NCBI GenBank assembly: GCA_025558095.1
Contig: JAIVFI010000007.1
Span: forward strand, 744,001 to 808,000
Direction of reading: 5' to 3'
Length of the DNA stretch: 64,000 nt
Source of the DNA: Hyaloraphidium curvatum SAG 235-1
Lineage: Eukaryota > Fungi > Monoblepharomycota
Shown here one piece after another: positions 1 through 64,000 of the stretch. Below the pieces are notes generated by a model, which was not told where the DNA came from, made no database searches, and saw nothing but the letters and a program-made list of their open reading frames with translations. Numbering within the stretch: position 1 is the first letter of the stretch; each line of letters starts with the position of its first letter. The position numbers were made by a program, and so were the translations under genes.

Positions 1-264
1 CGTCTCGGTGGAAATCACTTCCGTCGTCATCGTTGTAGCGACCAGGATCGGGTGCAGGTGCTGCTCGACGAAGCCCGGGAACACGCACAGCCCCGCGAAC
101 CGCGCGTCGACGGTGTGCGGCTCGCCGCCGAGCTCGGCGAGCACCTCGGCGAGGCTGCCCACCGCCGCGACGGTCCTGCCGCGCACAGCGACGGCTTCGG
201 CCTCGGCCGGCGCGCCCATCGTAAAGAAGCGGCCGGGATGATAAACCGTGACGGCCTCCGCCAT
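1..264 (-). CDS. Amidohydrolase 3 (YtcJ-like) family protein, 5' part; runs off the left edge
   Basis: Manual translation: MAEAVTVYHPGRFFTMGAPAEAEAVAVRGRTVAAVGS...VFPGFVEQHLHP. It has the AVAVRxGxIxAVG beta-sandwich strand and the PGFxxxHxH metal-binding motif. Not in the ORF track. Confidence 0.8.
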   Translation of the reverse strand, partial: MAEAVTVYHPGRFFTMGAPAEAEAVAVRGRTVAAVGSLAEVLAELGGEPHTVDARFAGLCVFPGFVEQHLHPILVATTMTTEVISTET

Positions 265-472
265 CGTCGTGGGTCGCTGGGGGCGTTGCGGAGTTGGGAT
301 GAAGGTGGTTCAGGGTCGCCGTCCGCGGACACGGTCCAATGTCCACATCCCCTTGCCCCCACAGCCCGTACCGCAATCGGCAATGTTGACCGGGCGGCAG
401 CTACTTTACATGGATTTCCAGGCCACGAGCGAAGCCTGTCCCTCGCTTCCCGTCGCGATTCGTGGCTGCCAT

Positions 473-1162
473 CTAGATGCAGGTGCTGTAAAGGTACGCC
501 ACGGAGCTGCCGACGTTGGGGCTAGCGGTGCACGTCGAGCCGTAGGCACAGAGGCAGACCAAGCTGCTGGAGTCCTGCAATCCGGGCCCGGGCCGTCAGG
601 CAGATCCTCGCGGCGATGGAAGCGCGCGCTCACCGTCACCCACAGCTCGGCCACGAAGGGGTCCCCGGCGGCCCACTGGTTGCCGCACAATGTCTTGCAC
701 TCGCCGATGTATCCCGCCGCCTTGGCGTCGGCCACGACGGCGCCGGAAGCTTTGAGCGTCGAGATGGAGTTCGTCTCGAGGCAGGAATTCGGCGGAGTGT
801 TCTCTTGCACCGACACGCAGAGGCCGTCGCCGTACCGCCTGTAGAGCGCCGAAGCGTAGCGGGGCGATGTCACGCAGGCGACCGAGCCCTGCGGCGCGTC
901 GGGGTGCGCGAACTCGCTGCGGTCCGTCAGCACGTGGAACGGAGGGGCGCGGCGGAACCGGGACCGACCAAAACGCGTCGACGTCGCAATCGCTGCAGCT
1001 GCGGGCGAAAATGACGCCGGCGGCGGGTGCGCTGGGCGGATGGCATCGTCAGCACCCAGCAGCCGACCGCGCGCGCGGCGCGGCTCACGCGTCGGCGTTG
1101 CGCGCGGCGCAGGCGAGCAGCCCAAAGAGAAGCAGCGCGCGGAGCTCGGTCCTCCTGATCAT
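473..1162 (-). CDS. Small secreted cysteine-rich protein, 4 exons
   Basis: Removing three GT-AG introns with CTGAC branch sites gives MIRRTELRALLLFGLLACAARNADAAPAAG...CSDCDVDAFC...ECKTLCGNQW...LVCLCAYGSTC...YSTCI*, with a signal peptide and about 12 Cys. Confidence 0.7.
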
Positions 1163-1212
1163 CGTGGCCGTGGGAGCAGATTGGAGATTGGACGGGGTCT
1201 GATGGTCTGATG

Positions 1213-1331
1213 GCGGGGTCTCGGCCCCGAGGCGATCGGTGCGGTAGGGCGGCTGGGCGGCCCGATTTCAATGCGGGGTCTCGGCCCCGAGGCGATCGGT
1301 GCGGTAGGGCGGCTGGACGGCCCGATTTCAA
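1213..1331. repeat. Tandem direct repeat, 60-bp period, 2 copies
   Basis: gcggggtctcggccccgaggcgatcggtgcggtagggcggctg(g/a)cggcccgatttcaa occurs at 1213 and 1273. Confidence 0.95.
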
Positions 1332-1399
1332 ACCAAGACAATATACACGAAAAGCGAAGCCTTGCCCCCCGAAATTTACCCTTCCATCTCGTAGAGCCA

Positions 1400-1890
1400 C
1401 TGAGCCGTGCCCTCCACCCGACGAAGCCGAGCCCGCCGTGGCGACGGGGCAAGAAGATCTGGTTCGTGAGGTCGCCATCTGCGGGCGTGTTGGGGGCCGG
1501 AAGATGAGTTTGAGGAACGCCCATAAGGGTGCGAAGGTACGTGTCGCGCATGGCCGCCCGGATTCGCTCCGCTTCCGGGGCCGTGATGCGGGCCGGCACG
1601 GTCTGCGCCGTGTAGGTGAACTGCAGGGCGAAGCACTTTTCCAGTACCTGGCCCAAGCTATGGCGAAGCGGCAGCTGGCGGCCGGCTGAGGTGACGAGGC
1701 CCTGCTGGAGAGCTCTCCCCGGGGAAAGAAGTATGTCGATGGTGCTCTGTGCGATGCCGTGGACGCGCTGCCGCAGGAAGTCGTCCGTGCCGATGGGGAT
1801 GCCGACAACGATGAAGCCGGCTGGGGAGTAGCGAAGGCGGTGTTCCTCCGCCATCGCGGCGAGGCGTTGGTGGGCGGTGGGAACAACCCG
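1400..1890 (-). mobile_element. Non-LTR retrotransposon relic (end of RT and thumb region; CRE/R2/NeSL-like)
   Basis: GFIVVGIPIGTDDF (the RT domain-7 LGxPIG motif) and QIFLPRRHGGLGF (the LPxxxGGLG motif) lie in ORF 1159..2292. No RT core or endonuclease is visible. Confidence 0.65.
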
Positions 1891-2481
1891 CCGGCCACCG
1901 CCCAGCCGCCGCCTCCGGCGCCAAGAACACAGGTTGGCAGTGCGCCAAGCCCCCGTCCCCAATGCCGATCCGCTGGTGGTGGATTGCTTGCCGATCTTAT
2001 CTTTCGCGATGGGCATCGCGTGGTGCACGAAACCTGGGTCCGCCAAGGCGGTGACAGGGACCAAGCCCGCCCGCACCCGATACTGCCGATAAGGACCACG
2101 ATGCAATGGACGCGGACCTTGGCGCATCAACTGATCCTTTGAAGGAGATACCGGCCTGGGTGGAGCATGGCCATCGGGAGTCGGTGGGAATTGACGTATC
2201 CGCGGCGTGGGATGATGTGAGCCATCCCGGGCCACCGCCATCGCTGTGGTGCAGAGCTTGCTGAAGGTGCGATTGCGACATCGAGAGCGCATCCAATAAC
2301 GTCCTGACCCATTCGTTCCATTAGCCTGCTTCCTCTTCCGGCGCGTCGAATGTTCAATGGAATGTTCCGCCGGCCACCCAAGGATATGTCCCCCACCGGC
2401 GAAAACTCCACGGAACCCGCTGCTTAGTCACGCCCGTCGGCCCACCAATCGCACTTGCAGCACCCCAACAACACCCGCGAA

Positions 2482-3843
2482 ATGGCCCCGTCCAAGAAGC
2501 TCTCGATGAAGTACCCGGCGCGTGGGTGGCCCGTCGTCCCGGCGCGCGCGCAACCTCACACCCCGACCCCGAACCCAGACGGAGAACCGTTGGTGCTCGT
2601 CGAGGAGGATCTCCCCGTTCCCGCGGGGAAGCAGGTGCTCCTCCGCGTGACCTCCGCCGGCGCATGCCATTCGGAGTGCGTCGCGGCCGCACGTCCCGCG
2701 CCGGACCTTGCTGACGAGCGGCCGGCACAGCATCCATCTCCACGAAGGCCTGCTGGACGTGGGCGCCAAGATCCCCTGGGCTACGATGGGCGTTCCGACC
2801 GCCAACCATGTCATGGGCCATGAGATCGCCGGAACGGTCGTGGCCAAGGGGCCCGATGCGGATGTGGAGATCGGGAGCTCGGTGGTGGCGTGGCCGTGGA
2901 TGGGCTGCATGAAGGCGGATTGCGAGGATTGCATGGCCGGGAACTTTGGGTTCGTTGTGTTCCGGCCATTGCACCACGCGCTAGCTGAGCAATCGTCCCG
3001 CGAAGCTGTTCCAACGGAAGCAACTGGCTCGGATGCCAGCAGGACGGCGGCTACGCAACTCACTGCCTGGTGCCTGAGGACCGATACTGCCTGCCGTACG
3101 CCTCCAGGGTCTCGGAGGAATTCGCGGCGACGATGGCGTGCTCCGGGCTCACTGCGTACGGCGCCGTCAAGAGAGCCCTCGGCGGTCTTCCCAAGGGGTT
3201 CAGCGACGCCGCGCCGCTGCTCATCGTCGGCGCGGGCGGCTTGGGGCTGCAGGCTGTCGGCGTCGTCCGCGCGCTGTTCCCGGAATACAAGCCCGCCGTC
3301 GCCGACATCGATACCAAGAAACGCGAGGTGGCGGTGGAGGCCGGCGCGGGGCTGGCGATCGACCCCGCGGACGCGGAGCAGATGGCAAAGCTCTCGCCGC
3401 TCGGCGGGGGGCCGGGCTTCGTGAGGGTGATCGACTTTGTCGGCAACGGCAAGTCCATCGAGGTGTGCCGGGCGCTGCGATCCGTGTCACGAGCTGTTGC
3501 TCATGGCATTCGCCCTCCCGCTCCTCATTACACACCCCGCTCTTTGCAGACGGCGGTCGCGCTCGGCCGCCTCAACGCATGCAAGATCGTTGTGTGCGGC
3601 CTGTTTGGGGGCAACGCCACCATCCCCGTCTCGCGCTTCGTGCTGGGTCTCCAGATCGCGGGCCACGGCGCCGGCAGCGTGACGGATCTCAAGGAGCTGC
3701 TGGCTCTCGCTGGCGAGGGCAAGATCAAGTCGCTGCCGATCCAGAAGAGGAAGCTCGGCGACTCCCTTTCTTTTCTTCCCTTCTTCCCCCCTCCATTTCT
3801 CCCGGTGGCACGGATCGGCCAGTCACGGCACGTCCAAGATTGA
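2482..3843 (+). CDS. Zinc-binding alcohol dehydrogenase (MDR superfamily), multi-exon; 3' end uncertain
   Basis: AGACHS, GHEIAGTVV, PWMGCxxxxCxxC, CSGLTAY and GAGGLG motifs are spread over three ORF-track frames joined by short introns. Confidence 0.85.
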
Positions 3844-3952
3844 CGCAGGCTACAGGAGGAATCATAACTGCGAGCCAGCGTCTCCCTCCATTTCCGCTGC
3901 CAGGCATGCTGCCGTACGGTCCACGGTCGCCACAATGCCGCCCTCATTGCCC

Positions 3953-4444
3953 TCACTGCGTCTGCACGTCCTCGACCCCCTCCGCCGGCCCCAACCACGC
4001 GTGCCTGCTGACCGTGTGGTACCATTTCTCCGGCTTCGGGAAACCGGCGTCCCCGAACGTCCCCACGAAGATCCCCAGCACGCCGGGCAGCACATCCAGC
4101 TCCCTGCACACGGGCGTCCCGCAGTTGCCGCAGAACCGCGTGCGGAACTCCCTCCCCGCGTCGCCGACGGCCTTGTACTCCTTCAGCTCATTTTTGCCAG
4201 ATGTGAACGCGACGCGGTCGACCGGATAGAAGGCCGAGTACGTCAGAGCGGAGCCCGAGGTGCGCTGGTTGGGCATCGCGGTTAGCTGTAGGTGATAGAG
4301 CAGACGAACGGCAAACGCGACGCTCACCTGGCACGAGTGGCACGAGCACGCGTTGATGCCCCCCGGCGCGCCGCGCGCGACGATGGTGACGCGGCCGCAG
4401 TGGCAGCGCGCCGTGCGCGTGGCGGCGGAGGCGTCGTCGGCCAT
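3953..4444 (-). CDS. GFA / Mss4-like (CENP-V) zinc protein, one in-frame intron
   Basis: CHCG, CSCHSCQ and RFCGNCGTP motifs; gtgagc...ctaac...cag intron near 4266-4327. Confidence 0.9.
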   Translation of the reverse strand: MADDASAATRTARCHCGRVTIVARGAPGGINACSCHSCQVSVAFAVRLLYHLQLTAMPNQRTSGSALTYSAFYPVDRVAFTSGKNELKEYKAVGDAGREFRTRFCGNCGTPVCRELDVLPGVLGIFVGTFGDAGFPKPEKWYHTVSRHAWLGPAEGVEDVQTQ

Positions 4445-5229
4445 TGGAGGGGGAGGCGGCGGTGGTGGGGGGCACTCGGGCGGACGGGCGGATTCGGGTT
4501 TTCGCGCGGTGGCGGGCGCCTTTCAAAGTGCGGCGATCGGCCCGTGGGGGACAATTCAAACGATCGTGACTGCTTTCGAGTGCGATGCATTGCACCTTCT
4601 GTTTCCCTGGTTTCCGATGGAACAAGGGGAGGGGACGCGGTGCGAATGAGGCAGGTCGGCGAATCTAACTGCGAAGCCAACCAAATCCAGCACCGTGCCG
4701 CCGCGCCGAGGCGTTGCCGGCGGGCCTCTCCGGCACGAAAGCCGCATTAATGTGTTGGCACAAGTGGCGTGGGCATTCGGCCGCAGGGGTCGTGGACACG
4801 GGCGGGTCAGCACGGCGACTCGGAGATCGCCGAGGCTCGGCAACCGCGCTCAAGGAATGTCCGGGCCCGAAAAGGCGGATACAGGCGCGAACTACAAAGA
4901 GTTGCACCGGCCAGCGTGGTTGCCGAAGGACGCGGGGTCGAACGCGTCGGCTGCTCCCGCTGCCAAACTATCTGAGTTGGCGTGGACTTGGACGGTTGTC
5001 AGTGCGCCAGGGCAAGCCTTGGGGTCGTTGGAATGCCCTGCGATCCCGGCCAAACCATCGGGCGGGCCGAGATGTTCACTTTCCGCGCCGCCACAAGCTC
5101 CATCGCCCTCCTCTTCCAGCGCCTCGCTTGCCTCGCGGGTCACGTGATTGTGGCCAATCGGCGGGACAACCCCGCCGATCCCAGACGGCGCTTGCCGATC
5201 CGCTGGGCCGCCCTCTGGACCCCTGCAAC

Positions 5230-6600
5230 ATGCCCCCCGCGCCGCCCTCCGAGGCCGCCGGGCTGTCGTCGCTGCCGCCCGAGCTGCTCCGCGACATCCT
5301 GCGGCGCACGGCGCGGCGCGACCTCGCCGCGTGCGCGCTGGTGCCGGAGCTGCACGCGGTCGCGACGGAGCTGCTGTGGGACGCGGCGGAACTCGACGGG
5401 ACGCGGATTGCGGGGCGGCTGCCGGCCGGGGAGGCGCATGCGCTGCTCGCGCGGTGCCTCGCGGGCCGCGGAGGGCTGCACGACTACGGCCGGCTGGTCC
5501 GCGGCCTCGCCGTGTCGGCGCCGGCCGGCGTGGGCGAGGCGCTGCTCGCAGACGTCTTCCGCCGCGCCACCGGTGGCCGCCTGCGCGCGCTGCGCATCGG
5601 CGCCGGCTTCGACGACGGCGCCCGCGTGGCCGCTCGCGCTCTTGGCGCCGCGAAAGGGCTGCACGCGCAGATCGCCGACCTGGAGCTGCTCGGCGCCTGG
5701 TCGTGCCAGGCCGACCGCATACTGGACCTCGTCGCGCCGTTCCGTGGGCTGCGCCGCTTCTCCCTCGGCTTCGGCGACTCGTTCCGCGACTCGGGCGCGC
5801 CCCTGGTCGTCGAACGAGTGATCGCAAACAACCCGCACCTGGCCTCCCTCGGCCTCGCCGACTTTCCCGGGCGCCTCCGCCCGCCCCTGCTCTCCCTCTT
5901 CTCCTCCCTCCGCACGCTGCACCTCGCACGCGCCTACCTGCTGATCGCCCCGCGCGACCTCGCCCGGTGCCTCCCCTCGCTGCTGCACCTCTCCCTGGAC
6001 CGCGTCGACATCGAGCACCCCTCGCCCTCCGCCGCCGACCCGCCGTACCTGTCGGGACTGACGGATCATCTGCCGTCGTCGCTGGCGTCGTTCTCGGTCG
6101 GTGCGGGATGCCATCACTGCGCGGGAGGCCAGTTTGCGCCCTACAAGGGGGACGTCGGGGTGCTAAGGGGGCAGGAGGGGGTGAGGGAGGTCAGGCTGGC
6201 GTCGGCGAGCCCGGGATTTCTCGAGAGGGGATTCAAGGCGCTGGAAGTGCTCGAGATCGGCGCGTGGGAGGACTGCGAGGGGCAGGAAGGCGGTGAGGGC
6301 GAGGGAGGCTGCTCTCTGCCTGCGCTGCACATGCTGGCGATCCCCGCGTCTCCCTCCCCCTTGCTCGCAATGCTCTCACAGCCGAATGCTTTCCCCGCGC
6401 TCCGCAGTTTGCGGCTGACGGGCGCCGGGCGCGGCCCGGAAGCAGTGAAGCTCGTTGCGTCCACAGCGGAATCGCATCCGGGGCTCAGGGAGGTCGAGGT
6501 CGGCGTGCGCGGGCGGCCTGGCACGGAGCTGGAGGAGGGTTTGAGGGAGCTGGGACAGAGGTTCCCGCGGGCGACGTTTTCAGTCGCCACCAAGGGGTGA
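5230..6600 (+). CDS. F-box-like / leucine-rich repeat protein, intronless
   Basis: LSSLPPELLRDIL...LAACALV...ATELLW F-box followed by LxxLxL repeats. Confidence 0.75.
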   Translation: MPPAPPSEAAGLSSLPPELLRDILRRTARRDLAACALVPELHAVATELLWDAAELDGTRIAGRLPAGEAHALLARCLAGRGGLHDYGRLVRGLAVSAPAGVGEALLADVFRRATGGRLRALRIGAGFDDGARVAARALGAAKGLHAQIADLELLGAWSCQADRILDLVAPFRGLRRFSLGFGDSFRDSGAPLVVERVIANNPHLASLGLADFPGRLRPPLLSLFSSLRTLHLARAYLLIAPRDLARCLPSLLHLSLDRVDIEHPSPSAADPPYLSGLTDHLPSSLASFSVGAGCHHCAGGQFAPYKGDVGVLRGQEGVREVRLASASPGFLERGFKALEVLEIGAWEDCEGQEGGEGEGGCSLPALHMLAIPASPSPLLAMLSQPNAFPALRSLRLTGAGRGPEAVKLVASTAESHPGLREVEVGVRGRPGTELEEGLRELGQRFPRATFSVATKG

Positions 6601-6734
6601 TCGGTGTCGGACTGCGGATCAGATCGGACATGGATGTGATCACTTTGCGTAATCGTTGCTAGATTAATGCTTGTTGGAAACACCACTATTTGACACTGCA
6701 TAGACGTACAATACGCTCTTCACGTCGGTTGCTA

Positions 6735-7961
6735 TCACTTTGCCCCCTCCACCGCCTCGAAGCAGTACCTCCCCGCGTTCCACCTCCACCTCCCCCCTTC
6801 CTCCCCCCTGACCTCGATCTCGCACCCCGCCTCGTCGAACGGCATCCTGCCCGCCTCCCTCAGCGCAAACAGCAGCATCGCCGCCCTGCGGAGCATCCCC
6901 GCCGCGTCGGCCGCCGGGACGCCGGCGAGCACGAGGGAGGAGAGGCGGGGGGGCAGCGGGCCGGCGAGGATGCCGGCGAGGGACTGCGGGCGGCACGGCG
7001 AGACGGTGAGGGTGCGGAGGGTGGGGGGGGAGAGGAGGGCGGCGAGGGCGCGGTGCCAGTCCGGGTCCAGCAGGGGGTCGGTGAAGGAGGCCGAGTGCAG
7101 GGAGACGGCTTCGGGGGCGTAGGAGGGGTGCGCGGCGAGGGCGAGGGCTGCAGGGAGGGCGGAGGGGTCCCCGTGGAAGGTGGCGAGGGAGAGGCGGCGC
7201 AGGGGTCCGGTGTGGGGGGGAAGGGAGGGGACAAAGGGGCACGACAGGGAGAGGGAGGCGGTCGCGGGGGCGGCGAGGAGGGTGGCGTGCAGGGTGGCGG
7301 GGTCCGCGGCGCGGAGATGCAGGCAGGCGGTGGAGGGCGGGATCGCGGCGGGTTGGTCGCGGCGGAGGCGGAGGGAGAGGGAGCACGGGACCGCGGCAAG
7401 GCGGGGCGGAAGGTCGGCCAAAGCGACGGCCGGGCCGCGCAGCGTCCACGAGCGGAGTTGCGGGGCTCGGGCGAGAAGAGGGAGCAGGGCGTCCGGGAGG
7501 GCGGGGCTGTCGCCGGCGTACGAAAGCAGGAAGGATTCCAGGGCCGAAAGGCTCGGGCTGCCGGCCTTGGCGAGTTCCGTCCCCAGCTCGGCCGCAATTG
7601 CCTCCGTCACGCTGCCCACCTCGTCTGCCTCGTCCACCTGCACGACCAGGGTCTGCAGCCGGGGGCATTTTTCCAGCAGCGCCGCCACGAGCGCGCCCCA
7701 CCCGGTCCCCTTCCCCGCAATCACGTGCGCCCGCCTGACGTGCCTCCCCGCCCTTCCCACCACCTCCTTCCATTTTCCCGGCGTCCGCCGCATGTCCATC
7801 TCCAGCCCGCCCATGAGCACCGGGTCGCCAAGCGCCCGCATGCCCCGCGATGCGGCCGTTAGCCGCGCCAGGGTCGCCTCGCTGCGCGCCGCCTTGAGCG
7901 CCTCCATGACCGGCAAGAACAGCTCCGCAGGGAGCGCAATGGGCGAATGCACGTTGGCCAT
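6735..7961 (-). CDS. F-box-like / LRR protein, intronless
   Basis: MANVHSPIALPAELFLPVMEAL...TLARLTAASRGM N-terminus; CPRLQTL and PQLRSW LRR-like units. Confidence 0.65.
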   Translation of the reverse strand: MANVHSPIALPAELFLPVMEALKAARSEATLARLTAASRGMRALGDPVLMGGLEMDMRRTPGKWKEVVGRAGRHVRRAHVIAGKGTGWGALVAALLEKCPRLQTLVVQVDEADEVGSVTEAIAAELGTELAKAGSPSLSALESFLLSYAGDSPALPDALLPLLARAPQLRSWTLRGPAVALADLPPRLAAVPCSLSLRLRRDQPAAIPPSTACLHLRAADPATLHATLLAAPATASLSLSCPFVPSLPPHTGPLRRLSLATFHGDPSALPAALALAAHPSYAPEAVSLHSASFTDPLLDPDWHRALAALLSPPTLRTLTVSPCRPQSLAGILAGPLPPRLSSLVLAGVPAADAAGMLRRAAMLLFALREAGRMPFDEAGCEIEVRGEEGGRWRWNAGRYCFEAVEGAK

Positions 7962-8361
7962 GGCGTTGCGGAGGAGCGGCGGCCGGGGGGAGATTCGGGA
8001 CGGTTCGGTTCGGAGATGTTGGTTGGCCGGGCTGGTGCTGGGACCGATGACGGCGATCCCCGGTCCGTGACGATCGCACACGGTTCCTTGGCGGAAAATG
8101 GGCAATCTGTTGCTATGACGTCTCCGATCAACGGGAGAAGCTCCCTGGCGCATTCCGGGTGCAGGAGACCGCGGATGCGGCGACGCGGCCATCTTCCCGT
8201 GACCGCTTCGACAACAATGGGAATTGAAGACGGCGATACCATTTGGGCGGCCGATCGTGCCTCTTCTCGGAGGATCAACTTAGTCAGCAGCAATGCAGAG
8301 CATTGTACGTCCCGCAACAATCCAACGGCGATGCCCACCAACGACCCCGGCCCGCCGCAGC

Positions 8362-9642
8362 TCACTCCTCGTGTACCGCCTCCCCCGCAATGCCGTTGGC
8401 AGTCTTGGCATCGGCGGACTTCTGGCGCAGCCCGCCCTTGAGCGAGGCCCGGTGCTTGAAGTACGGGCCCGCGGTGCCAAAGAGCCAGTCCCACAGGGCG
8501 AAGCCGGCGTTGATGCCGTCTGCATGGGCGGGCAAAAAGTCAGTGATCGCGAGCAAAAGGGAGCACGTGCGGCAGGATACCCACAGTTTCCGTCAAACTG
8601 CTCGTGGTGGCTGCGAGGGCGTGGGAACGAGGCGGTCAGCGTGCGGTCCTTGTCCGTTGGCGGCTGCCGCGGACCCACAAGTCGTGGAACTTGGCGTCGT
8701 TGAAGAACGGCACGTCGTACTAAAGACCGGGACAAATCAGCCCCGATCCGATCGAACGCTCCAACCCCACGTACCCCGCAGTGCGCCTGCACGGCGCGCA
8801 CGCCCTGCCAGACCATGAAGAACCACAGGATCACGGGGTGCGCGCCCGAGAGGGCGATCGGGACCGCGGCGGGGAGCGAGTTGTTGATGACGAGGTCGAA
8901 CGGGGTGGTGTAGAAGGAGGCCATGCCGAAGGTGGACTTGTTCTCGTGGTGCATCTGCGGGGCGGGAGTCCGTCAGGGCGGGGCGGCGCAGGGCAAAGCA
9001 GTGGCGGCGAACCTTGTGCATCCACTTGTAGAACCAGCGGTGGTGCGAGATCCGGTGGCCGACGTAGAAGAGGAACTCGACGGCCAGCTGGGCCGAGGCG
9101 GTCAGACGGTCGCCGATCGCGGTCCGCTGGTCACCCACCTCCAGGCCGACGAACGTCGCCACGGCGCGCAGCGGGTCCGGCAGCGAGCGCAGCCCCTTCT
9201 TGTCGACGTTCCTCGCCCAGACGGGGATCATGAACCTGGCCGAGATGACGCCCAGGGCAAGGTGGCCGGTGACCGCCACCAGCGCCGTCTTGAGCCAATG
9301 CCGCAGCGTCGGCGGCTCGGTGTCGGGCTGCACGCGGCGGTCGTAGACCCATTTGGGCCAGCGGGTCGCGTCGACGAAGGTGTAGGCGAGCATCGGCACC
9401 CAGTGTGCGGCGACGAAGAGCAGCTTGGGGACCGTGAAGAGGTACTTTGCCAGCGCCTCGCCGTCGCCGCCAGGGAAGCGCGAAAGGACGTCGGCGTAGA
9501 AGCGGCCGAAGGCCGGGGACCGCGTCGCCCACGCGAGCGCGAGCAAGTAGCAACCGGGCTGCACGGCCTCTTTCCAGTCGAACGCCATGGCGAGGTCCGA
9601 CGGGGCGTCGGCCTCTGCGGGCTTGGAGAGCGCGCCGGGCAT
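8362..9642 (-). CDS. Fatty acid hydroxylase / sterol desaturase family (ERG25/FAXDC2-like), multi-exon
   Basis: His boxes HRISH, HKMHH, AHCG and HDFHH plus GNYG...WDWLFGT assemble after removing five short introns. Confidence 0.88.
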
Positions 9643-9863
9643 CTTGGACGGCGGGAGGGATGGGAGACGCGGAATGTGCGGCGGCGGAATGATATCGAGG
9701 TCGTGCTTTCGTTGCCACGCGGCAAATTCGGGGCTCTTGGCAAATTGCCAGCCAGCCGTCCCCCGCAATGCCTCCCATCCCCGAAGGCGATTGATCGGAG
9801 AGTCGAATCGATGAAGAAAGAGCTGCCACAAAGTGTCTGCACGCCGCCGTCTGTACCGTCCCA

Positions 9864-10774
9864 TCAGTCCAGGCGGCGGACCACGTTCCTGGCCGTGGTC
9901 CTCCTGAAGGTGAAGGAGAGGCGTTCTCCTCCCTCTTTGCCCTTCTGCTTGGGAATCTCGTGCATCCACTTCTTGTTGGTCTTTCCGGAGATGACGTAGA
10001 GGCTCCTGGATGCGGATGCGGCGGGAACGCGGAATGACGTCAGGCGAAGGAGTTGCGCCACGCGAATCTCGCTCTGCCAACCAACCTGTTTGGGAGGGTA
10101 ATAGGGACTTTGTAATCCGTTCGCTTGTCGTGCTCGTCGAGCTCCCACATATTCAGCGTCCTCGGATCGTCCCCGAACGAGACGCCTGCGATCGGCGCCC
10201 CCTCATCGTTCTCGTCGTCCGTGTGCGCCCCGATCCCGGCCCGGAAGTCGCGGTAATGCTGCACCACGACGTACTGGAATCCGCCCTCTGGCTTGACAAT
10301 CTGTTCGACAAGGTCCATGAGCCTCGCGATGGCGGGAAACTCGCGCCACGGGTCCGGCCGGTGCAGCTTGACGCCTCCGTCCGGAAAGCGCACATCGTAT
10401 ACGATGCTGCCGATGCAGCAGCTCCTCCTTCCCGAACGGCTGGGCTCGAAATCATTGTCAAAATCTTCGCGGCTCCAGTTGGCATGCCTGAGGGCCCTCA
10501 TCGCCTTCTCGAAAGTGAGGTCGGTGGTCAGACCGGTGTACAGGAGAACCGTATTCTCGTCGTCGAGGCGGAAGAGCTCGACGTTCCTGAACGGATGGCA
10601 CGGGTCGCAGAGCCTAAGGGCCACAGGCGCTGGGCGTGGGGCGGGCGTCGAAGCCTGGGTCGCCGGTCCGCGTTCCGCGGGGCCTTTCTCGGCGGCCGCC
10701 GGCGGCCCCTCCCCGCGTCGGTTCTTGGAGGGCTCTTCGGGGAGGAGAAGAGTGCGCATCGCGGCCAAGTCCAT
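9864..10774 (-). CDS. AlkB-family 2OG-Fe(II) dioxygenase, one intron
   Basis: HYRD..GIGAHTDDE (HxD), IAGVSFG, SLYVISG..WMHEI (distal His) and RLSFTFR (Rx5R). Confidence 0.85.
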
Positions 10775-10910
10775 CGTGGCGTCGGCGGGCCTGCGGCAGT
10801 TGCTCTGAGTGTCACGCGAGCGGAGTCGAGTCGATTTCCCGCTGGCTCGCAGCACATCGGCACATCGGACCAGACGGCACGGTTTCACCATTCTGCACCG
10901 CCATTAGATC

Positions 10911-11915
10911 ATGGATAAACCTCGCCATCTCACCTCCAAAGTTCCCGCCCATATCTCCCTGGCGCCGGACGAGGGCTGCTCCGCTGCCCTCACGCCCGCG
11001 GAAGGCTCCCCGACCGATGACGCATCCTCGCTCCCAACCGCCACCGCCGAGCCTCCCTCGCCGTGCTTCCCTCCCGACGTTTTCGCGCATGTCGGGAGGT
11101 TCTTCGGCCCGGGGACGAAGCAACTGCTGGAGTGTTCGCTCGCGTCGCGCGGACTCTTCGAGCTGCTGGCTCCACGGCTGTACCGGGCCTTCCTGCCCCG
11201 CCGCGGTGCAGGAAGATGAAGGAGTACCTGGCGACGTGGGAGAAGGACGACCGTTTCCGCTACGCGAAGCGCCTCGACTGTTCGGGCGGCGGGTCGGTGG
11301 ACGCTTCCCACTTCGAGCGAATGCTCCGCGGATGCCGCAACGCCGAGACCGCGAGGCTGTACATCGAGCCCACGAGTCACCTGCACTTGTTTGCGGCAGC
11401 TAGCTTCCCGGCACTGGTCCGGTTGGACCTGTGCTTGCAACCCGAGCATCCAGATGCTGAGCGACCCCCTGCGCCCTGACCTGCGCTTCTCGCTCCCAGC
11501 GCTCCGCGAACTGCGCTTCGAGGCCATGTTTTCGGAGCCGATCATGACGGCCCTCGGGTCCGAGTCGTGCCCAGCGCTGGAGATCGTTCACCTGGAGCTG
11601 TACGGCTCCGAAAGCCGCTTCCCCTGGTTGCCGTCCTTCCTGAGCAAGATCGTCTCGATCAAGAGCGAAGACCATGAGCTGATCCGCACGCTGGCGGGAA
11701 ACCCCTCGTTTGTTTCCTTGATAGTGGGCCTGGCTTTCGACGACGGGGAGCCAACCCTGGCTGTGGATGAGCAGACCCTGGCCGCGGCCGGTCTTCCGGC
11801 TCCCCTCGGTCGCCCGCCTCGAGATCGGCACCCTCGACGCCACGCTCCTCGCCGAAACTCCTCCGCATGCGAACCTGAAGGAGCTTTCCGTTCGGCACCT
11901 GGAGCTAGGTCTCCA
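10911..11915 (+). pseudogene. F-box-like/LRR gene, frameshifted and 3'-truncated; paralog of 20645..21830
   Basis: PCFPPDVFAHVGRFF..LLECSLASRGLFELLAPRLY. The coding sequence is split across ORFs 10911, 11063, 11391 and 11767. Confidence 0.7.
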
Positions 11916-12546
11916 GGGCGCGAAAGACGGCGGCGCGGCCGGCGAGCGCGCCGGCGCAGGTGGGCAGGGGGCAGGGGCAGTGCGGGTCGTCCTTGTCGTG
12001 GGAGAGCAGGAAGTCCCGGCCGACGGCGCGATCGGGGTCCGCGGCTGCCTTGTCGGCTACCTCCTCGTCCACGGTGTTCGGCCGATCGCCGCTCCAGGTA
12101 GCCAATTCCGACCAGCGGACCAGCACAGCCAGCGGGTGCCCGCTCCAGTCGTCCCCCGGGGCGAACGCGGCTCGGAATGCGGGCCGCCACGTGATCAGGG
12201 CGAACTCGAGCGCGGCGCTGAGAACCACGGCGACCGAGCCAGCAATCAACTGCGTCCGCCCGTATAAGTCCTCCCCGCCCAAGAGCCACAGCGGCACGAC
12301 CATCGCGGCGCCAACAACGAGCGCTGCGGAAGTACGTCCGCCCGCCGAGTGGGCCGAGCAGCCGCTGCAGCCGCACCGTCAGCGCGAGCACCGGGCGGTG
12401 CGATAGCGCGCGGAGCAGGGATTCGGGAGGCAGCGGGCGGTGCGGTGGTGCCGGGAACCGCACCCCCGCGGCCCGGCGGCGGTTTCGCGGGAAACAGCGC
12501 GAGCCACTCGGGCTCGCTCAGAAAGAAGCTTTCTTCGGAGGCCATG
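11905..12546 (-). pseudogene. Truncated, frameshifted membrane protein of an unknown lineage-specific family
   Basis: MASEESFFLSEPEWLALFPAKPPPG start, hydrophobic segments and a DDPHCPCPLPTC motif; ends where it meets the convergent F-box pseudogene. Confidence 0.5.
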
Positions 12547-12753
12547 GAGTCCTGAAGAGCGCGATTCGGTCCGTTCCGGCGCGCCCGGTGACGTCTTCGC
12601 GGAGGAGGATTTGGCTTGCTCCCTTGCCCCCTTGTCTTGCCCCGCATCGCGGCTCCGATTGAGAGACTATGGGCGATTGACTCCGATCCATCTCCAAGAT
12701 CAATAGCATCTACAGTCTAGCCTAGGAAGGCTTTGCCTCCAAACGTGATCGCC

Positions 12754-14227
12754 TCATGGTGAGCTTCCACCCTCTTGCTCGGGAGCACCACTAGCCGAAC
12801 AAATCAAGAACTCCCAACGCCCCTCAATCCCGTTCGCAGCTTCGTCAAGCAACTCATCCAGCTCCCGGAACCGGTACTCCCAGTTCGAGTCGTGGAATCT
12901 CGGGAGCTTCAAGTGGCCCAGCATCCGCACGGCTTCCTCCGCGACGCGGCCGAGCATCGGCAGGGCCTGCTCGACCGGAATAAACTCAATATCGCGCCGC
13001 CCTTCGCTTCTCCACGTCATGTTTCTGAAGAGTACCATGCCGAGGGCAAAACGCACGATCGTTTCCCGCTCCCTGGCCAGCCACGATGCCAGGGGAATGA
13101 GCCACTCCTTGTCGCTGTGAGCGGAACGCAGGGAAGCGATGAGGAACCCGAGTGCTTCCGCACCATGGGGCTTGTACGATGCCCCGCGTTCGACTGAATC
13201 CAGAAGGAATTTGGAAGCCGCGTTGATCGGGAAGTTGTCGTGGAAGACTTTGGAAAGGTACCTTCCCGTCTCCGTGAGGTCCTGGGCGGCGCTGAGGTCG
13301 ATTGCGCGCTTCCAATGCGGCTCCAAGATGGTCGATACCAGCTTAGCGGCTTCGTCCGGTTCCAGGTAATTGATCTGGAAGAGCTCGGTGGCCAGGCCCT
13401 CCAGTACATCCAGAACCTTCCTGGCCCCGGGCCGGACGGCGGCAAACAGCGGAGCAAGTTCCTCGGGCCCGTAGTCCATGAGCGAGACGTACGAATCTTG
13501 AAGAAAGCGAGGAGCTTCTGTTCGGCGGAGCGGGGGTCCCGCCGGTCGGATTGCAGACCGGAAACAAGACGGGCGGCATTTGCTTCCCAGAGCTGCAGTC
13601 CCGTCCACTGTTCCGCCATGCACAGGGCGGCCCACCGCTGCTCGACGCGAAGCGCCACGAGCCCCAAGACTAGATCCGGAAGCTCCGCCCTGGGAAACCC
13701 AATCTTCTGGACGAAATACCCGACTTGGTAGATGCCGTCCTCGTCCGCGTTGACCAGGTGTGGCACTGTGCCAGCGTCCAGGAGGCGGCCGAGGGCGGGC
13801 GCGGGCAGCCGGAGCCCGGCGAAGACTTGGCAAGGCTTTCCCAATCCAGAGTGTCCGCATCGCTCTTGACCTCCCCATCCCAGTGCATTTCTGGCCTGCG
13901 CACGACGTGCCAGGCTAGCTCCACGAGGGTGCGGGATTCTGGGTCGGCCGCCCCGGACAACCGCACGACGCCGGCGATAGCTTCCACCGACATGAGCCCA
14001 TATCCGGCACGTTTTTCCGAGCTCAGCCGTATCTTGACCAAGGCGTCGTAGGCTTTCCGCGCGTCCCGCTCCTCCAGCAGCGCCCGCGAGACCCATGAGA
14101 GGAACGCGGTCGTCGCGACGGGGCGGAGCGCGCGGCACGCCAGGCGGAGGAAGAACGCGTCCTCGGGATCAACGAAGGTTTCGAAAATGGGGAGGAGCGT
14201 TTCTGCGGGCAGCTCGGGGAGCAGCAT
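12754..14227 (-). pseudogene. F-box protein with a helical C-terminus; two apparent frameshifts
   Basis: MLLPELPAETLLPIF...LRLACRALR F-box. Protein-like sequence continues through ORFs 13670..14227, 13017..14138 and 12754..13878 with no intron signals at the switches. Confidence 0.6.
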
Positions 14228-14632
14228 GGCGACAGCTGGCGGTCGTGCATTTTGCGGACCGATGGCCCAAGCTCCCCAGTCCCCAGGCCATGGCCAACTC
14301 CTTCACCAGGGCGCGCGGAAGTTGTTATCAGTGCACCGGAATCAGGGTATCCGAATGTCCATGTAAATGCAAATCCACACCAAAGATCTGTCAGATGTCC
14401 TCACAGACTTCTTGCCCCCAGCTTCCGGTATCACCGCCGTCAGCTCCCCCTTGTCCCGCATCGCCGCGAGCAGCTCCTCCGCCCCATCCACGTTGCGGGT
14501 GTCAGTGCTGCTAGGCAGCTTGCCGATTATTCGACGACGCGGGTGCTTCCACGACGTATTAGACCGGTTGGCGCACTGCACGTATTATAAACACCCACGG
14601 GGCACGACCGCTTGCGTGCAATCCCGCTCGAA

Positions 14633-15310
14633 ATGGCCTCCAGTCAATCTTCGGACCTTCTGCAGACGCTGCAGCGCCTGGCCGCGGAGGTCTTTTCCCG
14701 CGTTGCCGCGCTGCTCCCCGTCGACACCAACGTGTCCCTCCTAATCCTCTCGGCCATCGTAATCCTCGTATTCGCGCTCCCGGGCCTCTCCCGCGGCCTG
14801 TCGGACGCCTTTGGCGCGCTCGCCGGCTTCCGCATCGCCGCCTACCTCGCGGCCGCGTATGCCTACCTATCCTGCGGGCGGGGCGATTTGTTTGGAGCGC
14901 CGAGGGAGCTGGTTTCCGCCGGCGCCGCCGCCGTCGGAGTGCTCGCCGCCGTGGGCCACCTCGGTCATCTGCACGACGTTGGCAGGGCATTTTCGAAGGC
15001 GCTCAGGAGTGGCTCAGTATTCTACCTCGGGGCGCTGGCAGCTGGAGCCTTTGCCGCGGCGCGGTTCGGCCTGCTGGGCTTCCCCGACCCCAGGGAAGTC
15101 GGAAAGCTGATCACCGGTATCCCCGGGGCGTCGCAGCCTGCCGGAGTTCTGGACAGCCTCGTGGACAGGGTACTCGAGCTCTGGAGGGGGACCGGGCTGT
15201 CGGCGTGCAGGCCCGCCGTCTCGAAGCTGCTCGAGCGGGCCATCTACTACCTGTCGGCGGCTGCGTTCGTGTCTGGGCTCGTCGCGCGATCGGCTCCACG
15301 GAACGACTAG
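14633..15310 (+). CDS. Hypothetical multi-pass membrane protein
   Basis: Intronless 225-aa ORF with about 5 hydrophobic segments; a TATAAA-like element at about 14586. Confidence 0.55.
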   Translation: MASSQSSDLLQTLQRLAAEVFSRVAALLPVDTNVSLLILSAIVILVFALPGLSRGLSDAFGALAGFRIAAYLAAAYAYLSCGRGDLFGAPRELVSAGAAAVGVLAAVGHLGHLHDVGRAFSKALRSGSVFYLGALAAGAFAAARFGLLGFPDPREVGKLITGIPGASQPAGVLDSLVDRVLELWRGTGLSACRPAVSKLLERAIYYLSAAAFVSGLVARSAPRND

Positions 15311-15427
15311 TTGACTTGTGCGAGAGAGGATGATTGATTCAGCGCGTCAGGTTTTCCCAGGCGAATGTACAACATCTACGATTCCAACGACGTTCCCATC
15401 AGGGCTTCCATGCCCCCTGCCAAACCA

Positions 15428-18400
15428 TCACTGCTGAACGCAGTACCCGTCCCCATTGTGCACGCACGCCGGGATGACTAGCGTCGTGTTGAAAGTCCGT
15501 CCCGTTGTAGACCGCACCAGGAAGGCGTAGCTACCCCCGGCCTGCGGGAACGCCATGTTGGCCACGTAGTCAGGGAAGTTGGTGCCCCAGAGTACCATGT
15601 GCAGGAACAGGGCGGCGCTGGTGCCGTCGGCGAAGAAGACAGTGATGCCGTTCACGGTCGTGTCGTGGGCGACCACCTCGACCCACTGCATCCCCGGGCG
15701 AGTGACGGTCAGGACCGGCGTCCAGGGGGTGTTGTTGACGGTCACGAGCGCGGTGGCCGACTTTGATGCGTCGGCGGTGCTGGTCGCCCTGATGGTGCAG
15801 TTCTTTTCCGAAGCGGGCGCAGTGTACGATCCGTTTGTTGTGATGCTCCCGCAGGTGGCCTCGACCACGGACCACGTCACGTTGCGGTTCGTGCTTCCCG
15901 TGACCAGCGCGGTGAATTGCTGCGTGGCGCCTGTGTGGACCCAGATGTTGCCTTGCATCACCGACACGGCCACCAGGGTCGCCATCGACGTGTTCAAGAA
16001 TCCTTTACCGAGCGCATCCAAGAGGAAGCCAGGGTTGGAATGGCTCGCCACGTTGCCCTGGTTGATCGTCCAAATGATGATGCCGCCGTAGCCCTGGTCA
16101 CGCGAGAACTTGCCCTTGACGAGGATCGACTCCTCGTCCTCGTACGTAACGTACTTGCAACCGTGCCGTTCCGGTACAGGCAGGCTGAGGTAGGGCTGCC
16201 CCGCGGTGGCGTACCACTTGCGGTAGCGCTCGTCGTAGGCCCCGTCGGTCCCGAACAGGTCCGAGAGCATGAAGTCGTTGTCGCCGCCCTTGATCTCGAC
16301 CCCAGTCTCCGTCCCCTGGTCCGGGGCCGTGATCCCGCCCGTGTAGCAGGTGACGTAGAACGCGATGCCCATGGCCAGCTTCTCGCGCGGGATGCCCGCC
16401 GCGACGTACCGCGCCAGCGTGTCGTCGATCGACACCGGGGTGGCGGGCTTGGCGCCGTGTAGCGGGCAGTTGAACCACGAGAGCCAGCCTGACCCGGCCC
16501 ACGAGGTCGCGGGGAAGTAGGACATGACGGAGAGGCGGTCGACCATGGAGGCAATGTCGGGGAGCCGAGGGGGGACGACGTCGTAGTTGATGTTCTAGCG
16601 AAGGCAGGCGAGGTCAGCGGCGGTGGAGGTGGGAGCGGATGCGGCGCACCTGGGTGCCGATCGGCACGGTGAGAATGGCGTCGGGCATGGCGGTGCGCAG
16701 GTCGGCGACGAACGCCACGAACTGGTCGTAGTCGATCGTGTTCTCCCAGTCCAGGTCGAGCCCGTCGTACCCGTAGCTTTGCACAGCGGCCGCGAGGTTG
16801 GCCACGAACGCTGCACGGTGGTCCCGCACCGCATCCGCGATCTTGGGGCTATTGTCGTCGCCGCCGAGCATGAGGATGGCCTTCTTGCCCGCGGCATGCG
16901 CACGGTTCGCGACGTCCTTGGCCAGCACGGGCCCGTTGGTGGGATCGTAGTCGAAATCGGTGTTTAGCGTGCCGTCCGAGTTGGCCTTGACGCGACCCAT
17001 GACGATGTGGCTCATGCCGGACCACGAGATCGATTCGGGGGGCATCTTCGAGGCCTGGTAGGCGACATAGTAGCCCATGACCTGCATGCGCGGGTGTGCA
17101 AGTGAGCCGGAAGCCACGGGGAAGTCTTTGTCGCTCGAGAACCCACCCATTGCTCCCCCGGTACCACGGACCGCGTCGACACCGGCACCCTCGTCGAGCT
17201 CGTCTTCGTGCTCCCCGGCGTCACCGTCCTCGTCGCCGTCCGGGTCGCCGTCCCGCCTCCCGACACGGTCGGCAGCAGCGCGGCCCCGCAAATCCCGTCC
17301 CCGTTGTGTATGCACGCCGGGATATCCAGCGCCGTCTCGTACGTGCGCCCGTCCTTGGACCTCGCCACGAACGCGAACGTCCCGCCCGCCTGCGGAATCC
17401 CGGCGTTGGTCGCAAAAATCGGGAAATTGGTGGCCCACTGCACGAAGTGCACCCAGAGCGCCGAGCTGGTCCCGTCGGGCCAGACGAGGGTCAGCGAGGC
17501 CGTGCTGGTGTCGTGCGCGGTGACCTGCAGCCAGTTGGTGCCGAGGCGCTCGACGGTCAGCAGCGGGGTCCAGGGGGTGTTGTTGATGGTCACGTTGGCC
17601 GAGCCCGAGGCGGAGGGGTCGGCGGCGGAAGTGGCACGGACCGTGCACGCGCGTTCCGTGGCGGGCGCGGTGTACTGTCCGCCAGCGGTAATGGTCCCGC
17701 AGCCGGCCTCGATAACGGACCACGTCACGTTGTGGTTGGTGGTGCCCGTGACGAGCGCCGTGAACTGTCTGGTCTCGTTGGCCTTCATCCACAGGCCGCC
17801 CTGAATCACCGACACCGCCACGGGCGTTACCATGGAGACGTTCAGGAAGCCCTTGCCCAGCGCGTCGAAGAGGAATCCCGGGCGGGAGTGCGTCTGCACG
17901 TTGCCCTGGTTGATCGTCCAGATGATGATGCCGCCGTAGCCCTGGTCCCGCGAGAACTTGCCCTTGACGAGGATCGACTCCTCGTCCTCGTAGGTGACGT
18001 ACCTGCACCCGTGCCGCTCGGCCGTGGGCAGGCTCAGGTAGGGCTGCGAGCCGTTGTACCAACGCCGGTACCGCTCGTCGTAGACGCCGTCGGTCCCGAA
18101 AAGGTCCGAGAGCATGAAATCGTTGTCCCCCCCCTTGATCTCCACATTGACTTCGGTCTCCTGGTCCGGCGCCGTGATGCCGCCCGTGTAGCATGTGACG
18201 TAGAACGCGATGCCCATGGCCAGCTTCTCGCGCGGGATGCCCGCCGCGACGTATCGCGCCAGCGTGTCGTCGATCGACACCGGGGTGGCGGGCTTGGCGC
18301 CGTGCAGCGGGCAGTTGAACCACGAGAGCCAGCCCGAGCCAGCCCAGGAGGTCGCGGGGAAGTAGGACATGACGGATAGGCGGTCGACCATGGAGGCGAT

Positions 18401-19994
18401 GTCGGGGAGGCGAGGGGGAACGACGTCGTAGTTGATGTTCTGAGCGAAGGCAGGCGAGGTCAGCGGCGGTGGAGGTGGGAGCGGATGCGGCGCACCTGGG
18501 TGCCGATCGGCACGGTGAGAATGGCGTCGGGCATGGCGGTGCGCAGGTCGGCGACGAACGCCACGAACTGGTCGTAGTCGATCGTGTTCTCCCAGTCCAG
18601 GTCGAGCCCGTCGTACCCGTAGCTTTGCACCGCGGTCGCGAGGTTGGCCACGAACGCCGCACTGTGGTCCCGCACCGCGTCCGCGATCTTGGGGCTGTTG
18701 TCGTCGCCGCCGAGCATGAGGATGGCCTTCTTGCCCGCGGCATGCGCGCGGCTTGCGACGTCCTTGGCTAGCGCGGGGCCGCTGGTGGGGTCGTAGTCGA
18801 AATCGGTGTTTAGCGTGCCGTCCGAATTGGCCTTGACGCGGCCCATGACGATGTGGCTCATGCCGGACCACGAGATCGATTCGGGGGGCATCTTCGAGGC
18901 CTGATATGCGACGTAGTAGCCCATGACCTGCATGCGCGGTCGGTCAGGAGCGTGCTTGCTGCAGCGAATGCATCTGCGCGGCATACCCATTGCTCCGCGG
19001 CGACGGCGTGCGTCGTGGTCCGCGGCGTGTTCTTGGTCGTCGAAGCAGGGAGCGTCGCCGTGCGCGATACGGTCCCCGATGCGGCCTTGGAGGTGGTCGA
19101 GGCGGTCCGGGACGCGGTGCCCGTCGACGAGCTCGTGCGGGGTGAGAGGGTCCCGTTGGCGGTGCCCGTGCGGGACGTAGAGGAAGCCGCGGCGTCCGAG
19201 CGCGAAGCCGTGCGGGACGCAGAAGAGGTGGATGCGGCCGCGGTGTTGGACCTGGTAGCCGTCTCCGAGCGCGAAACCGTGCGGGAGGAGGAGGAAGCGG
19301 CAGCCTTGGTCGTGGACCGGGCGGCGGTACCCGTCGCGGTTCCACTGGTGAACAAAACTGTGCGGCTCGTGGAACGGGCGGGGGTCGAGGTGCCTCGGGC
19401 CTCGGTGCTCGTCGGCTTCGTGGTAGAAGGGGGGGAAGGAGTTGGCGGCGTCGTCCGCGGTGCTCTGGTCGTGGCAGGCGCGGTCCGTGAGGAGGATCCG
19501 GCCACACTGGTCGATTGGGGGGCCTTTGTCGAGGTCGCAGCAGCCACTGCGGTCCGCGAAGAGGATCCTAGGGCGGTGCTCGACTGGAGAGCGGTTGTCG
19601 GCGTCTGGGGGACCTTTGTCGATGTCTGATCGGCCTTTGTCGACGTCTGGGCGGCCCTGGTGGTCGACTGAGCGGCCTTGGCGGTCGTAGAGGCCGCCGC
19701 AGTGTGCTGCAGAGTGCTGGAAGCGGATTTTGTTGCTGTGGCGGAGGTCATCGGCAGCTTCCCCGGCGTTGTCGTCGGCGACGGCGTGGGCGACGATGCC
19801 GCGGGGCACGCGCAGCAGTCGGCGACGCGCGGCGCCGGCAGCGTGACGGTGCGGAAGACGCGGAGTGTGCGCGTCGCGGTGACCGTCGTCCGCAGCGTTA
19901 CGGTGCGCACTGGCAGCGGCAGCGGCTTGATCTGCTGCGCGGCGGTGGCGGCCAGCAGCGCCAGGAGGGCGAGGAGCAGCGCGGCGGCGCGCAT
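15428..19994 (-). CDS. Secreted tandem GH18 chitinase: signal peptide, Thr/Ser-rich stalk, then 2 x (GH18 + Ig-like + beta-rich module); 1443 aa, 5 exons
   Basis: Exons 19994-18987, 18927-18496, 18439-17147, 17081-16650 and 16594-15428 are all phase 0. DGLDLDWE (DxxDxDxE) occurs twice, with LMLGG and GGIIIWTINQ. The Ig-like segment is QFTALVTG..N.NVTWSV....G.IT..G.YTAP. Confidence 0.92.
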
Positions 19995-20644
19995 CGCGGC
20001 GGATCCCGGTGGTTTCTTGTCTCACGGTGTCATTAGGCGGTGTCGGCCGGGCGGTGCGTCAGCGGGCGGCGAACTCGGGCGGAAGAACCCCCCGTCGGCG
20101 ACTCACTCGCCGCCGCCTCCGAATCGCAGGCCCGCGTCAGGCTGAAGGGCGGAAAAGATCCTCCCAGGTGCACATCGTGCAGGGGTCGGGGATGCCGGGG
20201 TTAATCCGGCCGTCCGTGCGAGATTCAAACGCCGGGGGTGCAGGGGATCTTCCGCCGGTTTTGGCGCGCGGTCTGGGTCAGCGTCCTGGCCGGTGCGGCA
20301 ACACAGCGTCCCGTGGCGAGATACGGTGAAGTTGCCCCCGTCCAGCACCACATCCATGCTGCTTCCTCTCGAGATGGCCTCCGGAGTCAGATTCCTTCCA
20401 TTAATCGATCGACGTCGCGCCGGCTCGATCTCGATCCCACCGCCTTCTGGTGGCAAGTAGCACCGCCCGGACCGCGGCACCTGACGCATCGGACGCCCGA
20501 AACTATGTTTTCGTTGCCCGCGGAAAGATGCTGTGAGGTGCAAACGTGTCGAATTCCCTCTGCAAGTCGGCCAGCTCGTCGATACTGGTTTGCGCGCCGC
20601 GCGCCCGGTCGCTCAAGAGGCCGCGTCCTGCCGGTCCCTCGCCT

Positions 20645-21830
20645 TCAAAAGTCGGCATCGCTCCACTCGTCGTCGCTGTCCAACGTCTCGTCCCCGAACT
20701 CCGCTCGCGTCGCCCGCATCAGTTCCAGCCCGTCGATCTGGTGCCCCTCCGCATCCGAGACGGACGCCCCAAGCCCTCGAAGAACCGCACCAGGCCGAGG
20801 ACCCTTTCCGCACCTCGGGCCCTGGGGACCAGCATCGCGGCGGGGTGCCGATGCAGTTCGCCCAGCTCGACCCGCCGCGCGCCGAGCACGGCCCTGATCA
20901 CCTCGGCCTCCTGCGGCGAAACGGGACCGACCTCGAGGTGACGCACGGAAAGCTCGTCCAGGCTCGCGCGCGGGCGCGCATCGACGAGGATGGCCGCGTC
21001 GAGGGTGCCGACCTCGAGGCGTTTGACGGAAGGCAGCCGGAGGACCACGCCCACGGTCTGCTCGTCCGCATTCAGGTCGGGCTCCCCGTTCTCGAACATC
21101 AGGGCCACCGTCGACGGGACGAACGAAGGGTTCCCGGCCAGCACGCGGATCAGGCCGTGGTGTTCGCACCTGATCGAAACTATCTTGCGGAGGAACCACG
21201 GCGACCAGGTGAAGTCCTTTTCGCAGTCGTACAGCTCCAGGCGGACGATCTCGAGCGCCGGGCACGACTCGGGGCCGAACGCCTTCATGATCGGCTCCGA
21301 GAACATTCCCTCGTACCGGAGCTCGCGGAGCGCCGGGAGGCAGAATCGCAGGTCCCACCCCACCGGGACTTGCTCCATTTCGATGCTGGGGTTGAAGCAG
21401 AAGTCGAGACTTACGAGCGCCGGGAAGTTTGCTGCCGCAAACAGGTGCAGATGGGCCGTGGGCTCGAGGTACAGAGTCTCCTCGGGGGCAAAGTCGAGAC
21501 GCTTCGCGTGGCGGAAGCGGTCGTCCTTCTCCCACGTTGCCACGGCCTTCTTGATGTTGCCCCCAGTGGGATCAGAGCCGGGCAGGAAGGTGTGGTACAG
21601 CCGTGGAGCAAGCAGCTCGTACACGCCATGAGACCCAAGCGAGAACTCGAGAAGGGGCCTGGTCCCGGGCTTCAGAAACCCCGCAATGTGCGCAAGAACC
21701 TCCGGAGGAAAGCACGGAGAGCGAGGCTCGGCGACGGTGGGGGGAAGCGCGAATGCGTCATAGGTCGGGGAGGCTTGGGCAGGGCAGGCCGCAGGGCGGC
21801 TCCCCTTGCGCCTCAAAGAGACGCGCGTGA
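20645..21830 (-). pseudogene. F-box-like/LRR gene, inverted paralog of 10911..11915; frameshift near the 3' end
   Basis: PCFPPEVLAHIAGFL..LLEFSLGSHGVYELLAPRLY, WEKDDRFRHAKRLD and GPESCPALEIV are shared with the 10.9-kb copy. Confidence 0.7.
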
Positions 21831-22044
21831 GCGAATCGGAGCCACGAGGGTGTGAGCAGCGTGCGTGTGGCGTGCACCGTGCAATGCTCCGCCGGGGGCG
21901 ACCGGGTCGGGCCGGACGACCCACCAGCGGCATCGGAAGAGGTGGGTTCCACGCCAAAAGTGGTGTCAGAATCGAAAAATAGCCACTGCCCATTGTGATG
22001 GCGCGCGTGGGGTGGTCCGGGCGCTAGGGTGGAGCGGCGCGCCC

Positions 22045-22377
22045 AAAACGAAGGGACTCCCATCGCCGGAGTGTCGTTCGGGGAGGAAAGGTTGCTCTTG
22101 ATGGAAGAGGTCGCGAAGGGGGAGGACGGCAAGAACCGCAGGATTCCGCCCATCCGCCTCCCCGACAGGTGCGAACGGATGCCGAGTCACCAGTCATGCA
22201 TGTGGCTGACAAAAGGTGTTGGTGCAACTCCCACCCTAGCCTCTACGTCATCTCTGGAAAGACGAACGAGAAGTGGAGGCACGAGATCGCCAAGGAGAAG
22301 GGGAAGTCGGCGGCGAACGCCTCTCGTTCACCTTCAGGAGGATCGCGGCCAAGAACGTGGTCCGCCGCCTGGACTAA
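22045..22377 (+). pseudogene. 3' fragment of an AlkB-family gene, paralog of 9864..10774
   Basis: EGTPIAGVSFG...LPD[intron]SLYVISGKTNEKWRHEI...(frameshift)RLSFTFRR..KNVVRRLD*. The HxD motif and N-terminus are missing. Confidence 0.8.
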
Positions 22378-22488
22378 CGGGGTGGACGGGACGTGCACGC
22401 TTTAGCAAGCATGTTTTCATTGACAGCATCGTAAACCACAATGAAGCAATCATCCAACGACACGAGGCCCTCTCGGTCCGCGCTCCCA

Positions 22489-24354
22489 TCACTGGAGCTG
22501 GATCGCCGGCCTCCCGCTGACCAACCATGCCGCGAGCGCGCCCAAGGCCGGCAGCAGGATCACCGCCAGCACGTAGACCCACCAGCGCCCGTGCCCGTGG
22601 AGCAGCTTCTTCCCCTCGTTCCCCGTGAGCACGACCCTCTTGCCCATCCCGAGGGTGGCGCCCCACGAGACGAAGGCCGGCTGGCCCTGCGTCGCGAAGC
22701 TCACGTAGAGCTCGGCGAGCGCGGGCTGGCCGGGGACCCAGTGCGCGGGCTTGAGGAAGCCGCGCGCGGGGGACTCGGGGAGTTCCGCGACGGAGATGTC
22801 GCGGAGGGGGGTGACGGAGATGGGGGCCACGGTGCCTTTGGTGCCGTTCACGTCGGGCTCGCTGGTCGCGGCGTCGGGGCGGAACGTGAGGTACGGCGCC
22901 CACGGCGGGGAGGGCGCCTCGGCGGACGTCGCGATGTGGTGGCCTGCGCCAGAAGACGGGATGAGTGGTTGCCGACGAGCCGCTCGCCGAATGACCACCC
23001 ACCAGTCAGGCTCAACGACAGGTTGTGGTGCACCGCCAGCCCGCCGAACAGCACGCGGATGGCGAGCTTGGTCTCGGGGTCGACCGAGAACGGGTAGTCG
23101 ACGACCTTGATGTCGACGTGCACGGACCGCGGCGAGAGCACCACGCCCTCGGACTCCTCGATCCCGACTTCGTCGCCGATCAGCACGCGGATGCCCACGG
23201 TACGGGGGTCGCCTTCCTCGTCGAGGGTCGAGGCGGACATCTGCACGATGGTGGAGCCGTTGCCCTTGAGCACGTCGACGTCCTCGAAGATCTCGGAGCC
23301 AAGCTGGATTGCCGAGACGACCTTGTCCTTGCCGGGCGTGTAGCCGCCGGACTTGTCCGTGTCGATGAACTCGATCACCGAGTCCTACGCCAACGGGCCA
23401 GGCGTAAGCGTCATCAACTTCGAACATCAGAGCAGCAACGCACAAAGAGCAGGACGGCTCCGCCGTTGAAGTCGCCCATGTCCCCGAGCCAGTGGTGAGC
23501 CGGCCGCGTGTAGTTTGTGTGGTCCTTGAAGAAGGCCAGCAGCGCGCCCGGGATCTCGGTCTTGTTGAACCGCTTCTCGGACCGGCGGTGGGGCAGAACG
23601 AGGGCGCCGGCGATCAGGTCGCGGTGGTGCAGGTGCGTGTGGTTGCCCTCCTTCTCCTTCGCGGCGCCGGCATCCGAGGTGTTGACGCGGATGGTGCGCT
23701 CCAGGAGCTCGAAGTACCCGTAGTTCCAGCGCTCCTCGACGCCGACCTCGAGATCGCGCGAGGCAAAGTAGGCAGGATCCTCAACGGAGATGTTGGTCTT
23801 CAGGTAGTAGGGGGCGTGGAATCCGGGCAACGGGTACCTGATGAGCAATTGGGTGTCAGAGTGGGCCAAAAGCACCAGCTGGAGGCACGAACGGGTGGCC
23901 CTCCCCGGGCGGGGGCGACGGCTTGGGAGGACGCGGCTTGCGGGGCTGCGTCGGGGGAAGCGGCGGCAGTGGCTTCTTGGGCGGCTCCACCGGGTGCTTG
24001 GGAGGTTCCTCGGGCTCGCCCTGCCGTGAGAAAATGAGATCCGGCATCAGCTAATTGAATGGAATGGCGAGGAAGGAGTGGCAGGGAGACACGCACGGGG
24101 CCGTCGTGCTTCTTCTTTGCAACCGATGGCTCCGGGGCCACGATTGAATCGCGCTCGTCGTCATCATTGTAAATGCCGGCGATCTTCGCGGCCGAGAGCG
24201 GCCGCAGCGGCGCGAAGCGGCCGGCCGCCCGGGGTTCCGCAGCGCGCGCCACGGGGAGCTGCGCGACCGCGGCCGACGCGCCCGCCGGCGCGAGGGCGGC
24301 CGCGATCACCGCGCAGTACGCTGCCGCGAGGACGGCAGTGACGCGGAGGCCCAT
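22489..24354 (-). CDS. Hypothetical type I membrane protein (signal peptide, luminal domain, C-terminal TM), multi-exon
   Basis: MGLRVTAVLAAAYCAVIAAALA signal and WWVYVLAVILLPALGALAAWLV C-terminal TM; exons in ORFs 23800, 23414, 22848 and 22489 are separated by short introns. Confidence 0.65.
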
Positions 24355-24499
24355 AGTTGGGTGCTTGCGTGTCGAAACGCGTCGAGTCAACAGGACCCCG
24401 AGCCGAACGCGTGGACGAAACGCGCCGATCACATTCAGGGTCGTCGAGAGATCACGAACAAGAATCGCCCATCCGCCGCGAAGTGTAGCAAGTGATTTA

Positions 24500-25660
24500 C
24501 CTACACCAACAACATCACCGCGCTCGATCTCTCGACTGTAGCGCAAAGAGAAGACGCACCCCGATAGCAACCCAAGCCTCCGCAGAGCCTCACCGTCCCT
24601 GTCGACCGGCTTTGCCCTTTGCACGAGGTTTCGGTCCCCGATCCAGCTGCTCCGCGATCCACTCCAGCCTCCTCCGTCCTTCCAGCCCCTCCCACATGAT
24701 GTCCACCTCGCGAAAGGGGGCTTCCGAAAGAGCCCAGCCCCTGAGCTCCGCAGCCAAGGTCATTCGTTCCAGGGGGACAGGGCTTTGCTTCTCGTGTATG
24801 TGGTGCTACTCGTTCATGCGCCGGACGAGGCAGCTCGCTCTCGAGCTCCCAGTTATAGTCAAAAGGAGTGCGCAGAACGAGGTCGCCGCCCTTTGCTGCA
24901 CGGCGGCACGCACCCAGAATGACCCGTTCGGCGTCGGCAAACTGGTCCGGGCGCTGAAGATCAGGAAAGAGTACGATGGTGAACTTCGACACGCTGGGTG
25001 GAAACCCCAAACGCAGTTGCCGCACGATGTTTGAGGTGTGTCCAAACACAGTCAGCTCCGTGCAAGAACAACAGTTGACAATCTGATCCCACTGCTCGTC
25101 ACCGCCGTCATCAGCAGAATGCCAAACACACTGGGGTCGGAAGTCCGAGCGGGAAACGCAGCAGGTCACCAAGCGCGCCATGGATGATGTCTGTGAGCAG
25201 CTTCAGCTTGGATACGACACCGGGGGCGAGAGCCGATAGGTACGCAGTTTAGGATTGTCTGTCGCCGCCGTAGAGTTGAAATTTTATGCTCTTTAACGTG
25301 GGGCAACCCAGAGCGATTGACTCGCAGGCACATCGAATCAGTCCGTCCAGGTGGCCAGCAAAAGACGTATTGTTGAGGGCAGAAAAACAGGCTGGAACAG
25401 AGGCAGGTTCGGGTCCGTTGAAACCGGCGTTGTAGTCGTCAAAATAGATATCCTCCAGCTTGGGCCATTGCAACGACGCGAACAGATGAAAGGAGACTGT
25501 CGTAGACGCGTGGATCCTCCCTTGGGTAACGTGTGGTGCCATGGCCGATGCGAGGCCGGTATCCCACGGCCACGCTGCTTCGCCTCCCTTGTCCGAAACG
25601 AAGAGGGTGCGGCACAACCTGAACTTGTCCACCCGTGCTCTTTTGCATCGAGGTGGTGCT
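24500..25660 (-). pseudogene. Degenerate LRR-like family fragment with stops and frameshifts
   Basis: DKFRLCRTL, WPKLEDI, CPTLKSI and CSCTELTV resemble the LRR-family genes nearby; the frame is broken. Confidence 0.45.
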
Positions 25661-26190
25661 CAACGACCCTCGCAGCATGCGCCTGGAACGCGACGGCCTG
25701 GTTCGAGCCGACGGCGCCCGTTGCGTAGACTTTGCCGGCTTTGCCCTCGCGCTTGACGCCGAGGACTGCGCACGGGATCTGGAACTCGAGCGTGCGGACC
25801 TTGTTCCCGCCGTACAAGTTGGAGCTCATGTCCTCGCGCTTCATGTAGAAGGTGAAGCTCGCGGAAGTTCCATCTTTGAGCTGGATGGTGTGCTCGACGC
25901 GGTGCACGGGAGTGGGCGACACGTCGGCGAGCTTGACCCTGTTCCCGAGCGTCAGCTGGACTGTGATCCTTCATACTCGCGTTCCTTGCTCACCATGCAA
26001 TCTTTTCCTTGAGCGCCGGGAACGTGCGGAACAGCGCGCACTGCTTGGACTCGTCGTCGTCGGGGGCTTCGTCGGGCGGCACCGGCTGCACCGAGGCATA
26101 CAGCGCGCCAAAGGTACCCACGACCGTCGCGAGCCCCGCGGCAACGACGCCGAGGAGCACCAGAGGCACGGCAACCGCGAGCCGGGGCAT
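25660..26190 (-). pseudogene. 5' half of a PLP-dependent D-cysteine desulfhydrase / ACC deaminase family gene, with an N-terminal TM anchor
   Basis: After one intron: LFRTFPAL..IAWVKL..SPTPVH...KREDMSSNLYGGNKVRTLEF...GAVGSNQ. Similarity stops abruptly near 25660. Confidence 0.75.
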
Positions 26191-26295
26191 TGGCTGGATG
26201 ATGGTGCGATGCAGCTCGCCATCGCACAGCTCTCGATCGCGGCTCCTTAGACGTCTCGATCGTGCGCGTCCGTCGCCAGTCACGTCACGCCCGCC

Positions 26296-27564
26296 ATGAA
26301 GCGCGTCTGCATCGTGGGGGCCGGCGCCTCGGGCATCGCGGCCGCCCGCGTCCTCGCGGCCGACTTTTCCGTGCGCATCCTCGACCGCAACGCGGACTTT
26401 GGCGGGACGTGGATATACCGGCCCGCGCACGGGCCGGACCTCCAATCCGCCGGCTCCGCCGCCCCGGGCACGACCTGCAACGGCACCGAGCCGGGCGAGG
26501 AGGAGTTCGCGGACGGCGCGATGTACGACGGGCTGCGGACAAACATCCCCGCGAACGACCTCATGGTCTACAGGGACCTGCCGTTCCCCGAGGGCACCGC
26601 GGCCTTCCCGGAACACACGGTCGTGCTCGACTACCTGAGGAGCGCGGCCAAGGCATGGGGTTTGGAGGGCAAGGCGACCTTTGGCGTGTGGGTCGAGCGC
26701 GTCCGCAAGCGCGGCGACAAGTGGACCGTGGAGTGGCGGCCCGTCGGCGCCAAGGACGCCCCGCGGATGGCCGAGGAGTTCGATTTCGTCTGCGCGGCCA
26801 ACGGGCACTACTTTGTCCCGCACCTGCCGGCCATCCCGGGCCTCTTCGGCCCGTTCGCGGGGAGGGTGCTGCATTCCCGCGACTTCAGGGACCCGGGCGA
26901 GTTCCACGGGCAGAGCGTGCTCGTCGTCGGCGGCGGGTCTTCGGGCATCGACATTGCCAGGATCATCGCGGGCCGGGCGGCCAAGGTCGTGCTGTCGGCG
27001 CGCAGCCTCAAGGGGGCGGTGCCCGCGGGCGTCGAGCTGGTGCCCAAAATCGTCCGCTTCGGCCCGTCGGGCGTGGAGCTGGCCGGCGGCAGGACGCTGC
27101 CCCACCCGGACGCCGTTCTGCTCGCGACCGGGTACGATTACTCGTTCCCCTTCCTGTACCTCCCCGACCGCGACCCGCTGGGCCTTCCACCTCTCTACAT
27201 GAACCTCTTCCTCGCCGCGGACCCCACCCTCGCCTTCCTCGGCCTCCCGACAAAGGTCATCCCCTTCCCCCTCGCCGAGCACCAGGCCGAGCTCGTCCGC
27301 GCCGTCTGGACCGGCCGCGCCGTGGTTCCCGATCCCGAGGGATGCCTCCTTGCCGAGCGGGAATGGCTCGAGGTGCTGCGGAGCAGGGGGGTCGCGGTGT
27401 CGGACGACAAGGGGGACCGCAGGCGGATGGACCTCGACGGGGAGCTGCAGTGGATCCTGCAGGACCGGATGGCGGCGATGGCGGGGACGGAGCCGACGGA
27501 GGGGTTCAGGTGGGAGGTGAGGAGGACGTTTGCGGAGAGGAGGAGGCGTGAGCTCGGGTACTGA
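26296..27564 (+). CDS. Flavin-containing monooxygenase (FMO)
   Basis: GAGASG (FAD), FAGRVLHSRDF (FxGxxxHxxxF), GGGSSG (NADPH) and ATGY motifs. Confidence 0.93.
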   Translation: MKRVCIVGAGASGIAAARVLAADFSVRILDRNADFGGTWIYRPAHGPDLQSAGSAAPGTTCNGTEPGEEEFADGAMYDGLRTNIPANDLMVYRDLPFPEGTAAFPEHTVVLDYLRSAAKAWGLEGKATFGVWVERVRKRGDKWTVEWRPVGAKDAPRMAEEFDFVCAANGHYFVPHLPAIPGLFGPFAGRVLHSRDFRDPGEFHGQSVLVVGGGSSGIDIARIIAGRAAKVVLSARSLKGAVPAGVELVPKIVRFGPSGVELAGGRTLPHPDAVLLATGYDYSFPFLYLPDRDPLGLPPLYMNLFLAADPTLAFLGLPTKVIPFPLAEHQAELVRAVWTGRAVVPDPEGCLLAEREWLEVLRSRGVAVSDDKGDRRRMDLDGELQWILQDRMAAMAGTEPTEGFRWEVRRTFAERRRRELGY

Positions 27565-27642
27565 AGGCTGGATTGGTGTACCTCGACGACATCGGGACTT
27601 TCTTGCCCCAACCACCGGGTTCCGACACTTTTTGCGCACTGC

Positions 27643-28455
27643 TTACGTCGCCGGGCCCGTGGGTGAGCTCGCCCTGGGCTCCGGCTTGGGCTGCGCCTCG
27701 CCCCGCGCGAGGAACACCTGCTCGTAATCGGGCACCTCTGTCCCGAACAGCCTGTCCCAAAACCGGGTCATGAGCCCGAAATTGCCGTTCTTGCGGCTGT
27801 GGTGCAGGCTGTGGTACGTCGCCGTGTTCATCCACCGCAGCACGGGCACCCGGAGCAGCCAGCGCGGCAGGAACTCGTAGCCCAGGTGGGACATGACGTT
27901 GTTTGCCAGGCCGACGACCTGCATCAGGCCGAGGGCCGACATGGGGATCGGGAGCAGCAGCGCGGCGGGCAGGATCCAGATGCCGAGGATGAAGCTTTCG
28001 ACCGCGTGGAACGAGTACGAGGTGAACGGGTTCACGTCGACGCTCCTGTGGTGAACCGCGTGGACGTGCCGGAAGAGCTTCGGGTGATGCAGCAGCCGAT
28101 GCCAGCAATAGAACCATAGATCGTTGAACCCCATGATCGCGAGCGACCACGCGAGCGTGTTCCAGATGGGCACCTTGCCGTCGACGATCCGCGTGCGCCC
28201 CCGCGCGTGCAGCGCGATGACGGTGCCCGCGCTCGACGTGCCGACGGCCATGGTTACCATCGTGTGGGCGATTTCGCGCCGCAGCTGCGCGCCGTCGAGG
28301 CGGCCGGGGTTCGGGATGCGCGCGCCGAGGAAGCGCTCCCGTCCCCAGCGCCATACGAGCTGGTAGAGCCCGCCGACGACGGCAAAGTACCCGGCGGCCT
28401 GGGTGACGAAGCTCTGCGCGAGGAGCACCGGGATGGACACGTCGCGGTCGGCCAT
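27643..28455 (-). CDS. Sterol desaturase family protein, intronless, bacterial-type
   Basis: HRLLH, HAVHH, SHLGYE, HSLHH and GNFGL..FWDRLFGT motifs. Confidence 0.9.
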   Translation of the reverse strand: MADRDVSIPVLLAQSFVTQAAGYFAVVGGLYQLVWRWGRERFLGARIPNPGRLDGAQLRREIAHTMVTMAVGTSSAGTVIALHARGRTRIVDGKVPIWNTLAWSLAIMGFNDLWFYCWHRLLHHPKLFRHVHAVHHRSVDVNPFTSYSFHAVESFILGIWILPAALLLPIPMSALGLMQVVGLANNVMSHLGYEFLPRWLLRVPVLRWMNTATYHSLHHSRKNGNFGLMTRFWDRLFGTEVPDYEQVFLARGEAQPKPEPRASSPTGPAT

Positions 28456-29061
28456 CGGGCCTTTGACGAGTGTGCGAGTGGGACTCCGGAATCGGCAGCA
28501 AGCCCGTGGGACGCCGGAACGCCGGGGGAAACCGGGACCAAAGGTGGACAATTCGACCCCCCGGATGCCCCGTTTTTGATTGGTTATTCCTGTTTCTGCC
28601 CCTACGATCGGTCTCTCGCGTCACATTCCTACCATCTCCAACGTCCCAATCCCGCCTCCGGGTCCGGATTGCCCGCCATTTGAGTCAAGATGCGTGGAGC
28701 CGAAGGGTTCGAACGATCGGCCACCAGCCGCCAGGCCTTCGGGACAAAAGCAGCCGCCCTGCCACTCCCGTTTTCCAGCAACAACACCTCTCATCACCCG
28801 CGCTTCTTCCCGGCCTCCCTCCCTCCGCCTTCTCTCGTGAGTTGCGGCGCTCATGCGGGCGCGAGCGCGCAGAGCACCGGCTGACGGGCCGACCTCCGCC
28901 TTCTCCCACCGCAACCCCGGCCGCCCCCCATCCGCTCCCTCGCACCTCGCCGCCCGCGCCCCACCTTCGCACCCCCTTCCTACCATTCCCCTCGGACGCC
29001 CGCGCCTCCCTGCGCCTCCCGCCGCCCGCCCTCGCCGCCGCCGGCACCTCCCAGCCGCACC

Positions 29062-29357
29062 ATGTCCGCCATCACCCGCAAGCTCGCCAAGGACTGGCAG
29101 CTCGTCCCCCTCGCCGCCTGCATCGTCGGCAGCGCCGCCCTGGTCGCCTTCAAGGGCTACGACAAGATCTTGTGCGTCCCCTGCCCGCCGGGCCCCGCGA
29201 GCCGCACGCTGATCCCCGCCCCCCTCGCAGCAACGACGTGAACATCAACCTGTCGACGAAGACCGCCGACGTCGGCGACTGGGAGCTGCGCGCGGCGCTC
29301 AACGACGAGAAGGCCAAGAACAAGATCCGCAACCAGTCGATCTTCTCGCAGCGCTAA
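29062..29357 (+). CDS. Small single-TM mitochondrial protein, NDUFA4/MLRQ-like
   Basis: Removing intron 29172-29230 gives MSAITRKLAKDWQLVPLAACIVGSAALVAFKGYDKIFNDVNIN...SQR*, with the LxPL + TM + DV pattern and strongly biased codon usage. Not in the ORF track. Confidence 0.6.
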
Positions 29358-29516
29358 AGGGCGATGCCTTGCGCGGACACTTCACCGGCGGGTCCGGTTC
29401 GGCTCCTGGGACCGGGATTCCGGGTTGCGGAGTGCATGTGGTGTTGTTGACCAGCATGTATTGATGTATCTGCAGAGGGGAGAGTAGATTCTTGTCTCTT
29501 TCAAACCATCGCCCTC

Positions 29517-30854
<1,338 letters not shown>

Positions 30855-31064
30855 CGTGCCGACGGGTTGCAGGAGACGCTCTGATACGTCTGCGTTGCTG
30901 TTTGTAAACAGCTCGTCGGAGGTGCGGGGCAAAGAGGCGCAGCGGTCGTCACTGGCCACTGGCCTTGCGAGAGAGTTCGGACCGCTATTGGCAGCGAATG
31001 ATACCCATTCGAGCGCAAACCAGGGTTACCTCAGTGCACTTTGCCCAGAGGCACATGGTGCAGC

Positions 31065-32138
31065 TCATCGCGGGAGGCTTCCCCGCCGTCCGAAGCGAGC
31101 GTGGAGCAGATTCCGCACCTCGTCCCTCGCGCACGCTCGAAGCTCGCACATATCCTCCTCCGTCATGCACTTCCAGGATTCCGCGTCGGCCGCAGCAGCC
31201 TCCTCCATCACTTCGTCCACGAGCAGAGAGAACAGGTCCCTCGCCCACGATCGCCGATCTCCCTCCGGCCTCGGTCCGACCTTGGACAGCGCGGCATCGA
31301 GGCGCTGATCCGTCGCGAGGCAGTATACTTCCCATTTCATTCTGCTCAGCGGCCCCGTGTCGCCGCGATCGCCGCCTGACGGCTGCTCGTCGTCGTCCTG
31401 CTTCACCGCTCCGTGGAATCTCCGGTCCTCCTCGAACCCTGCGGCCTTCCTCTTCACCAGCGGACGCATGCCCGACCCCAGAAGCTCCGTCATCGGCCTC
31501 ACCACCACCCCCTCGGCGGGATTGCTCCCCTCCGGCAGGAGCGGCAGCCCGAAAAGCGCAGGGACCCGCGAATTGAAGCCCAGCGGGAGGTCTATGGCCC
31601 CCTGGAAGCTCCCCCGGTACAGCAGTGGGACGCAGGGGATACCCGAGTCCAGGAAAGCCCTCCTCGAGGCGGCGAAGTCGACGAACTCCCGGCCCCCGGG
31701 TCCGTCGACGGCCGCGTCGAATGCGACGAAGCAGACCTCGGGATGATACCAGACGCCAGTCTGCACGGGGACCATCCCCGGCACCGACTGGACGTCCGGA
31801 TGAGGGTAGTTCCCGCCAAAGATCTCGCCGAATATGAGAACGGTTTCGTCGGACCGCCCGTCGCGGCCAGCGAGGATGCGAGGGGCCGCGGCCCGCAGGG
31901 AGTCCGAAAGCAGCTCGCGGACGGCCTTCCAGCCGAAGAATCCGTCCTTTTCGGAAAGCTGCCGGTGCCTGCTTGCGGCGCCGATGCCTTTTTGCGAGAC
32001 GGTGAAGCACAGATTGGCCCCGTGGACCTTTTCGGTCGCGGCCCACTCGAGCCTGTCGAGTCGGCGCATGTCGGCAGGAGAAAGTTTCCACGAGGAAGAT
32101 GAGGAGGGAATCTTGTGGTAGCCTTCGAAGGCCGCCAT
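31065..32138 (-). CDS. Rnl2-family ATP-dependent RNA ligase, intronless
   Basis: Motif I EKVHGAN, Ia SR, III GEIFGG, IIIa FVAFD, IV EGVVVR, V KRK, and the C-domain RLDAALSKVG (T4 Rnl2/REL-type RxxxVxSKIG). Confidence 0.9.
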   Translation of the reverse strand: MAAFEGYHKIPSSSSSWKLSPADMRRLDRLEWAATEKVHGANLCFTVSQKGIGAASRHRQLSEKDGFFGWKAVRELLSDSLRAAAPRILAGRDGRSDETVLIFGEIFGGNYPHPDVQSVPGMVPVQTGVWYHPEVCFVAFDAAVDGPGGREFVDFAASRRAFLDSGIPCVPLLYRGSFQGAIDLPLGFNSRVPALFGLPLLPEGSNPAEGVVVRPMTELLGSGMRPLVKRKAAGFEEDRRFHGAVKQDDDEQPSGGDRGDTGPLSRMKWEVYCLATDQRLDAALSKVGPRPEGDRRSWARDLFSLLVDEVMEEAAAADAESWKCMTEEDMCELRACARDEVRNLLHARFGRRGSLPR

Positions 32139-32287
32139 TCGTCGGCGAGTGTGGTTTGATTCGGGGACGACTGTGCCACTGATCCGTGAGGCTGAGCTCG
32201 GACCTTCCCATCATCGACGATCGCGAAGCAAATGCGCCGCAATGCCTTCGATTCAATAGTTACGTTGCAAATGACATTCGCTGCTCG

Positions 32288-34291
32288 CTAGCCCGTGACG
32301 GTTCGCGTCACGGTCTGCACGACCGTCCTGGTCGCCTTGGACGTGATCGTCTTCCTCACAGTGATCCTGCTCACCACCGTCGTCGTCCGGCGCAGCGTGG
32401 TCCTGCTGACGACCGTCGTGCGCACGACGCTGGTCTTGGTCGCAGTCTTGGTGCACTTGCTGACCGTCGTTGCGCACTGGGAGCGCGTCGACGTGCGGAA
32501 GAGCGTGCGAGTCACGGATTTCGTGCACTTCGAAACCGTGGTGGTGCGCGTGAGGTCGCGAGGCGCAGGGTTTAAGTGCAGGCAGAGGGAGAAGATCCTT
32601 CCGGGGTAGGTGTTTTCCATGTAGTTCGTGCCGGTGTCGTTCACAACAAGGATCCACGGACCGTCGGCGTCGACGCCCCGCATCAAAGTCAAGGGTTGGT
32701 AAGGCCTGAGAGAGTTGATGATATACGGGTCTCTGTTGCCACTGCAGTCCATCGACGATGCGGATGCGTGGTCGTCGAGCATCAGAGGGGGTGCGTTGAG
32801 GAAAGTGCTAGGAAGGCACTGGGCTCGCCGCAGCAACGTGACCGACTGCTGGCCGCGCGGCGCCTGAAGCTCGACCACGAGTTCGTAGGGGTAGACGTGG
32901 TAATAGCGAAGCTCAACCACGACATCCCAAATGCGGCCGACTGAGGAAACGTCCAGCTGCAGGGAGGCGACGCCCAAGGTGGGCACGTAAAGCCCACTTT
33001 GCAGTTGATAGGACTTGCAGAGGCGCCGCATGCCGGTCGCTGCCGTCGCAGTCACCTGGAAATGTATCGAGCAACGTCAGCAGGGTCGGCAGAGATACGC
33101 CCATCAACGCGCCTGAGTTATCGTCGTTGGAGTGGTTGTCGTTCGTGTTCCCCTCGTGGTCGTGGTTGTTCGCGTAAGTGCCCCCTCAAACAAAGGCAGC
33201 CTGGCTGTAATCCAGTCCGAATAGTAGGAGATGCGCCAGAAGGTAGATTCCGTGGACGTGACGGAGCCGCAGGGTCCGTAGTACGCCCCAAGCCCAACAA
33301 GGAGCCAAGAACCGGCACCGTTTCCCACCACGAGGGCGCTGCCTTCATCGTTGCATAGTCCCTTGTAAGGATCCTTGGTGATGATTCTCTCCTGAATCTT
33401 TTGCTGGACAGTGAGGTTGACCATCATTGGGCTCTGATGGCATTCGCATATCAGCGGCAAAGCGTCCAGAAAAGCAAAACTTCAACTCACGGAGGAATAC
33501 AGACCGTCATTGCCGCGCCCAAATCCTGCAGCCGTTGCGACTGCATTGATGGGCAAAACCGAAGTGTCGCCCGCAACGAAGGTAACCGGCTGAAGAGGAC
33601 CCGTGCCGACCAAGAGAGGCTCGCTCAAGCCGACGAGTGCGATTGTGGCGTATTCTGAATACTCCACGAACGTCGTGTTGAACACGTAGGCACCTTCGGC
33701 CGAGGGCAATAGCGTAAGGTCATAGCGTCCGACTTCGATTGTCGTCGGATTCTGCAGAACCCGGCGAGCGCATTCGCCTCAGATGCAAATAGATTAGCGC
33801 AGCTTCACAGGAAGTGCCGTTCGCAATGCTTACCAGAAGTCACGACGACGCGAGGTCCAACGAGGGATCCCGAGCAGTTGTCGTTGCTACCGTAACCATA
33901 CGGACCACGACCAGCGAAAACCAAACTGCCCGAAATTGCCGTCAGTGGGCTTGTTCCGCGTGTCGCCAACCGGAATGGGGGCTCACCGAGCCAGAAAGGG
34001 GAACGATGCGGCCGACGGAACCGGCTCCCCGCCGACGATCGAAGGCGGCTGCCCCGCGGGGCCGCCCGCGACGCCGGCATCTCCAGCTTGAGCGTCCGTC
34101 TCAGGCGCAAGCGGCTCGGAGCGCTTTCCGAGCCCTTCGTAGGCGGGGTCCGCGAGCGCGGCAGGCAGACCGCAGGCGAGGCCGGCGACGAAGGCGACGG
34201 CCGCCAGACGGCGCACCCGCGCGGCGCGGCACCGGGGGCATGCCGGAGGTACGGCGCAGGATGGCGCAGATGGGAGGTTGCGTTTTTGCAT
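32288..34291 (-). CDS. Secreted trypsin-like pseudo-protease + proprotein-convertase P-domain + Thr-rich tail, multi-exon; start uncertain
   Basis: Trypsin fold: IVGGEP, CSGSLVGPRVVVT, AAGFG and RISYYSDWI. P-domain: HVYPYELVVELQAPRG...GVDADGPWILVVND. Confidence 0.72.
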
Positions 34292-34453
34292 GTATTCGTG
34301 AGTGGGAGGGTGAATGTGAAGTGTTGTGATTCACGGCGTGTCAGGGTCGGGGCTGTGTGGCGAAGTCGACCCCCAGATGACGTCGTCTCCCAGAGTCACA
34401 AATCCATTGGAGCTTGCCGACAGCGTGCAATGAAACAAAGCCTAGATGCAGCC

Positions 34454-36210
34454 CTAAGGCTTGTAGTGGATCCCGCCCTGCACAGACGCCTCCCTCCTCC
34501 ACGCCTCGTCCACGCCCCACCCGAGCCCCTCCACCACCTTCCTCGCCTCCCTCATCCCCGTGTTGAACGCGCCGTGCACCGAGCACCACTCCTCCGCCGA
34601 CGTGTGCTCCCCCGCAAAGTACACCTTCCCGTCCAGCGGCTCCGCCAGCGCGTCCTTGAGCCGCAGCATCCCCAACGGGCCGCCGGTGCCGACGGGCGCG
34701 TGCGAGTACGAGCCGTACGAGAAGGGATCCGAGTCCCACCATCCCGTCGTGCTGTGCTCGCACTTTGGCGGGGAATCGAGGGAGAACATCAGCGCGAGCT
34801 GCCGGCACAGCAGGTCCACGACGGCCTCCTCGCCGGCGCGCTCGAACAGCGCAGCGGTCTTGCGGTAGTGGAAGCAGACGAGCACGGGCACGTCGCGGTC
34901 GGGGTGCATGGCCTGGAGGTTGAGGAAGACGAGGACGTGCAGCTGGTTGGGCACGACGGGGGATGAGGCGGGGATCGGGCCCGGCTCGGGAAGGGAGGCG
35001 CCCTCGGCGACAGGGGGGAGGGCCGCGACGAACCAGTCCATGTCCTTGGGCCCTGCAAACGGCCGTCAGAGCAAAGTGGCGGGGTCCGGAGGCGCCGGAA
35101 CCCACAGAAGCACTTTTCGAACCTCATGTAGACCTTGTCCAGCGTGCCCATCCGGAACTTGCCCAGCGCCTCGACCTTTGCCGGCGGCAGCGGCGGCACA
35201 AACATGCCATCTTGGTGCCTCTGCATCACCCCGAGCGGGAACGTGACCACGGCCACCTCGCCCTCGTAGGTGCCCTTGTCCGTCGTCACCTTGACCGTGT
35301 CACCCCCGTGTTCGATCTTGCGCACCGGCTCGCCGAGCCGGATCGACGTGCCGACCTCGAGCCCGCCCAGCCGGACCAGGTTCTCGTAGACGGAGCGGTA
35401 CCCGTCGACGAGGTACCAGTCGGGCGACTTGGACTCGTAGGTCGGGTTCCAGTCGGCGTCGCCGCCCGAGAGGATCTCGGGGTCGGCCGCGATGGCGTTG
35501 GCGAGGACTGGCGAGGGAGAGGGAGGATCAGTGGCCCGTGTCGGGGTCCCCCGGGTCTGGAAGCCCACGTTCAGGTACGACGCTGAGCATCTCCATCTCG
35601 CGCTCGTCCCTGATCCCCGCCGCCTCCTTCATCGCCCCCATCTGCGCGTCCCATAGCTGCTTCCGCGTCACATCCAGATCCCTCCCGTCTCCGTCCCCCC
35701 CCTTGCCCCCGTCCCGCTTGATCCTCCTGCTCTTGGCCACCAGCTCCTTGTACGGCAGGTACGCCGCGTCCCACAGCTCCCCGCTCCGGTCCTCGGGCAG
35801 CCACCCGCCCCGCGGGTGCCACATGACGGCCCGCTCGGTCTCGTGCGTGCGGCCCTGGTACAGCCGCCGCACGACGAACTCGGGGTTGTTGACCCCGTGG
35901 ATCCAGGAGCCGCCGAGGTCGATGGGGATCGTGGTGCCGTCGGCCAGGGGGAAGTCGGCGGTGTGCGTGCGGCCGCCGATGCGGTCGCGCGCCTCGAGGA
36001 CGGTCACGCGGAGGCCGGCGCGGGCGAGCTGCGAGGCTGTCTCCCAACAAGGTCGGGACATCGGCATGTTCAGCATGGAGGAGCATAGGGCGGAGGAGGG
36101 TCAGGAAGGCCCGCCAAAGGGGGGAACTGTCGCCCACCGCACGCGAGCCCAGACATCCCGGCGCCGAGCACCAGCACCCTCGGCGGGTCGGCGGTGTCCA
36201 TGCTTCCCAT
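34454..36210 (-). CDS. Flavin-containing amine oxidase (polyamine oxidase-like), multi-exon
   Basis: GAGMSGLA..LEARDRIGGR, DLGGSWIHG, VTFPLGVM, WDSDPFSYGSYS and YFAGEHT...VHGAFNTG motifs. Confidence 0.92.
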
Positions 36211-36845
36211 GGTTGGCCGGCTCGGTCTTTTTCGAGGCGCCGCCCGAACACGATGGGCACGCGGAACGCGAGATTCGGCGCCGATCCGCTCCGCGGCGGT
36301 GTTGCGTCCCGCGCGCCTGCCAAAGCCCCGACACCAATCATCCCGCGTAGCTATGCAGAAGCACATTGTTCGAACGTCCATCTACCTTAATGAAGCTTCT
36401 GGTGCCCTATCGTGTGCCCTATCGTGCTGCGTCTTGCCGGCAACATGCTCGCAACCCGTGGCAGCGGATTCCCCTCACGCGGATCCTCGGGAATCGGGTC
36501 TCAAAGTCCCCGTGAGTGCGAGCAGAACTTTCTCTGAAGCTGTACGACAAAGATTTGGCTCGATTGGCGATGTACCCGTTAGCCTGTTCCGGGATGCGGT
36601 CCCATTTGCCCCACTACAAGCGCTCGCCGACCGTTCTGCGCTACGAGACCAGCGGTTCGTGTCGATCCGGCATTGCTGATTTCATTTATTTCGGTTGCTC
36701 CCGTCCCGATGGGCGGGCCGAACGTGCATTTGACGTGCGTTGATTATGGGTCTGGCGTCGTGGATCCCAAGGATTCCAGACCCATCTGACGACGCTGCTG
36801 CGCCCCACCGACATTTCCCCCCATCCAAGGCCGCGGCTCACCGCG

Positions 36846-39800
36846 ATGCGGCGCGTGCTCCTCCTGCTTTTCTGTGCGGCCCTCCTCGGGCCGTTCCCGG
36901 CGGGTGCGGTGCCGCGGCCGCCGCCCGCCGGATCCCGCTCCCCCGCGGCCCGCGCCCTCCACCGCCGGCAGAGCGCCGACGGCGCCTTCTGCACCGCCGA
37001 CACGGACTGTATCGCGCCGAGCACGTGCGCCGCCCTGCAGTGCCAGCCGCTGACGACGTGCCCCGCGCCGCGCAACTCGTCCGAGGCGTCGTCGCAATGG
37101 CCCTTTACCTTTGCCGGCTACGCCGAGGGCGCCACGCAGATGCCGCTGCAGGACCCGCTGGTTGCCTACGGATCCGGAGGCGTCTTTGTCGGCGGGCGCT
37201 ATATCATGGCGCTCACGCTGCGCGGCTACGTGTTCCCGCGGATCCCCACGCAGCAGAACGCCTTCGTCTACCGCCTCGACGCCGCCACCGGCGAGTTCGA
37301 CTGGGCGTGGGGCCCCGGTGTGCCCGGCGGCGGCACCGACGGCTCCGCCATGAACAACGGCGAGCAGAGCGTGCAGGCCATCGCCGCATCGGGCGGGCTC
37401 GTGTACGTGTGCCTGGCCCTGGCGTGGTCGCAGGTGGCGCTGGACGCCACAACGACCTACACCGCCGCCGGGGGCGGGGACGCGCTGGTCGTCGCGCTCG
37501 ACCAGGCCGGCGCGCTGCACGGCTACCTGCCCATCCATTCCACCGGCTTCGACGCCTGCAGGTCCCTGTCCGTCGGCGAAGACGGCGGCATCTGGGCCGC
37601 GGGCGTCCACGCGAACCAGCTCACGGTCGGCAGCTTCTCGCTGCCGTACCAGGGTGGGCAATCGGTGGGCGGCACATGGGTGGTCAAGCTCAACGGGACC
37701 GTCGACCAGAACAACGTGCTCGCCGTCGAGGCCGCCACGACCATACCGGGAGGTCTCGGCACGTTCAATGAGGGACTTTTCGTGGCCGACGGGCCCTCGC
37801 CCCGCGGCGTCTTCGTCGCGGGCCACTTCATCAACAGCATCTATTTCGGGAACGGCGTCGTCGCGAACAACATGGACGGCAATACCAACTCGCGGGAGAT
37901 CTACGTTGTCGAGCTGAGCGCATCCACACTAGCTCCGGTGCGGGCAAAGACCATCGGCGGGCCGGAGGAACAGTACCTTTCCGGGCTTGCATGGGGCCAG
38001 GATTCATCGGGGAACCCGCAGCTCCTGGTCGCGGGCCGGACCAGGGACACCATGGACATCGACGGCGTCAACCTGTTCAACGGCAATGGACCGGGCGGAT
38101 CCGATTTCGTCCTGTCGTGCTCGGACGTGCTCTCCGACGCACTCAGGGGCGAAGCCGGGGTGACCGCCTACGGAACCGGCAGCCGCATGCCCTCCGTGCT
38201 GCCCATCGTCGTGGGCGGGCAGAGGCTGGTGGCCGCCACCTTCAATTCGGGCTCGAGCTTCACCGTCCGCCAGCACACCGGTGCGACCACGGTGCTGCCG
38301 GGCCAGGACGCCACCGCGGTGCTCCTTTCCGCCGACGACATGTCCTTCCGCAGCGCCCGCCGCCTGCACCGCACGGTGGGCGGGGGCGCCCAATTCTACT
38401 CCCTCGCCTTCGATGCCGCGGGATCGCGCCTCTTCTCCGCTGGGAGCACCAACGCGCCGTTCGCCGACTGCTACGTCAACTTCCTGGGGGCCACGAACCC
38501 CAACACCGGCATCGACGGTACCTTTGTGTTCGGCACGGGGTTCGGGAGCGGGCTCTCGTTCGCGCCGCTGAGCCCGGGCGTCGATTGCCCCGTCCTGTGA
38601 GTTGCGCATCGCCGGGCGCGGGGTTCATCTGCTGACCATCGCATGCGCAGGAACATCTCGGCGACCGAGGTGCTTGCGCCGCCGGCCCTCACCGCGAGCT
38701 ACAACGTCTCGAGCGAGGTGCTGACCTTTGTGCTCGAGTCCCCGGTCTACAACAACGGCACCTCGACGCTCAGGTAAGGCGTCTCCCGCGCGCATGTCCG
38801 CATCCGCTGACACCTCTTTCCCCGTACCAAAAAGGACGATGACCATGGCCCTCGGCGGCAGCTCCTCCTGCTCTGTCGGCCCCTCCTTCCCGTACACCTC
38901 CCCCTCGTGCGTCGCCCGCCAGACCCTCACGGGAACCTGGGCCGAGCTCCGATCCTGCGGCTGGATCGCCGGCCCCGACGTCGACGGCACCACCGAGGTC
39001 CGCTCCAACGTCACGATCTCGTGGACCGACACCGTCTCGGCCGGCGGCGCCGCGGGCACGCAGAGGACGGGGCAGTCATCCCGCCCCGTTAGCTTCACCT
39101 TCCCGACCTCGGCCATCGTCGACGGCGGCGCGGGGGTCAACGCGACGATCGGCAACGACAGCTTCGCCGTGCAGTCGTTCTCGTTCTTTTCCGGGGCCGG
39201 AGGGCAGAGGACGCTGCAGCTACGTTACACCCTCTCGACCGAGTTCCCCTTCCGCTATGCGTTCTCGTCGGTGACTTACCCGAACGCGGGGATGCAGACC
39301 ACCTCTTCGAATTTGGATACCGAGGTTCCCGCGGGATGCGCGACGGGATCCTGGACGCAGGGAAGCTGCGTACAGGTCCGCACCGTGTCGGCGCTTCTGG
39401 ACCCGGCCGTGTGCGACGTCTCGGGGACCTACTCGCTCCTTTTCGCCAGCTCGTGCGTCAACGGGGGCTGCCAGGCCGGCGCCTGGCAGGTGGACGTGTC
39501 GGCCGGCACGGTACCTGTTTGCGGCACAGCCCTGGACGGCTCTGTGCAGGGGGTCGTGGCCTCCCTGGTGCCCGCCGTCCCGACGGTGCCCCTGGGCAGC
39601 ACGATCCAGCTCGCCTTCTCGGCCTCGTCGCCCAACAAGCGAATGGTGCGGTGCGACGTGGCGGACATCTCGGTGCGGTCGGCCAAGCACGCGGCCGATC
39701 CGAGCTGGGCGCTGCGGACCCTGCTCGTGGCGGGGGTGCCGTCGGCCCTGGGAACCGCACTGGGGGTCGCGAGTGCGAACGGATTCGTGCAGCAGAACGC

Positions 39801-40584
39801 GGGCGGCGCCGCGTCGTTCGCGGATACGCTTTCGTTCTCGGCGACGGCCGGGTCCGATCCCGCCGGGGCGCTGCTCAAATCTAGTGACGTCGGGACCTCG
39901 GACAATGCGTTCCAGGTGGAGCTGAGGGCGGTGCTCTACTACGACGTGCAGAGCCTGCCCGGTCGGAGGCGCAGGCTGCGGAGCGTTGACATTGATGCCG
40001 TCGCGGACCTGGCGCCTGGGATCGTGGAGCTCGAATTGCGGTCGGAACCCGCCCCCGGATCGCCGCGGCACGCAGCCCGCCAGAGGGTCCGGCTGGTGAC
40101 CGAGGTGCCCGCATCCATCCTCCCCGGCCTGCCACAGCGGGCATCGGCTTCGGTCGTCGTGCTGCCTGCCCCACCTGGGGTGCCAGTGGGGGCGATTGTG
40201 GGGCTTGTGGTCGGAATCGTGCTCCTGGGCTCGGGACTCGTAACTGCTGCGGTGGTGCTGCGGAGGAAGAGGAAGGCGGCGGAAGCGCAGCAGGTGATTG
40301 ACGCCGCGGACGAGCCCTGGAGCGAGGCAAAGGTGCTTTCGGACGAGAAAGCCACTGAGACCATCTCGGTGCCTGCCCCGGATGTCGAAGCCGGGGACGG
40401 CTTGGCACCGGCGGCCCCAGCCCCCGCTGCGAGGAGGAAGAAGCGGCGGGGATCGGTGGCGCCGGTCGCTGTCCGAGCTTGGGACCAGAGCGCCGAAGCA
40501 CAGATCTCGGGCGCACCACCCTGCAGCACGGAGAAGGACCATGATGCGGACAGGGATTTGGATATCCTGGATCTGTACGGCTGA
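36846..40584 (+). CDS. Large type I membrane protein: signal, Cys module, beta-propeller, beta-rich/Cys domains, TM and basic tail; 3 exons
   Basis: Introns at about 38598-38650 and 38773-38833 join ORFs 36846 and 38728. Repeated blades (DALVVALD, EIYVVELS, DFVLS) and the TM GAIVGLVVGIVLLGSGLVTAAVVL followed by RRKRK. Confidence 0.75.
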
Positions 40585-40684
40585 TTCTTAATCACCAATT
40601 GAACTGCGTCCATCTTTCCCCAGCGTCTATCAAATCGCAGCTTCGCTAACGCCCGGTGGTCCAGCCCGCCCGTCCTCCACCCGT

Positions 40685-41779
40685 TCACGCGGAGCTGCTG
40701 CTGATCTTGAGAACCCGCTTGAGCGCATCGATGCGGAGCTTCTTCGCCAGCAGCACCGTCTCGGACTGGGGAAGCACGAGCTGCAATTTGCGGAGACAAA
40801 AATCAGCCTCCCCGAAACACGGCCGGAACACGATCCACCTACATCCCAGCCATGAATGCCCCCCTGGAAGATGTGGAGCTCGACGCCGACCCCGGCTTCC
40901 ATGAGCTTGCTGCAATATGCGATGGTCTCGTCGCGGAACAGGTCCAAGTCGGTCACGTCGGTGTAGGTCCACGGCAATCCGGTCAGATCCTCGACGGTGG
41001 CGCGGGCGGGGGCGGCGAAGATATCGGCGGGCTTGTCGCCGAGGTAGCATTTCCAAGCTACACAGAGCGGTCACGTACGAGTTTCGTCGATCTGCAGGCC
41101 TCCCACCGTGGATGTTGGTCGCCCTGTCCCACATGCCGTGGTCGACGATATCTTTGCTGCTCTGCGTGACGTTGCGGTCGTCGATCATGGGGTAGATGGG
41201 GAACTGCGCGGCCAGCGGCGGCGAGAGCCCCTCGAACTTGGCCTTGAGCACCGTCCCGGCAGTCATCCCGCCCCCGCCGCTCTGTCCGAACACTGCGATC
41301 CGCGCAGGGTCGATTCCCAGGGAGTCGGCATTCTCGCTGATGTACTTGAGCCCGGCATAGCAGTCGTTGACTCCGGCGGGGTAGGGGTGCTCCGGCGCGT
41401 TGCGGAAATCAACGGAGAAGAGGACGGCGCCTCCGACGGCGGCGGCGTACTCGGCGGCGACGCCCTGCCAGTCGCGCGCATCGGTGATGATGAACCCGCC
41501 CCCGTGAATGAAGTAGATGGCGGGGTGCTTGCCCTCCTTGGAGAGCGACTTGGGCCGGAACACCTGGATCATGACGTCCGGGTCGCCCTCCGCGAAGCCC
41601 TTGACCTTCATTTCCGAGACGTCGAGGCAGGAGAGGTCCTGCAGCCCAATGGTCTTGAAGAGCGCACTCCCGTTAACTCGGCGCGTGGCGAGGTCTTCCG
41701 GAGGCGGAATGCCCATGGCCTTCATCGCGGTGACCAGGGCGCGGTTGTCATCGTCCAGGAGGTGGTCGAGGCGACCCAT
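40685..41779 (-). CDS. Alpha/beta hydrolase, hormone-sensitive lipase (HSL) family esterase, 2 introns
   Basis: HGGGF, APEHPYPAGVND, GQSGGG nucleophile, DLFRDE and GGIHGWD motifs. Confidence 0.92.
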   Translation of the reverse strand: MGRLDHLLDDDNRALVTAMKAMGIPPPEDLATRRVNGSALFKTIGLQDLSCLDVSEMKVKGFAEGDPDVMIQVFRPKSLSKEGKHPAIYFIHGGGFIITDARDWQGVAAEYAAAVGGAVLFSVDFRNAPEHPYPAGVNDCYAGLKYISENADSLGIDPARIAVFGQSGGGGMTAGTVLKAKFEGLSPPLAAQFPIYPMIDDRNVTQSSKDIVDHGMWDRATNIHGGRPADRRNSYVTALCSLEMLPRRQARRYLRRPRPRHRRGSDRIAVDLHRRDRLGPVPRRDHRILQQAHGSRGRRRAPHLPGGHSWLGCRWIVFRPCFGEADFCLRKLQLVLPQSETVLLAKKLRIDALKRVLKISSSSA

Positions 41780-41934
41780 GGCGGGCGATTGAATGCTGGA
41801 TTCGGTGGAGCGTGGGGAACTTTCGAGTCGCCTTGGTGGGGGACACCGGAATCGCGAACGGCCGGTGGCAGTGTGGCAAGGCAAAGAGCTTTTCGCGTCG
41901 AAACAAGCTGCGTTCCTTTAATCAAGCTTTCCCA

Positions 41935-43152
41935 TCAGAACATCTCCTCCAACTCCGCAATTTCGTCCTCAAGTGCATTGAAGAGCTTGGCCCACTCTCC
42001 GTAGCGTTCGATCTCGACGTTGGCGAGCCCGAGCCAGAACGACTCCTCCATCCGCCACCTCTGCGCCTCCTCGTAGGCTTCGAACGGATCTTCGATGTCG
42101 TTGACGAGTCCTTCCCAGTGCGGCTTGATTTTCAGTCGCGTCCCGGACCTCTCCAGCGCGGACATGACCTGATGAAAATGGCGCGGCTGGAGATTGAGGT
42201 TCGATCCGAACAGATCGAGCAGCTCAAGCTCCCCGAAATCGAAACCAGCGAGCGCGCTGGTATCTGGCGAGCTGATGAGGAGGTTGCGCATGCCGGGGAA
42301 GCAGTCGCAGATGCGCCTCAGGGCGTCCGCACTGCCGGGTTCGGCATCCGCGTCGCAGAAGTATTCGACCTCCGGAATGCTCCGGAGCCTGACCGATTCC
42401 CAGATCTTGCGCCTCTTTTCATGCACCGTGATTCTGCGGAGGCAGGACCCCGCCCTTGGGAGGCTGTGGAAGGACAGTGCCCAAGCCGAGGAGCCCGGGA
42501 CCGGGCGCCTCCATCCGACTTCGCAATCATCCAGATTGATCTCCTCAAACGAGCTCAGCCCATCGATATGGCGCAGGAGAGGCAGGAACGGGTCCGATTG
42601 TGGGTCCCTTTTTCGCACGTCGGGATCTGAGTAGCGTTTCACCTTTAGCCGTACTTTTTCGAGGCTCCCGGTCGCGCCAATAGCCTGGAGGAAGCCTTCG
42701 ACCCCTTCGCGGCTGGATGTGACCATCTCCAGCTTCTTGAGCGACCGTCCGGCGCCGCGAAGCAGATCGGCAAAGAATGGGTCGCGTGACTCGATGGTCA
42801 CCCGGAGATCCTCCACGAGGCCTAGCTTCCCGGTCCCCAGCGAGTCCGAAAGCAGGCCGCGGAACCTGTCCAGCGCACGAGCATTTTCGACACTGGGCGG
42901 CGCGGCCGGCACCTCGATCCTTCTGACGAGCACGCCGATGCCCAGCATGAGCATGCCGCGGCATGCCGAAAGCATGTTGAGCAGGGTCCGCTTTCGTCCG
43001 GCTGATTCGAGCAGCTCCAGGACGATGAGGAAGATTTCGGGGGGGAGCGTAACACGACCCAGGTCGGCGTGGTCCGACGGCTTCTGGGTCCCGCGGCGCC
43101 GCGGGCGCAGGACCATGCGAGAGGCGGGTCCGACGTCGGTCTCTGCAGCCAT
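41935..43152 (-). CDS. F-box-like/LRR family ('LGTGKL' family) member 1, intact
   Basis: LPPEIFL..KRTLL..LSACR, LLSDSLGTGKL, DPQSDPFLPLLRH and WRMEESFW motifs. Confidence 0.75.
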   Translation of the reverse strand: MAAETDVGPASRMVLRPRRRGTQKPSDHADLGRVTLPPEIFLIVLELLESAGRKRTLLNMLSACRGMLMLGIGVLVRRIEVPAAPPSVENARALDRFRGLLSDSLGTGKLGLVEDLRVTIESRDPFFADLLRGAGRSLKKLEMVTSSREGVEGFLQAIGATGSLEKVRLKVKRYSDPDVRKRDPQSDPFLPLLRHIDGLSSFEEINLDDCEVGWRRPVPGSSAWALSFHSLPRAGSCLRRITVHEKRRKIWESVRLRSIPEVEYFCDADAEPGSADALRRICDCFPGMRNLLISSPDTSALAGFDFGELELLDLFGSNLNLQPRHFHQVMSALERSGTRLKIKPHWEGLVNDIEDPFEAYEEAQRWRMEESFWLGLANVEIERYGEWAKLFNALEDEIAELEEMF

Positions 43153-43279
43153 CTTTTCCGGCAAAGCAGCGTCCGCCGGAGGTGCGCTGCGAAGGGGTTC
43201 TGAGAGTCACACATTTCTAGCTGCTGCTAGCAGCTTAGCAGATTCCGTCCTCCATTTCCCTCTGCGTAACAACAGTTTG

Positions 43280-44120
43280 CTAAATGTAAGTGCCCCAATC
43301 AGTACCGGACTCGATGACGCTCTTCCATAGGCGGTTCATCCGGCTCTCCCAGGTTCCGTAGAACTTATTCACCACCTCGACCTCGTCGATCCCTGCCAGA
43401 ATGACTCTTCGGTCCGCCAGCTTTGCGCAAGCCCCAGCGCGCCCATGGGGTCGAGGACATAGTTGCTTTCTGTGAGTTCGTCCATCATCGGCCACGACGG
43501 GTTGATGCTCGGCTGAACGTCGGACGCCTCAACGGCCGCTCTGACACGGGCGAAGGCGCTAGGCGGGAGATCCAGCGTGGCTCCGTTAATGAATAGCGTG
43601 TCGAGCTGCCCGAAATCAAAGTTGTCGAGCGACGCCGTGGGTCCCCAGGTCACCGTGAGGTCGCAGAGGTTGGGAAAGCTGTAGCACACGCGTTCGAGGT
43701 TCAACCGCCCGAATGCCTCGGTGTGCGCAATCGAAAGCTGGGTGACGTTGTCGAATCTGCCTTCTCAATCTCCCAAAGTGCTCTGCGGGAGGGTCGCGCG
43801 ACTGAGCGCAAAGGCCGCATTCGCGTACTGATCGAAAGCCGATCCCCAGCTGCGCGATCCCCGAACGACCGAGTACCCATAGTCCAGATCTTCGAGAACG
43901 AAATCTTCCAGAGAGCTCAAGCTGTCAAGGCGACGAAGCAACGGCAAGTAGGGGTCCGCCTGGGGATCGGTCCTCTTCAGATCGGGATCTAAGGTACTGT
44001 ACGATTTGCAGCTTCCCGCGCTGAAGGCACTTCATGGATCCGGCAGACTCCAAGAAGCCACGAACTCCGTCCCGATGCCACGCGATGATTTCGAGCTCCT
44101 TGAGTGACAGGGCAACCGGC
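43280..44120 (-). pseudogene. LGTGKL family member 2, 5'-truncated and frameshifted
   Basis: LKELEI, DPQADPYLPLLRRLDSL, FPNL and WRTEESFWQG lie in broken frames. Confidence 0.7.
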
Positions 44121-44232
44121 CAATGACGACGAAACCAGATGATGGCTGCAAGTTGCAAGTGACCAGTCAATAGATCAGAAGACAGAATCTAGCTAGCTAA
44201 GGCCCCCTTGGCCGCCCTCCCCGCTCCCCGCC

Positions 44233-46224
44233 TCACCCAAGCCTCGACGCAATCACCCCCCTTATCCTCTCCAGATCCCCCCTCAGCGCCCAATTGTCCG
44301 CCTCGGCCGTCGCCAGCCGCGCATTCAGGTCCTCCTTGTCCGCCCTCAGCTCCGCATTGTGCGCCTTGAACCTCGCCGCCTGCTCCCTGGCCCGCGCCAC
44401 GTCGTCCTTGAGCGAGGCCGCCTCCCCCGAGAGCCGCTGCGCCTTGAGGCGGGTGCGACCGTGCTCGTCCCGCTCGCGGGCGAGCTCGGCGGCGAGGCGG
44501 GATTGCGCGCGGAGGAGGCGGCGGACCTCGGCGCGGAGCTCCTCGGGGTCCGAGGCGGCGTCGAGGGGGGTGTGCAGCTCCGAGGGCTCGTCGGGAGGCG
44601 GCGTCGCGGGCGCCGCGGTGCGCGCAAAGAGGTCCTGATGGTCGATGGCCTTGCTTTCGGCCGGGGGAGGGCCGCGGCGGGAGTACCAGAGCGAGATGGC
44701 GGCGTCCGTGTCTTCGTCCGGCTTCCGGTTCGGCTCGGGGCGCGTCCTGGCACGCGATGCGGGAACGGGGAGCTCCAGCGGCCTGTCCTCGCCGCCGTGC
44801 AGCATCGGCGACAGGTCGACGGGGGTGTGGTCGTGGTCCTCGAAATCGTCCTCGGCGCCCGGGGTGCCCTCGCCGTCGTCGTCGGGCGACACCCTCCTGC
44901 TCCTCGGCTTGCTCCGGGCCGACGAGTTCCGCACCCGGGCCCGTCGAGGCGGCGGCGTGCCCAACCTAGCGCGCTTGATGGTCACCCCGCGGTCCTCCAC
45001 GATGACCTCGCTGTCCTCCTCCTCCTCCTCGGCGTGCCTCTTGAGCTCGCGGTTCTTCATCCGCTCCTCCCTCGTCTTGCGCACGCTCTCGCGGCTCTGG
45101 AAATACTCCTCCAATACCCCGCGGAGCCGCAGCGCCTCCGCAACCAGCCGCTCCGTGTTCTCGTTGGCCGCGTACAGCGACTCCACGTCCGCGTGCTGCG
45201 GCGGCCTCCCGTCCTCGTCCGGGATCCCAACGTCGACCAGGTACGGCCGCGCCGTGCCGCCCGCCGCGCCCCCGTTCCACACCTTCATCGTGCCCAGCAG
45301 GCGGATGATGGTGGTGTGGTTGCACGCGCAGGCGTAGTAGTACGCCGTGCGCCCCCGCGAGTCCCGCACGTTCACGTCCACCGTTTTGAGCAGCTCCTCG
45401 ACCACCTTGGGCTGGTTGGAGATACAGGCCTTGTGGAAGGCCGTCAGGCCGTTTTCGTCGGCCCCGTCGACGTCCAGGTCGCTGATCAGGGCCTTGCGCT
45501 CCGCCAGCATGGTGAGGACCGTGTCCACGTCCCCGTGGACGCACGCGTCGTGGAACAGCTCGTCTGTGGTGCCCATCGGATGGCGCGGCTCGAGCCACGA
45601 GCCCAGGGAGGTGGTTTTGGCCCCCGCCCGGGCCAGCCGCCGCTTGATCATGGCCTTTGTGTCCTCCGACGGGCGGCAAAAGAGGTCGATGTTGCGGTCT
45701 GCGCCCGGCGGCGGCAAATCGGGGATCGAAAAGTCCACGAAGCTCTTCCTCTCGACCAGGCGGAGGAAGCGGTCCACGATGTCCGAGAAATTGCGGACGG
45801 CGGCGTAGTACACTGCCGTCCGCCCGTAGCGGTTCCGCACGTTGACGTCGATGTCCCTGTGCGCCAGCAGCCCGTCGACGATGGCGCCGTGGCCCTGCCA
45901 GCAGGCGCTCATGAGCGAGGTGCCCCCGTTGCGCGCCGCCTGGTTGACGTTGACCCGGGAGTCCGCCACGAGCAGCCGAAAGATGTCCTCCAGGCCGTGG
46001 TGCGCCACCCAGCACAGCACCGTGTCGCCCTGCTCGTCGCCGGCGTTGAGCACGGCGGCCGTCATGTGCGGGTCCGCGAGCAGCCGCCGCACGGCCGCGG
46101 CGTTCTTGCGCTGCACGGCCGCGAACAGCTGCCCCTTGATCGAGTCGTCCACCTTCCCGTCGGCCGGCGGCGCGCTCGGGCTGCGGTGCTCGCGCCGCGG
46201 GCGCGCGGACGGCCGGTCGATCAT
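44233..46224 (-). CDS. Ankyrin-repeat protein with a C-terminal coiled coil, intronless
   Basis: GDTVLCWVA, GGTSLMSAC, GRTAVYYAA, GLTAFHKAC and GRTAYYYAC repeats in two clusters; heptad-rich C-terminus. Confidence 0.88.
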   Translation of the reverse strand: MIDRPSARPRREHRSPSAPPADGKVDDSIKGQLFAAVQRKNAAAVRRLLADPHMTAAVLNAGDEQGDTVLCWVAHHGLEDIFRLLVADSRVNVNQAARNGGTSLMSACWQGHGAIVDGLLAHRDIDVNVRNRYGRTAVYYAAVRNFSDIVDRFLRLVERKSFVDFSIPDLPPPGADRNIDLFCRPSEDTKAMIKRRLARAGAKTTSLGSWLEPRHPMGTTDELFHDACVHGDVDTVLTMLAERKALISDLDVDGADENGLTAFHKACISNQPKVVEELLKTVDVNVRDSRGRTAYYYACACNHTTIIRLLGTMKVWNGGAAGGTARPYLVDVGIPDEDGRPPQHADVESLYAANENTERLVAEALRLRGVLEEYFQSRESVRKTREERMKNRELKRHAEEEEEDSEVIVEDRGVTIKRARLGTPPPRRARVRNSSARSKPRSRRVSPDDDGEGTPGAEDDFEDHDHTPVDLSPMLHGGEDRPLELPVPASRARTRPEPNRKPDEDTDAAISLWYSRRGPPPAESKAIDHQDLFARTAAPATPPPDEPSELHTPLDAASDPEELRAEVRRLLRAQSRLAAELARERDEHGRTRLKAQRLSGEAASLKDDVARAREQAARFKAHNAELRADKEDLNARLATAEADNWALRGDLERIRGVIASRLG

Positions 46225-46386
46225 CGCGGAATGCCCGCAGTCGCCTGTCCCCGCGCAAGGGGGATGGTGCCTCGGAGCCGAAGTCAAAGAAATTGAAGGC
46301 TCTCAGAACCCCCTTCGCAGGGCGCCTCCCTCGATATTGCCCGGAAAAGATGGCTCGCAGAGACCGGAACTAGGGGCACATCGCTC

Positions 46387-47559
46387 ATGGCTCTGCGCCC
46401 GCGGCGCCGCGGGGCCCAGAACCCGTCGGACCACGGAGACTCGGCTCGTGTCATGCTCCTCCCCGAAATCTTCCTCGTCATCTTCGAGCTCCTCGAAGCA
46501 ACATGGCAGAAGCGGACGCTGCTCAGCATGCTTTCGGCATGCCGCGGCATGCTCATGCTGGGCATCGGCGTGCTCGTCAGGCGGATCGAGGTGCCCGGTG
46601 CGCCGCCCAGTGTCGAACAAGCTCGTGCGCTGGACAGGTTCCGCGGGCTGCTTTCGGACTCGCTGGGGACCGGGAAGCTCGGCCGCGTGGAGGATCTGTC
46701 GGTGACCATCGAGTGGTGCGACGCTTTTTTCGCCGATCTGGTTCGTGGCGCCGGAGGGTCGCTCAAGAAGCTGGAGATCGTCAGCTCCAGCCGCCTCGGG
46801 GTCCAAGGCTTCCTCGAGGCCATCGACGCGGCAGGGAGCCTCGAAAGAGTGCGGCTTAAGGTCAAGCGCGACTCGGATCCGGGCGTGCCGGATAGGGACC
46901 CACAATCGGACCCGTTCCTGCCCCTCCTGCGCCACTTGGATGGGCTGAACTCGCTCAAGGAAATCCATTTGGATGATTGCAAGGTCGGATGGAGGCCGGT
47001 GGTGCAGAACTCGTGCAGCTGGCCTGCGTCGTTCTTCAGCCTTCCGACGGCCGGATCCCGCCTCCGCAGCGTCACGGTCCACGAAAGCAGGCTGCATGAA
47101 TGGGAAGTACTCAGGCTCACGAGCATTACCGCGGTCGCTTTTCGTTACACACGCGGTCCTGCCACCGCCGGCGACATGCAGCGGGTCTGCGACGCCTTTC
47201 CCGGCCTCCGTGCCCTCACCTTCGCGTATGCGGACACGGAGACCCTCGCCGGCATCCGATTTGGCCAGCTTGAGGAGCTAATCCTGGATGGTTCGATCCT
47301 CAACCTTGACCCTGGTCGCTTCCCTGAGGTCAAGTCCGCGATCGAGGCTTCCGGCGTGCGGGTGCGGATCCGCCCCAGCTGGTACATCATGCAGGACCTC
47401 CTGGACGATTCGGAGGATGCTGCAGATGCCGTCGCCGAGGCAAGGAGGTGGCTGGCCGAGGAGACGTTCTGGCGGGGCGTGAGGGGCGCGGAGGTCGAGG
47501 GTTTCGGGAAGTGGGACATACTTGTGGACGAAATTGTGCGGGAGGGGCAGGACGAGTGA
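46387..47559 (+). CDS. LGTGKL family member 3, intact; inverted close paralog of member 1
   Basis: The N-terminal half is nearly identical to 41935..43152 (LSACRGMLMLGIGVLVRRIEVP..ARALDRFRGLLSDSLGTGKLG). Confidence 0.78.
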   Translation: MALRPRRRGAQNPSDHGDSARVMLLPEIFLVIFELLEATWQKRTLLSMLSACRGMLMLGIGVLVRRIEVPGAPPSVEQARALDRFRGLLSDSLGTGKLGRVEDLSVTIEWCDAFFADLVRGAGGSLKKLEIVSSSRLGVQGFLEAIDAAGSLERVRLKVKRDSDPGVPDRDPQSDPFLPLLRHLDGLNSLKEIHLDDCKVGWRPVVQNSCSWPASFFSLPTAGSRLRSVTVHESRLHEWEVLRLTSITAVAFRYTRGPATAGDMQRVCDAFPGLRALTFAYADTETLAGIRFGQLEELILDGSILNLDPGRFPEVKSAIEASGVRVRIRPSWYIMQDLLDDSEDAADAVAEARRWLAEETFWRGVRGAEVEGFGKWDILVDEIVREGQDE

Positions 47560-47718
47560 ATTGCTAGAGCGAAAGTATAGAATGCAGACTGCTCTTGAGG
47601 AAGTAAAGGGGGCCTTCTCGATTCTCGTGTCGATCCGGGGGAGGAGCTCGGAAATCGAACTGACATCATCGCCGTCCGACACCGAATCTCCCCTTCCTGC
47701 GACCCGGCCAACCTCCCA

Positions 47719-48841
47719 ATGGCCGCAGCTACAAATACATTCGAAGCGACTTCGCCAACTTGCGCGCAGCCGCCCGCGTCGGAGGACGCCGACGCGCCCG
47801 GCGTCGCGCTCCCCCCCGAGCTGGCTCTCGACATCATGGGGATCCTGGAAGCCGCTGGGGCAAAGCGCACGCTCCTTCGACTCCTCTCGACATGCCGCCT
47901 CTTTTTTCCGCTCGGACTGGGCCTGATGGTCCGGCGAATCGAGGTTTCGCCCCCGTCTGGCGGCGACGTCGGCGAGCGCTCCCTGGACCCGTACCGCGGC
48001 CTGCTTTCCGACGCCTTGGGGACCGGCAAGCTCGGCTGCGTGGAAGAACCGTCGGTTTCGGTGTGGCGGCGCGATTCCTTCTACGCGGAGTTCCTCCGGG
48101 GCGTGGGACCTTCGCTCAAAGTGCTGGAGATTGTCGCGTCGAGCCGCGCAGGCGTCGACGGGATCCTGGAGTCAATTGGAGCTGCGCGGACCTTGAGACA
48201 CGTTCGGATCCGTGTCCAAAGATACTCGGATTCGGGGCTCCGGGCTCGGAACAAGCTCTCCGATGACTATCTGCCTCTACTCCACCTTGAATGGCTTGGA
48301 TTCCCTGCAGGCGCTTGAAATCGAGGAAGAAGCCGAGTTGCTGGCGCGTATATCGGCGGATAACTCCGAATGGGGTTCTGCACTGCAAAGCTATCCGAAA
48401 GCCGCCTCATGCCTCCGCTGCATCACGTTGGGCATTCACATGGGACGCTGGGAGACGTCTTTCAAGCTCTCGGTTCACGATGCAGCGACCTCGGCGTTGT
48501 TGCGGTTCGATTTTCGGCGCGTGGAGGAGCTACGCCTGCCCGGAGCCATCTTGTGGCTGCCCCAGGAGCGCCTTGAATGGGTCAGAGGGGCCGTGGAAGC
48601 TTCCGGGGTTCGTTTGCTGCTTTCTCCCATTTGGGATGCCATGGTCCGCGACTATGTCTTCGACGCGGACATGACGGTCGACGGGGCCATCGCGGAAGCC
48701 GGACGGTGGCGAAGCCAGGAGGCGTTCTGGCTCGGAACCAAGGGTGTCGAGGTGGATACGTTTAGAAGGTGGGACGAGCTCCTGGAGGAGATCCGAACCG
48801 ACTGCAGGTGGCGGGCGCCGGCTCAGGCGATAGCGGAGTAG
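47719..48841 (+). pseudogene. LGTGKL family member 4, frameshift near 48285
   Basis: ORFs 47719..48318 and 48212..48841 carry LLSDALGTGKL and WRSQEAFWLGTKGVEV. Confidence 0.72.
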
Positions 48842-49084
48842 GACCAGGTGTCGATGTAGGGCAAGATCATGGGAACAGGAGTTCATTCGACCACGTATAA
48901 GTGCCCTGTCCCGACGACAACCCCTTCTCGATCTCCTCGTCAAAAACACACCCGAATCAAAGCGTCACAAGCATAGTTCAATCTTCTGCAGAGTCCGAGT
49001 GTCGAGCAATGGCAGAGCATGCGAGTCCTTCGCCTCCCCGGGCCGAGATGACGCCAGCGGGGGGCAGTGCCCCATGGGCGGAGT

Positions 49085-49252
49085 TCACTTGCCGGCGGGC
49101 GCCTGGCTGCCCTGGGACGAGCCCTGCGGGGTCGAGCCGAGCTTCCACTCGCGCACGATAACGTGGGCGGGGGTGGGGTTGGAGGAGTAGTGGCTCGCCG
49201 AAAGGCGGCGCACGGGGGCGACGAGGCGGGCGGCGGAGGCGAGGCGGGGCAT
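49085..49252 (-). CDS. Possible small protein with a presequence-like N-terminus; may splice further 3'
   Basis: MPRLASAARLVAPVRRLSASHYSS follows a gccgccATG context; no homology recognised. Confidence 0.3.
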   Translation of the reverse strand: MPRLASAARLVAPVRRLSASHYSSNPTPAHVIVREWKLGSTPQGSSQGSQAPAGK

Positions 49253-49672
49253 GGCGGCGGCGGTGCTTTTGCGGGGGAGGCGGAGGAGTGCTGCGCGGTA
49301 GCCGCTGGCGCTGGTTTGCTCGCGAGAGTGGTTTCTTGTCGGAGTCGATACGGGAACCGCGCCCTTTTCAAGCCCGGGTGCGCAACACCACCGCCCGGGT
49401 GCCCTTGCGGAGCCTGTGGATCGGGCCCGTGCCACCGTCCGATCCGGGCCGAATCGAGCCGAGGATGACCACAGAAGCAGGAAATGGGGCCGAAAATGCG
49501 ATCCCATGCGCGTTTGGCCAACAAGGGCGCGGGGAATGGGAGTCAAGTCGGACCCTCGACCTGGCTCGGCTTCCTCGGCTTCGGGCGGCAAAACATGTGA
49601 TCCCGGACCCGCCCCAAAGGCCGGTCCCTTGCGAAGAATCCGTTCCGGATCCCGCAGAAAGGCCTTGCGGGG

Positions 49673-50894
49673 CTATTCCGCGCCCTCCGGCACCTCGTTG
49701 CCATCTCCGTGTGCCGTGCCGGCGTCCAGTTCTTCGCGCAGCTCCTCCCAGCGGTCGAACGTCTCGATCTCGACGCCCTTTGTCCCGAGCCAGAAAGCCT
49801 CCTCGTTCCGCCAGTTCTCGAAGATTCCCACCGCGGCCAGCGATGCCATAAGTTCCCAGTCCGGGGCAATGCTGAGCCGCAGTCCGGAAACCTCGACCGC
49901 GGACCTGACCCGCGGAAAGACAGGCGAAGAGAGATCGAGCTCGCAGGAGGAAGCACTCAGCTCGACAAGCTGCCGAAAGTTATTGCAGGATTCGAGCAGT
50001 GTGCCGGTCCGCGCGTACTGCACATCGAGGAAGCGAACGTTTCGGAAGGCGTCCAAGATCCTCCCGAGTCCGTCGCGCATCCACGGTTCCCAGTTGAAGC
50101 GGCAATGTACTCTTTCGATGCTTTCGAGCCGGATTTCCGCCCAGTCCGGGAGTTTGTCGTCGTCCAAGGCGATGCTTCCCAGTCGGGACGCTAAGCTGGG
50201 GAATTCGCGGAAGGCTGCCGACCAGCCGCGGGACCCCTGAGCGGCTCCGGTCCACGACACATCCAGGTCGTCGAAGCCAATCTCCCGCAAGGTTTCCAGC
50301 CCGTTGAGGTGGCGCAGGAGGGGCAGGAACGGGTCGGCCTGGGGGTTGCCGGTCTGCAGTGCGAGCTCCGGACGGGGGGTACCAGTAGCAGACACGGATG
50401 AAAACGCGCTCGAGCTGGTCCGCGGCGCCTATTGCCTCGGAAAGCTCCTCCACGCCGGCGCGGTCCTGGGCGACGACTTCGAGCGTAGCCAGCGACGCCC
50501 CGGTGCGGCGGAGCAGCTCCACGTAGAATGTGTCCCGCCGATAGACCGTCACCGAGAGCTCCTTGACGTTGCTCAGCTTCCCCGTCCCTAGTGCATCGGA
50601 GAGAAGGCCGCGGTACCTGTCCAACGCCCGGCCGCCATCGTCTCCCCGAGGCACCTGCGCCGGCGCCTCGATCCCGCGGACGAGCAGGCCTACTCCGAGA
50701 AAGAGCATGCCCCGGCACGTCGACAAGAGGTGGAGGAGAGTGAGTTTCAGCCCTTTGGCCTCGAGGCTCCTCGCGACGGCAAGGAGGAGCTCCGCGGGGA
50801 GCGTGACGTGGCGGTCGTCCACCACTTGAGGCCGTGCGGCGCGGCAGAAAGGCAGCGGGGATCCGTTCCGCGCATGGTGCGTCACGGCGGACAT
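49673..50894 (-). pseudogene. LGTGKL family member 5, frameshift near 50380
   Basis: ORFs 49980..51008 and 49673..50395 carry LLSDALGTGKL, PQADPFLPLLRHL and WRNEEAFWLGTKGVEI. Confidence 0.72.
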
Positions 50895-51002
50895 CGTGTG
50901 ATTGCGGGCAGATGCGGAGTGAAGTCGGTGGTGTCGGTCCGATGCTCGTATTCCCCCTCCGCCTGCACCTCCTCTTTCTGGTCTCCGTGCGAGAGATTGT
51001 TG

Positions 51003-52095
51003 ATGCATGGCTCAATGCTACGCCCGGCAGTATGCGGCGACCTCATTAGCAAACTGCGGAGCGTCTCTTACTTCAACGGACTCCATGCCTTCTATGACAA
51101 TCAGCGGCTGGAGCAGGTGGCCGGAGCTATGGCTTTCCGGCTCGGCCTGGCCGCGCCGGCGATCGAGGATGGTTTCGGAGTCCACGGGTTACGCTTTGCG
51201 CCAATCGCACTGTGTGTGTGTCGCTGCACTTGGCGGGGTCCTCGGCGTGGGAGCTTACCACTTGCCTCAGATGACGTCGCGCTCTATGTGGACGATTCGC
51301 GCTTCATGGAAGAACCCGGGGATGCCCGCAAGGAGGAACTCATGACCGCGGTCAAGGTTCTTGCCAGCATTGTTACCGTCATGGGCGACGGCAGAATCAG
51401 CCTGGTAGGACGGCCAAAGCAAGATGAGCGCTGGCTACTCACTTGGCCACGGTCAGCGCTTCTTCAACAGCGACATCGAGCTGGACGGCTTCCACAGCGT
51501 GGAAGAGGTGATGACGGTCATGGGCGAGGTAGGCCTAGCTCCTCTGGCGGTCCCTTCTTCCGCTGAACCGGCCTCGTCACAGGTTGAGTTTATTGGCGAC
51601 AAGTCCATGGCGACGAACCTGGAAGCGCGCATCATCCAACCCCTCATCGTCGGCCCCGCCAAATCCGGCAAGCTGAGGAAGCCCGTGCAGGTCGTCATCC
51701 TTACATGCGGCCATTCCGAAGGCGACGACCACCAAGTCGTCTCAGATGCACTGCGCAGGTGCAAGGCGGACCTGGTCGGAACGCGGTATGGCGTCGGTGC
51801 CGCGGCGTTCCAGTTTGCTCAGCTCGGCGGGGACAAGGCGACGGAGCGACTCCTGGAGGACCTCGGATCGGACGAGGTGGGCATTCCCGTAGCACCTTGA
51901 TGTCCGCTGCCTCAACATCTTTGCCCTTCCGCGCAGGGACCTGGCTATCTTGCCAAACGAGTCGACTTCACTAGAGGGTTTGCCTCGGAAGCCGAGAGCT
52001 GGGCGAAGCACGGCGACGTCCTAGGGTTGGGAATCTACGCGTACAAGCTCCTAACGGGGGCGATCGATGGGTCCAAGCCGTTCGACAACGTGTAA
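51003..52095 (+). CDS. Fungal-type von Willebrand factor A domain protein with a degenerate MIDAS site, multi-exon
   Basis: Spliced product: ALYDVALYVDDSRFM..RFFNSD..RIIQPL..KPVQVVILTCG..YGVGAAAFQFAQLGGD..KLLTGAID..*. Confidence 0.7.
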
Positions 52096-52386
52096 GGCGT
52101 TTGAACTGGAGAAAATGAACGTGCACCTCAGGTGAGGCCTGCGGCCTGCTGATGGCACGATGGCGCAACTTAGCTCCGTCTGTTGTGATATACGTCCAGT
52201 AGAAGATGAAGCTCGAGACCCAAAGGGCCGAAACTGATGATCATGCACGCTGATGCACGTGGGACGACAGAGTCCACGAGGCGCTCGCGTTGGGTGCGTG
52301 CCGGTGCTGGGCGGTGACCGCGTCCCACCTTTCGGTCCCGTCCTCCGCGCCTTTCTCGACCCGAGAGCCCCTCTGCCCTGCACAGT

Positions 52387-52880
52387 ATGATGGCTCTTGA
52401 GCTGCAGGAGGAGACCGCTCCGCCGCGGCGTGGCGGCCCTGCCCCGGGAGACGCGAATGCCACACGCGTCGCGCTCCCCCCGAAACTGCTCCTCGCCATC
52501 ATGGAGGTCCTGGAAGCCCGCGGGCACAAGCGCACGCTGCTCGACTTCCTTTTGACGTCCCGTTCCGTGCTCTCTGTGGGGCTGAGCGTGCTCTTCCGTC
52601 AGATCAAGGTGTCGCGGGGAAGCTCCGGCGCTCTCGACCGGTTGCGCGGCCTCGTTGCGGACGCACTGGGGACGGGAAAGCTCACCCGCGCCAAGGAGCT
52701 GTCGGTGGATATCTGGACGTCGGACCCGTTCTACGCGGAGCTACTGCGCGGGACCGGGGCATCGCTGCAGGAGCTGCGGATCACGGCTTCCAGCGGGCCC
52801 GGCGTCCTGTCCTTTCTGGAAACGGTGGGGTCGTTGAGGAAGCTCAAGCGGGTCTCAATATCGCTCGACTACTCGGATCG
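52387..52880 (+). pseudogene. LGTGKL family member 6, 3'-truncated
   Basis: RVALPPKLLL..GHKRTLL..LVADALGTGKL; similarity ends at LKRVSISLDY. Confidence 0.72.
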
Positions 52881-53048
52881 GCCCCGCATCGCGGACGCGG
52901 CGCCGCGCCGTGGCGTCCGACTTTGTAGCTTTGCCGGCTTCGCCGCCCTCGATGTCTCGACAAAGAGCTCTACTGCGCTGGCACATACAATTGTTCCTCT
53001 GGACTCCCTTCTATGAATGCCGCCCGAGTCACACACGTTCTGACTGCA

Positions 53049-54185
53049 TCACCGTTTTCCGCGGCGCACAGACGCTGTCTGGTCGTTCGCCGAAGAAGAT
53101 CCCGCCATCGCGACAGACTCGTACGCGGGCGGCGCATCGTGAGAGACCTCGTAGGGCTCGTTCGGCGGAGGTGCAAGCGCGGGATCCGTAACCGTCTGTG
53201 CGGCAGGAATTGATGCGTCTTCGGCCGGCACCGTGACCGAGACGGTCTCGGGGGCCTTGAAATCGGTTCCGGCCTTGGAATCGGCTTCGGCCATCTCCGC
53301 GCCCGCGCGCTGGCGGCGGCGGCGGCAGAGAAGCCAGGTGGTGATGGCAGCCGCGGCGATGACGAGCACGGGCACGACGACCGCAATGGCGATGATGCCG
53401 GGGCTGGGACCCTTGGGCGGGGCGGGAGGCGAGGGAGGTGCGTTGAAGACGGTCCCTTCCGGTGCGCCGTTCCTGTAGCAGGACGGATCGCCCGGAGGAC
53501 CGCAGGTCGTGCCGCCGGGGCAGTATTGGCCATCACCTGCGGATCGGGCGCAGGTCAGGCGATTGGTGCATACTAGTCGCGCGACGAATGCGAATCACCC
53601 ACTGCAGCAGACGGAGCCGAAAGGGTTGCATGTGGTCGCGGAGCATTGGGAGGTTCCGGCGGGGCAGGCGCTGCTGGATCCGTCGCGGTAGCAGTTGGGA
53701 TCGCCGGGCGGGCCGCACGTGGTTCCTCCGGGGCAGTACTGGCCGTCACCTGCGGGGCCAGGGAGGAGCAATCAATGACCAGCGCCGCCGGTCGCACTAC
53801 TACGAAGATACCGACTGCAGCAGACGGTGCCGGAAGGGTTGCACGTCGTCGCGGAGCACCGGAAGGAACCGACGGGGCATGACTGGCGTTGCTGGAAGCC
53901 CGATCCATCGTCCGGGCCGCCTACGCTCGAATGATCTTTGGCTTGCACCCCGTCGGCGTCGGCTCTGGCCTTCTCGATCACCTGGCGCCGCCGCAGCGCG
54001 ACCTCGTTGAGGAGCTTCTTGGTAAGGCCGCCGCTGTCGAGATCCTTGGGGTCCTTGGCGGGGGCCGGGTCGGAAGGAGAGTAAACGGCGAGGGAGGCCT
54101 TGGTGGTCTGGCCGGTGACTTGGACGGCGGCCGCGAGGACGAGCACGAGCGCCGCCAGGACTGGCAGACAGAAGGCTTTCTGCAT
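53049..54185 (-). CDS. Type I membrane protein with 2 eight-Cys repeats, a TM and a cytoplasmic PPAY motif
   Basis: Signal MQKAFCLPVLAALVLVLAAA; repeat CPxGxxxCSATTCNPxGxVCCSGDGQYCPGGTTCGPPGDPxCY; TM IIAIAVVVPVLVIAAAAITTWLLC followed by RRRR; DAPPAYE. Confidence 0.78.
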
Positions 54186-54592
54186 CTTCGCAGTGTAGGC
54201 GGCGGTCTTGATAGCTCCAACCGGCCGGCCAGGAGGGCAGTCGGCCGTTATCGTTCGTTCGTCAGTCAGTCAGTCAATCAAGGCGTCAGTCAATCAAGCT
54301 GTGCGATTCGACTGACTGACAGACTTCCAACAGGTTTTGGCGAGAACGCTTCGGCCGCAACACCACTGGACACAGAGCGGCGTAGTCCACCTGAAGTGAA
54401 ATTGATAACACTTTTCGCTCGATCGGCATGGAAATCGGGGTCTTCCATGCGACAAATGGTGTGGCCGGCTCGAGAAGTCGCGAAAAGACTGTCAGTCAGT
54501 CAGCTGTCCGATTTGATCTGCACAGCTACGACCATAAAAGGGCCGATTTGCCCTTCCTCCGAACGAGCGCCGAAAGAAACGGCCGCACCAAG
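54186..54592. promoter_or_regulatory. Probable bidirectional promoter with clustered GTCA/TGAC repeats
   Basis: 407 bp between two divergent paralogs. It contains gtcagtcagtcagtcaatc, gtcagtcaatc, gactgactgac, gtcagtcagtcag and a cataaaa element at about 54533. Confidence 0.5.
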
Positions 54593-55991
54593 ATGCTGAA
54601 AGCCCGCTCTCTCGCCGTCCTCGCGACGGTGGCGCTCCTGGCCCTCGCAACCGCCCGCGGCGCCGCTGCCGACACCAAGGCCTCGCTCGCCGTCGTCTTT
54701 GACGGCGCTTCCGACGCCGCCCCCGCCAAGGACCCCAAGGATCTCGCCGGCCCGACCAAGAAGCTCCTCGCCGAGGTGCTCCAGCGCCGCGACCAGATCG
54801 CCAAGGCTACGGAAGCCGCCGGCGGCATCCACGACAAGTCCCTCGTCAACCTCACCGGAGCCGGCGGATCAGGCTTCCAGGTGCGCCAGAGCTGCCCCTC
54901 CGGCTCCTCGCGCTGCTCGGCCACCACGTGCAACCCCTCGGGCACCGTCTGCTGCAGTACGTCGTGCACGCGCCGGGCCGTTCAGCGCGCTGACCACTCC
55001 CGTGCACCGCATCCGCAGGCGACGGCACCTACTGCCCCGGCGGCACGACCTGCGGGCCCCGCGGCGATCCCAACTGCTATGAGGGCGGCTCCAGCGGCAG
55101 CGGCGGGTCGGGCGGCACCTGCCCCTCCGGCTCTTCGAGGTGCTCCTCGACCACGTGCAACCCCTCCGGCACCGTCTGCTGCAGTACGTTGCGCACGCGC
55201 CGGGCCGTCAGCGCGCTGACCACTCCCGTGCACCGCATCCGCAGGCGACGGCACCTACTGCCCCGGCGGCACGACCTGCGGGCCCCGCGGCGATCCCAAC
55301 TGCTACAACGGCAACAGCAACGGAAACAGCGGGACATCCGGCAACGGTGGATCGGGTACCTGCCCCTCCGGCTTCTCGCGCTGCTCGGCCACCACGTGCA
55401 ACCCCTCGGGCACCGTCTGCTGCAGTGCGTTGCCCCCGCTCCCGGTTGCGCCCCAGGTCCGCTGACCTTCTCGCGCAGGCGACGGGCAGTACTGCCCCGG
55501 CGGGACGACCTGCGGGCCCCCCGGCGACTCCAACTGCTACAACGGCAACAGCAACGGGAACAGCGGAACATCCGGCAACGGCGGGTCGGGCGGCACCTGC
55601 CCGGCCGGATCCTCCCGGTGCTCCTCGACCACGTGCAACCCCTCCGGCACCGTGTGCTGCAGTACGTGATCCACGTTCGGCGGCACCCTGGTTCATTTGC
55701 TGACCGTCTCGTGCGTTGTGCCTAGGTGACGGCCAGTACTGCCCGAGCGGGACGACATGCGGGCCCGCCGGCGATCCCAACTGCTACAGGAGCGGAAGCA
55801 ACACGGGCGGCAACACCGGAGGCAACACCGGCGGCAACACCGGAGGCAACACGGGGGGAAACACGGGTGGCAACACGGGCGGGAACACGGGGGGGAACAG
55901 CGGCACTTTCCGCAGCGGAGCCGCGGGGGTCAAGGCCGGTGCCGCCGGGTTCGCCTGCGCGGTGGCCGCGGCGGTGGCGGCACTGGCTTGA
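54593..55991 (+). CDS. Probable GPI-anchored surface protein with 4 eight-Cys repeats, 5 exons
   Basis: Signal peptide, a pro-region shared with the divergent paralog (PAKDPKDL..TKKLL.EV..RR), 4 repeats each split by an intron after CC, a GGNT linker and a hydrophobic C-terminus. Confidence 0.8.
55800..55903 (+). repeat. Coding 12-bp minisatellite (NTGG x about 8)
   Basis: aacac(g/c)ggNggN units in tandem. Confidence 0.9.
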
Positions 55992-56084
55992 GTGATCTCC
56001 AAGGTGGAATCAAAGTATCCATGGTAGCGACGCCGCCGCGAGCATCCTCAGTCAACGACCTCTATCCGCGTCCTGATCCGCACA

Positions 56085-56365
56085 TCAATTCAGCTTCATT
56101 TCCTTGACCTGGAACTCGACGTTGTCCACCCTATCCTCCCTGACGAAGATGCGGCCGACGAACATGCCCGCCTTGGTCCTCCAGCGGTCACCGCGGCGTC
56201 GGCCTCGCGCGGCGTGGCGAAGACGCCGCGCACCGAGACTGCCGGCCCGCGGTCCGCCGCGCGCACTTCCCGCACCACAACGTAGACCGAGGCCGGCGCG
56301 GCAGATGCGAGGCGCTTGGAGCCGCCCGCGTGCGCGTCGGAGGCGTCCGAGGGGCGCTTGAGCAT
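56085..56365 (-). CDS. Small hypothetical gene or pseudogene
   Basis: MLKRPSDAS..VYVVVREV..VRGVFATPREADAAV, then an apparent frame change to VEFQVKEMKLN*. Confidence 0.3.
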
Positions 56366-56443
56366 GTTGGGTCGCGATTCGAATTCGGAGACGCAGGCGG
56401 AAGGAATTTGATCACATACTCACTTTGGCTGCGTAAGCCCGGT

Positions 56444-57664
56444 TCACTTCGAACTTCCATCCTCATCTACGTTCTCGCCCGTGCTTTCCTCCCAATCGTC
56501 GAGTACCCGATCCCAGTCATCGAAGCCTTCGATCGTGACCCCGCTGATTCCAGCCCAGAACGCCTCCTCGTTCCGCCACGAATCCACGACATCTCTGGCT
56601 TCCAAAACATCCATCGAGTCCGCAACGAGATCCGACATCCAGTCCCAATTGGGAGCAACGAGGATCTTTGCGCCGCAGGCCTCCATGGCTACCTTGACGT
56701 CCGGAAATGATTGCGGGGGCAAGTCCAACTCGCAACGGTGGATACTGAATTCGGTCAGCGCCGGGATAATGCAATTCTGCAGGAGCGGGCCGGTCTTGGC
56801 GCCGTGGATGTGCAGGCAGCGCGCGCCCGGGAAGGCGCTGAAGATCCGCGCGAGGTTGTGCGGTGCTGTCTCAAATTCCTGGAAGTGGATGCGTATGGTC
56901 CTGACGCTCTTGAATTTGGCAGCATGCCACTCGTGCAGATTCGAATCGAAGAGCGTCACGCTGCGGAGACGCGACGCCAGCTTTGGAAAATCCTGGAATG
57001 AAGACGCCCAGCTGCGCGAGCCTGGTACTTGATTCATCCACTGCGAAGATTTGTCGTGGAAGCTGATCCGCCTCAGCGTTTGAAGCCGGTCGAGGTGGCG
57101 GAGAAGCGGTAGGAATGGTTCCGCCTGCGGGTCCAGCGCGTTCTCGAAATCTTTGGCGGGGTCGACCGATATGGAGACCCGCTTCAGCTTCCTCGCTGTC
57201 CTCACATCTTCCAGGAAAAATTCGACGCCGCCGACACTGGAGGCCGTGATCCGGAGCTCCTTTAGCGACGGCCCGGCCCGACGAAGGAGCTTCGAGTAGA
57301 ACGGGTCCTGCTTCCGGATTTCCACAGACAGTTCCCTGACCTGCGCAAGCTTCCCCGTCCCCAGTCCGTCTTCAACCAGGCCGCGAAACCGGTCGAGGGC
57401 GCGCGGACCGGCACCGGCGTGTGTGGAAATCCTCGACACGCTGACCCGGCGGAGGAGCACGCCTATCCCCAGCGAATACGCAGACCTCGACACCGAAATG
57501 AAGTTGAGTAGCGTGCGCTTGTGCCCGCGGCCTTCCAGCAGCCACATGACCGCGAGGAGCAGTTCCGGGGGGAGCGTGACGCGGGTCGCCGGCGCGTCTT
57601 CCTGGGCGGCAGGGAGTCCGGCGAGGTGCGGGGACGTGTCCCGGGCAAGTTCGGTAGTGGCCAT
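56444..57664 (-). CDS. LGTGKL family member 7, intact
   Basis: RVTLPPELLL, LVEDGLGTGKL, DPQAEPFLPLLRHL and WRNEEAFWAG motifs. Confidence 0.78.
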   Translation of the reverse strand: MATTELARDTSPHLAGLPAAQEDAPATRVTLPPELLLAVMWLLEGRGHKRTLLNFISVSRSAYSLGIGVLLRRVSVSRISTHAGAGPRALDRFRGLVEDGLGTGKLAQVRELSVEIRKQDPFYSKLLRRAGPSLKELRITASSVGGVEFFLEDVRTARKLKRVSISVDPAKDFENALDPQAEPFLPLLRHLDRLQTLRRISFHDKSSQWMNQVPGSRSWASSFQDFPKLASRLRSVTLFDSNLHEWHAAKFKSVRTIRIHFQEFETAPHNLARIFSAFPGARCLHIHGAKTGPLLQNCIIPALTEFSIHRCELDLPPQSFPDVKVAMEACGAKILVAPNWDWMSDLVADSMDVLEARDVVDSWRNEEAFWAGISGVTIEGFDDWDRVLDDWEESTGENVDEDGSSK

Positions 57665-57819
57665 GGCGCGGAGCAGGTGCGGAGAGACAGGAGAAAAGAC
57701 GTGTGAGGACGAGGAAAGTTTCGAGTTAGGCGGGCCGCCATGAACGCTGTGACGAGTGACGCCGCATCTTCCACTCTTCCAACCACACGTGAGCGTCGTT
57801 TACAGTACTACCTATACAA

Positions 57820-58990
57820 GAAGCTCCTATTCGTTCAGCCGCTTGGAAAGGTCGTCCCATCCATCGAAAGGCCTGATGAGGCATCTTTTCGTCTCCATCC
57901 AGAACGTCTCCTCCGCATCCCAACCTTGTGCCACGGTTGCGGCATCGGCCGGAGTTTCGGCTTCGTCGATCCGCTCCAGCATCTTGTTCCAAGCTGGAGA
58001 AATGACCAGCATGGCCCCCGACGTCGTTACCGCCGACCTGACCTGCTCGAAAGATTCACGCTACAGGTCGAGCCTGCACTCGTCGACGTAGAGACACTCC
58101 AGCCGGCCCAAGCTGCACCCTCGGAAGAGCGCGTCCGTCCGGGCACCGGTGATTTTCAGACGGCGCACGCTGGGGAAGGCGTCCAGGATCCGGTCAAGGA
58201 CGCCAAGTTCTCCGGGGTCCCGGTAGCAGAAAAGTCGACCACTTCGATGCTCGGGAACCGGGTCTTTGCCCAATCGGCGACGGTCGTGTCGTCCGCCGTT
58301 ACGCGGATCAGGCACGAAGCGGCCCTCGGCAGTTCGCTGAATGCATCAACCCAGCTGCAAGAATCCGGCACCTGGTAGTAGGAAGACATGACAGGGTCGT
58401 CAATTTTGATCTCCCTCAATGACTCAAGTCCGTCGAGGTGGCTCAGGAGAGGGAGGAAAGGATCCGCCTGCGGGTCCTCTTCGACTTCATAGAAACCAGA
58501 GTAATCGCCGACTCTGATAAGGACGCGCTCGAGCTTATGGCTGCATCGATGCCTTCCAGAAAACCTTCGACGCCCTCGGAATCCGACGCCCGGAGCTCGA
58601 GCATCTTCGGCGACGGCCCAGCCATCCGGAGAAGCTCGCCGAAGAAAGGATCCCGCTTCCACACCTCGACCGTGAGCTCTTCCACGCGAGAGAATTTCCA
58701 AGGAGCAATATTCTCCGACAGAAGGTCGCGGTACTTGTCCAACAGGTGAAAGGGGTCCTCCTCATCACGCGTCGAGAAAGGCAGGAAGAGCCTCCGGGCG
58801 AGCAGGCCTGGCCCGAGCCCGAGCATCACTTTTGACGTCAACAGAAGCTCCCAGCGTGCGCTTTTGGTCGCGCCTCTCCAGCACCTCCATGACGGAAAGG
58901 ATCAGCTCCGGGGCAGTGTGACGCGCATCGCGTCGGCGTCTTCCGGGGTCGCAGGGACTCCGGCGGGCCGCGGGGACGCGTTTCGGGCAC
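57820..58990 (-). pseudogene. LGTGKL family member 8, multiple frameshifts
   Basis: PELILSVMEVLE..KRTL, LDKYRDLLSEN, DPQADPFLPLLSHLDGL and WDAEETFW lie in different frames. Confidence 0.7.
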
Positions 58991-59534
58991 CTGAGATATT
59001 GACCGCAGTCGATGAAGCGCATGTCCACCCTGACCGTGTCCCGCTTGGTCGCCTCGGCCTCCCTCCGTCAGTCCACGAACTGCTGCGCGCGCCGCAGATC
59101 GTCCCTCATCTTTTCCGCCACGGTGCCGCACCGATCCCACTTGGGGCAGCTGGGGCAGCTCGTCTGCGCGCCTGTTTTTCTGTCCGGTACCAGCAGCCGC
59201 GAGATGAAAGTAACCTCCTTTTCGGTCATCGCGTCGAAGACAACGTGCTCCGCTTCGATCTCCACGAGGTCCTCCGCCATCGTGAGCTGGGTTGCTCCGG
59301 AACGCGTGTCCTTTTTCGAAACGGGGGGGAATCGAGCTCCGGGACGCGGCTGGGGCCCGGAACAAGCCTGAAAAAAGGAATTCAATAGAGGGAGGTGGTC
59401 GCGGCATATGCTTCGATGCCAGATGGTTTGTGATTCGGAGTGTCGGTCGAGCGCCCGCGCCTCGGCGTCGCGGGTAAAGTCACGCGAGCCCCGGGAGACG
59501 TTCACCCACCACTTCCTCGGTCGCCTCCGCCGCC

Positions 59535-60881
59535 ATGTCCCCCACCACCGGCCGCAAATGGATCCTCAAGGCGCGCCCCGAGCCCGGACCGCTCGACCCG
59601 TCCAAGGTCTTCGAGCTCAAGGAGGAGCCGCTCCCCCCGCTGGGCGAGGGCGACGTGCTGCTCAAGAACATCTGCTTCTCGATCGACCCGACGTTCCGGA
59701 TCTGGATGACCGGTGACGGTTACATGCCGTGGGTTGCCACGTCTCGTACCGGGAGCGCGATGCGGGGCTGACGCGACGGGACAGCGCGGTGCCGCTCGGC
59801 GACCCCATGCGCGGCGCGTCGGTGGCCGAGGTGCTCGAGAGCAAGAGCCCCAAGTACCAGAAGGGCGACCGCGTGTGGGCGTTCGTGGGGTGGCAAGACG
59901 CGTTCGTGTCCAAGGACAACAACTGGCAGCTGTTCACCAAGATCGAGTGGGTCGCTTGCCCGCTACCGGGTGCTCGGAATGCCGTCTGATGATGGGAATG
60001 CCGTGCCAGCCCCTCGGTCAGCCCGGCGGACTTCCTCACCATGGCCCCGTCCGGCACCGGCGCCACCGCCATGGTCTGGCCCCTCCCTCCCCCTTTCGCG
60101 GCGTCCGCTCACCCCCGCCCACTCCGCAGCGCGGGATCTTCGACGTCGGCGCGGCCAAGTTCGAGCCCGGCGCCACCGTCCTCGTCTCGGGCGCCGCGGG
60201 CTCCACCGGCTCCTTCGCCGTGCAGATCTACAAGTCCCTGGGGTGCCGCGTTGTGGGCACCGCCGGCGGGGCGGCCAAGTGCGCCTTCGTCAAGGAGAAG
60301 CTGGGGGCGGACGAGTGCGTGGACTACAAGGACCCGGCGTTCGCGGACAAGCTCAAGGCCGCGTGTCCCAAGGGGATCGTGGAGTACTTTGACAACGGTG
60401 GGCCTGGCCGGACGGAGGTCGAGTGCCGTGGTGACTGACCGCGCCTCCCTCTTGCCCTCTGGTCCACAGTCGGCGGGCAGACCCTTGAGCTGGCATTGGA
60501 CCTGATCACCAACTTCGGGCGCATCATCTACTGCGGCAACATCTCCCAGTGTTGGTACACACGACCTCGTGGGCCCGCGGGCTGCCATCCTGAACCCCTT
60601 CCCGCAACGCAGACGAATCCGGCGACCCGTCGCAGCTCCCGGGCCCCAAGAACTACTCCCAGATCCTCATGAAGCGCCTCCGCGTCGAGGGCTTCATCGT
60701 CAGCGACAAGCCCGAGAACACGCAGAAGTACTCGGCGGAGCTGCTCAAGATGAAGGCCGCGGGCAAGCTCGTGGCCGAGATCGACGACTCGCGGAGCGGC
60801 TTCGAGAACCTGCCCAAGGCGGTGCAGGACATGTTCGAGGGGAAGAACACGGGGAAAATGGTCGTCAACAACAAGCTGTGA
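59535..60881 (+). CDS. Second NADP-dependent alkenal / prostaglandin reductase (PTGR-like), multi-exon
   Basis: SIDPTFRIWM, VSGAAGSTG, CPKGIVEYFDNVGG, KRLRVEGFIV and GKNTGKMVV motifs. Confidence 0.92.
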
Positions 60882-61139
60882 AGGGTTGGGGTGGGGGCAA
60901 GTTGTTGCGAACCGGGGGGGGGTTGGCGCACCGGGCCCGAAGGCGACGGATGGGGAAAACCGCCACAGCGGACAATAGCGGACCAGAAGACAATTAAATC
61001 CGCGCCGTCCGATGGTCGGATCCGGATCAGCGTCCTTCGGCTCAATATTGGGCCGTCTCCAGAACTGGCGCCCAGAATGGCGAAGTGGCTGACAAAGAGT
61101 CAACGCTCCGTTGCCACTCCACTCCGCCACCGAAAACAC

Positions 61140-64000
61140 ATGCTCCGACGGCCCCTCCCGGCGGCCATGGGGCCCGGCGCCCGCCTCGCGCGGGCGCTTC
61201 CGCCCCTCGGCGCCCTGTCGTCCCCCGCGCTGCCGCCGCCGGCGCTGCCCGGGCCTGTTTTGCGGAGGTGCGCTCGGCCGCTCCGCTCTAAAATCACTCG
61301 CTCACACCGCACGGCAGGGCGGCGCTGCTCCGTTTGCAGCCGCCGATCGGCAATGCGGGGCGTCCGCGGTGCTGCGCCACGTGCGTCGGTGGGCCGCACG
61401 GCGCTGCGGCCGGGGGGCCGGGCCACCACGGCCACCCCGCCGGGGCGCACCCGCCCGGGCACTCGCACGGCCACGCGACCGCCGCCGGCCAGTCGCCGAT
61501 CGCCGCCGCCGTCGCCTCGGCCGCGGAGCTGCTGCCGCACCAGGGCATCCTCGAGAACTTTGTCCACCACAACCCGCTGCACGCGCTCGAGAACATGACC
61601 TTCCAGGGCGCGATCGACAGGGTGCTTGAGCTGCAGTCGTACCGTTCGCCGGGCAAGCGAGTGGAGCTGCTCGCCGACGTCGACCCGCGCAAGCGGGCCT
61701 CGGAGGCGCTGGCGGATCTGTGCTCGGCCTTCCTGGACCGCGGTGCCGCGAAATGGGTGCCCAAGTTCCGCGACCGCGGCTTCCTCCACTTCTTCGCGCG
61801 GCTCGAGGACCTGGGCCCGCGGGCGCCCTGGCGCGCCCACGCCCGCGAGCTCGCCGAGAAGATCCTGGCCGCGCGGATCGGGGAGGACGGCGACGGCGCG
61901 GCTGCCGTGCGGTTCGCCGAGGCCATCGTCGAGGAGAACCTGGCCTTCTTCGGGATCCCGTCACAGGACACGCACCGCGCCGTGCTGGCCATGCTCATGG
62001 ACCTGCCCGGCTGGTCCGGCATGTTCCACCGGATGGAGACACACCCCTCCGAGGCGCCCGCCGGCACCAGGGTGATCTTCATGGAGTACGTCGCCGTCCA
62101 GTCGATCATGCAGCGCTCGTCGATGGAGGCTCTAGCCCGGCACTCGGGCTGGAACCCCGATTGGCAGCCCTTCGGGGAGTGGCTCGCCCAGGCCGACCCC
62201 ATCCGGCCCAAGAAGCAGCTCAACTCGGTGCAGCACGCCAGCGCGGTGGCATACCTCGACCAGAGCTCGGAGCGGCGCGAGGCGCTCGAGAACGAGATCG
62301 AGACGTCGCTGCTCCAGGCCATCGGCAGCAAGGGGCTGCCCCCGGCGCTGCCCTACGGTCCCGCCGCGGCCGCTGCTGCCGCCACCGACTCTGCCGCCTC
62401 GAACCCCCCCCTCGCCGCCGCCTCCCCCGCTACCGCCTCTGCCGCCGCCCCACTCCCCCGCCCCAAGCTCCAGATGTACACCTGCATCGACGACCGGGAA
62501 TGCTCCCTCCGCCGGCACGTCGAGGCCGAGGACCCCGGCGCGATCCAGACCTTCGGCGTTGCCGGCTTCTTCGGCGTTCCCATCCGGTACCGCCCCGCCG
62601 ACGGCCGCGACGAGATGGTGCTCGCCCCCGAGGGCCAGAACCCCAACGCGGAGCTGGTCGAGGGCGAGGAGCGCAGCCACGAGGGCGAGGTGCGCGCGTA
62701 CAACCGCAGGCGCAGGGTGGTGGCCTGGTTCGCGCAGGCGTGGGAGCGCATGTCCTTCTCGCCGTCGGGGTCGCTGGTGCTCTCGGCGTTCGCGCCCTTC
62801 TCGCTGGCCAGGCTGGTGCTGACGGGCTACTCGCCCGACACCAAGCAGAAGGTCCGCGATTGGTTCAACCGCACCTTTTTGCCCAAGCCGCATACGGACT
62901 TTGACCTGCCCTTCACCGCGGACCGCGCCGCCGCGCTGCTCGCGCGCACCTTCAAGAGCATGGGCGCCGACCGCCGCTGGGCTCCGCTGGTGCTGGTCCT
63001 CGGCCACGGCGCCTCGTCGGTCAACAACCCCTACGCGGCGGCGTACAACTGCGGCGCGTGCGGCGGGCGCGAGGGCGGGCCCAACGCGAGGGTGTTTGCC
63101 CGCATGGCCAACGACCCCGCGGTGCGGGCGCACCTCAGGGACGCGCACGGGATCCCGGTGCCGGACGACACGGTGTTCGTCGGCGGGGCGCACAACACGA
63201 CGGTGGACACGGTCGAGTACTTCGACGAGGACGACATCCCCGCCTCGCACGCGGCCGCATTTGCCGAGGTCAAGGGGATCGTCGGCCGCGCGCTGGGCGA
63301 GAACGCGCTGGAGCGGTGCCACCGCTTCCTGCTGGCAAAGAACATCACCACGCCCGAGGCCGCCCTGCGGCACGTGTGGACCCGCTCGATCGACCCCGCG
63401 GAGGTGCGGCCCGAGCTCAACCATGCTTCCAACGCCGCGGTGGTGGTGGGGAGGAGGGACCTGACCAAGGGGAGCTTCTTTGACCGGCGCGTGTTCCTGC
63501 CTTCGTACGACCCCGGGGCGGATGACGCGGCGGGAACCAACCTCGAGGGCGTGCTCGCGCCGGCGCTGATCGTCTGCTCCGGGATCAACCTCGAGTACCT
63601 CTTCTCCACCATCTCGGCGGACCGGCACGGATCGGGCACCAAGACCCCGCTGAACGTGGTCGGCAACATCGCCGTGCTCCAGGGCACCTCGGGCGACCTC
63701 CGCACCGGCCTCCCCAGCCAGATGACCGAGATGCACGCGCCCGTGCGGGCCCTCTTCGTCGTGGACGCGCCGACGGCCCGGGTGGAGGCGGTCCTGGGGC
63801 GGCGCGAGGAGCTCCGCCGGCTGGTGCACAACGAGTGGGTGCGCCTCGTGGTCCGCGACCCCGACACGGGGGTGTTCTACCGGTACCACGATGGCGCCTA
63901 CTCCGAGGCCTCGGAGCACCTCGCCGCCCCTCCGGTGCCGCTGCGGACGCGGTACCAGATCCAGCGCGAGTACGGGCTCCGCGTCGCCCGCCGCGAGGCG
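61140..64000 (+). CDS. dabA: DabA (DUF2309/UPF0753) inorganic-carbon transporter catalytic subunit homolog with an N-terminal presequence; runs off the right edge
   Basis: Exon 61140-61267, 50-nt intron 61268-61317, then an open frame to 64000 (937 aa seen). Motifs: LPHQG..NFVHHNPLHALE, LPGWSG, CIDDRECSLRRHVE, TFGVAGFFG, GHGASSVNNPYAAAYNCGACGG, HNTT, EVRPEL, RVFLPSYDP, INLEYLFST, GSGTK, GDLRTGLPSQ, NEWV. Absent from the ORF track because there is no stop codon in the window. Confidence 0.93.

Follow-up and report, generated by a model that had tools for sequence, protein, structure and literature searches.

DAB2 of Halothiobacillus neapolitanus, composed of DabA2 and DabB2, is a vectorial carbonic anhydrase coupled to the proton motive force (PDB 9rd0; 10.1101/476713; 10.64898/2026.03.13.711513). 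The roles of its zinc ligands and Asp-Arg dyad were established through mutagenesis and cryo-EM, and its structure required an artificial B2-to-A2 fusion for a stable particle (10.64898/2026.03.13.711513). MpsAB of Staphylococcus aureus is the same two-family system, with separate subunits, and it feeds inorganic carbon to a heterotroph. Natural single-chain DABs are present in actinobacteria as DabB-DabA fusions (Nanopelagicales, Lapillicoccus, Longivirga, and Micromonospora), and a DabA:DabB fusion in Acidimicrobium has been mentioned (10.1101/476713). The distribution of DAB/MpsAB is given, in the portions of the literature accessible, as "throughout prokaryotic phyla" and as "14 bacterial phyla and Euryarchaeota."

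We analyzed 64,000 nucleotides of contig 7, here called the window, of the freshwater fungus Hyaloraphidium curvatum, itself a heterotroph. A nuclear gene with introns encodes DabA and a DabB-like domain in one polypeptide of ~1,390 amino acids. As in DAB2, the two parts belong to PF10070 and PF00361, the residues of the Cys-His-Cys zinc site and of the Asp-Arg dyad line up one for one, a helix-loop-helix finger is predicted in the beta-carbonic-anhydrase-like domain I, and the partner is NuoL-like. However, DAB2 has two subunits, whereas the fungal protein is a single chain with A followed by B, the reverse of the artificial DAB2 fusion. Similarity is also largely confined to the catalytic core, with 196 bits across residues 411 to 891, and the membrane part has ~460 residues compared with 551 in DabB2. 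Finally, the fungal gene is eukaryotic, nuclear, and intron bearing and carries an N-terminal leader of ~95 residues.

Gene structure, transcription, and host origin

About two-thirds of the gene is visible within the window, whose end is the DabA/DabB boundary (Table 1). The open frame does not stop at base 64000; another 1.4 kb encodes a NuoL/ND5-like membrane domain (PF00361), and the frame as a whole is intact over ~1,390 codons. Positions outside the window follow the L003 locus numbering on contig 7, in which L003:5322 is contig base 809321; the stop codon ends at contig base 809431. Protein searches used window 61319-64000, L003:1320-5429, or the public gene model P0001, whose domain layout agrees with ours.

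Table 1. Features of the single-chain DAB gene, in window positions unless marked L003
Feature	Position	Strand	Description
Possible 5' extension	61077..61139	+	Upstream in-frame ATG 61077; adds 21 residues, basic and none acidic: MAKWLTKSQRSVATPLRHRKH
Exon 1	61140..61267	+	Arg/Leu/Ala/Pro-rich N terminus without an acidic residue
Intron 1	61268..61317	+	50 nt, GTGCGC...CTCAC...CAG; in-frame TAA 61289; junction as in P0001
Exon 2, in-window part	61318..64000	+	Entire DabA moiety; exon ends outside the window at L003:5322
PF10070 DabA match	61661..63841	+	Residues 115-841 of the exon 2 translation
C-I-D-D-R	62483..62497	+	Zinc ligand Cys 62483 and Asp-Arg dyad 62489/62495 (C423/D425/R427 of P0001)
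Predicted membrane finger, helix-loop-helix	62672..62878	+	Two long helices, P0001 residues 486-554
Zinc ligands His and Cys	63005..63052	+	His 63005 (H597) and Cys 63050 (C612); spacing of 15 residues, matching DabA2 H524/C539
Last codon within window	63998..64000	+	DabA/DabB boundary
DabB-like membrane domain	L003:4002-5322	+	Outside window; PF00361
Second intron	L003:5323-5382	+	60 nt, GT..AG; outside window
Last exon and stop	L003:5383-5429; TGA L003:5430-5432	+	Outside window

Candidate start codons lie at 61077, 61140, and 61167. The first is in frame with the second, inside the open reading frame 60891-61598, and the third, the second Met, is where P0001 starts. A transcript contig of the upstream gene stops near window position 61030. 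The earlier note had described a spliced frame of at least 937 amino acids with an N terminus free of acidic residues. Both descriptions hold: exon 1 contributes 43 codons (the split one included) and the in-window part of exon 2 contributes 894, and the lack of acidic residues can be read directly from the exon 1 sequence.

The note had also proposed the 50-nt intron. Its GT at 61268, its AG ending at 61317, the frame logic, and the P0001 junction all agree with this proposal; the transcript contigs, however, give it no coverage. Intron 1 is needed because, without splicing, the frame that begins at the ATG runs into a stop at 61598 and the TAA at 61289 blocks the DabA frame, in which no Met occurs until 3' of the family-invariant motif LLPxQ..FVHHNPL. 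In the one run used, no transcript contig covers L003 1154-1424, and depth is 0 over L003 1154-1307; the 61267/61318 junction therefore stands without RNA confirmation. The second intron fared differently in the same run. A single transcript contig (record 5) spans the A/B junction, aligning to L003 2412-5318 and 5379-5600 with the 60-nt GT..AG intron removed. We assumed that this run is RNA, and the spliced joint argues for that assumption.

We then weighed whether the gene could be a bacterial contaminant, part of a chimeric contig, or an unexpressed dead relic of gene transfer. Its GC content of ~72% exceeds the 61 to 67% of most kilobases around it, and the nearest homologues beyond the clade of A-B fusions are bacterial. 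Against this, the contig is 890 kb long and the adjoining genes are eukaryotic and intron bearing, the upstream zinc-dehydrogenase gene being divided between two frames. GC at third codon positions (GC3) is equally high in the neighbor gene (0.97 in its last exon versus 0.95 in DabA). Two spliceosomal-type introns are present, one of them absent from the transcript contig; the frame is intact over ~1,390 codons with its functional residues conserved; and the relatives come from eukaryotic contigs and from protein sets of eukaryotes that are labeled as transcripts. We therefore rejected contamination or chimerism, and an artifact of any of these kinds is extremely improbable. This is a eukaryotic nuclear DabA, as the earlier note had argued from intron-rich neighbors and codon usage.

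DabA and DabB-like moieties of the polypeptide

The DabA assignment, previously made from motifs, was borne out by the Pfam profile PF10070, which matched with 592 bits (cutoff, 25) and an E value of 2.1e-177 over profile positions 96 to 747 of 747; profile positions 1 to 45 were matched in a separate hit. A scan of the DabA part against NCBIfam returned no family at an E value of 0.01 or better, despite the unambiguous Pfam match. The catalytic codons are where they had been placed, with TGC at 62483-62485 in C-I-D-D-R, CAC at 63005-63007 in G-H-G, and C-G-A-C at 63050-63061. In the alignment to DabA2 (PDB 9rd0_A), C423, D425, R427, H597, and C612 correspond to C351, D353, R355, H524, and C539. 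The AlphaFold2 model places the finger helices at residues 138 to 166 and 168 to 206 (model numbering; pLDDT, 85 to 93), the predicted position being that of alpha16/alpha17 of DabA2. A hydrophobic segment at P0001 residues 518 to 536 falls within this finger.

For the C-terminal domain, PF00361 matched with E values of 3e-10 to 5e-11, and sequence matches of the membrane part in the PDB included ND5 (E value, 5e-19) and DabB2 (E value, 3e-12). The AlphaFold2 model (pLDDT, 81; pTM, 0.81) contains the finger and ~14 membrane helices. Of the charged residues along the antiporter-like proton path, the TM7 Lys (K1082), K1158, and H1191 are invariant in the family. A Foldseek search of the membrane part against the PDB returned ND5/NuoL at probability 1.0; only ND5/NuoL chains were returned, and the DAB2 entries 9rd0, 9rd8, and 9rd9, found by sequence, were absent. 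By these sequence matches, the C-terminal third is a DabB-type, NuoL/ND5-like domain of the ion-conducting kind. The membrane subunit expected as a partner of DabA is thus in the genome after all, fused C terminally just outside the window.

Next, we considered whether a DAB fold might serve another activity, as a Na+/bicarbonate symporter, a CO2/bicarbonate sensor, or a potential generator running in reverse, with no proton-driven hydratase. MpsAB has been read as a Na+/HCO3- symporter and membrane potential generator, with Na+ coupling as its proposed mechanism. In the fungal protein, the TM5 Glu of NuoL/ND5 is replaced with Ser and the TM11 Lys is replaced with Arg. Furthermore, the closest bacterial operons have a second antiporter-like subunit, a PF00361 gene that was not found in the fungal nuclear assembly; coupling may therefore differ from that of DAB2. 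However, no zinc ligand and no residue of the Asp-Arg dyad varies among the fusion homologues (sets of 14 and 40), which argues that catalysis is retained. The DAB2 study reports sodium independence, and DabB2 itself is reported there to be without the canonical ion pair motifs. Given these points, we regard a different activity of any of these kinds as quite unlikely.

The A-B fusion family and its bacterial relatives

Approximately 100 A-B fusion relatives were found, with 41 to 61% identity; roughly 66 family members are complete. These score at least 684 bits, compared with at most 429 bits for unfused DabA, and an exhaustive search shows the same gap. All 26 fusions sampled for a tree fall into a single clade (SH-aLRT, 100). 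The genomic contexts were eukaryotic in all five cases checked, with Las1, Mito_carr, gypsy reverse transcriptase, DNA_pol_phi, Ints3, and split gene calls. Further members come from protein sets that carry the labels Paulinella, Fabomonas, and Apocalathium (a dinoflagellate). The A-B fusion family is monophyletic, and all of its members that could be placed are eukaryotic.

The closest bacterial relatives are uncharacterized operons with a long DabA and a short DabB from Verrucomicrobiota, Planctomycetota, Acidobacteriota, Myxococcota, and Bdellovibrionota (L016-L095), which have 32 to 41% identity and form the sister clade. They share the order A then B and a similarly short DabB (456 to 481 amino acids). 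Unlike the fungal gene, they have adjacent but distinct genes with no leaders and no introns, and they are followed by the further PF00361 gene that lacks a fungal counterpart. In two verrucomicrobial loci, dabA and dabB lie in one frame with only one stop codon between them. When we inspected the best GTDB bacterial loci, dabA and dabB were separate open reading frames in 14 of 15 (L021 was unreadable, being broken across frames), a sample of 14 readable loci that leaves room for rare bacterial A-B fusions elsewhere. A feature search of the ESM Atlas returned only actinobacterial-type B-A clusters at 0.86 to 0.87, below the trust line, and yielded no taxa for the A-B clade.

These results both support and revise the earlier note, which had suggested that a fungal-type eukaryote acquired the pump and knew of no characterized eukaryotic DAB. 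The gene is a true nuclear DabA, and the phylogeny with bacterial DabA, which the note had called for, puts the A-B fusions in one clade whose nearest bacterial neighbors have separate genes. The gene is not a one-off fungal acquisition, however, since the family is spread over diverse microbial eukaryotes. In searchable papers, we found no description of a eukaryotic DAB, characterized or otherwise, and could not find this family; the known range of DAB there is bacteria and archaea. What is new is a monophyletic, intron-bearing, expressed single-chain eukaryotic version, probably with organelle leaders. It would also be a clean example of a two-gene bacterial operon surviving transfer to a eukaryote as one reading frame.

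Leader and proposed location and function

P0001 has no acidic residue before position 104 and five basic residues in its first 40, and its leader of ~94 to 95 residues is unusually rich in Pro, Gly, and His. Across the family, 31 of 53 extended N termini have at least four basic and at most one acidic residue, compared with 2 of 50 among unfused DabA proteins, by a crude composition rule rather than a trained predictor. Many family N termini begin with MLRR or MLRL. About one-fifth of the homologues are without any N-terminal extension and a few have signal-peptide-like N termini; location may therefore vary by lineage. Most family N termini resemble mitochondrial presequences, and from this resemblance in sequence we infer a mitochondrial location. 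Both unfused DabA proteins that pass the composition rule resemble truncated fusion-type proteins.

Its homology to Halothiobacillus DAB2 suggests a vectorial carbonic anhydrase, in which protons flowing down the membrane potential through the DabB part would power the conversion of CO2 to bicarbonate by DabA in one direction only. The basic, acid-free leaders of P0001 and most family members would direct import into mitochondria. The membrane part would then sit in the inner mitochondrial membrane with DabA in the matrix, a topology as in bacteria, and CO2 would be trapped as matrix bicarbonate for carboxylases or for pH control. The family itself may have arisen from a transferred dabA-dabB operon that was turned into one reading frame. 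On balance, we favor this account of the fungal gene as a nuclear, spliced, and transcribed single-chain DAB that acts as a mitochondrially imported vectorial carbonic anhydrase and derives from a fused dabA-dabB operon.

There are precedents for the principle. In cyanobacterial NDH-1MS/CupA and in the gamma-carbonic-anhydrase domain of plant and protist complex I, a carbonic-anhydrase-like module on an antiporter-like membrane subunit makes CO2 hydration directional, and the complex I domain is a proposed route for recycling respiratory CO2 in mitochondria. The catalytic proteins of these modules are unrelated to DabA and are parts of large respiratory-type complexes.

The protein could instead reside in the plasma membrane or another energized membrane, where the gradient of the fungal H+-ATPase would drive cytosolic hydration of incoming CO2. 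We consider this location rather unlikely, and equally so its corollary, that the protein enables a heterotroph of the freshwater plankton to live on the CO2 level of air, an ability that MpsAB/DAB give heterotrophic bacteria. The topology would match that in the inner mitochondrial membrane, DabA facing the negative, cytoplasm-like side, and is energetically equally workable; the bacterial system resides in the cell membrane and permits growth in air; the Pro/Gly/His-rich leader of P0001 is atypical; and some homologues have an absent or hydrophobic extension. However, basic, acid-free extensions are far more frequent in the eukaryotic clade than among unfused DabA proteins, and the classic MLRR/MLRL start recurs in many homologues. 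In addition, secretory pathway proteins do not usually consist of a soluble N-terminal domain of ~900 amino acids ahead of the membrane part, without a signal peptide.

An expressed single-chain version in eukaryotes, probably with organelle leaders, suggests that membrane potential is spent on directional CO2 hydration in some of them, a step off the usual map of mitochondrial metabolism. More tentatively, and with less than even confidence, we extend this to the family as a whole. It may be a widespread eukaryotic organelle protein, a single-chain, potential-driven carbonic anhydrase of the inner mitochondrial membrane (or, for some algae, perhaps of the plastid envelope) that spends the proton motive force on converting CO2 into trapped bicarbonate. 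In that case, a single acquisition of a dabA-dabB operon from bacteria would have been followed by fusion and then by spread or retention among fungi, Rhizaria, alveolates, and ancyromonads. If true, an energy-coupled CO2-handling step would be added to mitochondrial physiology, and a eukaryote-adapted, one-gene DAB would be available for engineering carbon-concentrating mechanisms. DAB ranks among the leading candidates for bicarbonate pumps in plant chloroplasts (for example, PMC8438413), and for such work a natural one-gene DAB that is expressed in a eukaryote and has an organelle leader would come ready-made.

Finally, we looked at what else the genome holds. MpsAB stands in for carbonic anhydrase where species lack one, whereas H. 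curvatum keeps three ordinary beta-carbonic anhydrase genes. Because these are present, the DAB is no substitute for carbonic anhydrase, and because they are kept, it is not evident why a pump should be needed. A second DAB gene lies on contig 18 (P0124). For this copy, removal of one candidate 5' intron (L004 3672-3793) would leave the nearest ATG out of frame. The actinobacterial fusions differ from the window gene in their order, B then A, in their DabA subfamily, and in being bacterial. P0124 also has the opposite order, B-A, and in the tree it nests among these actinobacterial fusions, which indicates that it was acquired separately from the window gene. The same genome therefore holds a second, independently acquired solution with the domain order reversed.

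The window gene, its transcript, and its predicted protein

The earlier note had described a spliced eukaryotic DabA gene with intact motifs, and when we read the sequence directly, each listed feature was where the note had placed it. Against the PF10070 profile, the part of exon 2 that lies in the window scored 592 bits (E = 2.1e-177). In a three-frame translation, the unspliced frame from the ATG at 61140 stops at 61598, a TAA at 61289 closes the DabA frame, and the earliest Met in the DabA frame comes only downstream of LLPxQ..FVHHNPL, a motif that is invariant in the family of DabA-then-DabB (A-B) fusions described below. Therefore, the 50-nt intron is needed. The 1,384-aa public gene model, P0001, which was returned by the homology search, has the identical 61267/61318 junction and begins at the second Met (61167). 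Because there is also a further in-frame ATG at 61077, which would add 21 more basic residues, there are several candidate starts (61077, 61140, and 61167). Homology searches were run with exon sequences or with P0001. The leader also contains a Gly/Pro/His-rich stretch at 61360-61500 (GGPGHHGHPAGAHPPGHSHGH) that is absent from the homologues, possibly a lineage-specific insert that is low in complexity or binds metal.

Coordinates of features in the window and elsewhere in the H. curvatum genome
Feature	Position	Strand	Basis
Start codon ATG	61140	+	Read from sequence
Intron 1, 50 nt, GT..AG	61268-61317	+	Sequence, frame logic, and P0001 junction
Cys codon TGC in C-I-D-D-R	62483	+	Read from sequence
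His codon CAC in G-H-G	63005	+	Read from sequence
C-G-A-C	63050-63061	+	Read from sequence
Beta-carbonic anhydrase (PF00484)	contig 17:531367-531876	-	Genome profile match
Beta-carbonic anhydrase (PF00484)	contig 5:811360-811818	+	Genome profile match
Beta-carbonic anhydrase (PF00484)	contig 44:25153-25611	+	Genome profile match
Second DAB gene, DabB-then-DabA, several introns	L004:3600-8199 (contig 18, about 695600-700198)		PF10070 match

The window covers bases 744001-808000 of contig 7. In the contig 7 DNA that runs past the window end (L003), the frame stays open through a further 1.4 kb beyond DabA and closes at a TGA (L003:5430-5432), and the window end coincides with the DabA/DabB boundary at residue 928. 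This C-terminal addition has a match (E = 5e-11) to PF00361, the family of NuoL/Mrp antiporter membrane proteins that includes DabB. The lack of a partner membrane subunit, which the earlier note had named as evidence against its reading, is thus not what we found, since the PF00361 partner is fused in the same protein.

Next, we aligned the transcript contigs of one public run to L003:1000-5600. A single 3,869-nt contig spans L003 2412-5318 and 5379-5600 and omits exactly 60 nt with GT..AG ends. This omission shows that the run material was RNA derived and that splicing of the 3' intron (L003:5323-5382) follows P0001, and the span of the contig places DabA and the membrane domain on one transcript. 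The gene's first 270 nt, including the 50-nt intron, lie outside the transcript-contig coverage of this run, and therefore the support for the 61267/61318 junction comes from frame logic and the public model. The upstream neighbor is a zinc-binding dehydrogenase gene, split between frames, whose last exon has a GC3 of 0.97 versus 0.95 in DabA; the gene's GC content of 72% is somewhat higher than that of most neighboring kilobases. We are nearly certain that the gene encodes a eukaryotic, expressed, single-chain DabA-DabB.

Among solved structures, the DabA part matched DabA2 of the Halothiobacillus neapolitanus pump DAB2 (PDB 9rd0; E = 8e-57), and the C-terminal part matched complex I ND5 (E = 5e-19) and DabB2 (E = 3e-12). 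P0001 residues C423, D425, R427, H597, and C612 align on DabA2 C351, D353, R355, H524, and C539, the zinc ligands and Asp-Arg dyad that the DAB2 cryo-EM preprint identified and showed by mutagenesis to be needed (10.64898/2026.03.13.711513). A structure predicted for P0001 residues 349 to 1354 from a 40-sequence alignment (mean pLDDT, 81; pTM, 0.81) contains both beta-CA-like alpha/beta domains, a long helix-loop-helix at residues 486 to 554 in the position of the membrane-inserting "finger" of DabA2, whose membrane contact is putative here, and a membrane part of about 14 helices that Foldseek likened to ND5/NuoL (probability, 1.0). Three residues along the antiporter-like charge path are invariant in the family (the TM7 Lys, a TM10-region Lys, and a TM11 His), and the TM5 Glu is replaced by Ser and the TM11 Lys by Arg; DabB2 is likewise reported not to have the canonical ion pairs (10.64898/2026.03.13.711513). 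Judged by domain content and active site, the A-B fusion family is DAB, and the window gene's protein probably works as an energy-coupled CO2 hydratase.

The A-B fusion family and its bacterial relatives

We searched the whole frame against about 5.8 billion proteins. About 100 carry PF10070 followed by PF00361, at 41 to 61% identity and at least 684 bits, with a sharp gap down to unfused bacterial DabA, which scored at most 429 bits; the gap recurred when HMMER was run exhaustively against 1.84 billion cluster representatives. Named members, from the EukProt and MMETSP eukaryotic protein sets, are Paulinella chromatophora, P. micropora, Fabomonas tropica, and Apocalathium hangoei. The genomic context looked eukaryotic in all five homologues checked, with nearby genes for Las1, PIGBOS1, a mitochondrial-carrier fragment, a gypsy-type retroelement, a peroxidase-kinase giant, DNA_pol_phi, JAB/MitMem_reg, WD40, AP2, Integrator subunit 3, and LIM_bind, and with gene calls broken into pieces, as is usual when a prokaryotic gene caller reads DNA that has introns.

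The best GTDB relatives (29 to 41% identity) come from Verrucomicrobiota, Planctomycetota, Acidobacteriota, Myxococcota, Bdellovibrionota, Bacteroidota, and Nitrosomonas. In 14 of the 15 GTDB loci inspected, dabA (about 850 to 1,100 aa) and a short dabB (456 to 650 aa) are adjacent, in that order, as separate open reading frames; at the remaining locus, L021, breaks between frames prevented a reading. In two Verrucomicrobia MAGs (L016:3884-8314 and L017:3593-8308), dabA and dabB share one frame with a single stop codon between them, the loss of which would yield a fusion of the eukaryotic type. Additionally, the closest bacterial relatives have a second PF00361 antiporter-like gene 3' of dabB (L016:8308-9633, L025:8235-9911, L045:8070-9569, L073:8834-10444, and L089:8327-9739). 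As read from sequence, dabA, dabB, and this gene are a three-gene DAB-type operon, which we did not find in the literature searched. A PF00361 profile search of the H. curvatum nuclear assembly matched only the two DAB genes and gave no counterpart of the second antiporter-like gene. The window-gene family differs from its closest bacterial relatives by the absence of their extra antiporter-like subunit and from known DAB in being single chain, A to B in order, eukaryotic, spliced, and leader bearing. In a separate case, the 1,573-aa protein P0113, from a Logan contig, joins DabA to an anion transporter of the SulP type (PF00916, with PF16983 and a STAS domain), which may be a different way to couple a bicarbonate carrier with the DabA enzyme.

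To place the catalytic half, we built a maximum-likelihood tree (98 rows, 541 columns, LG+C20+F+G4, quick search) from 27 hand-named sequences where usable and the named bacterial loci, to which random sampling added 12 A-B, 8 B-A, 22 near unfused, and 14 far unfused DabA, omitting all other hits. All 26 A-B fusions in the tree fell on one side of a branch (SH-aLRT, 100) and adjoin a long-DabA bacterial group, the root not being inferred; no specific bacterial donor was resolved among these 98 rows.

Key DAB papers speak of prokaryotic phyla only, and the literature searched, which excluded most subscription journals, gave us no account of DAB in a eukaryote, so an earlier description is possible. 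The A-B sequences were already public as hypothetical proteins, and what is new is their recognition. The earlier note's observation of a eukaryotic DabA stands, and its interpretation is supported in part and extended by the fused partner, the A-B family in eukaryotes, and a second DAB gene; the mitochondrial targeting that it proposed is something we infer.

N-terminal extensions and location in the cell

At least 20 residues precede the conserved DabA start in 53 of the 66 A-B proteins with a complete N terminus (median, 45), and 31 of these 53 have at least four basic and at most one acidic N-terminal residue, many starting MLRR.. or MLRL... Of the 148 DabA proteins without a fusion, 50 have extensions and only 2 of these fit that composition, both looking like truncated fusion-type proteins. 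The H. curvatum leader (P0001) has no acidic residue through 103 positions. With presequence import, the inner membrane would hold the membrane part and DabA would lie in the matrix, a placement that would reproduce the bacterial topology and proton-gradient direction. The plasma membrane, a possible location instead, would reproduce both equally well; given the leaders, we lean slightly toward the protein acting in mitochondria.

A few A-B homologues start with hydrophobic, signal-like N termini instead. Those of P0079, P0087, P0076, and P0080 resemble signal peptides and not mitochondrial presequences, and P0076 and P0080, the two in the tree, fall in a subclade with dinoflagellate sequences. 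In algae with secondary plastids, such starts may mark a version directed to the plastid.

A second DAB gene and other genome content

In the 31.9-Mb, 55-contig assembly, PF10070 also matches contig 18, in three frames. There, a NuoL-like part lies ahead of DabA, with several GT..AG intervals and intact catalytic motifs (C-I-D-V-R, G-H-G, and C-G-A-C-G-G). The relatives of this gene come from Actinomycetota (Nanopelagicales, Lapillicoccus, Longivirga, and Micromonospora) and are fused in B-then-A order, and the copy is nested within them in the tree (support, 99); the founding preprint on DAB notes a DabA:DabB fusion in the actinobacterium Acidimicrobium (10.1101/476713). Given the opposite order and this nesting, one genome therefore holds two single-chain DAB genes of separate origin. 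Because three PF00484 genes are present, these coexist with ordinary carbonic anhydrases; no alpha-class carbonic anhydrase was matched in the genome. No PF00361 matches to nad2, nad4, or nad5 occurred among the 55 contigs, and thus the mitochondrial genome seems to be missing from them.

NCBI names the contig 18 gene hypothetical protein DFJ74DRAFT_133295 [Hyaloraphidium curvatum]. Its model, P0124 (1,290 aa), begins at an internal Met within the membrane domain and retains as coding a 57-nt in-frame GTACGT..CAG interval (L004:4322-4378), and for these reasons it is probably N-terminally truncated and wrongly spliced.
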